55,835 bases of DNA. Origin: Promethearchaeota archaeon. Lineage in GTDB: Archaea > Asgardarchaeota > Lokiarchaeia > Sigyniarchaeales > SOKP01. The translations under genes were made by a program, and so were the position numbers. This document shows, in pieces, positions 1 to 55,835 of this stretch. Under the pieces are notes generated by a model that was not told the origin of the DNA, did no database searches, and saw only the letters and a program-made list of their open reading frames with translations. The stretch is from assembly GCA_008080735.1 (NCBI GenBank), contig SHMW01000020.1, positions 1 through 55,835 of the forward strand, written 5' to 3'. Within the stretch, counting starts at the first letter, position 1; each line of letters begins with the position of its first letter.

Positions 1-2598
1 AAGGGTGAGGCGTGGTTTGAGGAATACATCAAAGATAGGTTAGAAGAGGACGAACGAATGGTTTATATGGACGGGAAAAAGCAGCTCGTGTTCACATTAA
101 AGTACTATCGTGCCTTAGGGCAGTCCTCCGGGAACCAATTTATCGGATTTTTACAGGAACTACACGACAAGATTGTCACGGTCGATGTGCACCAAGAGCA
201 TTTCCAAGGTATCGTTCTACGGGATGGGAGTTTTAAGGATAAAGTAGGGTATAAAGAGAGGATTAAGGTCAGATATCCCGGGTTTAGTTGTAATAATTTT
301 GAGAAATTGCAATTTTATTTAAATAACGCCGAAGATGCGACCGAGCGAGAGCGAATGAGCATATTGATAACCCAACTCTCAGCTCTTAACCATTATATGT
401 TCCAGTGGGATAGATATTCATTAAGGGCGAAGAGAGAAGGTCTAGATATTTCTCCCGTAATACCTTCCGAGACTTTATTAAATTTATTTAGTGAGCCTAA
501 TGAATATTCTAAAGATTCTCATATTGAAAAGGTTTCGATACTCGCCCCAAGAGACGGCGACCCAATGTACGAAACCAGCAGCGTTATTTATCATGAACAA
601 AATCCGCAATTAGATTCCGAGCATGATCTTTACTGGGAAAACACTATCAATCGGATTTCTGTCGATGAGGATGGACATTTGAAACTCAATTTGGAAGATA
701 TGGAAAATACCGCCAGGATTAAAATGTTCTATAGTTCTTGGCTGGTGCTTATGCAGAATGCGATCTTAAAACCGGGGAATGTAGGCTTTTTAGCCAACCA
801 CGAAAATACCCTTTTTAAGGATGGCGACAGAGATAAACCTCTCACGTTTTCGGAGGGAGAGGAGTTCAATGAGGAAGACTTTAAAATTATTACGCAACTT
901 ACCGATATTATGGTTAAAATCTTTGGCTATCCCACCTTTGCGCTGATGAGTCTGGGTTTGGTCTCTTTTAGGCGGGATACGACAAGCGAGGAGATGAATA
1001 TAGAGTTTTTAAGTATTCCAGTTAAAGATTTTGCCACACTTCTTTCCGAGTTTAGTATAAAACATATTTTTTCATATGGAGATCCTGGAGATTTTAGTAG
1101 TGAACAAAATATAAAAATTATTTTTCGGAAAATACTTTTGGGATGCCTCTCGATGGGTCTTTTTCTAGACTTGAAGATTGACGGTTCATTTAGACGATTA
1201 AAAATAGCCGCACCCACTTCTCAAGGCTTCCTCTTTAACTATTTCGAACGATTTATGCCTCAACATCTTAAGGACTACGGGAAGGCATTAGATGGTATTT
1301 TGAGAAATGAATATGAACCCTATATGAGTTATATTGAATCTTCTTTTGATACGCTGCATACCGATGCAAGAGAGAAAGTTTATGAAGAATTAGCTCCGAA
1401 GCTGGAAACGGAAATTCAAGATTTTTTTAAAATTAAGAATGTTCGTAAAGTTAAGGCAGGAGATGAGACAAGTGCTGCGCTCAACATTTTCAAAAAAGAA
1501 ATTCTGACAATAGATATAAATAATGGACTTAATGATGAACAAATAGTATATTTTTTAAAATGGAGAAGATGGACCATAAGCAATGCAAGAGATGCTTTAA
1601 AACAATATCTTGTTGCGCCAACAGATTATTATGATTACCTAAAGGATATGCGAGAAGTATGGGAAAAGGGAGAGGGTATAAACCTCGATATAAAGGGTAA
1701 AAGAGAATCAAATCCGTTCCTCGCATCTGGGTTTATAACCTTAAAACTAAGCCATGAAGATCTTGATAATCTTTTCAATCCATTAAAACATTTCAATATT
1801 TATATTAGCTCCATATTCTCTGCCTATTCTAGCGTAGAAAATAAAATGGTTCCAAGAGGTTATTATCAGAGTTTTGATAGGCTCTGGAATTCAATCCCCA
1901 AATTTGAGGAAAAATTATCGTCGCTTTACGAGGAACTATACGAAGTGTTATTTAAAGATGGAAGTTCAGAGGAATTTTCGGTCAAATTCTTTAAGACAAA
2001 AGGAGGAGGGATTGATAAAAATTATAAATTATACAAAAGCTACAAAAATTTAGATTTTACCGAATTTGCATTTAATTTTAAAAGAAGTGAACCCAATGAG
2101 GTCCATAGTGCAGTGCAGAGCATTATTTTTTATTCTCTATTCTGTCCGCGAGTTATATCTCTAGTATATGATGGTAAAAAAACATTTACGAAAGCAGATC
2201 TGTTTTTAGCTACCGATCTCACCGAGACATATGATGCTAAATTCCTCAGAGAATATAGTGCCCTTAATAATAATTTAGAACCTAAAGCCTCGAAAGTAAA
2301 ATTCGATTTAATAGATCTTAAGAATACATTGCTGAACCAGGACGAACTTCCGATGTTTTTATACTGTAATCCGCCGAATCCCGATAATTTGGGAGAATTA
2401 GAAATCAATAACCGCGACGCTGTCACTCAACAGAAAATGCTCCAATACTGCGCCTTCAAGTTCATGAAGTTCTTGGTAGAAGGAGGATATGAGCTTAAAA
2501 TTGAAGATCTAACGGCTAATCAATATATCACCTTAAATAATCTCTATATTACACCAGGTGGTAAAGTTTACGAAAAATTAAGAGAAAATTTAAGGTGA
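1..2598 (+). CDS. Large hypothetical protein, 5'-truncated by the window edge (>=865 aa)
   Basis: Frame 1 is open from base 1 (AAG GGT GAG...) through the ATG at 58 to TGA at 2596-2598. No recognisable family motif. Confidence 0.75.
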   Translation, partial: KGEAWFEEYIKDRLEEDERMVYMDGKKQLVFTLKYYRALGQSSGNQFIGFLQELHDKIVTVDVHQEHFQGIVLRDGSFKDKVGYKERIKVRYPGFSCNNFEKLQFYLNNAEDATERERMSILITQLSALNHYMFQWDRYSLRAKREGLDISPVIPSETLLNLFSEPNEYSKDSHIEKVSILAPRDGDPMYETSSVIYHEQNPQLDSEHDLYWENTINRISVDEDGHLKLNLEDMENTARIKMFYSSWLVLMQNAILKPGNVGFLANHENTLFKDGDRDKPLTFSEGEEFNEEDFKIITQLTDIMVKIFGYPTFALMSLGLVSFRRDTTSEEMNIEFLSIPVKDFATLLSEFSIKHIFSYGDPGDFSSEQNIKIIFRKILLGCLSMGLFLDLKIDGSFRRLKIAAPTSQGFLFNYFERFMPQHLKDYGKALDGILRNEYEPYMSYIESSFDTLHTDAREKVYEELAPKLETEIQDFFKIKNVRKVKAGDETSAALNIFKKEILTIDINNGLNDEQIVYFLKWRRWTISNARDALKQYLVAPTDYYDYLKDMREVWEKGEGINLDIKGKRESNPFLASGFITLKLSHEDLDNLFNPLKHFNIYISSIFSAYSSVENKMVPRGYYQSFDRLWNSIPKFEEKLSSLYEELYEVLFKDGSSEEFSVKFFKTKGGGIDKNYKLYKSYKNLDFTEFAFNFKRSEPNEVHSAVQSIIFYSLFCPRVISLVYDGKKTFTKADLFLATDLTETYDAKFLREYSALNNNLEPKASKVKFDLIDLKNTLLNQDELPMFLYCNPPNPDNLGELEINNRDAVTQQKMLQYCAFKFMKFLVEGGYELKIEDLTANQYITLNNLYITPGGKVYEKLRENLR

Positions 2599-2600
2599 AA

Positions 2601-3734
2601 TTAATGAATCTCGACTCCTTTTTTTCTTAATTTTCGTATAATCTCATCAGTCTCAATATCAATATTATTACCATGTTTAACATCTAATCCAATAAAGTTC
2701 GGTAAATTCAAGACCTCTTCTGGAAGGTTAGTTATTTGATTGCGCCATAAACTGAGTACCCGAACATTTGAGACGGACGAAAATCCTTTTATATTTGTTA
2801 ATTGGTTATCATTCATATTTAGAACTCTTAAATTGGGCAACACACAGCCCGAAAAATCCACCGACCTCAATTTATTGTAGGATAAATTTAATTTTACCAG
2901 CTTCGGCAGTTTCAAATCTATTATTTCTTCGAGATTATTTTGAACAAGCTGCAATTCCCTCAAATCGGTCATATTATTAATCCATTCGGGGATGTTCTCT
3001 AAATCAAAACTACTACAGCATAAATACTTCAGTTTGGTTAATTTTTTTACTGGTTTTGGAATTCTACCCTTATGTTTACTTTTTACTCCCGAAATTTTCA
3101 GCTTAATTATCACGCCATTCTCAATCTGGTATGCGTCCCCTTGACCACTAATTGGTCCGTGGATTAAACGGAGACTTTGATCAATTTCCTTACCGATCTC
3201 CGAGATAATTGCCGTCAGATCGGGACCGATTATCGCCGTCAACTCCTCTGCCGATAATAGATCTAAATATCCTCGAACGCTTAAAAAGTTACGTGTCTTA
3301 TTCGTGCCATTTATATATCGTTTCGCGATCTCCTCTTTAAAGACGCGTCGTGCGCGCATGTCGCCCAACTCCGCAAGTTCTTCCAGCAGTGGAAATGCTA
3401 AATTCGAGTGAAGAAGGCGGGTATCATAGTCATGCTCCGCCCATGCTTGGAGGTTGGAGCAATGTCCCCAGAACATCTCCTCGGGTGTGATATCCAAATC
3501 TTTGTCGGTGAAATCTGGCTCCATTTCTCGGCTGAGTAATTCTGACGCCTCATCGATCGAATCTATTTCATTAACCCCTAACCTATTCGGCTCGACGATG
3601 AAAAGGTATTTACACTGTCGAAACTTCTGCCCGTTCACATAGATGATAGTCTCCCCATCTTCCAACCTCAATGTAAGAGAACGATTGATCTCATAAGTTG
3701 GAGGTTCCTTCACGGTCATTTTTGTGTTTCTCAT
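2601..3734 (-). CDS. Leucine-rich repeat protein with Lokiarchaeia-type N-terminal domain
   Basis: C-terminal LxxLxLxxNxL repeats (LRELQLVQNNL, LVKLNLSYNKL, LRVLNMNDNQL, VRVLSLWRNQI). N-terminal FWGHCSNLQAWAEHDYDTRLLHSNLAFPLL block recalled from Loki LRR paralogs. Confidence 0.85.
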   Translation of the reverse strand: MRNTKMTVKEPPTYEINRSLTLRLEDGETIIYVNGQKFRQCKYLFIVEPNRLGVNEIDSIDEASELLSREMEPDFTDKDLDITPEEMFWGHCSNLQAWAEHDYDTRLLHSNLAFPLLEELAELGDMRARRVFKEEIAKRYINGTNKTRNFLSVRGYLDLLSAEELTAIIGPDLTAIISEIGKEIDQSLRLIHGPISGQGDAYQIENGVIIKLKISGVKSKHKGRIPKPVKKLTKLKYLCCSSFDLENIPEWINNMTDLRELQLVQNNLEEIIDLKLPKLVKLNLSYNKLRSVDFSGCVLPNLRVLNMNDNQLTNIKGFSSVSNVRVLSLWRNQITNLPEEVLNLPNFIGLDVKHGNNIDIETDEIIRKLRKKGVEIH

Positions 3735-3895
3735 ATAATAATTAAATTTTAATATATTTAAAATTTAAATTAAATTACTTAAGGGAATTTTTGCCAAATG
3801 GGCTTTTATTTATTAATTTGGATTTGTACTTATAGTATGATCATCTATTCCCCCATTCTCCTTATTATCTAATATATAGGAGGCAGATAATATCG

Positions 3896-4927
3896 ATGAA
3901 TTCTCTGAAAACTAACTTGAAGGAAGCGTACTTTAAAAAAAAGGTCTGCCTACTTGGGGGTTTAGAAGAAATTAAGAATCAATTTCAAGATTATCTCAGT
4001 TCTAGTACACTTTCCATGGAAAACAAGAGAAATATCGGAGTCAACATTTCAAAGGTCGATTTGTTTTCCCAAAATCATAATTTTGAATATTTCCTATGGA
4101 ATATCAATTGCTCACGTGAAAAAGCATTTCTCAGAACTACCTTCTATACTGGAGCAGAAGCTTGTATAGTACTTATATCAGAGAATAAAGTCGAACAAAT
4201 AATTCGATATTTTCATGAGATCAAAACGCGTATTCCTATTGTCACGATTATATTTTGTATTGTCTTGAATAATAAAACAGCGGAAGAAGTACAAGAAGCT
4301 TATTTTAACTCCGGAAACTTTACGGATCTAATCAGAACTGAACAATTTAGAATCAATTCTATTACACACGCACGTGAAATTTTTGCACAAATTAGTGAAT
4401 TTTTCCTAAACAAAGTCGAGTCGAACTCCTACGATGATAATTTCGTTATAGATTTTATTTCCTTAGATAAACTTTCAGAGAAAAAAAATCTAAACTATGA
4501 ATGTGATGAGTATTATGAACCTACTCAAGGGATTTCCTATGAGCGTGCCCGAATAAACGCAAAAGCATTAAAACACTATCTTCAGCATCTAAATATCGAA
4601 TACGAAGAAATACAAGAAGATTGGATAAATATTTACAATCCTAATTTTGGAACATTTTCAATATTCCTAAGAAATGGAAACGTGTATTATACCCCAAAAA
4701 TGTGTGAGAAGTGCAAAGATACAAAATGCATGAAAAGGAGGCGCACTGAAAATTTCATATGTATCGAAGCTCGCACTGAGGGATGGAGTAATATCATAGA
4801 TTTGGGTCAAAAAGAACTATTGGTTCTTTCGAAAATTCTTATTTTGAAACATGCAAGTGAAGAAAGCTTACCTTTGAGCATTATAGAGCAGATCAATAAA
4901 TATAGAGAATGTTTAAGGTATAAATAG
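3896..4927 (+). CDS. Degenerate Ras/Rab-like GTPase-fold protein with Cys-rich C-terminal domain
   Basis: KKVCLLGG, NIGVNISK, YFLWNINC and FLRTTFYTGAEACIVL match Rab-like strand and switch patterns, but GKS/T, DxxG and NKxD are lost. C-terminal CEKCKDTKC...FIC. Confidence 0.6.
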   Translation: MNSLKTNLKEAYFKKKVCLLGGLEEIKNQFQDYLSSSTLSMENKRNIGVNISKVDLFSQNHNFEYFLWNINCSREKAFLRTTFYTGAEACIVLISENKVEQIIRYFHEIKTRIPIVTIIFCIVLNNKTAEEVQEAYFNSGNFTDLIRTEQFRINSITHAREIFAQISEFFLNKVESNSYDDNFVIDFISLDKLSEKKNLNYECDEYYEPTQGISYERARINAKALKHYLQHLNIEYEEIQEDWINIYNPNFGTFSIFLRNGNVYYTPKMCEKCKDTKCMKRRRTENFICIEARTEGWSNIIDLGQKELLVLSKILILKHASEESLPLSIIEQINKYRECLRYK

Positions 4928-5299
4928 TCAAAATGTTCATGCAATCTTCGATTAGTCCATACTTTTTATTATTTCGAAATGGCATTATTCTTCCTTGTTA
5001 TTTTTAAAAAGAAGTGGAAAAACCAATAATATTAAATTAGATTATTGAATATTTTTTTCAAGTAGTATATAATTTTTCTGAGTTTATATAAGGCTCTCAT
5101 GAATAGTGAACATGGATAAGATTTACAGAATATGGTCAATATTTAAACAAAAAAGATAAAAGTCATAAAAATGATGGGAAAACGGTCTCTTACATTAAAT
5201 AATGAAAAATTAATTGCTACATCCCTATCTAAATAAAATTAATAGTCAAAAAAAATAATTGTATTCAATTAACTCGTAAGTATAATAAAATTAATTAAA

Positions 5300-6676
5300 A
5301 TGAAAAAAGTAGAATTGGTTTTTAGGACCATAGGAGAACGCACTTCGGATATAGCGCTCGAATTTGCTCTCAAAAATATTAAGCCAGACAAGGTCCACAT
5401 AATTGAAGATATAAAGCCATTTGCCAAAGCGATGGAATATATCCTTAACATCGAATATGAAGGGGATTTTATCGTTTTTATGGATGCGGATTGTCTAATT
5501 ATGGAAAATATGAGAGAATTTCTTGATAAAAATGAAGAAGCCTATATTGATTGCTTTGTAATGGATAAATTTCGAGGAATTATTCACACGGGAATTCATA
5601 TAACAAGAAGAGATGTGGTTGAGGAAATGAAACAAATAAAAATTCCAGAAGAAGATCTCAAATACATTTTACGCCCCGAATCCCGATTAAGGAACATTGC
5701 TTTGGAAAAATTAGGAGAAAAGAAGATATTTAAGCGCTTTCGCATTTTCCACGATTTCTTTCAATATTATGAAGACATATATGTGAAATATGCGCTCAGA
5801 GAATTGAGAAGCCGAACAGAGCATAGGAAACTAAAATTAGAGCACTGTATGTCTAATTGGCATAACGAAGATTTAGATTATGTAATTGCCAGGCAAGCGG
5901 TTAAATACACCCGAAATTCTATATCTTTTAATGCTCCAGCTACTGAAATTGGCATCTATATTGAGAACCTTCCCCAGATCGCTAAGGAACAACTAACCTC
6001 ACTAAAGATTAAAGAAAAACCTAAATTAGAACTTCAAGAAGTATTAGATTTAAGGGTTGCCTATAATACTTTAGGTTCTATAGAAAATGATGAGAAGATC
6101 TTTTGTATTGGATTAAGTAGAACGGGAACTAAAAGTCTCACAGTCGCTCTCTATATTTTAGGATATAACATTATCCATTATCCCAGCGATAAAGCGACTT
6201 TTGATGAATTATCGAGCGGAAACTTTAGTCTCTCCGTGTTAAAAGATTATGACGGTATTTCTGATATTACAGTATCACCCTACTATGCTCAGTTAGATAA
6301 ACTCTTTCCTAATAGTAAATTTATTCTCACGATGAGAGATAAAGAAGCATGGTTAACCTCCTTTGAGCGACATTGGAGCGATCGGGATCCCTTTGAAGAC
6401 CCCACCCAGACAGAGACCTATATGAAAGTTAGACGGCTTTTACGGGCCAGTGTGTATGGAACCTATAAATTCAATCGAGAGAGAATGTCCTATGTTTTCG
6501 ACCTTCATACAAAAAATGTCTTGGATTACTTTAAGGATAAACCGGGAAAATTGTTGGTTCTTAACATTTTTGAAGAAGGTGTGTGGAAAAAGCTCTGCAA
6601 TTTTCTTAATCGCCCCGTGATAAGTTCACTTTTCCCCGATGTTAAAACCAATGAGCAATTATTTGAAATCATTTAG
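5300..6676 (+). CDS. Glycosyltransferase-like (GT-A, DxD) domain fused to a sulfotransferase domain
   Basis: N-terminal FIVFMDADC. C-terminal IFCIGLSRTGTKSL (PAPS-binding), KFILTMRDKEAWLTS and WKKLCNFL. Confidence 0.75.
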   Translation: MKKVELVFRTIGERTSDIALEFALKNIKPDKVHIIEDIKPFAKAMEYILNIEYEGDFIVFMDADCLIMENMREFLDKNEEAYIDCFVMDKFRGIIHTGIHITRRDVVEEMKQIKIPEEDLKYILRPESRLRNIALEKLGEKKIFKRFRIFHDFFQYYEDIYVKYALRELRSRTEHRKLKLEHCMSNWHNEDLDYVIARQAVKYTRNSISFNAPATEIGIYIENLPQIAKEQLTSLKIKEKPKLELQEVLDLRVAYNTLGSIENDEKIFCIGLSRTGTKSLTVALYILGYNIIHYPSDKATFDELSSGNFSLSVLKDYDGISDITVSPYYAQLDKLFPNSKFILTMRDKEAWLTSFERHWSDRDPFEDPTQTETYMKVRRLLRASVYGTYKFNRERMSYVFDLHTKNVLDYFKDKPGKLLVLNIFEEGVWKKLCNFLNRPVISSLFPDVKTNEQLFEII

Positions 6677-6745
6677 GTGTTTATAACTTATGCTCTCTAT
6701 ATTTTTGTTTCATTGACTTTTTCTTTTTGTTTTTATTTTATTCTT

Positions 6746-7633
6746 TTATTTTTCGTTCCATTTCATAGGAAGATTTATTTCACCTGCTTTTCGTTCGAAT
6801 AATTCGATCACATTCGAACTGAGTTCCTTTACCCAACGGAGGTCTAGCTTAATTGAAAGCGGATGATCTGAATAATAATATTTATTGCGTTCACTCAATT
6901 GAATATATTGTTTTTTTATATTCTCTTCTTGTGCTTTAATAATAAGGGACTGTGTACCGGTATTTCCTCCTAATGGATGATGCTCGTGATCATAGTAGCG
7001 TAGCATTTCATCCTCATAGATAATACCGAGAAATTGACATACGAATCTTATCGCTTTATCTGGCTCCGTGGCAAGTTCCTCATAATGGAGTTGAATTTTT
7101 GGGCCATTAAATCCTTGATAAAAAGAGTTTGTCTTTTTCATATGGCGAATCCAATCCTCGATAATTTCTTCAGGGTGAGTTGCTTTATACTTTCTGAGAC
7201 GTGAATTGATTACTGCCCGCCCGTCTCTTAAAAGATAAATTAGATACGTCTCTGATGGAGTATTTGCCAATTTATTTAGCTGAGTTTTTATCCACTCAAG
7301 CTTTTTAGTAGAATCAATCACAATCGATTTTCCGGTTTTTTTAGAAAGAAGAGGGTAGATATTCAAGTCCCCCTTATATATGAGACCTCCCCATACGTCA
7401 CAGCTCGGTCCACAAACTTTACAATATCTGTCTGGATTTTCCATATCGGAACTCAGAAATATCACTTTATTCGCCTCTCCTGCGTAAAAACATCGAGAAT
7501 GACTTCCTAAAATCAATCCTAATAAGGTGGAACCTGAATGAGGAGCACCACAAATAAATACTACCTTCTGAGGATGAAATGTATTCTCTTCATTTATCTC
7601 CTCAGAATTTCGAACTTTCATTAGAGAGCTCAC
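6746..7633 (-). CDS. Sulfotransferase family protein
   Basis: VFICGAPHSGSTLL, VIDSTK, IYLLRDGRAVINS, LHYEELATEP and VCQFLGI motifs, with a CxxCxxxC insert. Confidence 0.85.
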   Translation of the reverse strand: MSSLMKVRNSEEINEENTFHPQKVVFICGAPHSGSTLLGLILGSHSRCFYAGEANKVIFLSSDMENPDRYCKVCGPSCDVWGGLIYKGDLNIYPLLSKKTGKSIVIDSTKKLEWIKTQLNKLANTPSETYLIYLLRDGRAVINSRLRKYKATHPEEIIEDWIRHMKKTNSFYQGFNGPKIQLHYEELATEPDKAIRFVCQFLGIIYEDEMLRYYDHEHHPLGGNTGTQSLIIKAQEENIKKQYIQLSERNKYYYSDHPLSIKLDLRWVKELSSNVIELFERKAGEINLPMKWNEK

Positions 7634-7712
7634 TGGGTTTTAACTTAAATTTAATAAGATTTTTATATTATCTAAGAGTAATAAATGAAATTACTATTTA
7701 AAGAAAACGGAT

Positions 7713-8144
7713 GTGAATACTATGACTGTCGAAATTAAGACATTTTCTCTAAGCACAGAACCCTATTGCGATATCATCAATATCACCGATAAAGTTCAAA
7801 ATATGGTAAGAGAAAGTAATATCTCCAATGGATTGGTAAATGTCCATGTTGCTGGCTCTACTGGTGGAATTTCAACCACCGAATATGAACCTGGATTGGT
7901 AAAAACCGATATTGAAGAGTTTCTCGAAAAAATCATCCCCTATGACAAGGATTATGCCCATCATAACACATGGGGTGACCATAATGGTGCGGGTCATTTG
8001 CGATCGTTTCTCATCGGCTCCTCAGAGACATTCCCCATACAGAATGGAAAAGTAGTCCATGGAACATGGCAACAGATAATCTATCTGGAGTTTGACGAAA
8101 AACCACGAAATCGGAAAATCTACTGTACTATTATCGGAGAATAA
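7713..8144 (+). CDS. YjbQ/UPF0047 family protein
   Basis: GSTGGISTTEYEPGL, HHNTWGDHNGAGHLRS and GTWQQIIYLEFD. Confidence 0.9.
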   Translation: MNTMTVEIKTFSLSTEPYCDIINITDKVQNMVRESNISNGLVNVHVAGSTGGISTTEYEPGLVKTDIEEFLEKIIPYDKDYAHHNTWGDHNGAGHLRSFLIGSSETFPIQNGKVVHGTWQQIIYLEFDEKPRNRKIYCTIIGE

Positions 8145-8231
8145 AAGGTTAAAAGTTATTAGATATTAATCTTCTCTCTTTTTTATCTACTTTTTTCGAC
8201 GAAAAAGACGAGATTTTATGCCTATTAGCAC

Positions 8232-8429
8232 TTATTCCTGTGTCTTGGAACGATCTCGTAATTCGTTTATCAGCTCTTTATAGGCTTCCCGATAATAGAC
8301 CTCTTCGAAACTTTCGATACAATTTCTAATCTGTGCTCGAAATGAGATAAGACTCTTATCTAAAAACTCCTCTTTTCTTTTAATTTGAAATTTCAAATTT
8401 CTCAAAAAATTGGTGGGTTCCTCAATCAC
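8232..8429 (-). CDS. Small hypothetical helical protein
   Basis: 65-aa ORF in otherwise intergenic space with charged, protein-like composition. Confidence 0.4.
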   Translation of the reverse strand: MIEEPTNFLRNLKFQIKRKEEFLDKSLISFRAQIRNCIESFEEVYYREAYKELINELRDRSKTQE

Positions 8430-8678
8430 TTTAACTCATTTATCCTTTTTAGTTTTCTTTAATAAAAACAGAGAAGATTTCAAATAAAAAAGTGAATAAC
8501 ATTCAAATATTATCGAAATAATATCGAGAATAGAGACTCATTAAATATTCATATCCCAAAAAAACAACAAATTTAAATAAAGCTCTCGAATATTAATTTA
8601 TCATTTCCACAAATTTTTAACCAACATCTTTTATTATTTAAGTAAGCTATACCTATACCATAGAAAAGTGTCATTAGA

Positions 8679-9608
8679 ATGGAAGACGCAATCAAAGTCA
8701 TTGTAAGTGGGCTCCATAACGCTGGAAAGACAAGTATCTTAACAGCCTTAGATAAGAAATATGATTTCCGAGATGAAATCCTAGAATTAAAACCTACCAT
8801 ACGAGTAGAATATAAAAAGACGAGTTTCCTCGGACGAGAGGCTATATTCTGGGATATGGGCGGTCAAGAGAAATATCGTGAGATGTATCTTTCAAACGCG
8901 GATATCTATTTTTCTGAAACCGATTTGCTTTTGTATGTGATGGATATTCAAGACCAAGAAAAATTTCAAGCTTCGCTTGACTATTTTGATTCTATAGTTA
9001 GCTATTTTAAAAAAAACGATATGGATATCCCAATTATTATATCATTCCACAAATATGATCCCGAAGTCCGTACCTATGAAGAAATCAACGAAGATATTCT
9101 TTATTTGCGGGAAAAAATCAAAGAAGAACACCCTTCATTTAACATCCTCTTTCAACAAACCTCTATTTATGATGTAATTTCGATCGTCCAGTTAATATCC
9201 TACGGACTTTCCATTTTTGATGAAAAATTTTTTGAACTGTCGCTCTTGATGGAAAAATCATTAGGGGAGTTTAATTGTACTTCACTCATTTTATTTGATA
9301 AGAACGGAATTATCATCAGCGAATTTTACAGCGAAGATATTGATCCCGGCATTTATGTATATTTACTCGAAGCAATTAAGGAACATCTTTTCCTATTGAA
9401 ACGAATACAAGAGGAAAACTACGAACACAATAAAAATTTTCTCACAATCGAAAATGAGCTAGTGTCATATCTGCACGGGATTGATATTCACGATGAGAGT
9501 TTTTTTATTTCTGCGCTTTTACAAGAAAGATTTAAGGAACCTTTTCTCACCCAATTTCCCGAATTTTTAGGTGAAATAAAGGATATTCTCAATGCGCTCT
9601 TAGAGTAA
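8679..9608 (+). CDS. Arf/Rag(Gtr)-like small GTPase with C-terminal roadblock/longin-like domain
   Basis: G1 GLHNAGKTS, G2 PT, G3 WDMGGQ, G4 HKYD (HKxD as in Rag/Gtr). C-terminal LILFDKNGIIISE. Confidence 0.8.
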   Translation: MEDAIKVIVSGLHNAGKTSILTALDKKYDFRDEILELKPTIRVEYKKTSFLGREAIFWDMGGQEKYREMYLSNADIYFSETDLLLYVMDIQDQEKFQASLDYFDSIVSYFKKNDMDIPIIISFHKYDPEVRTYEEINEDILYLREKIKEEHPSFNILFQQTSIYDVISIVQLISYGLSIFDEKFFELSLLMEKSLGEFNCTSLILFDKNGIIISEFYSEDIDPGIYVYLLEAIKEHLFLLKRIQEENYEHNKNFLTIENELVSYLHGIDIHDESFFISALLQERFKEPFLTQFPEFLGEIKDILNALLE

Positions 9609-9652
9609 AAGTAGAAAGGGAGATTATAAGAAAAAAGTGGAGTTAATCGCTA

Positions 9653-10786
9653 TCATTCTAGATTTAGAATCTCCCTGGCTTTATCGATATTCTTCTCCTT
9701 TTTTTTTCGATGGTGCTTGATAAATTTGAGCACTCGCTCAACGCAGGTTTGTTTGTGCTCACCACATAATAATTCCCCCTTTACACATTGTTCAAATTCT
9801 TGGGCAAGCACTTCATCATCTTCTTCGAAATGATACATTAAGATCTTATAAATCATACATTTCTGAGGTTCTCCGCCCAATTCTTCTTGCATTTTCCTAT
9901 TTTTTCGTCCTCCTGTAAGTGCACCCCTAATTTTTTTCTCGATAGATTCGAGCGACTCGTTAAATGTGAAATAGCTGTTGGGATTCCGTTTAGACATCTT
10001 ATCAGAACCATCTAACCCCGGCAATAATTTATGATATGTTGCTCCCGGAAGGAAAAACTCTTCTTGGACGATTTTCTCGTCTATTTTTTTCTCTTTATAA
10101 TATCTCCGAGCTAAATCCCTGGTCAAGCGGATATGTGGATCCTGATCGATTCCAACGGGTACTATGGTCGGTTGAGGCCCATCTACGACTTGTGGTAAGA
10201 GAATATCTCCACATTGTATTAATGCGGCAAGATATAACCCGAATGTTTTCTCTCCATAAATCGCATTCAACATATTTTGCGTGACAAGTCGGCTGACCTT
10301 AAAGCAAACATCTTTCACGATGGGTTCCTTAGATTGGCGCCATATATATGCATTATCGGGGTCTAATCCTAATGCTAAGATATCGGCAAGATTATCAATC
10401 GCGATTTCCTCGGCATCCTCGTAGGGGATCCCGTTATCTTCCCAACTTTCAATATCAGCAATAGCATAGTACGCTTTTCCGCCCATTTTCTGGAATTCAA
10501 TGATCTCCAAGGCCGTGGTCATCGTTCCTAAATGAAATGGTCCAGAGGGTTTGATTCCCGACATTACCGCCCACGGTTTATCCATTTCCATCGCCTTATG
10601 AATCATAGCGAGATCTCGATGTCCGAAAATCACTTTCCTTCGAATGAACTTATGCTTCCGAAATCGTTCTCGCGTGATATCATTAATAGTCTCGATACCG
10701 AACTCATCAATTAAACGAAGATAATCAGAATCTAAAATATTAGAACTGCTCCATGGATCTACGAATAATTTATCATCGTCTGCCAT
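9653..10786 (-). CDS. trpS: Tryptophanyl-tRNA synthetase (archaeal type)
   Basis: SGIKPSGPFHLG, PVGIDQDPHIRLTRD and KMSKR. Start placed at MADDDKLFVDPW to avoid overlap with hisI. Confidence 0.93.
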   Translation of the reverse strand: MADDDKLFVDPWSSSNILDSDYLRLIDEFGIETINDITRERFRKHKFIRRKVIFGHRDLAMIHKAMEMDKPWAVMSGIKPSGPFHLGTMTTALEIIEFQKMGGKAYYAIADIESWEDNGIPYEDAEEIAIDNLADILALGLDPDNAYIWRQSKEPIVKDVCFKVSRLVTQNMLNAIYGEKTFGLYLAALIQCGDILLPQVVDGPQPTIVPVGIDQDPHIRLTRDLARRYYKEKKIDEKIVQEEFFLPGATYHKLLPGLDGSDKMSKRNPNSYFTFNESLESIEKKIRGALTGGRKNRKMQEELGGEPQKCMIYKILMYHFEEDDEVLAQEFEQCVKGELLCGEHKQTCVERVLKFIKHHRKKKEKNIDKAREILNLE

Positions 10787-10831
10787 AATATAATAAGAAA
10801 ATATATACAAAGTAAAAAATTTTGATAATAT

Positions 10832-11254
10832 ATGAAGAAATATAGTGATAGAGATATAGACAATTTTATAGATATTTTGGATTTTTCGAAAATCGAGGGA
10901 GGACTCGTTCCGGTGGTTGCGCAAGATTATGAGACAAACGAAATCTTAATGTTGGCGTTTTCCAACGAAGAAGCGGTCAGAAAAACCCTCGAAACGGGAT
11001 ATGCTCATTATTATTCCCGCTCACGTGATACACTCTGGAAAAAGGGGGGCACAAGTGGTCATGTTCAAGAAGTGAAGAAGATTATAATAGATTGCGACAA
11101 TGATTCTATCCTTCTGAAAGTCCACCAAATCGGAGCTCCTTGTCATAAAGGGTTCTCAACGTGTTTTTATAATGAATACTCCGAAGAGGGAAGTATGAAA
11201 TTAATAGGTAAGAAAGTGTTCGATCCTGAAGAAGTTTATAAAAATCCTGAATAA
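10832..11254 (+). CDS. hisI: Phosphoribosyl-AMP cyclohydrolase
   Basis: YYSRSRDTLWKKGGTSGH, DCDNDS and CHKGFSTCF. Confidence 0.95.
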   Translation: MKKYSDRDIDNFIDILDFSKIEGGLVPVVAQDYETNEILMLAFSNEEAVRKTLETGYAHYYSRSRDTLWKKGGTSGHVQEVKKIIIDCDNDSILLKVHQIGAPCHKGFSTCFYNEYSEEGSMKLIGKKVFDPEEVYKNPE

Positions 11255-11447
11255 CTCAAAAATGAATTGAATTCTTCCCAATTATCATAAGACACAAAAA
11301 AATATTATTTGAGCTATAATTAGCCCATTTAGAAATTTTTAAGTTTAAAGCTTAATTTTGAAAGTCATTAGATTAATTAATATTGTAGATTAAAATAAAT
11401 TAGAGATTCTACATACCATATTCTGGGAAGGATACTAAATCTTTAAT

Positions 11448-13859
11448 ATGAGTGAAGAAAAACTAGCAATACATAACAGAAAGGTAGAAACCATCTCTGA
11501 AATGGTTAGAACTGCCTATCATAACGCGAAGCCCGGAGAATATTTCTCTCTAAAAAAAGCGAGCGTTTCTCACATGGCTCCACAGCCGGATAACCCGAAA
11601 TATAGTGACAAGCCGATAGATGTGAGATCACTCACAGATATTATTGAGATAAACCCAGATACACGGATGTGTGTTGCTGAAGCGGGGGTTACCTTCGCTG
11701 AGCTTGCAAGAGAAACCTTAGAGTATGGGCTTGTTCCTCAATGTGTGTCCGAGCTGAAGGGAATCACGATAGGCGGGGCAGTCGCGGGATGTTCAGTCGA
11801 ATCTATGTCGTTCAAGTACGGAGGATTTTTCGATTCCTGTGAAGAAATAGAGATCGTGACGGGAAAAGGCGACATAATAGTCTGCTCGAAAAGTAATAAT
11901 CCTGAAATATTCGAGATGCTGCATGGAAGCTTCGGCACGATCGCAATCATCACGCTTCTGAAATTCAAGCTCGTTCCGGCGAAAAAATGCGTCCGCATCG
12001 ATTACATTCAATACGATACTTTTAGTGAATATATAGACGCCATCAAACAACACTACGAAAAAAAAGATATAGAAATGATGGACGGGCTTATCTTCTCCGA
12101 AAATAAGAACGTTCTCTGCATTGCCAGCTTCGTTGATGAGGCGAAAGCGCCTTACAAAAATAAATATTTCTACGATATTTATTACAAAAGCGCAATGAAC
12201 AGAAAGCAAGACTACCTTTCCACCATAGATTATTTTTTTCGGTATGACGCAGACTGCCATTGGTCGATACGGAATTTTGCTGGAGGAATTTTCGAGAATA
12301 AACTAGTCCGGTGGTTAGTAGGTCCCTTTATATTGGGATCGACAAATATTCTTAAGACCAGCGAACGCTTGCCATTTCTAACTAAGAAGGGTGGGAAACC
12401 GGATGTAATTGTCGATGTTTTCATACCGATCACCCACGCGGAAGAATTTTTTGATTGGTATCTGGAAGTGTTTGATTATTTCCCCGTTTGGATTGTACCA
12501 TACCGCTTGGAAAAAAACAAACTAGATGGATATAAGTTTTATCCGTGGCTCAATCAAGAAATGGTCGCTCCCATCGAGAATGAATTATTCATAGATTTCG
12601 CCATTTACGGGTTCGAGCAAAAAAGAAAGGGATTCAACTACTATAAAGCGTTAGAAGAAAAGGTTTATGAGCTTAGAGGAATGAAAACTCTAATAACTCA
12701 CAATTACTACGAAGAAGATTTGTTCTGGAAGGTATATAACAAGAAATTATACGATAAAGTGAAAGAACGAACGGATCCGAAAAACCTGTTTCGAAATTTG
12801 TACGAAAAAACAAATTACAAGAATAAAACTGAAACAGCGAAAAAACTAAAGATAGGAATCCCTCGTTCACTGTATTTCTACAAGTATTTTCCATTATGGG
12901 AAGGAATGCTTACCAGTCTTGGTTGTGAAGTTATTGTGAGTCCAGAAACCAACAAAGAAATTCTTACCAAGGGTTCTAAACAATCTGCAACCGATTTATG
13001 CATTCCAATGAAGATTCATTATGGTCATGTGAATTATTTATCGAGAAATCACCCCGATCTGGACTTTATCTTTATACCAAGATTTATTAGTAATAGTAAT
13101 GATCACTATTTTTGTCCAAAATTCATTATTCTTCCAGATGTCACTCAACACTCAGCAGTTTCTAAGATTCCCGTAATTGAATGGGTCTTTAATGCCAGGA
13201 AAAATACAATGATGAACTCAGCAATAGATTTTGGCAAAAAATTAGGTAAATCAAAAGAAGAATCAATAAACGCATTTAAGAACGGACATAAAAAACTTGA
13301 AGAATTCCATGAACTGATTGAGGACGGAATTCTTGTTCCCGATGCACTTTTCAAAATGTATCCTTTTGAAAAATATCCAAATTACAATTTTAAGAAAAGA
13401 AATCAACCTAAACTTCACAAAGAATATAAAAAATATCCCCTTTCATTAATGGTCCTTGGTCATCCATACAATACTTACGAACCAATTATTAATCATGGTT
13501 TAATGGATATTCTCAAATCAAATTTTGTTGATGTTATAACTATTGAAAATGCGCCAAAGGAAATCTTTTCTAGAAGAGTAGAGATTGATGATAATCTTAC
13601 TAATTTCTGGGACAACGAAGATGAATTGATGCAATTATCTGATTATGTTATCAATAATGAAGAGATTGATGGTGGTATTTTTTTGATTTCTTTTGCGTGT
13701 GGACCTGATTCTTTAATTCAAGAAGTCGTAATGCAAGATTTCGATATGAAGGATAAACCTTTTATCGATCTCACATTAGACGAACATACTGGAGAATCTC
13801 AATTAACCACCAGAGTAGAATCTTTTATTGAAATGATAAGGAGGAAAAAATACAATTGA
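11448..13859 (+). CDS. Fusion: DHCR24/VAO-type FAD-binding oxidoreductase + DUF2229-like CoA-activase-associated/dehydratase domain
   Basis: ELKGITIGGAVAGCSVESMSFKYG, HGSFGT and TDPKNLFRNLYEKT up to about aa 455. Then KIGIPRSLYFYKYFPLW, CIPMKIHYGH, CPKF, SFACGPD and DEHTGESQLTTRVESF. Confidence 0.85.
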   Translation: MSEEKLAIHNRKVETISEMVRTAYHNAKPGEYFSLKKASVSHMAPQPDNPKYSDKPIDVRSLTDIIEINPDTRMCVAEAGVTFAELARETLEYGLVPQCVSELKGITIGGAVAGCSVESMSFKYGGFFDSCEEIEIVTGKGDIIVCSKSNNPEIFEMLHGSFGTIAIITLLKFKLVPAKKCVRIDYIQYDTFSEYIDAIKQHYEKKDIEMMDGLIFSENKNVLCIASFVDEAKAPYKNKYFYDIYYKSAMNRKQDYLSTIDYFFRYDADCHWSIRNFAGGIFENKLVRWLVGPFILGSTNILKTSERLPFLTKKGGKPDVIVDVFIPITHAEEFFDWYLEVFDYFPVWIVPYRLEKNKLDGYKFYPWLNQEMVAPIENELFIDFAIYGFEQKRKGFNYYKALEEKVYELRGMKTLITHNYYEEDLFWKVYNKKLYDKVKERTDPKNLFRNLYEKTNYKNKTETAKKLKIGIPRSLYFYKYFPLWEGMLTSLGCEVIVSPETNKEILTKGSKQSATDLCIPMKIHYGHVNYLSRNHPDLDFIFIPRFISNSNDHYFCPKFIILPDVTQHSAVSKIPVIEWVFNARKNTMMNSAIDFGKKLGKSKEESINAFKNGHKKLEEFHELIEDGILVPDALFKMYPFEKYPNYNFKKRNQPKLHKEYKKYPLSLMVLGHPYNTYEPIINHGLMDILKSNFVDVITIENAPKEIFSRRVEIDDNLTNFWDNEDELMQLSDYVINNEEIDGGIFLISFACGPDSLIQEVVMQDFDMKDKPFIDLTLDEHTGESQLTTRVESFIEMIRRKKYN

Positions 13860-14890
13860 ATAAACCGGAATTTATCAAGAATATTATTACAGATGATCTG
13901 GACGACAAGTTATATCTAGGAATCGATGTCGGAAGTGTCTCCACGAAATGCACGATAATTAATGAGAGAGATGAATTATTATATGCTACTTGGACCAGAA
14001 ATAAGGGTTCTCCCATTATTTCTACACAAGAAAATCTAAAATACATGGAAAAAGTCCTTCCCGATAACATCGAAAAACGTATTTGTGGTGTAGGGACAAC
14101 AGGCTCAGCGAGGTATTTAATAAAAGCTCTTATCGGTGCAGATATCGCAAAACCCGAAATAATTGCCCATGCAATTGGAGCTTCAACATATACCCCTGAT
14201 GTAAGAACAATTCTCGAAATCGGAGGACAAGATAGCAAAGTTATATTAATGAAAAATGGGATTGTTACAGATTTTAACATGAACAGTGTGTGTGCTGCCG
14301 GAACTGGGTCTTTTTTAGATCATCAAGCAGTTCGGATCAATGTTCCCATCGAAGAGTTTGGGGATTATGCTCTCCGAGCTGACGAAGAGGTCTCCATTGC
14401 GGGAAGATGCACAGTTTTTGCCGAATCAGATATGATCAGTAAACAGCAAGAAGGGTATTCTAAAGAATCAATTATTAAGGGATTGTGTAAAGCTCTTGTG
14501 AGAAATTACTTGAATAATGTTTGCAAGGGTAAAAAACTGTATCCGCCATTTGTCTTCCAAGGAGGGGTGGCCGCAAATTCGGGAATAAAAAACGCTTTTG
14601 AAGAAGAATTGGGGCATGAAGTCATTATCCATGAAAATTATTACGTGATGGGAGCATTTGGCTCAGCTATTTTGGCAAGGGAACATGTAAATGGGGAATT
14701 ATCGTCTTTTCATGGCTTAAAAATAAGTGAAATGGACTTGGCTCCAGGTTCATTTGTCTGTCCTGATTGTGCTAATCGATGTACAATTAAATATCTTGTC
14801 AGGAGAGAAGATAAAAATAGAGTAAATGGAAGAGAAAAAGATGATGCGATATTTGCACGATGGAATTCAAGGTGTGGGAAATATTCGTAA
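13856..14890 (+). CDS. CoA-substrate-specific enzyme activase (HgdC/BcrAD/BadFG ASKHA ATPase)
   Basis: YLGIDVGSVSTK, EIGGQDSK, MNSVCAAGTGSFLD, GRCTVFAESD and GGVAAN. Confidence 0.92.
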   Translation: MNKPEFIKNIITDDLDDKLYLGIDVGSVSTKCTIINERDELLYATWTRNKGSPIISTQENLKYMEKVLPDNIEKRICGVGTTGSARYLIKALIGADIAKPEIIAHAIGASTYTPDVRTILEIGGQDSKVILMKNGIVTDFNMNSVCAAGTGSFLDHQAVRINVPIEEFGDYALRADEEVSIAGRCTVFAESDMISKQQEGYSKESIIKGLCKALVRNYLNNVCKGKKLYPPFVFQGGVAANSGIKNAFEEELGHEVIIHENYYVMGAFGSAILAREHVNGELSSFHGLKISEMDLAPGSFVCPDCANRCTIKYLVRREDKNRVNGREKDDAIFARWNSRCGKYS

Positions 14891-14915
14891 AGGAAAATCC
14901 CTCTTCTGAATAATA

Positions 14916-16268
14916 ATGGGTGAGAAAATAAAAATGGTAAATGTTAGAGTTTCGTTTTCACGATTGGGTTGGAGTTATATTTTTTTCAAAGGTTTATTGC
15001 ATGATCTTCCCGGGATTGAAGTTGTTGAGCCCCCTTTAGTAGACACCGAAATTGTTAGTGAAGGTGTCAAACATTCGCCTGAATTTGTTTGTTTTCCATT
15101 TAAATTCATTCTTGGTGAAATGATAAATTTGTATCGTAATTATGACGTTAAAGACTTTATGATGATTGCTGATCACGGACCTTGTCGAGCGGGAATGTAT
15201 GGCGTTGTCCAGAAAAGAATCTTGAAAAACATGGGGTTCGAAGATGTTAGAATGTTTTATTTACATCAAGATGATTTCCGAAATCTTGAATGGCTAACGG
15301 TATTCCCAAAATTAGAAAAAAGAACAGGATATAAAATTGATAATTATAAAATTTTAAGAAATACACTCTTATTTTTGATCAAAGCATATTATGTTGAAAG
15401 AATAACCCATATTGAAGGCCTTGTTAGATGTCGGGAAAAAAACAAATCAATGACAACTAAAGTCGTTCATAAATTGATGGATTTACTTGATAAGCAAAAT
15501 AATTTGATGAAATTATCTAATTTTGATAGAACGATAGATGAACATTTTCGAAAGATTCCTATTGACAAAGAAATGGAACCTTTGAGGGTATGTTTTACTG
15601 GGGAAATCCAAGTCATGTTGGAGAAATGGGTTAATTATGATCTGATGGGAGAATTAGGTGTTATGGGTATTGAAGTTCATAAGCAGTACGATGTCTTTGA
15701 TTGGGTTATGTACAAGCTTGACGCCAGTAAGCGGAGAAGGCGGCTTGAAGACAAAGCAAAAAAGTATATTCCAATGGATATTGGCGGAGAAGCAGTATGG
15801 AATATGGGAAGCTATCTTGAATCTCAAGAAAAAGGGTTTGATGGGTTTGTCCATATCTTCCCATTTACATGCATGCCCGAGATATCCCTATTGGGGATGC
15901 TGGAAGCGGAAAAGAACATGGACGAGTTCTATATGCCACACATTCATATAAGTCTTGATGGAAGTTCTGGTTTTGAAGGACTTCGAACACGAATCGAAGC
16001 ATTTCATGATTTAATGATAGCTAATAAGAAATCTAATCCTTTATTTAGAGATGTCAAGTATGAGGTCCCGGAGGAGATCAAAAATATATATTTTGAGCCG
16101 AAATCCAATTTTGAATATTTCGTGTCAAGTATTCAAAAACCAATGTCAATGCTTATGACAATGCTGAATCCATCAAAGAAATTAGATGTGGGATTCGCAC
16201 TTAAGAATGGGCTCGAATTTTTCTCTCGAAATTCGAGTTTTGATATTGGGTCTCTTTTTAACCTTTAA
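14916..16268 (+). CDS. 2-hydroxyacyl-CoA dehydratase-like (HgdA/B-related) subunit
   Basis: SPEFVCFPFK, GPCRAGMYG, PFTCMPE and GLRTRIEAF; operonic with the activase. Confidence 0.8.
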   Translation: MGEKIKMVNVRVSFSRLGWSYIFFKGLLHDLPGIEVVEPPLVDTEIVSEGVKHSPEFVCFPFKFILGEMINLYRNYDVKDFMMIADHGPCRAGMYGVVQKRILKNMGFEDVRMFYLHQDDFRNLEWLTVFPKLEKRTGYKIDNYKILRNTLLFLIKAYYVERITHIEGLVRCREKNKSMTTKVVHKLMDLLDKQNNLMKLSNFDRTIDEHFRKIPIDKEMEPLRVCFTGEIQVMLEKWVNYDLMGELGVMGIEVHKQYDVFDWVMYKLDASKRRRRLEDKAKKYIPMDIGGEAVWNMGSYLESQEKGFDGFVHIFPFTCMPEISLLGMLEAEKNMDEFYMPHIHISLDGSSGFEGLRTRIEAFHDLMIANKKSNPLFRDVKYEVPEEIKNIYFEPKSNFEYFVSSIQKPMSMLMTMLNPSKKLDVGFALKNGLEFFSRNSSFDIGSLFNL

Positions 16269-16372
16269 AAGGCTTTTTTGTTATGAAAGTTGCTTTCCTA
16301 AATTTTTCCATATAATAGATTTCTTAAAAATAGAAGAATAAATATTAAATAATCAAATTCTTACTATAAAGT

Positions 16373-16594
16373 ATGAATGTTGGAAAAATGAGTAAGAAAG
16401 GTCAAATTGTGATTCCCAAAGAAATTCGGGAACGTTTCGGAATCATGCCCGGCGATGCGGTAATATTTAAAATCAAAGGGGACAAGATTATAATAGAAAA
16501 AATAGATCAAAAAATGTCGGATATTTTAATAGAAAGTCAACCAGTAGAAGATAGCATTGAATTTCAGAAAAAACTCCGTGAGGATTGGGAATGA
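16373..16594 (+). CDS. AbrB/MazE/SpoVT-family antitoxin
   Basis: KMSKKGQIVIPKEIRERFGIMPGD; stop overlaps the PIN gene start (ATGA). Confidence 0.9.
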   Translation: MNVGKMSKKGQIVIPKEIRERFGIMPGDAVIFKIKGDKIIIEKIDQKMSDILIESQPVEDSIEFQKKLREDWE

Positions 16595-17010
16595 AAGTAA
16601 ATCTTGATACAAATATTTTCATTACTGTTAAAAATCAAGAACCTCATTTTGAATATTGTAAACAAATAATTGATAAAATAGAAAACAAAGTCCTTAATGG
16701 GGTGATGTCTACGATTGTATTGATGGAAGTACTCGTGGGATTTTTCCAAAATAATGAAAAAAACGCAGCAAATGCATTTGCAAACAAAGCAATGCTTAAT
16801 TATGATCTTATTTCAGTAGATCATGAGATAGCAAAAAAAGCAGCAAATATAAGGGTTCAATATGGTATTAAACTTCCAGATGCGATAATAGCCGCCACCA
16901 CTCTTCTTTCTGAATGTGACTACTTTATAACTAAGAATAAACCACTATTAAAAAAATTAGATATTCAAAAAATTTCACCAAAAGAGTTTGTAGAAAAAAT
17001 TCTAAATTAG
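16591..17010 (+). CDS. vapC: VapC/PIN-domain toxin
   Basis: VNLDTNIFI, LMEVLVG, KLPDAIIAAT and FITKN. Confidence 0.88.
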   Translation: MKVNLDTNIFITVKNQEPHFEYCKQIIDKIENKVLNGVMSTIVLMEVLVGFFQNNEKNAANAFANKAMLNYDLISVDHEIAKKAANIRVQYGIKLPDAIIAATTLLSECDYFITKNKPLLKKLDIQKISPKEFVEKILN

Positions 17011-17101
17011 TTCTAAAATCTGTGTGCCTTTTTTTTTCCATTAAAAACAATTAAATAATATATCAAGGAAAAAAATTGTAGATTTAAGGCACCTCAGTCA
17101 T

Positions 17102-17235
17102 TTATGATTTTCCCATTACCTTTCGGACAAATTTCATCGACACAATCCTACCAACTTCCCTCTCCGAACCTAATTCAGTAGTCTCAGCATCCAGGATAAT
17201 AGACATCGAACACGCTGCCAAGCACTTGGCGGAGT
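17102..17235 (-). pseudogene. Decayed 4Fe-4S ferredoxin-like remnant
   Basis: Minus strand reads CLAACSMSI in one frame and DCVDEICPKG in another, with an internal stop. Confidence 0.35.
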
Positions 17236-17341
17236 CTTAAAAATAGGATAGTCTCATCTATCAGAATTCTTGAAAAAATTAAATATTTTAGGAATAAACT
17301 CTTTTGGAGCATAATCTCAACAGATCCTTCCTCTGGGGGGA

Positions 17342-17650
17342 TTTTCAATCGGTATAGATTTTAATTTAAGAGAACATTTCTCAGATGATAATCAAGTTCT
17401 TGTAAATAAAGGCAGAGGCGCTCAAGGTATTAAGTACAAAGGAAAGATGTTTATTATATTCTATAAGGGAGATTTAGTGATCAAATTATCTCCCGAAAGA
17501 GTTAAAGAATTTATTGATTCTGGAGATGGTTTACCATTCGATCCGGGAACTGGGAAGCCTAAGAAAGATAGAGTTCTAATCCAAGCATCTAAAAAAGATC
17601 TGTGGATACCTCTCAGCAAAGAATCAAAAAAATATGTTATTTCCTTGTGA
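17342..17650 (+). pseudogene. TfoX_N-like protein, probably 5'-truncated
   Basis: Frame is open upstream of ATG 17447 (GRGAQGIKYKGKMF) with no ATG/GTG/TTG. GKMF...LVIKLSPERV...PFDPGTG resembles TfoX_N-like proteins. Confidence 0.5.
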
Positions 17651-17873
17651 AAAATTCAAATTTTTTCGAATAAACACCAATAGAGTCTCATATTTCTTCT
17701 CATGATTAAATATAAGAAGTTGGAGTTTTCTCTAAAATCTACCCTCCCCAAAAACATTTATAATTTAAGTATAGAATTAAATAAATTGTTATAAATTCTT
17801 TATAATTTCGCCTCTTTGCTGTTTTTTCATTAGGATAATATATAATTCCTTCATTTTGTATTTGTAACTTGTT

Positions 17874-18272
17874 ATGGAATCAAAAATGGAAAAATCCGAA
17901 GACGAGTGGCGAGAAGAATTGACAGATGAGCAGTACTATGTATTGAGACAGAAGGGAACTGAACGTCCATTCACTGGAAAATATGTAGATAACAAAGAAA
18001 AAGGTGTCTATAAGTGTGCGGCTTGCGGTAATCCGTTATTTAGCTCAGAGACGAAGTTTCATTCTGGAACAGGGTGGCCTAGTTTCTATGAACCCATAGA
18101 GGATCAAAATGTAGAAAAGAAAGAAGATTTGAGTCATGGCATGCGCAGAACAGAAGTCCTTTGCAGTAAATGCCAAGGGCATCTAGGACATATATTTGAA
18201 GATGGACCTAAACCTACAGGCAAACGATTTTGTATCAATTCTATTTCGCTAGATTTTGAAGAAAAAGACTAA
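17874..18272 (+). CDS. msrB: Peptide-methionine (R)-S-oxide reductase
   Basis: [30 protein letters not shown] and RFCINS. Confidence 0.97.
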
Positions 18273-18453
18273 TTTTTTTATTTCTTATTTGTACAGAGAC
18301 TCTATTTTATTTATTTTACTTAAATTAATGTCATCTCTATATTTGATATATTGTTTGACATAAATCCAAAATCAATCAATTTAGAAAAAATATAGATCTA
18401 ATTTGCCTATTTACTTCTCCTATACTACAATTTTATAACATACTAGATTTGAA

Positions 18454-19245
18454 TCACACGATTACTAAACTTAATCCCATCACCGTCATACCCAGCATTA
18501 TTCCGATAATTGATAAATGTTCTTTTCCATATGAATGCGAGACGGGCAATAATTCATCTAAAGAGATATATACCATGAATCCTCCAACAACGGAGAGCAT
18601 TGCACCTAACACAAATTCATTAATAAAAGGAAATAGGAAGAAACCAGAAATAAGTGCTCCAATAAACTCACTGATTCCTGAAAGAAAAGACCACAAAAAA
18701 GCTTTCTTTCTACTGCCGGTTAAAGAATAGATTGGTACAGAAACAGCAATTCCTTCAGGTATATTATGGACAGCAATAGCGATTGCTAATATGATCCCTA
18801 ATTCAACCGATTTTAATGTACCTACAAACGTAGCCATACCTTCTGGAAAATTATGAATCATAATCCCAAGAGTAACCAATAAAGACGCCTTTTGGAGCTC
18901 TATTTGATGAGAGTTATTCCTCATTTTATGATTCTCTGAAAAGGTATTTTTTTCATCCAACGATGTTTCAAATTCATAAGTATGAGATATTAATACATCA
19001 ACCAGAAGCATAATGATCATCCCTATCATAAAGAATGCAAACCCTAACAATTGAGTAGTAGAATTAATCCCCTCCTGGAGTAGTTCTACAAAAGAAACCA
19101 AAATCATTACTCCCGCAGAAAACCCCATAATAATACATATAAGATTTGGATTTGGTTTGATAATAAAAATAGCGATTATACTGCCAAATGTCGTAGATAG
19201 ACCCGCAAACAGAGTTAATATGAGTGCATATAGAATTAGTTCCAT
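18454..19245 (-). CDS. zupT: ZIP-family metal transporter ZupT
   Basis: GFSAGVMILVSFVELL, IHNFPEGMATF, VHNIPEGIAV and YISLDELLP. Confidence 0.93.
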   Translation of the reverse strand: MELILYALILTLFAGLSTTFGSIIAIFIIKPNPNLICIIMGFSAGVMILVSFVELLQEGINSTTQLLGFAFFMIGMIIMLLVDVLISHTYEFETSLDEKNTFSENHKMRNNSHQIELQKASLLVTLGIMIHNFPEGMATFVGTLKSVELGIILAIAIAVHNIPEGIAVSVPIYSLTGSRKKAFLWSFLSGISEFIGALISGFFLFPFINEFVLGAMLSVVGGFMVYISLDELLPVSHSYGKEHLSIIGIMLGMTVMGLSLVIV

Positions 19246-19605
19246 CTTTATGACTTATTTTGTCAATTTTTTAAAAATTATTCGAATTATAACGAACCGT
19301 TTATTTATTTAATTCGGTGAGAAATAAATCGCTTACTTTTTCTGACAAAATTGTATGCTACTAAAATAAATCCAATCTTTTGATTTTTTGTATAAAAAAA
19401 TGAATTAAAATTTTGGGATCATTAAATCGAGCTCTTTGTTTTTTGAAGAATTACTCAATGATTCTCGTTTTAGTATTTTATAATCTCCTTATCTGTATAT
19501 TCGATATAAGAACCAAAAAATAATTTTTACTGAAACAGAAATTTTGAAAAATTAAGCTTAATATTTTTAAATGAACCAATAATTTCAATTAGATATCTTA
19601 AAAAA

Positions 19606-20580
19606 ATGAATAAAATGCTTGAAAAAATTTTATTAACTGGCGCCTTTGGAAATGTAGGACAAAGAACTCTAAAGGAGCTTCTAACTCATAATTATGAAGT
19701 ATCTTGCTTTGACCTTAAAAATGAAAATAACATAGAAACTCAGGAAGAATTATTGAAAGAGATGGATTTTGAAACCTTCTGGGGAGATTTAACCAATCCA
19801 GAAGATATTAATTATGCGGTTAAAGGAGTTGATTGTATCATCCATCTTGCCGCCATCATTCCTCCCTTAAGTGAGTCTAACCCAGAATTAGCCAAAAATG
19901 TAAATATCGGCGGTACTCGAAACCTTATAGACGCAGCAAAAGCGCTGCCCGAAAAACCTCAATTCATAATGGCAAGTTCTATAAGTGTTTTTGGGCCAAC
20001 TATGCATAAAGAACCACCTGTAACCTTGGATTATCCATTAAATCCTTCCAATACCTATTCAAATACCAAAGTGGAAGCTGAAAAAATTGTGAGGGAGAGC
20101 GGTCTTGATTGGCTAATATTACGGCTCTCGGCTGTATCGGTGGAAGAAATCCAATTAGAGTTCGATCCAATCCTTTACGAGATACCCCTTGAACAACGTA
20201 TCGAATTTGTTGCTTCGAGAGATTGTGCGATAGCATTTGCTAATGCTGTATCTCTCGATGAGAAAGGTAGGATATTCCTTATCGGCGGGGGGGTGGAATC
20301 TCAAGTTCTCCAAAGAGAATATTTGGAAAAATTTTTCGATGCCTTCGGTTTACCAATGCTTCCTGATAAAGCGTTTAAACAACCCAAGGATAAAGACGAT
20401 TGGTATAATATTGATTGGATTGATACTACAGAATCTCAAAATATGCTCAATTATCAAAATGAAACCTTTGATGAATATATCGCGAGAATGAAGAAAAAAT
20501 TCCGTTGGCAAAGATTAGGCATAAAAATAATCTCTCCCTTAGTCAAAAGAACATTAGTGAAAAAGTCGCCCTATACATAA
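19606..20580 (+). CDS. NAD-dependent epimerase/dehydratase (extended SDR)
   Basis: TGAFGNVG, IHLAA, NVNIGGT and YSNTK. Confidence 0.9.
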   Translation: MNKMLEKILLTGAFGNVGQRTLKELLTHNYEVSCFDLKNENNIETQEELLKEMDFETFWGDLTNPEDINYAVKGVDCIIHLAAIIPPLSESNPELAKNVNIGGTRNLIDAAKALPEKPQFIMASSISVFGPTMHKEPPVTLDYPLNPSNTYSNTKVEAEKIVRESGLDWLILRLSAVSVEEIQLEFDPILYEIPLEQRIEFVASRDCAIAFANAVSLDEKGRIFLIGGGVESQVLQREYLEKFFDAFGLPMLPDKAFKQPKDKDDWYNIDWIDTTESQNMLNYQNETFDEYIARMKKKFRWQRLGIKIISPLVKRTLVKKSPYT

Positions 20581-21091
20581 TTCTGGGACAATATTTTTCC
20601 TTTTATTATTCTTTCTTTAAAATTCCTAGTAAGGAAATATCTTATTATTTATTTAGTGAGTTCTGATTTCTGTCTTATCCTTCTCCATGCGTTTTCGGGA
20701 CTTTATTTGAATTCAATTCAGTTCTAATGCAGTCCCTCTATGAGCGAGATATTTTCTTCCATTGATAGGAAATAATATTTATTAAATCACCTTCTTTCTG
20801 ATGGCTCATGGATTTCTTTTTAGAGTTTATATGTTGTTCCCGCTAATCATTATGGAAGTGGAGGATTTGAAAAGGTCTGTCAAATTTTTAACGGTGTTTT
20901 TCTCCCAATTGAAAATATCCCTCATCCTTAAAAAAATAACAATATGGATCTTTCATATTTTTTCATATATATATTTCCAAAACCTTCTTTTGCTAAACTT
21001 TTTTTAGTCACAGTAAAAATTTTTAAATATTGTTCAATCTAATTATTATTGATTATCACTCTTTGACTCACTTTTGATAGTTGAATATACT

Positions 21092-21544
21092 ATGAGAAAA
21101 GATATTGACGATATTGATCGCGATATAATTCGCATCTTGCAAGATAATGCCCGGACGTCCTACAGAGAAATTCAAGATAAATTAGGGATATCGATTGGTA
21201 CGATTCATAATCGAATCGCCAAATTAAAGGACAAAGACATTATCGAAGGTTATACAATCCGCCTAAATAACACCAAATTGGGTTATAAGCTTACTTTTCT
21301 CATACGGATGCAGATAAATGGAAAACATACTGAAGAAATATTGAGCGAAATACGCAATAGACCCGAAGTATGTTCTATCTTTCACACTACAGGGGAGCAA
21401 TCTGCCGCACTTATCTGCAGATTTAAGGAATCTGATGATGTACATAAATTTATACGAGAACTCAACGAGAAAGAATATATCACGCGTACGGTATCAAACA
21501 TGGTTCTGAAAGAATATAAAAATACTGCTTTCGTTCAAATCTAA
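21092..21544 (+). CDS. Lrp/AsnC transcriptional regulator
   Basis: IDDIDRDIIRILQDNARTSYREI...TIHNRIAKL HTH plus C-terminal RAM domain (TTGE). Confidence 0.92.
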   Translation: MRKDIDDIDRDIIRILQDNARTSYREIQDKLGISIGTIHNRIAKLKDKDIIEGYTIRLNNTKLGYKLTFLIRMQINGKHTEEILSEIRNRPEVCSIFHTTGEQSAALICRFKESDDVHKFIRELNEKEYITRTVSNMVLKEYKNTAFVQI

Positions 21545-21647
21545 ACGGAAATGACCTAAAATAATTTTAAGTTCTATTATATATACCTTCAAATCTAAAA
21601 TATCTACAGTATCAATAATTAAATTTTTAATTACATTCTTATGTAAG

Positions 21648-22595
21648 TTGAACTATTCAAACGATAAAATTCTCATTATAGATCTAGGAAGTTATAGCAT
21701 AAAAGCGGGACAAGCATGTAAAAATAAGCCCCAAATCGCTATGAGATCTTTAATTGGAGAATCTAATGAAAGGCATAAAGTCATTTATGGAGAGGATGCC
21801 CTCGAAGAACCATTTACTCCCAAATCCTTAATAGAGTATAAATGGGACATCATTCAGCTAAGGAGGGAAGATATGGTTCCCTTATTCCATACTGTTTTTG
21901 AAGAAAAACTAAAAATTTCCCGAAATGATCTGGGATCTTATTCTCTTATTTTTTTAAATGGTGTATTACAGCCCACAGAACAAATTAAACGTTGGTATGA
22001 GTTATTTTTATATGATTTTAACTTTGAAAAAGTAGCTGTAATTGAAGTTACCGAACCCGTGTTTTTCCACGCGAAAACTGATATTGGCCTCGTGGTAGAT
22101 ATTGGGTTTAAATCAACTCGATTTGTACCGTATTATATGGGTTATAAGATGTCTCACGCAGTTTTGTCAGAACTGCTTGGAGGTAGGGAGGTAGAAAAAT
22201 ATAGGGATATTAAAATTTTGATTGAACCCCATAGATTACACCGGAAGTTAATCCCTCACCCGCTTTCTGAATTGATTATCAAAACAATTGAATACTGTGA
22301 CAAAAATTTACAACAGGATTTATTCTCTAATATTATTCTTACCGGATGGAATGCCGCTAATGTGAATCTGCCAAAAAAATTAAAGAAAGATATAGAAACA
22401 AGAAGACCAAATACACTATTTGATATATTTCCAGCTTCTAATGAATATTTTAATTGGTTTTGTGCCTCTCAAATTACTCAGAAAGCACAAGATGAGACAG
22501 GATTAATTCATTTTGTTTCTCAAAAGGACTTTGAAGGAAATCCAAATATTATTTATCTTCCAAGGATTGTAAAAGATTCATTCCAAAATTTCTAA
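21648..22595 (+). CDS. Divergent, shortened actin-related protein
   Basis: Phosphate-1 IIDLGSYSIKAG, phosphate-2 VVDIGFKST, VPYYMGY, LGGREV, CDKNLQQDLFSNIILTG and FVSQKDFE follow actin order. Confidence 0.85.
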   Translation: MNYSNDKILIIDLGSYSIKAGQACKNKPQIAMRSLIGESNERHKVIYGEDALEEPFTPKSLIEYKWDIIQLRREDMVPLFHTVFEEKLKISRNDLGSYSLIFLNGVLQPTEQIKRWYELFLYDFNFEKVAVIEVTEPVFFHAKTDIGLVVDIGFKSTRFVPYYMGYKMSHAVLSELLGGREVEKYRDIKILIEPHRLHRKLIPHPLSELIIKTIEYCDKNLQQDLFSNIILTGWNAANVNLPKKLKKDIETRRPNTLFDIFPASNEYFNWFCASQITQKAQDETGLIHFVSQKDFEGNPNIIYLPRIVKDSFQNF

Positions 22596-22696
22596 TCTTT
22601 AGTTAATAAGCAAATATTTTTTAAAAGAAGAGATTGATAAATGGATTTTTTTCTAAAAAGCATACTCTTAAACTCATGGTCTCTATTATAGATATT

Positions 22697-23077
22697 ATGG
22701 AAGATATAAAAAAAATTGTTGAAGATTTGGGAAATAATTCGTTGGAAAGCAATATAGGTCTCGCGGGAGTAGCGGTCATCGCCGATTCGAAAGAATTAAT
22801 TTTCCAAACAATCAATTGGGATTTACATAATTTACAAACAGCAATATCAAGTCTGATCGAAGGTGATTCTTCATTTATTCTTAATGATACCAAGTTTAAC
22901 ATTGTTGAGAAAACATCCGAGGGAATTATTGCAGCCAGCCCTGATGGTAGGGGCTATGTTTTGTTTCTCCCCTTCCAAGGAGGTGTGCTCTTGTCATATG
23001 CCATGCCTCAATCTGATCCCAAAGAAGGACTAGAATTTCTTAAAAAATACGCTAAGAAATTGGATGGGAAAGTTTAA
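22697..23077 (+). CDS. Asgard profilin-like protein
   Basis: 126 aa. GVAVIADSKELIFQTINWDL...KFNIVEKTSEGIIAASPDGRGYVLFLPFQGGVLLSY matches the Lokiprofilin pattern as recalled. Confidence 0.78.
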   Translation: MEDIKKIVEDLGNNSLESNIGLAGVAVIADSKELIFQTINWDLHNLQTAISSLIEGDSSFILNDTKFNIVEKTSEGIIAASPDGRGYVLFLPFQGGVLLSYAMPQSDPKEGLEFLKKYAKKLDGKV

Positions 23078-23297
23078 ATTTACCGACCAGATGATATCGG
23101 CTATAATGTAAAGGATAAATCTCTAATCAAACCAAATTTCAAAAATCTGATTCTCTTGCTACATCTAATGATAAGAAAAAGATTAGTCTTCAAGATTTAT
23201 ATAAAAATGATCTCCATATCAAAAAATTTTTTATAAGCCTAGAATTATAATTCAATATTACAGTAAACTTAACAAAATTTCAAAAAAGTGATACAAT

Positions 23298-24890
23298 ATG
23301 TCAAATGTTCCAATAATCGTTCTTAGAGAAGGAACTGAAACGAAGAGAGATAGGGAAGCGCGTACACAGAATATTCGAGCGATGATGGCGATTACCGAAG
23401 CCGTAAAGAGCACCATGGGCCCAAAAGGCATGGATAAAATGCTGGTGGACTCCTTAGGTGATGTGACCATAACTAATGACGGCGCGGAAATCCTTGACCA
23501 ATTAGACATCGAGAATGTAGCCGCCATCATGATGGTAAATCTAGCGAAATCTGTCGATAAGGAAGTGGGCGATGGTACCACCTCTGCCGTCATTTTCTGC
23601 GCAAAACTATTAGAAAATGCGCTTGAACTCATTGAGCAAGATATTCATCCTAAACCGATTACACAAGGATATAAATTAGCCGCAGACAAGTCCGTAGAGA
23701 TTTTAAACGAAATCAAAGAGACTATTTCTCCTGATGATGAGAAAGTACTCTTAGGGGCGGCAGTTACTTCAATGAATTCCAAGGATATTGCAGCCGTGAA
23801 GGAGTATTTCGCGAAACTCGCTTTAAAAGCCGTTCGCAGCGTAGCTGAACGAAATGCTGAAGGTCCTTTATTTGATCAGATTGATAACATTAAAATCATA
23901 AAAGCACCCGGCAAATCTCTAAAAGATTCTGAATTAATCGATGGGGTATACATTGATAAGGACAAAGTTAGCTCAAACATGCCTGATAGCTTAACAGATG
24001 TGAAGATTGCGGTTATCCGAAAGAAATTGGAAATCCATAAAGGAGAATACGACTCACAGATCCAAATTAAAAACCCCGAAGATATCCAAAAATTCTTAGA
24101 TCAAGAAAAGAAAACCCTGCAAGGTTATTTAGAATACTTTAAAGCACTAGATGTCAATATGGTGGTAAACTCCCAATCAATCTCAGACAAGTTTGGCGCT
24201 ATGCTCGGAAGAGAGGGGATTGCTGCCATTAAAAGTTTAGGCGACAAAGACGTTGAAGCAGTTTTGAATGCGACCGGAGCTACTATGATTGACGACTTGA
24301 AAGATCTAACCGCAGAAAGCCTCGGATATGCCAAAAAGGTTAAATTTGAAAAAATCGGAGATTCTGATTATACGTTATTCTCTGGATGTGAAAATCCACG
24401 ATCTGTCGCGATTCTTTTAAAAGGTGGTCTTGAAAAGATTTTAAATACCGCAGAGATCGCATTACATGATGTAATCAGCATCCTAGCGAAGATTATCGAT
24501 ACGAAAACTGTGATCGCTGGCGGTGGGGCGGGATGGCTTGAGATTGCCAAGCACTTACGTGCATACGCGAACGAGATCGGCGGAAAAGAACAGCTTGCAG
24601 TTCAAGCGTTTGCTACAGCTTTAGAAGAAATCCCACGAACACTCATTCGCAACGCGGGATTAGACGAAATCGAGCGTATGACCGAGCTTCGTGCAGCCCA
24701 TAAAGCTCCGGAAGATAAATGGGTGGGTATAGATACAATTACAGATACTATCCAGAACAATTATGAACACGGAATCGTAGAACCCTCCGTACTTATCAAG
24801 CATATCGTTGAATCAGGAAGTGAATTAGCTCGATTGATCCTCAGAGTCGATAGAATCATCAACGCAAAAGGATCAAAAGAATCCGATTAA
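23298..24890 (+). CDS. Group II chaperonin (thermosome/CCT-like subunit)
   Basis: STMGPKGMDKM, TITNDGA, GDGTTSA, AGGGAG and LILRVDRII. Confidence 0.95.
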   Translation: MSNVPIIVLREGTETKRDREARTQNIRAMMAITEAVKSTMGPKGMDKMLVDSLGDVTITNDGAEILDQLDIENVAAIMMVNLAKSVDKEVGDGTTSAVIFCAKLLENALELIEQDIHPKPITQGYKLAADKSVEILNEIKETISPDDEKVLLGAAVTSMNSKDIAAVKEYFAKLALKAVRSVAERNAEGPLFDQIDNIKIIKAPGKSLKDSELIDGVYIDKDKVSSNMPDSLTDVKIAVIRKKLEIHKGEYDSQIQIKNPEDIQKFLDQEKKTLQGYLEYFKALDVNMVVNSQSISDKFGAMLGREGIAAIKSLGDKDVEAVLNATGATMIDDLKDLTAESLGYAKKVKFEKIGDSDYTLFSGCENPRSVAILLKGGLEKILNTAEIALHDVISILAKIIDTKTVIAGGGAGWLEIAKHLRAYANEIGGKEQLAVQAFATALEEIPRTLIRNAGLDEIERMTELRAAHKAPEDKWVGIDTITDTIQNNYEHGIVEPSVLIKHIVESGSELARLILRVDRIINAKGSKESD

Positions 24891-24925
24891 TTCTTTATTT
24901 TTTTTGTTTTTTATTTTTATTATCT
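24891..24925 (+). terminator. Archaeal oligo-T terminator tract
   Basis: Long T-rich run directly after the chaperonin stop codon. Confidence 0.5.
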
Positions 24926-25001
24926 TACATTTATTGATTGAACTTCTTTTTAAGAGCTCTCAATTATATATTTTTATTAAGACCATTCTCAAAAGATCTT
25001 A

Positions 25002-25859
25002 TTGATGAGTCATAAATATATAGAATTTATAAATTCTAAGCCTAATGACCTTGAAAAATTGTTAAAGGAAAAACCAATAGCGTATGTTCCATTTGGAGCG
25101 TTAGAGTGGCACGGAGAACATAATGTATTGGGAGTCGACAGCATAAAAGCTTCATACATTTGCAAAAAGAGCATAGAAATCACAGGAGGGGTTCTCTTTC
25201 CGTGCGTAAATTATGGCGCATTTGATACTTTGAGATTCCCATTTACATTTCACTTCAAAAAACAGCGGCTGAAAAAAATAACCAAAAAGGTGGCTAAGCA
25301 ATTATGCGAGATGGGTTTTAAGATAATCATCTTTCTAACGGGGCATTACCCTTCATCTCAAATAAAATCCGTAAAGAGAGCAACTCAAAATATCTCGAAA
25401 AAATATCAAGGTTGTTTCGCTTTAGGGATCCCTGAATATTACTTGGTGCCAGATTTAGATTATTTTGGTGACCACGCCGCCGAATGGGAAACCTCCATCA
25501 TGCTCGCGATTGATGAGAACTTAGTGGACTTAGATAATTTACCAAATGATCTCTCCTTCCCGGAACGCGCGAAAAGGCACGGAATTTTAGGAAAAGATCC
25601 CAACAACTACGCATCCAAGGAGAAGGGTGAAAAAATTCTTACCCAGATCGTTCTGAGATTGACTGATGCGGTTCTGGAAGTACAGAAAAAAGAATCTATG
25701 CAGCCATTTAATGATATTTATTCGAATTTTGAAAGAATCAAAAGGCAACACAGATCCATAGAAGAGATTTTTAGGATATATGGAGTTAAAAATAAAACGC
25801 AAGGAATTAAATATCTAAAATGGGTGATTTTTGGCAGGAAAAAACACAATCCAGAATAA
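25002..25859 (+). CDS. Creatininase-family amidohydrolase
   Basis: GALEWHGEH...GVDS, TGHY and DHAAEWETS. Confidence 0.9.
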   Translation: MMSHKYIEFINSKPNDLEKLLKEKPIAYVPFGALEWHGEHNVLGVDSIKASYICKKSIEITGGVLFPCVNYGAFDTLRFPFTFHFKKQRLKKITKKVAKQLCEMGFKIIIFLTGHYPSSQIKSVKRATQNISKKYQGCFALGIPEYYLVPDLDYFGDHAAEWETSIMLAIDENLVDLDNLPNDLSFPERAKRHGILGKDPNNYASKEKGEKILTQIVLRLTDAVLEVQKKESMQPFNDIYSNFERIKRQHRSIEEIFRIYGVKNKTQGIKYLKWVIFGRKKHNPE

Positions 25860-25861
25860 GT

Positions 25862-26485
25862 TTAAGAGGAAAACCGATTAAAAAAAGGGTTATTTCTTTC
25901 TTGGGGATTCTGTTTCTTAGTTAATCCTTCTAATACAAATTCTATCAGATAATTCATAATTTGCGGAAAGTATTGTATTCCCACTTCTTCTTTATGGGTT
26001 TCCATAACGATTATGGAAGTGAAAATTGCCATAATCATTTCCGCTTCAATATCGGCTCTCATTTTCCCTTCCGCTTGCCATTTCTTGACAATCTTTATAA
26101 AATATGCATAAAGAAAGTCCATCTTTTCTAAATTCTTCTCATCACGATACTGTTGCTCTATCTTCGCAAAGATTTCTTTATTATACCATTCCCTAAGTAT
26201 CGGGTTTTCTTTCATACCTTCATAGTTTCGATACATCAATTCTTCAATAACCAACTTCGGATCCGCATCGAGGTTTATATTTTTAATGATTCCTTCTTTT
26301 AGTTTCTTGTTTTCTTCAAGGAAAATTTCCATAAATAATACGCTCTTTGAATCATAGTAAATATAAAACGTTCCCGCTGCCATTCCCGCCATCTCCGTTA
26401 TTTCAGACACTTTGGTATCCTTAAAACCTTTGGAACTAAAGAGTTCTTTGCCGCATTTCCATAAAGCATTCTTTTTATCATCCAT
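25862..26485 (-). CDS. TetR/AcrR transcriptional regulator
   Basis: ELFSSKGFKDTKVSEITEMAGMAAGTFYIYYDSK HTH. Confidence 0.92.
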   Translation of the reverse strand: MDDKKNALWKCGKELFSSKGFKDTKVSEITEMAGMAAGTFYIYYDSKSVLFMEIFLEENKKLKEGIIKNINLDADPKLVIEELMYRNYEGMKENPILREWYNKEIFAKIEQQYRDEKNLEKMDFLYAYFIKIVKKWQAEGKMRADIEAEMIMAIFTSIIVMETHKEEVGIQYFPQIMNYLIEFVLEGLTKKQNPQERNNPFFNRFSS

Positions 26486-26524
26486 CCTATGGTCACTAAC
26501 CTAATGTTTCCTACTTATATTTTT

Positions 26525-27304
26525 TTATTGATTCTGAGCTATGTGTTTTCCTAAAAAATCTCCGAAAGCACCTAAGAATTTCTTCAATAAACCTATATCC
26601 GTCTCATAATAATAATCTGATTCAAACCATCCGTTTTCTTTATAGTACTGATAATCTCGGAATTCGGGTGCCAAAACTTCTACAAGGTTTCTCGAAACTC
26701 GAAACATAAACAATCTCCCTGAACTGGGAGATGGATTCGAATCAGCTTTCAACTTTTTATAGAACCGATTCGCGGCCTTTCTAATTTCTTTTTCCAATTT
26801 TTTTTCTTGTTTTTCGGTCATCGGATCCAGCGTTTTTAGACAAGCTCCTTTAACTACTTTAAATCCAAAGTGTTTACCCATGGATTCTAAATATTTTCGT
26901 ATTTTTTTCCCTCCCAGAAATCCCTGGACCACTAGCGCTGTAAAGGTCTTTCCAAAAAAGTATGGTCGGTGGTAAAGATATGAAAATCTATCAAGAAAGT
27001 TTTTCATCCGAGCAGACACTTGGAATGAATAATTGGGGGATGCAAAAATTACCCCATCCGCTTGGTCCATTTTTTCAAAGAGAAGATCCCGATCGTCCTT
27101 TAGGGGGCAATACTCCTCTCCCTTGTTAAAGCAAGTAAGGCATCCATTACAGAATTGAAGATAATATTTACTCAGAAATATATATTCAAAATCAACTTCC
27201 TCAAGAGTTTTCAAAGTCTTTTCAAACTCCTGCACCGCTCGATATGTAGCCTTCTTCCGCGCACTTCCTAAAATTGCGATTACTTTTTTCATTTTTTTCA
27301 TCAC
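26525..27304 (-). CDS. Flavodoxin-like iron-sulfur flavoprotein / NADPH-dependent FMN reductase
   Basis: ILGSARK, CNGCLTC...C and ASPNYSFQVSARMKNFLDR. Confidence 0.88.
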   Translation of the reverse strand: MMKKMKKVIAILGSARKKATYRAVQEFEKTLKTLEEVDFEYIFLSKYYLQFCNGCLTCFNKGEEYCPLKDDRDLLFEKMDQADGVIFASPNYSFQVSARMKNFLDRFSYLYHRPYFFGKTFTALVVQGFLGGKKIRKYLESMGKHFGFKVVKGACLKTLDPMTEKQEKKLEKEIRKAANRFYKKLKADSNPSPSSGRLFMFRVSRNLVEVLAPEFRDYQYYKENGWFESDYYYETDIGLLKKFLGAFGDFLGKHIAQNQ

Positions 27305-27336
27305 ACTTTTCTAGTTGTTATAATCAATAAATGTAA

Positions 27337-27362
27337 TGAATGAATATAAATCTATTCATTCA
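27337..27362. promoter_or_regulatory. Perfect 10-bp inverted repeat, putative TetR operator
   Basis: TGAATGAATA-taaatc-TATTCATTCA, about 30 bp upstream of the flavoprotein-TetR operon. Confidence 0.7.
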
Positions 27363-27465
27363 CCAGATATCTAATTCTAAAATCGATTGGGAAAAAACCA
27401 CTTATCGCAATGAGTAAGCTAATTGATAAAAATAAGGAAAAAATTTAGTATTTTTAAATAATATA

Positions 27466-28248
27466 TCATTTTTGGGCGGTGAAAAGGACAAATCCTCCTT
27501 TTTCCTCGACATTCATCAAGGTGAGATTACTCTCCTTTAGCAAATATTCCCAATATTTAGATGGTTTAAACACAAAACAAAAAATTCCCATATATCCAAT
27601 TAATTGAGCAGACCGACTATTCCACTCCCCAATATAAACAGTCCCCGAAGGTTTTAATACTCGATAGATCTCTTTTATTGCTTTTTTTTGATCTTCTCTG
27701 TCATGAATTTCATGTAATACAGAGGATACATTTACAATATCGAAGGATTCATCCTCAAAGGGAATCTCAGTGGCGGTTCCATATTGAAAAGTGGTTTTTT
27801 CTGCGACACCTTCAAGCTGGGCATTTTTTCTTACTCTCTCCAAATCATTTCCACTGATTGCCATCTTATTGTATATATCTATTCCATAAAGATGTCCACC
27901 ATTTTCAAGCGCTTTAACAATCTTCATCGCTGTTCGCCCTGTCCCACATCCAATATCTAATATTATAGGTATTTCCAATCGCTTCATCTCATCAAATGAA
28001 TCTGTAATATCATCATCCTTCCAATCAAGTATGATATTCATTACCGCCATACCCAATCCAGGCCACAAAAATAGGACAATGATGAAAATACCCGCAAATA
28101 TAAAAAATAATTGGAGTAAATCCGTCAAAAAAATTCCTAGGCTAACAAAAATTATACCTATAAACCCAATTATAGAAAATGCAACAATCAAATCCTTTAC
28201 AAACCATCCATATTCGGGTTTTTCATTATTCTTTGAAATATTATGCAC
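27466..28248 (-). CDS. Membrane-anchored class I SAM-dependent methyltransferase
   Basis: Two N-terminal TM segments; ILDIGCGTG, PFEDESFD and EIYRVLKPSG. Confidence 0.9.
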   Translation of the reverse strand: MHNISKNNEKPEYGWFVKDLIVAFSIIGFIGIIFVSLGIFLTDLLQLFFIFAGIFIIVLFLWPGLGMAVMNIILDWKDDDITDSFDEMKRLEIPIILDIGCGTGRTAMKIVKALENGGHLYGIDIYNKMAISGNDLERVRKNAQLEGVAEKTTFQYGTATEIPFEDESFDIVNVSSVLHEIHDREDQKKAIKEIYRVLKPSGTVYIGEWNSRSAQLIGYMGIFCFVFKPSKYWEYLLKESNLTLMNVEEKGGFVLFTAQK

Positions 28249-28266
28249 CTCAAAATTTCAATTTTA

Positions 28267-28326
28267 TGTGACTATAACAGATCAACATATATAAAGTCTT
28301 CTATGTCGACAACAGATCGACACATA
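28267..28326. promoter_or_regulatory. Paired palindromic sites in the divergent promoter (putative TrmB-family operator)
   Basis: TGTCGA-N7-TCGACA at 28304-28322 and a degenerate copy upstream; both contain AACAGATC. Confidence 0.5.
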
Positions 28327-28363
28327 ATCTTAAATATACTCTAACATTTTAAAGCTATAAGGA

Positions 28364-29302
28364 ATGAAAACTGAAAAGGAACAAGAGTTCATTCAAGCTT
28401 TCCAAGAGACAGGATTGAATGAAAGCGAGTCAAAGGTGTATTATCGTCTCATAAAGGAAGGATCCAAGGGAGCTATTGTTAAAGACCTTAATAAAGAATT
28501 TCCCGATTTAGCAAGGACTACGATTTATTCAATCATTCGAAAACTTGAGGAATATGGTTATGTTGAAGAGGCAGGTGTCTCTTCTCGTTCTAAAGGAGCG
28601 ACTTTATTTGCAGCAATTAATCCAGTCAAGTTTTTTCGTAAAATAATTTCGAAAAAAGAGGAAGAACTGGAAAAACTAAACGAATTAAGTATGCTCTATT
28701 CAGATAGGCTTGAGTATATTTATAATGAAGGTATCTCGTATTCTTTAAAAGATACAGATCCTCGTCTCTATCCATATATAGCACCGCTCTTGAAAAAAAA
28801 ATGGAAATTAACATCCTACATCGAAGAGAAAAAAACTTCCACGATAAATTATGATTTTTTTGAGCTTACTCTCCAATCACCATTACAAAATTTCTATGGT
28901 GATGTGGGGCTCCTTCTCTTTCTATTTGAATATAATGTAGAAAAGGATGAGGTGACGCTTAACTTTTTTAGAAACATGATCCAACGAAAAGCTAAAGAGG
29001 AATTAATATATAAAATTGATATAACTGGAATTGATTCAGTGCCAATAGAAATAGAGTTATTAGAACGTAAGTTTCAAGGATACGAGCTTAAAGCAAAATT
29101 AGAAGAATTAGCAAAGTCAGATATATTTGCTGATAAACTTAAATATATGATGAAAAACCCTCAACTGGAGAATAAGGGTAGTCTTACTCTTGGTTTATCA
29201 CTAATGATCCCAATTGAAAGGAAGATATTTGTTCTTTGGGGAGAATCCAAGGAAAGGTTTAAAGAAATAATTAAAATAATCTTGGAAAGAGAAAAAAAAT
29301 AG
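28364..29302 (+). CDS. TrmB-family transcriptional regulator
   Basis: GLNESESKVYYRLI...ARTTIYSIIRKLEEYGYV...FAAINP. Confidence 0.85.
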   Translation: MKTEKEQEFIQAFQETGLNESESKVYYRLIKEGSKGAIVKDLNKEFPDLARTTIYSIIRKLEEYGYVEEAGVSSRSKGATLFAAINPVKFFRKIISKKEEELEKLNELSMLYSDRLEYIYNEGISYSLKDTDPRLYPYIAPLLKKKWKLTSYIEEKKTSTINYDFFELTLQSPLQNFYGDVGLLLFLFEYNVEKDEVTLNFFRNMIQRKAKEELIYKIDITGIDSVPIEIELLERKFQGYELKAKLEELAKSDIFADKLKYMMKNPQLENKGSLTLGLSLMIPIERKIFVLWGESKERFKEIIKIILEREKK

Positions 29303-29370
29303 CATATCTACCGTAATACTTGCTTATTATGAAATAAGGTTTAAGATTAGGAACCTTACATACAAATTAG

Positions 29371-29718
29371 CTAATCCATAACCAGATTCTAACTTCTGTT
29401 TTACATAAAAAGTATTTTCTGAAACGAATAACATATTTTAAAAAATCGACGATTATTGATTTTCTAAGGGGAGCAGATGCATTCTTAAGGACATACGTTA
29501 AAAAGGAATCAAAATTGGATCAGTTTTCTGGAAAAATTATTCTTTTAGCTACTATAGGCGATGAAGATGCATTTTCGGCATTTCCCAAATGTAAAGCAAT
29601 GTTCCCCAAGGCAATTTCCCACGTATTTATAGACTCTGGGGGACATCACTACATCTTTTTGCTTCCGGAGATGTATACAAAAACATTAACTTCTTTATTA
29701 TCTAATACAGACACTTGA
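29371..29718 (+). pseudogene. C-terminal fragment of an alpha/beta hydrolase
   Basis: ILLATIGDED...FIDSGGHHYIFLLPEMY resembles the Asp/His end of the fold. Frame open from 29371 after a stop; no N-terminal half. Confidence 0.45.
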
Positions 29719-29815
29719 ATGATATATTTAGAATATTGATAAATTTCTCTATGGCAAATATTTTTTCCTAATGCAAATCTAACTAAAATAAGAAATTAGC
29801 TATAGGAGAAAAAAA

Positions 29816-30598
29816 ATGTTAGATGAAACAATAATAACAAAAGTAATAATACAATCATATACTAAAGATTTAATTGATAACTTGCATTCAGACGTAATTA
29901 TTGCTGGAGCAGGTCCCGCAGGATTAGTCGCCTCAAAATTTTTGGCTGAAGCGGGTCTAAAAACCGTGCTTTTTGAACGGAGACTTTCGATCGGCGGTGG
30001 GATGTTGGGAGGTGGTATGATGTTCAATAAAATTGTCGTCCAAAGTGAGGCGAAGAGAATTCTTGATTTATATAATATTAAAATGAGTGAAATTGAGAAG
30101 AATTATTATGTGGCAGACGCGATAGAATCTGTTGGAAAGCTAACTGCGGGAGCTATCGACGCGGGGGCTAAAATCTTTAACCTAATTTCTGTAGAAGATG
30201 TTAAAATCGATGAACAGTTTAGAATCACCGGAGCAGTTATTAATTGGACGGCCGTAGAGATGGCAAACCTTCATGTGGATCCTATGACTTTCGAAAGTAA
30301 ATGTCTAATCGATGCAACGGGACATGATTTAGAAGTGGTTTCCGTGGCATTAAATAAAATCCCAAATTCTAAATTAAATACTCCCACAGGGCAAATAATG
30401 GGAGAATTATCAATGAATGCTGAAATCGGGGAAAAAATCCTTCTTGAAACCACCAAAGAAGTATATCCTGGATTATATGTCGCCGGTATGGCAGCAAATG
30501 CATGTTCAGGAGGTCAACGTATGGGTCCGATATTCGGAGGTATGCTCCTTTCTGGAGAAAAAGTGGCCAATCTTATCATTGAAAGACTCAACTCATAA
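29816..30598 (+). CDS. thi4: Sulfide-dependent thiazole synthase
   Basis: GAGPAGL, GGGMLGGG, LHVDP (His variant) and RMGPIFGGMLLSG. Confidence 0.95.
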   Translation: MLDETIITKVIIQSYTKDLIDNLHSDVIIAGAGPAGLVASKFLAEAGLKTVLFERRLSIGGGMLGGGMMFNKIVVQSEAKRILDLYNIKMSEIEKNYYVADAIESVGKLTAGAIDAGAKIFNLISVEDVKIDEQFRITGAVINWTAVEMANLHVDPMTFESKCLIDATGHDLEVVSVALNKIPNSKLNTPTGQIMGELSMNAEIGEKILLETTKEVYPGLYVAGMAANACSGGQRMGPIFGGMLLSGEKVANLIIERLNS

Positions 30599-30679
30599 AA
30601 TAAATAAGTTTAAATCTTTATTTTATATCAATTAACTAAATCCTTTTCTTAATCAATCTTAAACCCTATTTTTTGCAAA

Positions 30680-31516
30680 ATGACTACCGGAATATATTTT
30701 CATGAGCTCTTTAGCGAAAAAGTATGGCATATCATAAATGATAAATTTCAAAACTTTCCCAAAGTAATGAAAAAAGAATTAGATCTTCCAAATGTAGAAC
30801 TCATCACACCTAAGAAAGTGGAGGATGCTTTATTGCTCAAAGTGCATACTATACGGTTTTTAGAAAACTTAAAAAAGCAATGGTATTCTGATGGCGCATT
30901 CTACACCGTGGGTGGTTGTGTAGAAGCAGCCGAGAAAATCATGGATGGAGAATTAAAAAATGCATTAGTATTCGGAGTCGCAGCTGGGCATCATGCGGAA
31001 AGAGACTCTGCCTGGGGAGGTACCTATGCGTCTGTATCGGGACCTGTTGTTGTGAGATTAAAAGAGAAAAATCCTGATGTTAGACTCGCAATATTAGACA
31101 CAGATTCCCATCATGGCAACGGCACGCGCGATGTAGTGGCTGGTAATCGAGATGTTATGCATGTCTGTTTTTGCTCTTATGACCACATCGAGGATGGAGG
31201 CACTAAAATCTGTGTTGATTCTGGATTCCAAACCACTGATGATACGTATTTAAACTTAGTGAAAAATGAATTTATCGGACGATTAGCCGAATTCCAACCA
31301 GACATAATTCTCCATCTCTTAGGACACGATACTGCCTCAGGAGATTATGGAAGTCGAGGATTATCACAATATTTTTTTCCTCAACTGGTTGAAATGGTCA
31401 AGAAAGCTTCTGAAGTTTGTCAAGGGAGATATCTTATAAACACTCACGGTGGTGCATCAGTTTCGATCTGCGAATTTGTATATACTCAAGCCATTAAAAT
31501 ACTTGCAAATCATTAA
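30680..31516 (+). CDS. Histone deacetylase-family protein (divergent)
   Basis: LLKVHT, AGHHA, ILDTDSHHGNGT and GHD. Confidence 0.85.
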   Translation: MTTGIYFHELFSEKVWHIINDKFQNFPKVMKKELDLPNVELITPKKVEDALLLKVHTIRFLENLKKQWYSDGAFYTVGGCVEAAEKIMDGELKNALVFGVAAGHHAERDSAWGGTYASVSGPVVVRLKEKNPDVRLAILDTDSHHGNGTRDVVAGNRDVMHVCFCSYDHIEDGGTKICVDSGFQTTDDTYLNLVKNEFIGRLAEFQPDIILHLLGHDTASGDYGSRGLSQYFFPQLVEMVKKASEVCQGRYLINTHGGASVSICEFVYTQAIKILANH

Positions 31517-31688
31517 TTAAAATTTATTAGCCCAATTATACGAGAGCTTCAATATCTTTTCAATCCACTAACCTAAGATAAGGAAAAAAATATTTATGTG
31601 ACTTCAATCTACATATGAATAATTAAATGAGTCATTTATTAAACATATATATTTGAATATTATTGTATAATGAATGGATTGATGCTAT

Positions 31689-32489
31689 ATGGCAATATTA
31701 GGTATCGATTATGAAAAATGCATAGATTGTAAGGAGTGTATAAAAGATTGTCCAACATTTCTGTATCGTGAAGACGAAGATGGAAAAGTAATATTTCACG
31801 ATCCTAAAAACCGATGTATTTTATGCGGTCATTGTATTTCTATATGTCCGACAGATGCGATTATTCATGAAAAAATGGGTGAAACCGTAACATTTGAGGG
31901 AATCAATAATCCTGAGAGCCTCCTCTCTTATGAAAATCTTTATAACTTCCAGAGATCCCTAAGGGTGATCAGACAATATAAGAAAGAAAAAGTCCCCGAA
32001 GAATTGATCGAGAAAGTGTTGAATGCAATGCAGTATGCTCCGACGGGTGCAAATATCAGAGCAGAGAATTTTATCGTAATTTCAGATTCCGAAAAGCTAG
32101 AAGAACTCTCAAAAAAATTCAGAGAAACTATGGAAGGCGATAAGATGCTCAACGCTCAATTTGCGGGTGTATGGCGACGACTCGAACAGATGGGAAAAAA
32201 CTTATTCTTTAATGCACCACATCTCATCGTGGTACACACGCAAATGCCAATGAAAATGAATTTCATCAATATTGGCAGTATCATTACATATGGTAGGTTG
32301 GCAGCTCATTCGCTCAGTTTAGGAACGTGCTATCACGGTTGGACACAATTAGCTCTTGGTGTAGATACAAGCCTTAAGAAATCAATTCGTGCTTCTGGAC
32401 CTACTGCGTGCGGATTCACTTTAGGCTATCCTGATGTAACCTACCATAGAGTTCCTCCACGTGCACCAAAACGAGTAAGAAGGATATAA
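31689..32489 (+). CDS. Nitroreductase with N-terminal 2x[4Fe-4S] ferredoxin
   Basis: CIDCKECIKDCP and CILCGHCISICP; RVIRQY, APTGAN and LGTC. Confidence 0.92.
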   Translation: MAILGIDYEKCIDCKECIKDCPTFLYREDEDGKVIFHDPKNRCILCGHCISICPTDAIIHEKMGETVTFEGINNPESLLSYENLYNFQRSLRVIRQYKKEKVPEELIEKVLNAMQYAPTGANIRAENFIVISDSEKLEELSKKFRETMEGDKMLNAQFAGVWRRLEQMGKNLFFNAPHLIVVHTQMPMKMNFINIGSIITYGRLAAHSLSLGTCYHGWTQLALGVDTSLKKSIRASGPTACGFTLGYPDVTYHRVPPRAPKRVRRI

Positions 32490-32532
32490 TTTCTTTCTCT
32501 TCTCTTTTTTGTTTGAAGAACCTTCTCATTAA

Positions 32533-33654
32533 TTACTTCAGCTTAGTTCCACAATTTGGGCAATATTTGTACCTATTCGTTATCATTTTAGAGCAATTTG
32601 GACAGAGGAAAAACTTGGTCTCCTTGACTTCCTCGTCCATACCGAAATCTGTCTCTCCAACCGAGGTTTCCTTTAGGGGATCCTCCGCTTGGACGATTTC
32701 TGGTGTTTTTTCACTCTCAATTGTCTGCTGATACTCATGCAAATCCAATCCTTCAATCTGGATATTTCCCAGAGCCATAATTTTTCCATATCGGACTTTA
32801 TTAATATAATCCCTATCTAATTTTAACAAATTATAACAATTATGGCATCTAAAGACGTTAAGAATACCTATATTAGAATTATCTGCCCATTGAGCTAAAC
32901 AAGATCTATGCGCAATTATTTCGCACTCAGGACACCGCACTAAATCTGTTTTATCAGTTTCAAAACAAATCGAGCATGTTTCTTTCTTTGGAGCGTCTTC
33001 AACGTCGTCTGCTAAATTTATGTAAAATGCTTGGTTTGTTTTCGAGATAATTTTTTTTTCTTTATCGTAAAAAGTCTCTTCTGGAATCTCTCGCTTTAAA
33101 GCTAAAACCTCCAGAATCGATTCTAAATCTCTCAGATCATTTATTTCATGAACATTCCCATAGCATCTCGTGGCGAGTTCCATAAGTTTCTTATCTTCTC
33201 CCGGATCGTCGATATCAATTCTTACTATATCTATATAAAAGGGCATATTCTTTACCATGTCAATTAGATTATCAAGTACTGGCATGTATTTCTCTGGTAT
33301 CTTCAATGTTCCTGAATCGGTCAAGATAATCAGCCGAAATGCTTTCTGAGATATCCGTTTGTAAACCTCAATTATAAAAGTGATCGCGACAAATATTCCG
33401 CTCGCAATATTAGCGGGTTCGATAGTCGGTTCCAAAGACTTTAAGGCCATCAAAATATTTTCTGGATTCAAAGTAAAATCATTGAGATAATTAGGACCAT
33501 ATTCTTGAAATATGATCACATTAAATCTATCACTCGCATCATTTTCTTTCTTTATTTTCATAAACTCCTCAAGCGCGATATACACTTTTTGCATATCCGT
33601 TATCTCTGGAGTCAACGCGTTAAAGATCAGAGTATCTTCTGAAAGAGTGGTCAT
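32533..33654 (-). CDS. vWA domain + C4HC3 RING/PHD finger + C-terminal zinc ribbon protein
   Basis: vWA (DRFNVIIF, RLIILTDSG); CSIC-x10-CPEC-x4-HRSC...W...CHNC; CPNC...CPNCG. Confidence 0.8.
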   Translation of the reverse strand: MTTLSEDTLIFNALTPEITDMQKVYIALEEFMKIKKENDASDRFNVIIFQEYGPNYLNDFTLNPENILMALKSLEPTIEPANIASGIFVAITFIIEVYKRISQKAFRLIILTDSGTLKIPEKYMPVLDNLIDMVKNMPFYIDIVRIDIDDPGEDKKLMELATRCYGNVHEINDLRDLESILEVLALKREIPEETFYDKEKKIISKTNQAFYINLADDVEDAPKKETCSICFETDKTDLVRCPECEIIAHRSCLAQWADNSNIGILNVFRCHNCYNLLKLDRDYINKVRYGKIMALGNIQIEGLDLHEYQQTIESEKTPEIVQAEDPLKETSVGETDFGMDEEVKETKFFLCPNCSKMITNRYKYCPNCGTKLK

Positions 33655-34035
33655 TTTTATGGTCCTCCAAATTATTTATATATTTCTTAATTTTTTAATT
33701 TTGTATATTAAATAGTAGAACTGAAAAATTATTAATAGCTAATTGCTATATTGGTCCAATTTTTCAATTTTATACATCTAAATTTTAATGGATTATTAAC
33801 CGATTAGGATCAAAAAGATTTGATTCTTGCTATAAGATCCAAGTATTAAACAATTTTCAACTGCAATCATAAGATATATAAAGAGAGCTGTAAAAAATGA
33901 ACAATGTTTACCTTCCTATAGTGTAATTATACAAGATTCACTCTCAAACATATTTATAATACAAATTTCATTATTTTAAACCATAGATTAAACGTTTCGT
34001 TAAATACTAATTATTACGACAAGATATAGATTATT

Positions 34036-35943
34036 ATGGATTCTTCAAAAGCTTTAATGAAGCATGTAGAAACAGCTGTCATTAGCCAAACTGATTATGA
34101 AAAATTACGTGCTCTTAATAATGGTTTTGTTATTAGAATAGTAGATGAATTTGTAAACCTCTGTAAGCCCTCAAAGGTTACAGTTATAACCGATTCTGAG
34201 AAAGATATACAATATGTTAGAGAACGATGTATAGAAATTGACGAAGAAAGAAAGCTGGCTACAGAAGGGCATACGGTTCACTTTGACGGTTTTGTGAATA
34301 TGCAAAACCATGATCAAGCAAGAGATAAAGAAAATACAAAAACTCTGGTCCCAGAAGGCGAATATGCCAGCCCATGGATTAATACTATTGAAAGAGAGGA
34401 AGGACTCAACGAAATATTAGAAATTATGGATGGGTGTATGGAAGGACACGAATGTTTGGTCCGATTTTTTTGTTTAGGTCCCACTAACTCTAAATTCTCA
34501 ATATTAGCACTTCAATTGACAGATAGTTTTTATGTCGGTCATAGTGAAGATTTGCTTTATAGAAAAGGATATGAGGAATTTAAGAAACTCGATGGTTCCG
34601 ACGAATTTTTTTATCTAGTTCATTCTTCAGGTGAACTTACTGGCAGTCCGCCCACTACAAAAAACTTAGATAAACGAAGGATATATATCGATCTAGAGGA
34701 AGACAGAGTTTTATCTGTAAATAATCAATATGCGGGAAATTCACTCGGCCTTAAAAAGCTTGCATTACGCTTAGCAATCAACAAGGCGAGTTATGAGGAC
34801 TGGTTAGCCGAACATTTTTTCGTATTGGGAGTACATCCAAAAGGGAAGGAGCGTGTTTCCTATTTTTGTGGGGCTTTTCCCTCTGGGTGTGGAAAAACAT
34901 CCACCGCAATGCTTCCAGGACAAACCATCATTGGTGATGATATCGCTTATTTACGCCCGTGGGAGGACACATATTGCCACGCGGTTAATATTGAACAAGG
35001 TGTATTTGGGATCATCAGAGACATAAATCCAGATGATGACCCGGTAATATACAACACCATTATAACCCCCAAAGAAGTCATTTTTTCCAATATCTTAATT
35101 AATGAGGGAAAACCCTATTGGTTAGGAATGGGAAGTGAAATCCCTGAGACGGGATTCAATTTTTCTGGAGAGTGGTTTTATGGCAAAACTGATGAGAATG
35201 GAGTCCAAATTCCCCCTGCTCATCCGAATGCGCGCTATACTGTAAGAATCGAAGATTTAGAAAATGCTGACCCTAACTTACATGCACCAGATGGAGTTCC
35301 TGTACACGCAATCTTTTATGGCGGACGGGATTCAGATACGATGCCCCCTGTTTTGGAAAGCTTAGATTGGGATCATGGCGTTTATTTTGGTGCCTCAATC
35401 GAGTCGGAAACCACAGCCCAAACATTAGGAAAAACAGGAGTTAGAAAGATATGCCCAATGGCCAATTCGGATTTTATAGTAATTCCCTTGGGAAAATATC
35501 TTAAGAACTATAGTAAATTCGGAAATTCTTTAGAAAAACCTCCAAGAGTATTTGCAACGAATTATTTCCTAAAAGATGAGAACGGGAAATACTTAAATGG
35601 AATGTTAGATAAGCTCGTGTGGGTGATGTGGGCAGAAGGACGCACTCAAGGAGATTTCGGAGCAATAAAAACTCCCGTGGGCTATCTCCCAAAATATGAT
35701 GATCTCAAAGAATTATTCATACAGTATCTTGATAAGGATTACAAGAAGAACGATTATGAGAAGCAGTTCTCCATTCGAGTAGACAAGATCCTTCAAAAAA
35801 TTGAGAGAATTGAGACAATGTATAAAAAAGAAGAAAATGTACCCGAATTCTTTTGGAACACTTTAAATTCACAAAGAGATCATCTAATTAAACTGAAAGA
35901 TGAAAGAGGGAAATTTAAGATTTCTCCATCAGAATTTACCTAA
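34036..35943 (+). CDS. pckG: Phosphoenolpyruvate carboxykinase (GTP)
   Basis: YAGNSLGLKK, AFPSGCGKTS, IGDDIAY, HPNARY and GGRD. Confidence 0.95.
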   Translation: MDSSKALMKHVETAVISQTDYEKLRALNNGFVIRIVDEFVNLCKPSKVTVITDSEKDIQYVRERCIEIDEERKLATEGHTVHFDGFVNMQNHDQARDKENTKTLVPEGEYASPWINTIEREEGLNEILEIMDGCMEGHECLVRFFCLGPTNSKFSILALQLTDSFYVGHSEDLLYRKGYEEFKKLDGSDEFFYLVHSSGELTGSPPTTKNLDKRRIYIDLEEDRVLSVNNQYAGNSLGLKKLALRLAINKASYEDWLAEHFFVLGVHPKGKERVSYFCGAFPSGCGKTSTAMLPGQTIIGDDIAYLRPWEDTYCHAVNIEQGVFGIIRDINPDDDPVIYNTIITPKEVIFSNILINEGKPYWLGMGSEIPETGFNFSGEWFYGKTDENGVQIPPAHPNARYTVRIEDLENADPNLHAPDGVPVHAIFYGGRDSDTMPPVLESLDWDHGVYFGASIESETTAQTLGKTGVRKICPMANSDFIVIPLGKYLKNYSKFGNSLEKPPRVFATNYFLKDENGKYLNGMLDKLVWVMWAEGRTQGDFGAIKTPVGYLPKYDDLKELFIQYLDKDYKKNDYEKQFSIRVDKILQKIERIETMYKKEENVPEFFWNTLNSQRDHLIKLKDERGKFKISPSEFT

Positions 35944-36324
35944 TTTGAAATATCCTTAAGTGATCTTTTCAATAATATTTTTCTCAATATTATCCATTCT
36001 TTTTCTAAATCTTCAGATGAGTGAATGATGAGATTGTATTATTATTTACTCAATTTTGATTAATTTAATTAAAACCAAAACACTTTATATCTCAGTTAGT
36101 ATGGGTTTTTTTAAGAAATTGTTACTTTCCAATTCAAAAGTGAAGATTTTAATAAATAGGAACATAATGCATATAAATAACGTGCATTACATGTAATCCC
36201 TTCTTCTGAGATAGTGTATGTAATTATTTTTATAGTGAACCCCGCTTATAAATAATGAGTAAAACCATTTTGCGAGGTTTTTTATGAGAAATTACCCATA
36301 AAATGAGAAATATAAATAAAATTT

Positions 36325-36654
36325 ATGATTAAAATGATAAATCAATCAAACAAAATAACCGGAACGGTAAAATGGTATAGTGAAGAAAAAGGATATGGAT
36401 TTATATCCTCGGAGATTGTTGACGAAGATGTATTTTTGCATCATTCTGCTATTCAAAATAATGATGATATTCGATTTTTTGCGGGCGATCGGGTTACATT
36501 CAAGGTAGAAAAACAAAAAAAAGGACTTGCTGCGAAGAATGCTGAAAGGATTATAAAAAAAAAACCTTCAGAACAAATAAATAAAGTTGGTAATGAAATA
36601 TCCTTAAGTGCTCTTGGCCAATCCAAAACCAAAATATTCAATCTAAAACATTAA
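36325..36654 (+). CDS. Cold-shock domain protein (probably the N-terminal part of a CSD-DEAD fusion)
   Basis: GTVKWYSEEKGYGFI (RNP1), DVFLHHSAI (RNP2) and KGLAAKN. Confidence 0.88.
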   Translation: MIKMINQSNKITGTVKWYSEEKGYGFISSEIVDEDVFLHHSAIQNNDDIRFFAGDRVTFKVEKQKKGLAAKNAERIIKKKPSEQINKVGNEISLSALGQSKTKIFNLKH

Positions 36655-37838
36655 AAGAAGATAATATTGAAGTCTCTTTTGCAGATCTCCAACTAATTCC
36701 AGAATTATTAAGAGCAGTAGATGATGCCAGGTATAAAGACCCAACCCCAATCCAAGCAAAAGCTATCCCTCTCGTTATGAATGGACGAGATCTGCTTGGA
36801 TGTGCTCAAACAGGAACAGGTAAGACTGCTGCATTTGCACTTCCTATATTGCAAAGGCTGAATAAATCTCTTCAGAACAAATCTGATGATGGGAATATGA
36901 AGAAACCGCGTAAAAAGCGCAAAATAAAAGCATTGGTAATTGCTCCTACAAGGGAGCTAGCTATTCAAATCAATGAAAGTTTCAATATATATGGTAAATA
37001 CACAAGACTAAGATCAACTGTGATTTACGGCGGAGTTAGTCAAAAACCACAAGTTCAGCAATTGAAACGTGGTGTAGATATCATATCGGCAACACCTGGA
37101 CGACTATTGGATTTAATGAGACAAGGATATGTTGATCTTAGATTCGTTGAAATATTTGTTTTAGATGAAGGTGATAGGATGCTTGATATGGGGTTTATTC
37201 CTGATATTCGACGTATCGTAAAGAATATTCCACATAAAAATCGACAAACTTTACTTTTCTCCGCAACACTTCCCAATGAAATCATTCAATTGGCTAAAAG
37301 TATTCAAAATAATCCTATTGAAATAAAAATCTCACCAGAAAAACCAACCTTAGATATTATTACACAAGCAGTATGCTTTGTTTCAAAGAGAAAAAAACAA
37401 GCGCTTTTAGAGTTTTTACTCCGAGACTCTGCTTTTAAGCGTGTATTGGTTTTTATGAGAACAAAACGTAGTGCTAATCGAATCGTGCGAAATCTTAAAA
37501 GAAAAGGAATAAACGCCGAACCAATACATGGAGATAAATCACAATCTGCACGTCAAAGAGCACTCAAAAACTTTCGTAAAGGTAGGACCCGAGTATTAAT
37601 TGCTACTGATGTAGCCGCTCGAGGTATCGATGTTGATGATATCACTCATGTCATTCAATATGATTTACCTGATGTAGCTAAAACCTATGTGCATCGAATT
37701 GGTCGTACCGCTCGAGCAGGTTCGGGAGGAACCGCAATTGCATTTTGTGAAGACCAAAAACGTAGTATGCTGAAAGAAATCGAAAATCTTATCAATATGC
37801 ATGTGAAGGTATTTAAAAATCACCCTTTCTCTACATAA
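36597..37838 (+). CDS. DEAD-box RNA helicase (RhlE-like); Q-motif lies upstream of the first ATG
   Basis: In-frame SFADLQL...PTPIQAKAIP precedes ATG 36777; AQTGTGKT, PTRELA, DEGD, SAT, ARGID and HRIGRTAR. Confidence 0.88.
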   Translation, partial: NILKCSWPIQNQNIQSKTLKEDNIEVSFADLQLIPELLRAVDDARYKDPTPIQAKAIPLVMNGRDLLGCAQTGTGKTAAFALPILQRLNKSLQNKSDDGNMKKPRKKRKIKALVIAPTRELAIQINESFNIYGKYTRLRSTVIYGGVSQKPQVQQLKRGVDIISATPGRLLDLMRQGYVDLRFVEIFVLDEGDRMLDMGFIPDIRRIVKNIPHKNRQTLLFSATLPNEIIQLAKSIQNNPIEIKISPEKPTLDIITQAVCFVSKRKKQALLEFLLRDSAFKRVLVFMRTKRSANRIVRNLKRKGINAEPIHGDKSQSARQRALKNFRKGRTRVLIATDVAARGIDVDDITHVIQYDLPDVAKTYVHRIGRTARAGSGGTAIAFCEDQKRSMLKEIENLINMHVKVFKNHPFST

Positions 37839-37968
37839 ATTATTTTTCTCTTTATACTTCTTCCACTTTTGCTTATACAATAATAACTATAAAACCGAAA
37901 TCAATTTTTTCTCATTATTTTTTATTCACACAAGCTTTAAATTTGCCTTTTAACCATTATGCAATATT

Positions 37969-38580
37969 ATGGATATTACAAAAAAAGGATATTATTTTTT
38001 AGGACTCATTATTGGTTTATTTATTTGGGTGATAATACTCTATTTCTTAGGACCCCCAGGAGATGATGTTTTTGATATTTTTATCCGTTTGGGAGTATTG
38101 ATTGGCTATACGGCGATGTTTGTTGCCGCGCTAATTATACCTTTTATGAAAGAAGTAACCAAAATGTTTGGCACGTCATTTTTAAAAATACATCACCTAC
38201 TATCGGTTATTGGTATTATATTGATAACTGCTCATCCAATTGCGATGGCAATTAATTGGGAAACATTAAGCGTCTTTTTACCGGAATTCTCTGACTGGTT
38301 TACCTTCTGGCAGAATTCAGGAAGATTAGCATTCTATATCATCTATTTCGCCGCGATCATAGGACTTGTTAGAAAATATATGACACCCAAAATTTGGCGG
38401 TTTTTACACGGGTTTATCTATATTGCACTATTGTTCGGTTATTTCCACGGACTATTTAGCGGGACTGATTTCCAAGAAAATTTTGGAGTTATGATAACGT
38501 TCACTGCGATGTTAGTATTAATCTTTGAAGTTTTGATTTACAGACGGTATCAGAAATATAAGCTTAAACAAAAAACATAA
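37969..38580 (+). CDS. Ferric reductase-like transmembrane (heme b) protein
   Basis: About six TM helices with His pairs (KIHH...AHP; WRFLH...YFH). Confidence 0.8.
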   Translation: MDITKKGYYFLGLIIGLFIWVIILYFLGPPGDDVFDIFIRLGVLIGYTAMFVAALIIPFMKEVTKMFGTSFLKIHHLLSVIGIILITAHPIAMAINWETLSVFLPEFSDWFTFWQNSGRLAFYIIYFAAIIGLVRKYMTPKIWRFLHGFIYIALLFGYFHGLFSGTDFQENFGVMITFTAMLVLIFEVLIYRRYQKYKLKQKT

Positions 38581-38832
38581 AGAAATTAAATCTATTTTTC
38601 TAAATCTCCCCCCTATTTTATTTTCATAATATTCAAAGCTAAGAACTTAATTATTTAGTAAACCATTTAGATTAGCAAAATTGGTTTTAAATATTTTCCA
38701 AAACGAGACAGTAAATATTATAATACCATATTGAAAAAATTCCAGGATTCTGAATTATAAAATAATATGAGGAATTTTTGATGCGATATGTAAAAAATAA
38801 AAAAATAGGAAGGCAAATCAATTTGCCTCTTT

Positions 38833-41800
38833 TTAATTAACAATTGCTTCAATGGATATTAACGAAAAAACTGATTTAAACGCTATATAAAGCATCATAT
38901 AAAGTAAAAATAACACCACAAACATAAGCAGATATCCAATTAACGGGCTTTTCCAAATTCTCTTGCTGCTGATTTTTCTCTCAGATAGTTGTTTGATTCC
39001 GCGAGCAAATATCCACGATGCCAAAAATATGAATGGAATGCCAAAAAGCATAATCCATCCAAAATTATAGATTACACCGATTAATACAGAGACCATTATG
39101 TCATAAACATCATTGATACTATTTAACTCGGTCCAGAGACCATGGATAGCGACCTTTAAATCCTGAACTGTAGTAAATAACATAAGAACTCCAGTAAATA
39201 TTATTATTGGAAATATCCATAAAAAGCTGAGCGTAGAGAGGCTGGAAAGTTTCTCGTTATCAATAGAGATAGATTGTGTCTTAGCAATTTTATTGACCGT
39301 GAGTCGATTAGTTCTACCATAAATTTTCGAGAATCCATATATTAATAATCCCATCAATAAAGAACCGATGATATAAATCCCCATAATTACATAAGGAAGT
39401 ATGTCAAAGACGAGGTTGTATTTATCCTCATGATATTGGGAATGATATATGATTGTATTTGTAACATCTACGCAGGAGATCAAGAAGAAACTGATTAGTA
39501 ACCCTCCAAGGAATAGATGGATAGTTCTGTTAAGAAATTTCCAATTTTTCTCGAAATATCTCTCCTCAAAAAGCACTTCTTGGACTTGAAATGGATGTGT
39601 ATAGCTCAATTTAACCAATTCTTTTCGAGACGGCTGTTGGGGTATCTGGGATGAGGAAACTTCATCCTTGAAATTGCTAGGCTTAAACTTTTGTTTTATT
39701 TTTTCAATTGATTCTGATGTTATGGAAATATCTCTTGAAATTAGAACATATAATACACCGCATAGTGCCAATATTGTCATATTTGCGAACAATAGAATGA
39801 AAGGCTCGGGAGAATATGCAAATGAACCCAAATCATTATAGAGTTCTGTTCCGTCTCCTCGTACTATGCTGAAATATGGCGCGCTAATACTCGTACTAAG
39901 GCCGTTTGCTTCAACTTGAAGCTGATCAGAACCTCCAATCAGAAGAGCGTTTGCCCCTTCTGTGGATTGGGACCATGTATGAAACTTTTCACCCCAACCA
40001 GGATAACCCGGATTATTTGCGATGTAGGCTCCGTATGCCCAGAGCTCGAAGCTATTCTCATCTTGATGAGGGTGGTTTTGGTCGTAATTCTTACAACTAA
40101 AAGGCATGAATAAACCATCCGTGTCACCCGAACGCAAATATGCCATTGAAGATGCTTTCCATACCTCTTTACGACTTTCGAATGGTTCAGATTGGATGGT
40201 CTCATTTACATTATAGAGGAGAATTCTGTGAAATGAAGGATTTGCTCCGAGTAGATATCCATAATCGTTCGTGCTAATGTATTGGGAATTATTTTGTCTT
40301 TCTTCCCATATATACTGGTATCTTGCCGCTCTCTTAGGACTAGTATTGTTCACTTGTGCAGCTGCAAATAGTAAAACTTCTTGAATATCTCTATCGAAGG
40401 TACAATCCTCAAAACTTCCGGGCATTCCAAGTGGTCCTAAAGTTTCTGCCATATAATCATATGAAGCTAAAATTTGATCATCCTCATAAAAATTAAACGC
40501 ACCTAATCTTTTTAAGCCTGTAGTAAACTGACTCATATGAAAGAAGGCAAATGCCATATAGCTATATCCCTCAAATGAACCCCCATCTGCAGGGTTCTGA
40601 TTATAAAAATAATCAAGACAAGTTTCAGTGGCGATATTGATCATTTCCTCATCTTGGAGTACCAATCCCGCTAATCCCAATGCACCCGCATCAACCACAC
40701 GATGGTTATTGCGATGATACAAGTCCATGCGCTTAAGTGGTTCTGCATGTTCATATAACAGATTATAAATCGTAGATCGTTCATTAGAAGTAAGATTTTG
40801 GTATATCATATCGAATGCAATTGCATATGCCTCAACGCTTTTTGCTCGTCGCAAATCCGCTGAATAATGAGTAATGGATCCCATATCAAGGAGATATTCT
40901 TTTAATTTATTCAACACACTCGCATTATTATTAAGTGTAAAATCAAGGGCTAATTTATAGACCGCATGTCTCCTCTGATCATCTTCATAAAATTCTGGAT
41001 CGCGAGCGAGTTCTATGTCGATATCTCCGATATAGGTATCAGTCCAATTATTCCATGGTTTATTTGAATCTGCGATTTTGTTTCTAAGATCTTCTAATTC
41101 ACTATTATTATATAAAATATACGGATGGGTTAATCCAGCAAAAAGATTCATATTAATACCCCACTTATCTTTGGTTGGCATAGAAGGTGTTGGTATAGGT
41201 TCAGTTAATTGATTCTTTTCTGGATTATAATACTTATCTGAATTGCTAATTACGAACGAGCAAGAATCGCTAATAGATAAGGTCGTTAAATTATTTGCAT
41301 ATGATATGGTTGTATTATCTCCGTTAATTTTTATCATCTCTGGGATAAAAGGGCAAAAAATCTGTACTTGACTATTTTGCCCGTTGATATATCCCGAAAT
41401 TTGCGAGCTGTTAAAATAGGTTATCAAAATATTCGTAAGCGGTTCTGAGGATTGGAACGAAATATTATTTTCGAATTTTAAATATTTAGCCTCTTGCAGA
41501 AAGCAATATTCTATTTTTGAGGTATTAGTATTATTCCTGCGAATGAAAAAGAGCTCTCCATCAAATTCGATGTTTGGACTGGAAAATTGTACTGATGCGC
41601 GCTCATCGCGATAGTATAGAAAGTCATTATCCCCGATTTTTTTTAGACCATCTGGGAGTGAGGTAATTTCGGGAATCTGCTGAGCCGTATTAGAATCATT
41701 TTTCGGGTAGAGGATTGTAGACATCAGTGGATGATTGGCTCCCGAATATCGCGCTTTAATGTAGGTTGTATCAATATCGGGATAATTATTTCCCTCATCA

Positions 41801-42186
41801 TAATTTTTAGGACAAAAAATCCCTTCCTCGCTGGATATAGCATCTATCGGTTCTAAAAATGTCGCGTTCAAAGTAATATTGTCATTGGAGACATAACTCT
41901 GCACTTTAAACGAAACCGATTTCCGATCGTCTGCGACTTTCAGATCTCCTCGACTATGTAATAACCAATCAATATCATAATTCCTTGCTTGTGGACTTAA
42001 TTCATCGACCATAATGAAATATCCCGCTTGCCCGGTGTCTTCGTTCGGTTTTATAAATAAAATTTGACGCGAATATCCACCATAGGTCGGAAATAGTTGA
42101 AACGCGACAACGGTAAAGAAGATATTAAATCCTAATAATATCGAAATAAGGGCAAAAAAAATGATTGATCGTTTCGATTTTTTCAT
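38833..42186 (-). CDS. Membrane-anchored heparinase II/III-like / oligo-alginate lyase-like protein
   Basis: HPYILYN, NNH, EGYSY and HPHQDENSFELWAYG; N-terminal TM plus a multi-TM C-terminal region. Confidence 0.8.
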   Translation of the reverse strand: MKKSKRSIIFFALISILLGFNIFFTVVAFQLFPTYGGYSRQILFIKPNEDTGQAGYFIMVDELSPQARNYDIDWLLHSRGDLKVADDRKSVSFKVQSYVSNDNITLNATFLEPIDAISSEEGIFCPKNYDEGNNYPDIDTTYIKARYSGANHPLMSTILYPKNDSNTAQQIPEITSLPDGLKKIGDNDFLYYRDERASVQFSSPNIEFDGELFFIRRNNTNTSKIEYCFLQEAKYLKFENNISFQSSEPLTNILITYFNSSQISGYINGQNSQVQIFCPFIPEMIKINGDNTTISYANNLTTLSISDSCSFVISNSDKYYNPEKNQLTEPIPTPSMPTKDKWGINMNLFAGLTHPYILYNNSELEDLRNKIADSNKPWNNWTDTYIGDIDIELARDPEFYEDDQRRHAVYKLALDFTLNNNASVLNKLKEYLLDMGSITHYSADLRRAKSVEAYAIAFDMIYQNLTSNERSTIYNLLYEHAEPLKRMDLYHRNNHRVVDAGALGLAGLVLQDEEMINIATETCLDYFYNQNPADGGSFEGYSYMAFAFFHMSQFTTGLKRLGAFNFYEDDQILASYDYMAETLGPLGMPGSFEDCTFDRDIQEVLLFAAAQVNNTSPKRAARYQYIWEERQNNSQYISTNDYGYLLGANPSFHRILLYNVNETIQSEPFESRKEVWKASSMAYLRSGDTDGLFMPFSCKNYDQNHPHQDENSFELWAYGAYIANNPGYPGWGEKFHTWSQSTEGANALLIGGSDQLQVEANGLSTSISAPYFSIVRGDGTELYNDLGSFAYSPEPFILLFANMTILALCGVLYVLISRDISITSESIEKIKQKFKPSNFKDEVSSSQIPQQPSRKELVKLSYTHPFQVQEVLFEERYFEKNWKFLNRTIHLFLGGLLISFFLISCVDVTNTIIYHSQYHEDKYNLVFDILPYVIMGIYIIGSLLMGLLIYGFSKIYGRTNRLTVNKIAKTQSISIDNEKLSSLSTLSFLWIFPIIIFTGVLMLFTTVQDLKVAIHGLWTELNSINDVYDIMVSVLIGVIYNFGWIMLFGIPFIFLASWIFARGIKQLSERKISSKRIWKSPLIGYLLMFVVLFLLYMMLYIAFKSVFSLISIEAIVN

Positions 42187-42286
42187 ATCATTTATAGTTC
42201 AGTTCGGAAATTATTTAAGGATTGGCAAAATAGGATTGTCGTTCTACTATCCATTAATACTTCTTAAAAAAAGGAATTTGAAATCC

Positions 42287-42967
42287 TCACACCAGGTATT
42301 TTAACCCGTCTTTCACTTTATAGGTTTTTTGGGCACGATTCAATTCAATAAAACGCTTTACTTCTAATTTATTCAGCAAATCCCTCATCTGGGACGTGTT
42401 TTTATTAAGTACGTCTTGTAATCCCTCAAGATTATCTTCATATTCTTTCAAGACTTCCAATAAACTCTTATAATTCTCATACACTTTATTAACCAAAAAT
42501 TTTAGAGATTCTTTAATATTTTGTCCCGTCTTTGTGCTGGTCGGAAAGATCTTGGCGCTCTCGGGCAAATCATTTTGTATTTTCACTACTTCTGGATATC
42601 TTGCTTCTTCAAGATCTTGCTTATTCGCCAAATAAACAATCGGTATACTGGACCCTAACAACTTTCGGAGAGAATTGAGTATCTGTATCGCTTCTTCATC
42701 TTTTTCGGGTTGTGCAGAATCGAAAATAAAAAGAATTCCATCAGAACCCGCTGCGGTGATGTCTCTGATGACTGAAAAGCGTATTAGCCCCGGAGTTCCG
42801 AACAAATAGACTTTATATCCGTTTAATTTAATCGATCCCAGATCCATTCCTACCGTATAACTCCTATTATCCGCACCCCTCGCTTCCACGTTGAGAGCGT
42901 TCGGATCTAGGAATTTGATGAAACTCGATTTACCGGATTTCACTGGACCAGCAACCAATATCTTCAT
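42287..42967 (-). CDS. MglA-like small GTPase with C-terminal winged-helix-like extension
   Basis: GPVKSGKSS, TVGMDLG, LFGTPG, NKQD and STKTG; C-terminal LLNKLEVKRFI...YKV. Confidence 0.82.
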   Translation of the reverse strand: MKILVAGPVKSGKSSFIKFLDPNALNVEARGADNRSYTVGMDLGSIKLNGYKVYLFGTPGLIRFSVIRDITAAGSDGILFIFDSAQPEKDEEAIQILNSLRKLLGSSIPIVYLANKQDLEEARYPEVVKIQNDLPESAKIFPTSTKTGQNIKESLKFLVNKVYENYKSLLEVLKEYEDNLEGLQDVLNKNTSQMRDLLNKLEVKRFIELNRAQKTYKVKDGLKYLV

Positions 42968-43442
42968 AATTTTAATTTAAATAAAGTATAATTTTTATTG
43001 TGAAAGGTAATCTGTAATTAATTAATATTACTTTCTTAGTCTTTTATAATTTTCTACCTTATTTCGACAAAAATAGCCCGCATTTAACCCATACTCCAAA
43101 ATTTATTAAAAATGTTTCTATGGATCTCACGTTTTCATTTTAAAAAGTACAGATGATAATTTTTTTAATAATAATTATTCAATTTTTTTTAATAAGATCT
43201 TGATTTTTTAGGGAAATTTATGACGATCTTCAACTTTTTATGTCGAATTCTAATATAAAATTACTAAAAATAGTCATTAAGGGAAACTTTTATATATCCC
43301 ATTATCATATAGAATACTTACAAATAAATATATAAACAAAATCGAAAAAAAGTACTCGAATCGACTATAATTATCTAAAGTCATTGTCAAAGATCTTAAT
43401 TCGTGTATTTTTTTAAAATAAAACCGAAAAAAATGATAAGTT

Positions 43443-46400
43443 ATGACTAATCAAAAGTTGAATTCTGTACTTGTAATCGGAGGTGGGATATCGGGAATAG
43501 AGGCATCTCTCACGCTAGCGGAGCAAGGGTATAAAGTGATAATGGTGGAGAAAACCCCCTCTATCGGCGGGAGAATGGCTCAATTAGATAAGACCTTTCC
43601 CACTTTAGATTGTTCAATCTGCATTTTAGCACCAAAAATGGTAGAAGTTGCGCGTCATCCTAATGTCGAGTTACTAACATATTCTGAAGTGGAAGAGGTG
43701 AACGGTCAAGCGGGGAATTTTCAAGTGAAAGTGAGAAAGAAAGCTCGATATGTCGATTGGGAAAAATGTACGGGCTGCGGACTATGTTCTGAAAAATGTC
43801 CTATGAAAAAGATTCCAAATGAGTTCGAAGAGGCGATGGGCAACCGAAAAGCGATTTATATTCCATTTCCACAAGCAGTACCGAGAAAGGCAACAATTGA
43901 TGCAGAACACTGTCTCTACCTTACTAAAGGTGCATGTCAGTTATGCTTGGAGCAATGTGAGGCTAATGCGATTAATTTCGAGATGGAAGATGAGATTGTG
44001 GACTATAATGTGGGCTCAGTTATTGTTGCGACGGGATATGATTTGGTAGATCCGACACTGCTTCCTCGGTATCATTTTAATGAATATCCGAACGTTATCA
44101 CGGCTATGCAGTACGAACGGCTTTTAAGCGCTTCGGGTCCTACGGAGGGGGAATTGCTGCGTCCTTCTGATAATAAACATGCTCATGATATCGCGTTTAT
44201 TGGATGTGTTGGTTCACGAAACGAGGATATTTGTCCTTATTGTTCGAAATTTTGCTGTATGTATATGGCAAAAGAAGGAGTAGTAACGAGGGAACATTCT
44301 CCAGAGACAAAAGTGACAGTATTTTACAATGATACAAGAGTGATCGGAAAAAATCAAGAAGAATTTATTGAGAGAGCGAAGGATGAATATGGACTCACCT
44401 ATTTTCATGGAATCCCCGGAGACGTAAGAGAGGATCCTGAAACTCAAAACCTATTCGTCAAACACGCGAATTTAGATACGGGTGGAGTTGAATCTACGGA
44501 ATTTGATCTTGTAGTACTTGCTAATGCTGTAATTCCCAGTGAAGGAACAAAGAAACTTGCTGAAATCCTTGGGATCGAAATAAATGATATTGGTTTTTTC
44601 AAAACCAAAGATTCTACGGAGGATTTGGAGTCGACAAGAGAAGGAATATATGTCACCGGCTCTTGTCAAAGTCCCGATGATATTGCCAATTCAGTTTCAA
44701 AAGCAGGTGGTGCGGCAGGATTAGCAGCGATGCATGTTCAACCGCTCAGTGAGGAAGAACAAGCAATTGACCTACCTCCCTTAAAATATGTAAGAGAAAA
44801 AGAAACCCCTCGAATTGGGGTATTTGTATGTGAATGCGGCATCAACATTGGGGGATATATGGATATTTCTGAAGTAGTTGAATATGCGAAGTCTTTGCCT
44901 GATGTAGTATTTGCGATGCATAATAAATATAGTTGTTCAAGTCTCACACAAGATATCATAAAGGAGAAAGTTGAAGAACTCGATCTTAACAGAGTGGTGG
45001 TTGCTGCGTGTACCCCAAGAACTCACGAGCCTTTATTTCAAAAAACCATTCGTGAAGCGGGATTAAATGAATATCTCTTTAATTTTGTAAGTATACGTGA
45101 GTTAGACTCATGGGTTCATATGCATGATCCTGAAAAAGCTACTGAAAAGGCAAAAGACCTTGTTAGAATGGGAGTAGCCAGAACACGCTTCTTAAAACCA
45201 GAAGTAAAGATTATTGGTGATGTGAAGCCATCGGCTTTAGTTATAGGAGGTGGAATTGCAGGAATGACAGCTGCGATGGAAATCGCTGAAAAAGGATTCA
45301 CTGTTCATTTAGTTGAGCGGGATGATAAATTAGGAGGACAACTTAATCTTATCTATAAGATTAATTTTGATAGAATTAATTCAAACGAATTCTTAGAACA
45401 AAAGCTCAAAGAATTTAACCAATACAAAGAAATAAAAACCTATATTAAATCTGAAGTCATTGATATCAAAGGGTCGGTTGGTGATTTTCAAGCAAGGATA
45501 AAAAATAAGGATGATAATTCCACCAAAGAAATAGAAACGGGAGTAATTATCGTAGCTACAGGAGCTCACGAATATAAGCCAGAGGGCTGGTATTATTATG
45601 GTGAAGATCCTCGGGTTATGACACAGTTAGAATTATCGGATAAATTACGTAATGAAGAGTTGGAAGATGGAGAATCTATTGTCTTCATTCATTGTGTAGG
45701 CTCGCGACAAACAAATCCCGAACGAGGGGTGTCTTATTGTTCTTTAATTTGTTGTTCAGAATCAATTCGACATGCATTATATGTAAAAGAAAACTATCCT
45801 AATTCTGATATCTATGTGATGTATCGAGACATTAGGGTCGGTACGGATGAAGAACAATATTATTGGGATGCTCGCGAAAATATAAACTACATTAGGTTCG
45901 ATGAATATCCACAAGTTGAATTGAGCAATGGCAAACTCAATGTTACTGTGAAGGATATTTTAACTCAGATTAAGCTCAATATAAAAGCCGATCGAGTGGT
46001 TCTTTCCACCCCATTAATGCCTTATGACAACAAACTCCTTTCTGAATTATTAAAAGTTCCCTTAGACCAGAACGGATTCTTTTTAGAAGCCCATATTAAG
46101 CTTCGACCAGTGGATTTCGCGACCGATGGTATCTTTCTTGCTGGCACTGCTCATGGACCAAAAGGGATCTCAGACTCAATCTCACAAGGAAGAGGGGCCG
46201 CAGCTCATGCTTTAATCCCGCTAACCACGGGAACGGTAGAAAATGAGCCTTTAGTGTCCGTAGTGGATCCAGCCTTATGTATCGCCTGTCAGAAATGTGA
46301 GGATGTATGCAATTTCGGGGCTATCGGAGTAAATTTTAACGGAACTAAACTTGTATCCGAATCTAATCCCTTGTTATGCAAAGGATGTGGAGATTGTGCT

Positions 46401-46931
46401 GCTGCTTGTCCCGCTGGGGCGATTGTAATGAGTCATTTCGCAGATGACCAACTGACACCGATGATATCAGAAGCGGTAAAAAGCAAGGAGACACCAAATA
46501 TTGTAGCATTTCTCTGTAATTGGTGCAGTTATGCTGGGGCAGACACATGTGGCGTCAGCAGATTTCAATATCCCACAAATATCCGCCCAATTAGGGTTAT
46601 GTGTTCAGGGAGAATACCTAAAAAGTATATTTTACAAGCATTCTTGGAAGGCGCTGACGGTATTTTGATAGGTGGCTGTCATATTGGTGATTGCCATTAT
46701 CTTGAAGGCAATTATGATGCCCAAAGACGGTATTTCCAACTGAGAGAGATCCTTCAGAAGGTGGGAATCAATCCAAAACGGTTACGGTTGGAATGGGTTT
46801 CGGCGAGTGAAGGTAAACGATTCGCTGAGGTTGTATCTGATTTTACTGAACAAATTCGAAACTTAGGACCTTTGGGAGAAACAGGTGATAAAATTAAAAT
46901 CGAACAAACTGAAGGAGGTGTAGTAGAATGA
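43443..46931 (+). CDS. hdrA: Heterodisulfide reductase A-like (tandem HdrA modules) fused to MvhD
   Basis: Two GGGIxG FAD motifs, KTFPTLDCSICI, several ferredoxin motifs, CSKFCC and CSLICC; C-terminal AFLCNWCSYAGAD...GCHIGDCHY (MvhD). Confidence 0.93.
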   Translation: MTNQKLNSVLVIGGGISGIEASLTLAEQGYKVIMVEKTPSIGGRMAQLDKTFPTLDCSICILAPKMVEVARHPNVELLTYSEVEEVNGQAGNFQVKVRKKARYVDWEKCTGCGLCSEKCPMKKIPNEFEEAMGNRKAIYIPFPQAVPRKATIDAEHCLYLTKGACQLCLEQCEANAINFEMEDEIVDYNVGSVIVATGYDLVDPTLLPRYHFNEYPNVITAMQYERLLSASGPTEGELLRPSDNKHAHDIAFIGCVGSRNEDICPYCSKFCCMYMAKEGVVTREHSPETKVTVFYNDTRVIGKNQEEFIERAKDEYGLTYFHGIPGDVREDPETQNLFVKHANLDTGGVESTEFDLVVLANAVIPSEGTKKLAEILGIEINDIGFFKTKDSTEDLESTREGIYVTGSCQSPDDIANSVSKAGGAAGLAAMHVQPLSEEEQAIDLPPLKYVREKETPRIGVFVCECGINIGGYMDISEVVEYAKSLPDVVFAMHNKYSCSSLTQDIIKEKVEELDLNRVVVAACTPRTHEPLFQKTIREAGLNEYLFNFVSIRELDSWVHMHDPEKATEKAKDLVRMGVARTRFLKPEVKIIGDVKPSALVIGGGIAGMTAAMEIAEKGFTVHLVERDDKLGGQLNLIYKINFDRINSNEFLEQKLKEFNQYKEIKTYIKSEVIDIKGSVGDFQARIKNKDDNSTKEIETGVIIVATGAHEYKPEGWYYYGEDPRVMTQLELSDKLRNEELEDGESIVFIHCVGSRQTNPERGVSYCSLICCSESIRHALYVKENYPNSDIYVMYRDIRVGTDEEQYYWDARENINYIRFDEYPQVELSNGKLNVTVKDILTQIKLNIKADRVVLSTPLMPYDNKLLSELLKVPLDQNGFFLEAHIKLRPVDFATDGIFLAGTAHGPKGISDSISQGRGAAAHALIPLTTGTVENEPLVSVVDPALCIACQKCEDVCNFGAIGVNFNGTKLVSESNPLLCKGCGDCAAACPAGAIVMSHFADDQLTPMISEAVKSKETPNIVAFLCNWCSYAGADTCGVSRFQYPTNIRPIRVMCSGRIPKKYILQAFLEGADGILIGGCHIGDCHYLEGNYDAQRRYFQLREILQKVGINPKRLRLEWVSASEGKRFAEVVSDFTEQIRNLGPLGETGDKIKIEQTEGGVVE

Positions 46932-47461
46932 CTGAAGAAAAGGTTATGAGTTCTGATGAATTAGATCATAGTTTGCGCTATGAAATCAGTGAAAAAGTCG
47001 GAGCTAAATCACTTCTTAAATGTATTCAATGTGGCGTTTGCTCTTCTGGATGTACTGTATCGCAGTATATCGATCTTCAACCTCATCGTGTAGTAGCATC
47101 ACTATTACTTGGGTTGAAAGATACTGTACTTAATAGTAATGCGATTTGGACTTGCAGTCTCTGCCATAGATGCACTGAGCGTTGTCCTAAAAACGTGGAT
47201 TATTCTTTCATCTTAGCATTACTGCGGAATATCGCATCAAAAGAGGGTAGAATTCCTAAGGAATATTCCAGCACTGTTGAGGTGATCAGCGAAAACGGAT
47301 TCGTGGTTCCATATTCAGGTGGTATGAAAAATACTATCGATCGACGTAGAGAAAAAATGGGACTACCGGAAATAATCCCTCCGAAATTAGATGAGGTAAA
47401 CTATATATTAGAAGAAACTGGATTAGGAAATTTAATTAAAACAAAGGAGGAGAAAGATTAA
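46928..47461 (+). CDS. hdrC: Heterodisulfide reductase subunit C
   Basis: CIQCGVCSSGC and WTCSLCHRCTERCP. Confidence 0.92.
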   Translation: MTEEKVMSSDELDHSLRYEISEKVGAKSLLKCIQCGVCSSGCTVSQYIDLQPHRVVASLLLGLKDTVLNSNAIWTCSLCHRCTERCPKNVDYSFILALLRNIASKEGRIPKEYSSTVEVISENGFVVPYSGGMKNTIDRRREKMGLPEIIPPKLDEVNYILEETGLGNLIKTKEEKD

Positions 47462-47462
47462 A

Positions 47463-48344
47463 ATGGAATTTGCATTGTTTTTAGGATGTACCATTCCCTT
47501 GAAATTTCCGCATTTTGAAGTTGCATTCAGAGAAGTATGCAAAACTTTGGATATTGGGTTAAAACCCATGGACGGAGCGAGCTGTTGTCCTGAGCCCGTG
47601 TCTCTTCAATCCATAAATGTAGACGCATGGATGACCTTGGGCGCTCGAAATCTTGCCATCGCTGAAAGAATGGGCCTAGATGTTATGACTGTGTGCTCTG
47701 GATGTTATGAAACCCTGAAAACGGTAAAGGTACTATTGGGGGAGGATAAAGAACAGTTTGATAAGGTAAATTCAATATTAAACAAAATCGGCTATAAATA
47801 TAATGGTACTTCCGACGTGCTTCATTTTGTCGAACTATTTAGCCAAGAGGAAATGCTCGAAAAAATAAAAGGTTCAATAAAATTTCCCTTAGATGAGCTA
47901 AATATTGCGGCACATTACGGATGCCATCTTATTCGACCGAGTAAAATTATGCAATTTGACGATCCAGAACGACCTGAAACTATGGATAAGATATTGGACG
48001 TATTAGGTGCAAATACCGTGGCATTTGCCTCAAAATTGGAATGTTGCGGCTATTGCGCTCGATTGAATGAAGATATTGGATATGACTTGGTAAAAGAAAA
48101 AATGGTCGAGTTAGTCCATCTTGAAAATAAGGTGGATACAATGGTGGCAGTTTGTCCGGCGTGCGTAAGTCAATACGATAAGAAGGAGCGGATTTTATCC
48201 CGAAGAGTAGATGAGGACCTCGACATACCAATCTTATATCTTCCCGAATTGATGGCAGTTGCGTTTGGTGTCGATACAGAGAAATTAGATCTGCAGCGTA
48301 GAAGCATACGACCAACCAAATTAATGGAAAAATTAAAAATCTAA
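47463..48344 (+). CDS. hdrB: Heterodisulfide reductase subunit B
   Basis: FLGC, SCCP, CSGC, HYGCH, CCG and CPAC (CCG domains). Confidence 0.93.
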   Translation: MEFALFLGCTIPLKFPHFEVAFREVCKTLDIGLKPMDGASCCPEPVSLQSINVDAWMTLGARNLAIAERMGLDVMTVCSGCYETLKTVKVLLGEDKEQFDKVNSILNKIGYKYNGTSDVLHFVELFSQEEMLEKIKGSIKFPLDELNIAAHYGCHLIRPSKIMQFDDPERPETMDKILDVLGANTVAFASKLECCGYCARLNEDIGYDLVKEKMVELVHLENKVDTMVAVCPACVSQYDKKERILSRRVDEDLDIPILYLPELMAVAFGVDTEKLDLQRRSIRPTKLMEKLKI

Positions 48345-48430
48345 ATGAATCTCAATTTTTTTTAAAATTCAAAATAATCGTATAAAATAAAATCAAAAAC
48401 GTGATTTAGAAAAAAAAGTGAAAGACTAAA

Positions 48431-49126
48431 ATGATTATAACCCAACAAAAAGATATTGATGAGATATATGGAATGATAGAGCCATACGATAAAATCTTGA
48501 TAGCGGGATGCGATGGATGTTGTCAACCTCCACGCTCTGTTGAAGAAGCTCGTGTATTGGGACAGTTATTGGAATTAAAAGCAAAGAACAACGGAAAAGA
48601 TCTCAAATGGAGAGCCATTACTGTGTTGAGACAATGCGATGACAGAATTGCCGCGAGCACCATACGACCCTTTGTTGGAGAATATGATGCTATCATTTCT
48701 CTGGCTTGTGGGCTTGGGGTAGTAATGATGAATCGAGTCTTTAAAGATATTTTAACTTTTCCGGGACAAGACAGCATGTATGGCGGAGCGGAAAATGCGG
48801 GTGAGAACTTTTATGTGGAATATTGCGAGTCATGTGGAGATTGTATTCTGGCAGAGACGGGCGGAGTATGTCCAATGGCGGGATGTGCAAAACACCTCAG
48901 TAATGGGCCTTGTGGGGGTATGGTGGATGGAATGTGTGAAGTAGGCGGTTATGAACATGAATGTGCCTGGGTTAAAATATTTGAACGATTGAAAAAGTTT
49001 GATAGATTAGACCTTTTTCAAAAATATCGTCCACCCAGAGATTATCGACTACGTACTTCACCCAGTTTTATTGAAATAAATAAACAATATACTAATGAAC
49101 CACCTGAAGAGGAGGCGAAAGAATAA
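48431..49126 (+). CDS. metV: Methylene-THF reductase MetV subunit (MTHFR_C)
   Basis: GCDGC, RQC, ACGLG, CESCGDC...CPMAGCAKHLSNGPCGG and CAW. Confidence 0.9.
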   Translation: MIITQQKDIDEIYGMIEPYDKILIAGCDGCCQPPRSVEEARVLGQLLELKAKNNGKDLKWRAITVLRQCDDRIAASTIRPFVGEYDAIISLACGLGVVMMNRVFKDILTFPGQDSMYGGAENAGENFYVEYCESCGDCILAETGGVCPMAGCAKHLSNGPCGGMVDGMCEVGGYEHECAWVKIFERLKKFDRLDLFQKYRPPRDYRLRTSPSFIEINKQYTNEPPEEEAKE

Positions 49127-50083
49127 ATGACAAATCGACCAGCATTTAGTAATTTATGTAAAAAAATCGAGGAAGGTCATTTCACCATAACGGGGGAACT
49201 TGAACCAAAAAAGATACTTGATCTTGAAGAAATCATTGAATCGGCTAAGGAAATGAAACGGACCAAAAAGATAGCAGCTGCAAATGTCACAGACGGACCT
49301 CAAGGTGATGCATACATGTGTTCACTCGTACCGAGTTATAAAGTACAAGAAAAGGCTGGAATTGAAGCCGTCTGGCAAGTTACTGTGCGTGATAGAAACC
49401 GAGTAGCATTGTTTGGAGATGTTTTGGGGGCCGCAGTTATGGGACTAAAGAATATCCTAGTCTTAACGGGCGATCACACCGCTCTGGGTGATCACAAAAA
49501 AGGAAGAGCAGTATATGACTTAGATAGTACCCAATTCTGCGATATGCTCTCAAAAATGATAGATGAAGGTACAGATCTCGAAGGAAACGAGCTGAAAGGA
49601 GGTAAAATCGAAATGAATTACGGATGCGTAGCCAATCCAAACAGCAACCCCAGAGAACCGGAAATAATGAAGGTGGGCAGAAAAGTCGAACAAGGGGTTG
49701 ATTTTATCCAGACCCAGACAGCCTTTGATATTGATGAGGCTAAGGATTTTCTAAAGGATTTGGAACAATTCAACGTTCCCGTTTTGCTGGGTATCTTTCC
49801 GCTCAAATCCTACGGAATTGCTTGGTACTTCGATAACTATATCCCTGGAGTAAGCGTACCAAAAAACCTTCTTAAGTCCCTCAAGACGGCTGAAAAGGAA
49901 AACAAAGGAGACAAACCCGCCAAATATGCAGCCATCGACAAAATAAATATTGAATTCTTTAAGCCATTTATCGAAGAAATCAAAAAGACTACGAAAGCTG
50001 CGGGTATTCACTGCATGGCGGTCGAATATGAAAGGCTTTTCGACCCTCTCCTCAAAGAATTCGAGGAATATACATATCTCTAA
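49127..50083 (+). CDS. metF: Methylenetetrahydrofolate reductase
   Basis: TGELEP, NVTD, RDRNR, LTGDH, FIQTQ and GIHCM. Confidence 0.92.
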   Translation: MTNRPAFSNLCKKIEEGHFTITGELEPKKILDLEEIIESAKEMKRTKKIAAANVTDGPQGDAYMCSLVPSYKVQEKAGIEAVWQVTVRDRNRVALFGDVLGAAVMGLKNILVLTGDHTALGDHKKGRAVYDLDSTQFCDMLSKMIDEGTDLEGNELKGGKIEMNYGCVANPNSNPREPEIMKVGRKVEQGVDFIQTQTAFDIDEAKDFLKDLEQFNVPVLLGIFPLKSYGIAWYFDNYIPGVSVPKNLLKSLKTAEKENKGDKPAKYAAIDKINIEFFKPFIEEIKKTTKAAGIHCMAVEYERLFDPLLKEFEEYTYL

Positions 50084-50207
50084 ATACTTATCTTAATGAA
50101 AAAAATCAAAAAATAAACAAAAAAAGTTTTTTCCAAATTATTAAATAAATTTTTTTTTATATTTGTGTAAGACCAAAGTACCAGAATAAAAAAAGTGGTG
50201 GGCTGAT

Positions 50208-50669
50208 ATGAAAAATTTAGATAGTAAAGATAAGAAAATATTAGAAATGTTGATTGAGGATTCAAGGAGGCCATATCGAGAAATTGCAGAGAATGTGGAC
50301 CTTTCCGAGTCAACAATTCGCAAACGTGTAATCAAACTCCAAGAAGAGGGTGTGATTGAGAAATTTACGATAAAAGTCTGTCGGGAAGAAGAAAAATGCA
50401 TTATGGCATTTGTGACTCTTATCCCAAAATCTCAGAGTGAAATCAAGGAACTTCTCCGCGAAACTCAAGTCTTACCCGAATGTGAGGAGGTCTATTTTCT
50501 TGCGGGAGAATGCGGAGTGCTATTGAAAGTAACTGTCCCAGAAATAAATGAATTAGACGCTCTACTCGAGGCATTTCGTGCGAGAAGTGATGTGCGTAGC
50601 GTAGAAAGGGTTTGTGTCGTTCTTAAGCCGATTAAAGCGCCCTCTTCGAATAACGGTTTTATGAGATAA
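50208..50669 (+). CDS. Lrp/AsnC transcriptional regulator
   Basis: LDSKDKKILEMLIEDSRRPYREIA...STIRKRVIKLQEEGVI. Confidence 0.92.
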   Translation: MKNLDSKDKKILEMLIEDSRRPYREIAENVDLSESTIRKRVIKLQEEGVIEKFTIKVCREEEKCIMAFVTLIPKSQSEIKELLRETQVLPECEEVYFLAGECGVLLKVTVPEINELDALLEAFRARSDVRSVERVCVVLKPIKAPSSNNGFMR

Positions 50670-50792
50670 CCCTTTTTTTTATATGATATATTTTTAGCCT
50701 TCGAATTTGGCATAGAAGAGCCGATTTATTCTTTTCGCATATTTTAGTTAATATTTTATAATAATCCATCTGATAATTATCTAAAGTACATT

Positions 50793-52319
50793 TTGGAAAT
50801 TATTATGAAATTAAGTCGATTTAGAATCTTGGATAAACAAGAAATAGAATCAATTCATCAAACCACAATGGAATTACTGGATGAAGTCGGTATTCGAGTT
50901 GAGAGTCCCCAGATAAGGAACCTTCTTAAGCAAAAGGGTGCGATTACCGAGAATTCAAAAAACAGAGAAGAATTCGTGAAATTGCCTCCTGATATGGTTA
51001 TGGATTCCTTAAAGAATGTTCCAAAGCAATTTACGATGTGGGGGCCCGACGGCACTTACAATTTTACCATAAATACACATTCTACACAATTCGGTACATT
51101 TGGGGCGGCAATTAATCTCCATGACTCGTCCCGCAGAAAAAAAGTGAGGAAAACATCACTTCAAGATTCAATTGAACATATTCGGGTTGTAAATGAATTA
51201 GATAATATAGCATGTTCCCATATGGACGTCTGGCCAAGTGATGTCCCGTTCACGGAATTACACTTTCATACTCTAAGAGCATGGGGCAGATATGCTAAAA
51301 AACCATATGGGATGGGATGCTATGGGCGCACGGCATCAAACGATATGATTGAACTTACTTCGATTATATGCGGTGATGTGGAAGAGATCCAAAAAAGACC
51401 ACGTCTTTTAGGCGTTTTTAATCCAACCTCTCCCTTAACTCTTCCTAAAATTTTATTAAATGGTCTGGAAATATTTGCGAAATATAACCAACCGATCAAT
51501 ATTTCGGCTGCAGCTTTAGCGGGTTCGAGTGCACCTGTAACTCTAGCGGGGGTTTTGACCCAAGCTAATATGGAAGTTCTCTCATCGATTATAATTACTC
51601 AAATTATTAATCCTGGGACACCCGTGTTGTATGGATCAACAAATTCAATTATGGATCCTGCTACCGGCAACACGGCGTATGGGTCTTTTGAAATGGGATT
51701 ACTCACCATCGCCAGTGCTCAAATGGCCCAGTTTTATGGGATTCCCTCAAAAGGCTCGGGTGCGCTAACGGAATCTAAATGTTTTGATATGCAAAACGGG
51801 TTTGAACGTTTTATGACTTTATTCTGTGCTGCAAATGCGGGTCATAACTATATTACATGTGCTGGAACGTATGAAACCTCCCTTAGCGAAGCCTTAGAAC
51901 TGCTCCTAATCGATAATGATCTAATCGGAATTATCCGAAATGGGTTGGTTGGATTTAAGGCAACTCAAGAAAGTATCGCAAAACAGGAGATATCTGCTAT
52001 TGCTACTGGTGAACTAAAATCATATTTGGGAAGCAAACATTCTGTCAAGCATACCCGAAAAGAAATATTTATTCCCAATCTAGTAGACAGGAACCGTCGC
52101 GGCTCTTGGATAAAAGATGGAAGCTTAGATATGTTTCATCGCGCCCGTAGAGAAGTCCAAAAAATCCTTGAAACGAAGGCAGAATCTCATCTCAATAAGA
52201 AGATTGAAAACGAACTTGAGAATTATTATAAGATAATATCATCAAGAACTCTCGAAGAATATAAGAAAAATGAAGGATTAGAAGGGACTATTAATAATTC
52301 TGACATTTTGGGAATATAA
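50793..52319 (+). CDS. Trimethylamine methyltransferase (MttB) superfamily, non-pyrrolysine
   Basis: IHQTTMELLDEVGI, NPTSPL, SAPVTLAG, PGTPVLYG and SKCFDMQNGFE; no in-frame TAG. Confidence 0.9.
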   Translation: MEIIMKLSRFRILDKQEIESIHQTTMELLDEVGIRVESPQIRNLLKQKGAITENSKNREEFVKLPPDMVMDSLKNVPKQFTMWGPDGTYNFTINTHSTQFGTFGAAINLHDSSRRKKVRKTSLQDSIEHIRVVNELDNIACSHMDVWPSDVPFTELHFHTLRAWGRYAKKPYGMGCYGRTASNDMIELTSIICGDVEEIQKRPRLLGVFNPTSPLTLPKILLNGLEIFAKYNQPINISAAALAGSSAPVTLAGVLTQANMEVLSSIIITQIINPGTPVLYGSTNSIMDPATGNTAYGSFEMGLLTIASAQMAQFYGIPSKGSGALTESKCFDMQNGFERFMTLFCAANAGHNYITCAGTYETSLSEALELLLIDNDLIGIIRNGLVGFKATQESIAKQEISAIATGELKSYLGSKHSVKHTRKEIFIPNLVDRNRRGSWIKDGSLDMFHRARREVQKILETKAESHLNKKIENELENYYKIISSRTLEEYKKNEGLEGTINNSDILGI

Positions 52320-52394
52320 AACCTGTTATATTTAACAAAAAATTGATCGATAAGATAGGAAACTTTTATTAGTATCAATTGAAAATTAGTATTA

Positions 52395-53747
52395 ATGAAT
52401 GAACAAATTAGCTATAATCGTTCTTATACATTCATATTTACTCTATTCTATTTCGCGCAAGGTTTTTGTCAAGGGGTCCCATTTCTTGTATGGAAATCAT
52501 ACATAGTTCATGTATTAGGCGATGTAGATATTGCTCTTTGGTTAATAATATATGCCGTAGGAAATATTCCGTGGGCTATTAAAATGATAGTGGGCATATT
52601 TAACGATAAAATTGGCTCAAGAAAGTATGGTAGAAGATTTCCATGGATTATCAGTTTTGGATCATTTGGTGCCGTATGGTGGTTTATTATGGCATTCTAT
52701 ACTCCTACTGACCAATCAATCTATTTATGGCTTACGATTTATTACTTTATGACCCAACTTGGAATGGCTTTTGCAGATACTGCTTTAGATGGGCTAATTT
52801 TGGATGTCACACCTAAAGAAAAGCTAGCTAGAGTTCAAGGCTATACGTGGACGGTAATGTTTTTAGGATACGGCGTAGGTGGAATGCTATTGACTCTGAT
52901 TTTGGGATTGGATAATATTTATATTGTACACATCATCACTGGTGTTCTAATGTTCCTGTCTTGTATCTTGCCATATAAGATAAAGGAGCCAGATATCGAG
53001 GATATTCCCCTAAAAGAGTTTGGGAAAGATTTATTAACTTTTGCAACTAAAAAACGCAATTGGAAAGTGTATATATATACTTTTTTAGGTGCTTTTCAAG
53101 GTGTTATGTTATTGGATTTTTTAACATATACTGTTCTGATATCAATGGGAATCATTAATGTCGAAGACACAATCTTATCAATCACAGAAGGAGGAGCGAT
53201 CGATTTATTAGGATGGGGTTCTCTCTTTTATTTTGCTAGTGGGGTTGGAACGGTAATAGGGTCATTGATTTCTGGTAAATTTGGTGATAAAAGTAGAAAG
53301 AAAACAATATCAACGGTCTTTCTTAGCTTTATCCCTTATTGTCTTCTTCTAGTCCTACCATTTGCCTTTACAAGTAATTTCTATATTGCACTTGGTCTTG
53401 GAATTCTTTTTCAAATCCTATTTGGAGCGTTTCAAAATGCTCTCACCGTTGTCAATCAGACGATACGAGGGGATCTCGCCAAAAAATATTATCCCAATCT
53501 CAAGAGCACGTATTTTGCGTTAGTTGTCTCCTTAATTAATGCAGGACAAAACGTGGGAACATTGATCGGAGCTGCTTTATTATCCTTTCTTGTGATCTTT
53601 ATTGATAATTTCTTTATAAATATGTTCATAATCTCGGCTTTCTGCGCTTTTAGTCTCTTTTCTTCCTACATAATCTTTCGAACGATTGATCCCATTGATT
53701 ATGAACTAGGCAGAGCAATAAATGTAGGGTCACCCCCAAACCCATAA
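52395..53747 (+). CDS. MFS transporter (AmpG/BT1-like)
   Basis: About 12 TM; YFAQG, PWAIKMIVGIFND, GRRFPW and DTALDG. Confidence 0.88.
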   Translation: MNEQISYNRSYTFIFTLFYFAQGFCQGVPFLVWKSYIVHVLGDVDIALWLIIYAVGNIPWAIKMIVGIFNDKIGSRKYGRRFPWIISFGSFGAVWWFIMAFYTPTDQSIYLWLTIYYFMTQLGMAFADTALDGLILDVTPKEKLARVQGYTWTVMFLGYGVGGMLLTLILGLDNIYIVHIITGVLMFLSCILPYKIKEPDIEDIPLKEFGKDLLTFATKKRNWKVYIYTFLGAFQGVMLLDFLTYTVLISMGIINVEDTILSITEGGAIDLLGWGSLFYFASGVGTVIGSLISGKFGDKSRKKTISTVFLSFIPYCLLLVLPFAFTSNFYIALGLGILFQILFGAFQNALTVVNQTIRGDLAKKYYPNLKSTYFALVVSLINAGQNVGTLIGAALLSFLVIFIDNFFINMFIISAFCAFSLFSSYIIFRTIDPIDYELGRAINVGSPPNP

Positions 53748-54002
53748 ATCCCTTTCTTTTCTTATTTTTCTATTTTTGATGAATCCGGCTTTTAGACGCA
53801 GGAAAGAAATATAAATCTAAAAATATCTAAATACAGAATTATTTCGTTTTTCTAGTACGAACTAACTAAAAAATATCAATAATTAAAATTGTTGACTTTA
53901 TGGTTTATTTAGATTAAAATTCGGAATAATCTATCCTTTTAATCTTAGGAAATTAGATTCTTTATAAACAGGGTTAATTTCACAGCTGAAAAGTGAATTT
54001 AG

Positions 54003-54377
54003 ATGGAATTATTAGATGAATCATATATAGAAAAATTAAAAGAAATCAGCAATTTATTGTTTGATAAGAAACTAAGTATCTCGATATCTCTGGGATTATT
54101 GTACTTCACTGTCCAGATAACAGATTTGATAAGTACATTCATCGGGTTAGAATTGGGCGCAATAGAAACAAACCCATTAGGAATAAATCCACCTGTGATA
54201 TTTCTAAAATTTTTATCCCCACTTTTAATAATAAGTGCGTATGTTTATCTCTTGAAATATTTGAACAATCAGAAATCTCTTTTTTTCAGCATTGTATTCA
54301 TAAACATCATTTTGGTTGGATTTTATACATTTGTAACCATCAACAATATTTCTGTCATTAATTATCTCTCGGGATGA
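54003..54377 (+). CDS. Small membrane protein (DUF5658-like)
   Basis: DLISTFIGLELGAIETNP motif; three TM segments. Confidence 0.65.
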   Translation: MELLDESYIEKLKEISNLLFDKKLSISISLGLLYFTVQITDLISTFIGLELGAIETNPLGINPPVIFLKFLSPLLIISAYVYLLKYLNNQKSLFFSIVFINIILVGFYTFVTINNISVINYLSG

Positions 54378-54724
54378 TTTAAGAATATCAGAATCATCTA
54401 AATCCAATTCTTCCCCATATTATTATTCATATTAATGACTTTTTTCACTTTTAATTTTTACACACAAAACTCACAAATTATTATGTCTGGACAACACGGA
54501 CTTCACGATTTCAACGGGATATTAAAAATGATGAGCGTTTTATAGTTATTAACCAAAATAAAACCTCTATTTAATAATCAGTTCATATCTGAAAATGAGT
54601 TTTAACAAAAACAAATACGCACAAATTATCGAGTACTATGATTTTAGGATGAAAGAACAATACAAATACGATTCAAAAGATTATTTCAGAGAAAGATATT
54701 CAGATGATTATTAATTATTAGTTA

Positions 54725-55568
54725 TTAATTCAGAGCATAGTATTTTGCGATATTATCTTCGCTAATCTTTTTAACCTTTTCTTGCTCTTCCAAGTAAAAC
54801 AAGTGTGCTAGGACTTCACTAAGAGCTAAAAAGGAATTTATATCATCTAAATCACCGAAATGCTGCTTAGCAATAGATACAGGACTTATCGGTTTATTTT
54901 CAATAAGCTCATAAATCTCTTTTAAACGTCTTTGATGATGTTCTTGAATTTGCTTGATTCTTTTCTCAGGACTATAAATGAGTTCTTGATGCGCAGGGAA
55001 AATTATTTCTGGCTTGAGCTGATCAATTCTTTTTAGTGAATTTAGATATAGCTTTAGTATGTTATGAAAATTATACTCGCTATCCTTTTCCTTAATCATG
55101 GGGTTGATGATAAAGACACCAATATGGGGCGTGATTCGAGATAAGATATGATCTCCGGAGAAGAGATATTTTCTATTCTTTTCAAAAAGACAGGTATGTC
55201 CCAACGCATGCCCCGGGGTCCAAATTACTTTAAATTTTCCGTTCTCAATCTCAAACTCATAATTATCATGTAAAATTATATCTGGAGGGTAGTATTTTTT
55301 CAATTGAGGCCATGTGAGAAAATCCAAATGATTATGAGAGACCAAGCAATGACTAATTTTTGGGAGTTATGTCGAGTTCCTCTAAGCAAGAGAAAAATTT
55401 TTTGTGCCCATTGCCCATATTTAACCCCGCATCAAAGAGAAAATAGCTATCCTCCAATTTCAATAGGTATGTATATACATATTTTACATCAAAAGGAACA
55501 TCTATTTTTATTTGTATAACGTCGCCCAACTGATTTATCTTACTATTAAACTCAAAATTCACATTCAT
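54725..55568 (-). pseudogene. MBL-fold metallo-hydrolase, frameshifted and internally shortened
   Basis: Upstream ORF (VYTYL..LFDAG...ITPKN*) continues in a shifted frame as ISHCLVSHNHLDF, then TPGHALGH, FSGDH and PAH. HxHxDH reads HNHLDF. Confidence 0.7.
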
Positions 55569-55835
55569 TGCTCTCTTGAAATTAATTAAGACTTAAAATT
55601 GGGGAAATGCTATTTATATTTCTGTTATAATAAGCTGTGTTAGATTTAAAATATAATAAATTGAATTGATTATTTATTGCTTTGACTTTTCTTTTCTTCT
55701 TGTTCGTCCTGGAAAAAGAGACATTTTTTCATGTCGAATTCTAATTCACGTAATTTATACTTGATTTCCTTGTTATCGTAGTCATGAGAAAGGATATCTA
55801 AGATAGTGTCCTTCAATTTCTCAAGATTGTCTAGT

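Follow-up and report, generated by a model that had tools for sequence, protein, structure and literature searches.

In actin, subdomain 4 builds the pointed face together with the D-loop and contributes half of the adenine pocket, and Q137 and H161 position the attacking water. AlfA, from the Bacillus subtilis plasmid pLS32, is a ParM-like bacterial ATPase of a plasmid partition locus in which the whole of subdomain IIB (equivalent to subdomain 4) is replaced by a short link; yet it polymerises and binds ATP, the adenine being sandwiched by F12 and Y255 (10.1101/186080, 10.1101/190744). Loss of subdomain 4 alone thus excludes neither polymerisation nor ATP binding. In Arp11 (ACTR10), which acts within the p62/p25/p27 complex on Arp1, deletion of the subdomain-2 loop together with a kept barbed face has been interpreted as capping of the pointed end (PMC2174220). 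For viractin 04 of Hokovirus HKV1 (UniProt A0A1V0SF23), a length of 278 aa and 73% coverage of human actin are reported (PMC8850707). Literature searches, with subscription papers outside their coverage, retrieved no description of an Asgard actin devoid of subdomain 4.

The mini-actin reported here is encoded in the window, i.e., the whole 55,835-nt stretch of DNA analysed, from the genome of a Promethearchaeota archaeon (GCA_008080735.1, contig SHMW01000020.1). It is a member of the actin family that is neither Lokiactin nor AlfA. With Lokiactin and eukaryotic actin (PF00022; PMC9834061) it shares the same fold of subdomains 1-3 (TM about 0.82 by query) and residues D11, G13, K18, D154, G156, G182, G301, and W340, whereas subdomain 4 and the D-loop are absent and Q137, H161, G158, and G302 are replaced; unlike Lokiactin, it is fast-evolving and found in 1% of Asgard genomes. 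Its model can be superposed on Arp11 (PDB 5adx_J) over 272 aligned residues with Z 25.7 and rmsd 3.1. Both proteins are divergent, have a deleted subdomain-2 loop and an altered pointed face, and are predicted not to self-polymerise (PMC2174220), but in Arp11 subdomain 4 is present, insertions in it being predicted, and the barbed face is conserved, whereas the mini-actin has no subdomain 4 and a barbed face conserved at background level.

Regarding AlfA (PDB 6f95; Z 17.5, rmsd 3.2 to the mini-actin model), the equivalent of its F12 is Y16, an aromatic residue four positions past the phosphate-1 Asp. Unlike AlfA, which displays a GG motif and IB-mediated polymerisation, the mini-actin belongs to the eukaryote-like actin branch, has lost Q137 and the GG doublet (every intact member has GW), and its subdomain 2 is eroded. 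No plasmid partition locus with adaptor and centromere was found at any of the mini-actin loci examined, all of which have chromosomal housekeeping neighbours. Viractin 04 is likewise a short relative of eukaryote-type actin, 21% identical to the mini-actin; it is encoded by a giant virus, unlike the mini-actin, whose context is archaeal, chromosomal, and syntenic within the genus. As 279 columns of its predicted structure (BFVD entry A0A1V0SF23) can be aligned to the mini-actin model (TM 0.81 by target), viractin 04 probably lacks the same subdomain 4; the word "subdomain" is absent from the main text of its paper (PMC8850707). In the sources available, a reduction of this kind was found described only for AlfA and, implicitly, for this one giant-virus protein.

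Fold and subdomain-4 deletion of the mini-actin

The ORF (Table 1) encodes a well-folded actin-family protein minus most of subdomain 4, as claimed in an earlier sequence-only reading of this DNA. The TTG start is common to syntenic relatives. The protein matches the Pfam Actin family PF00022 with 87.1 bits (cut-off 27, E 1e-24), and PDB actins align to it in two pieces, residues 8-194 with actin 7-196 and residues 184-285 with actin 253-355. The AlphaFold model (pLDDT 92.8, pTM 0.90) is nearest to actin and ARPs (TM about 0.82), with Z about 31 to Arp3 and actin, and Z no higher than 21 to MreB, AlfA, and ParM. No subdomain 4 is present in this model, where only three short helices lead from the last subdomain-3 strand to the helix at actin 274-284; structure prediction, which that reading had proposed as a check, therefore agrees with it. 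A second family member is also modelled with confidence (pLDDT 93). A search of the ESM Atlas with the mini-actin returned generic actin clusters only.

Table 1. Features of the mini-actin gene and of its immediate neighbours, with positions in the window.
Feature	Position	Strand	Remarks
Lrp/AsnC regulator, upstream flank	21092..21544	+	
Mini-actin ORF	21648..22595	+	TTG start, 315 aa
Phosphate-1 loop D12-K19	21681..21704	+	Actin D11, G13, S14, K18 kept; G15 replaced by invariant Tyr16 (AlfA F12 position)
Shortened subdomain-2/D-loop segment G37-G48	21756..21791	+	11 residues, compared with 21 in Lokiactin; lowest conservation in the family
Remodelled sensor loop Y64-R72	21837..21863	+	YKWD motif; actin H73 replaced by W, G74 by invariant D
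V134 at the catalytic Q137 position	22047..22049	+	Ala in second subclade
Phosphate-2 loop D151-R158	22098..22121	+	D154, G156 kept; G158 replaced by invariant Lys, H161 by invariant Arg
Subdomain-4 deletion junction G178-P194	22179..22229	+	Y185 (actin Y188) fused to R186 (actin R256), about 67 residues gone
Barbed-face triad region C217-N220	22296..22307	+	D286 kept; V287 replaced by Lys (Glu in second subclade), D288 by Asn
Adenosine motif TGW	22341..22349	+	G302 replaced by Trp in all intact members
Connect-2 motif P262-W270	22431..22457	+	Conserved aromatic pair, N269 invariant
Loki-type profilin, 126 aa	22697..23077	+	E 1e-10 to PDB 5yed; adjacent only in this sublineage
Thermosome (group II chaperonin) subunit, downstream flank	23298..24890	+	

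When aligned to Lokiactin from the same genome (P0013), the helix ending at actin Y188 passes directly into R256. As had been read from the sequence, 8 residues separate GGREV from LIEP, versus 75 by actin numbering. The G182-D286 span (actin numbering) is 39 residues long versus 104 in the genome's Lokiactin, and 84-124 in 58 of the 61 actins outside the mini-actin family, Lokiactin counted in. The short D-loop was also borne out, with 11 residues over the G36-G55 span versus 21. An assembly error or a strain lesion is ruled out: the junction is spanned gap-free by contigs from two public runs (which may be the source samples), the same gap is present in the proteins of near-identical strains from two other assemblies (P0001, P0003), and a search for homologues with the same in-frame deletion yielded seven further intact ones (295-328 aa, 33-38% identical to the window protein). 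With both subdomain 4 and the D-loop gone, the proposed loss of the pointed-end face holds, and the deletion characterises the family and is not a lesion. The most reduced member, P0012 (L058:8001-8888; 295 aa, frame open), is missing 17 additional subdomain-2 residues, as well as the final 12 of the C-terminal motif of the family.

Other unusual actins were observed along the way. P0112 (L064:563-1408), found on a 1.9-kb metagenome contig with virus-like neighbours, is a 281-aa actin without subdomain 4 in which the GGG motif is kept and the phosphate loops are similar, the YKWD, K155, and W234 signatures being absent; its sister P0154 (311 aa) has a partial deletion. A single clade of these two with the mini-actins was not rejected (p-AU 0.73, with long branches), and the free trees do not join them. 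Two eukaryote-like actins, P0074 and P0113, have a similar internal gap and may be exon-skipping gene models or fragments. In P0027 (715 aa), a Lokiactin-like part is permuted, its N-terminal segment following the C-terminus, and is continued by another domain and a hydrophobic tail; misassembly is possible. The genome under study also encodes P0016 (L003:931-2463, G000 C26), a 511-aa actin-related protein whose C-terminal half carries two inserted zinc ribbons.

Nucleotide cleft and conserved surfaces

The canonical adenine pocket is lost, given that the half contributed by subdomain 4 (10.1101/186080) is deleted and that G302 is now a Trp. The substitutions noted in the sequence-only reading were recovered by mapping on Lokiactin, with V134 at the Q137 position, R158 at H161, and W234 (in TGW) at G302, and no member of the family retains the catalytic residues. 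Equivalents of D11, G13, K18, D154, and G156, which form the phosphate clamp, are invariant in the family. The conserved new residues of the cleft are Y16, the YKWD loop with D67, K155, S156, R158, W234, and N269, and every invariant cleft residue of the family is kept in the window protein. Neither W at G302 nor K at G158 appears in the counts listed for 59 control actins. D67 and K155 fall at actin positions 74 and 158, both of which are listed around the phosphate site (PMC13156746). By actin numbering, K155 and R158 would lie at the gamma-phosphate site and W234 at the adenine site, which it may plug. The same numbering suggests that, on balance, W66, D67, K155, R158, and W234 lock the two halves of the protein together; with the cleft locked by these new residues, the shape of the protein would be independent of the nucleotide state.

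Selection was located by within-family mean pairwise identity, comparing 31 cleft positions, a set fixed after inspection of the alignment though drawn from actin motifs, with 2000 random position sets that included buried positions. Identity in the cleft is 0.85 versus 0.51 overall, above all 2000 random sets. It is 0.48 for the subdomain-3 barbed face and 0.33 for the subdomain-1 barbed face, with the cross-strand patch at 0.60 and subdomain 2 at 0.36. At the level of sequence conservation, selection is thereby shown to concentrate on the new invariant cleft residues and not on the barbed or profilin face. Among mini-actins of the second subclade, dN/dS is 0.15-0.35. Neither subdomain 4, nor the D-loop, nor the canonical adenine pocket is thus indispensable for a eukaryote-like actin fold to be stable and under selection.

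The view that the profilin-binding barbed face is the retained, selected surface found no support, since its conservation does not exceed the protein average and its similarity to Lokiactin is at the level of other divergent actins (z -1.1 to +1.6). Moreover, V287 and D288, part of a triad whose mutation blocks polymerisation (PMC9010300), are both replaced, by which docking on a filament end would be weakened. The equivalents of Y166, G168, Y169, H173, and D286 are kept and are near-universal in divergent actins; E167, V287, D288, and the C-terminal half of subdomain 1 differ. In the second subclade, the cross-strand patch (actin 109-113, 173-179) resembles Lokiactin more closely than expected (z 1.7-2.9), weakly so in the window mini-actin (z 0.9); the signal is carried by 9 positions in related sequences, this being one of four sets tested.

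Family distribution, neighbourhood, and gene loss

The mini-actin family is real but rare, and its members are predicted to be unable to enter ordinary actin filaments as regular subunits. It forms one clade (support 100/99), separate and long-branched, outside the conserved Lokiactin clade; the trees, built without an identified Arp11 sequence and without Hokovirus viractin 04, did not resolve the full-length paralogue ancestral to it. The genome also encodes the conventional Lokiactin P0013, to which the mini-actin is only 23-25% identical, three other full-length actin relatives, and Loki-type profilins. Matches to the family profile can be found in 4 of 400 Asgard genomes, namely this one, two of the same genus, and a fragmented genome of another family (4.4-kb contig, which may be misbinned), so Lokiactin does not need the mini-actin. 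One homologue comes from a Candidatus Lokiarchaeota genome, which suggests a Lokiarchaeal host. With a junction-spanning profile, matches across the junction were confined, among the matches listed, to the same four genomes (167 weaker ones besides), and a pattern scan gave no match in the genome contigs and only the P0007 loci in the metagenomes.

Two subclades, A and B, can be distinguished, and the gene is found at several different loci, patchily across genomes. The second (B) is intact, is mostly found beside a PhoU-like gene, and carries a nearly invariant C-terminal insert of 16 residues, modelled as an ordered helix and hairpin, which the window protein lacks. In G129, G131, G133, and G134 the site of this subclade is empty, both flanking genes being adjacent, which leaves a functional link with the PhoU-like neighbour unsupported. 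In the genome under study, the flanks of this site are near contig ends (G000 C16:1-420 and C72:1-270), with no mini-actin remnant seen there, so a second-subclade copy may be present in the gap between C16 and C72.

Subclade A, to which the window copy belongs, is located between the Lrp and thermosome genes. In G131, Lrp directly adjoins the thermosome gene with neither mini-actin nor profilin between them, so the two genes lie inside an Lrp-thermosome block that exists without them. The profilin gene is 101 nt downstream of the mini-actin on the same strand, and a profilin is also present at two related loci; no profilin was found beside the mini-actin at the G133 locus or at any second-subclade locus examined. 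Where the mini-actin is broken, profilin is intact and under purifying selection (dN/dS 0.09-0.18), and its closest orthologues elsewhere are in unrelated contexts. The proposed link between the mini-actin and its neighbouring profilin thus failed, the profilin neighbour being neither conserved nor lost upon pseudogenisation of the mini-actin. A conserved actin-profilin-chaperonin module was likewise ruled out, by G131 (neither gene), G133 (no profilin), and L065/L067 (profilin with a broken mini-actin). A second, distant profilin-like gene is present at G000 C35:25977-26294, with 25% identity to the window profilin.

At the subclade-A locus, the mini-actin is broken in three of four lineages, by a frameshift in a T run in G133, by three in-frame stops in L067, and by stops and a deletion of about 270 nt in L065/L066, whereas the window and P0001 have an open frame. 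The window copy belongs to a subclade that is losing the gene. As a late, genus-level accessory gene that is absent from most Lokiarchaeia and is disappearing from this subclade, the mini-actin carries limited weight for eukaryote origins.

Candidate roles of the mini-actin and other genes of the window

The mini-actin is tentatively read, with a probability of about 0.38, as an accessory actin-related protein of mostly one Lokiarchaeal genus, a rigid stoichiometric actin-fold subunit that is neither a filament subunit nor an ATPase and has a role at the pointed end. That it offers no pointed face to further subunits and does not hydrolyse ATP is predicted with good confidence: since both pointed-end elements and the catalytic residues are lost, it would be unable to extend a canonical filament and probably to hydrolyse ATP. 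The earlier suggestion of a non-polymerising, ATPase-dead protein is in line with this, as the catalytic residues are replaced family-wide and the pointed face is gone, making canonical polymerisation and hydrolysis unlikely. Using subdomains 1 and 3 together with the cross-strand patch, the protein would dock at the pointed end of Lokiactin filaments or oligomers, and would then halt growth at that end, as Arp11 in dynactin. By analogy with Arp11, termination of Lokiactin filaments at the pointed end seems the likeliest function (about 0.35-0.4), confidence being held down to this level by the erosion of the barbed face and by the gene's rarity. A stronger version, namely a dedicated three-lobed paralogue with a self-locked cleft that evolved in an Asgard archaeon independently of eukaryotes and caps Lokiactin pointed ends, is considered unlikely.

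The cleft is the only strongly conserved region, and its features can also be reconciled with a monomer unrelated to filaments, which would bind a nucleotide or other phosphorylated ligand without hydrolysing it, in a non-canonical pose like that of AlfA, and would signal via a surface particular to the family, for example the C-terminal hairpin found in the second subclade. The invariant phosphate clamp, the new K155 and R158 placed at the gamma-phosphate site, Tyr16 at the position of AlfA F12, the aromatics in connect-2, and the order and near invariance of the 16-residue insert all point in this direction. However, an aromatic residue (Y or F) at position 15 is common, occurring in 19 of 60 control actins, and conservation of the cleft is equally expected from residues that plug or stabilise it, so that a ligand-binding monomer is possible but rather unlikely. 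The history of the locus raises the further question of whether the window copy is a dispensable paralogue from a once-functional family, drifting towards a pseudogene. Besides the three broken lineages out of four, a strain with 99% identity carries C217W, a change at a conserved position, and the window protein, devoid of the C-terminal insert, is the longest branch in the family (1.35). Such decay is improbable given the open frame in the window and in P0001, the retention of all invariant cleft residues, and a dN/dS of 0.23-0.29 versus syntenic relatives, which is well below 1 and similar to that of neighbouring metabolic genes (0.2-0.24).

Proximity of the profilin gene, on the same strand here, and its presence at two related loci, together with the kept equivalents of Y166, G168, Y169, H173, and D286, would suit a decoy for profilin or gelsolin, whose barbed face would titrate the neighbouring profilin and free Lokiactin monomers. 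It is very improbable, considering that those residues are near-universal in divergent actins while E167, V287, D288, and the C-terminal half of subdomain 1 differ, that profilin is missing at G133 and at the second-subclade loci examined, that it remains under purifying selection where the mini-actin is broken, and that its close orthologues elsewhere are in unrelated contexts. AlfA, which makes filaments and binds ATP without the same subdomain, and the patchy occurrence of the gene at several loci leave room for a simplified polymer of the mini-actin itself, held together by alternative contacts. Nevertheless, the longitudinal contact of AlfA is made via subdomain IB and its glycine doublet is retained, whereas in the mini-actin conservation is lowest in subdomain 2, most of which is deleted in one member, and neither Q137 nor G302 remains, the latter being replaced by Trp; nor was any plasmid, adaptor, or centromere context found at the loci examined. 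A self-polymer is therefore the least probable of these readings.

Were pointed-end capping true, the mini-actin would be an archaeal functional counterpart of Arp11 and, to our knowledge, the first pointed-end regulator of the Asgard cytoskeleton. The protein is in any case a natural minimal actin with which to ask which surfaces are needed by regulators and filament ends, and it could raise the question of what non-filament actin paralogues do in Asgard archaea.

Elsewhere in the window, an ORF of 846 aa (58-2598) has no Pfam match, and an ORF of 1117 aa (38833-42186) has a heparinase II/III-like match at its C-terminus only. A PIN-domain gene can be found at 16585-17010, and in the sister assembly L063 it is preceded by a small MazE/AbrB-type gene; the two form an ordinary toxin-antitoxin pair of the VapBC type.
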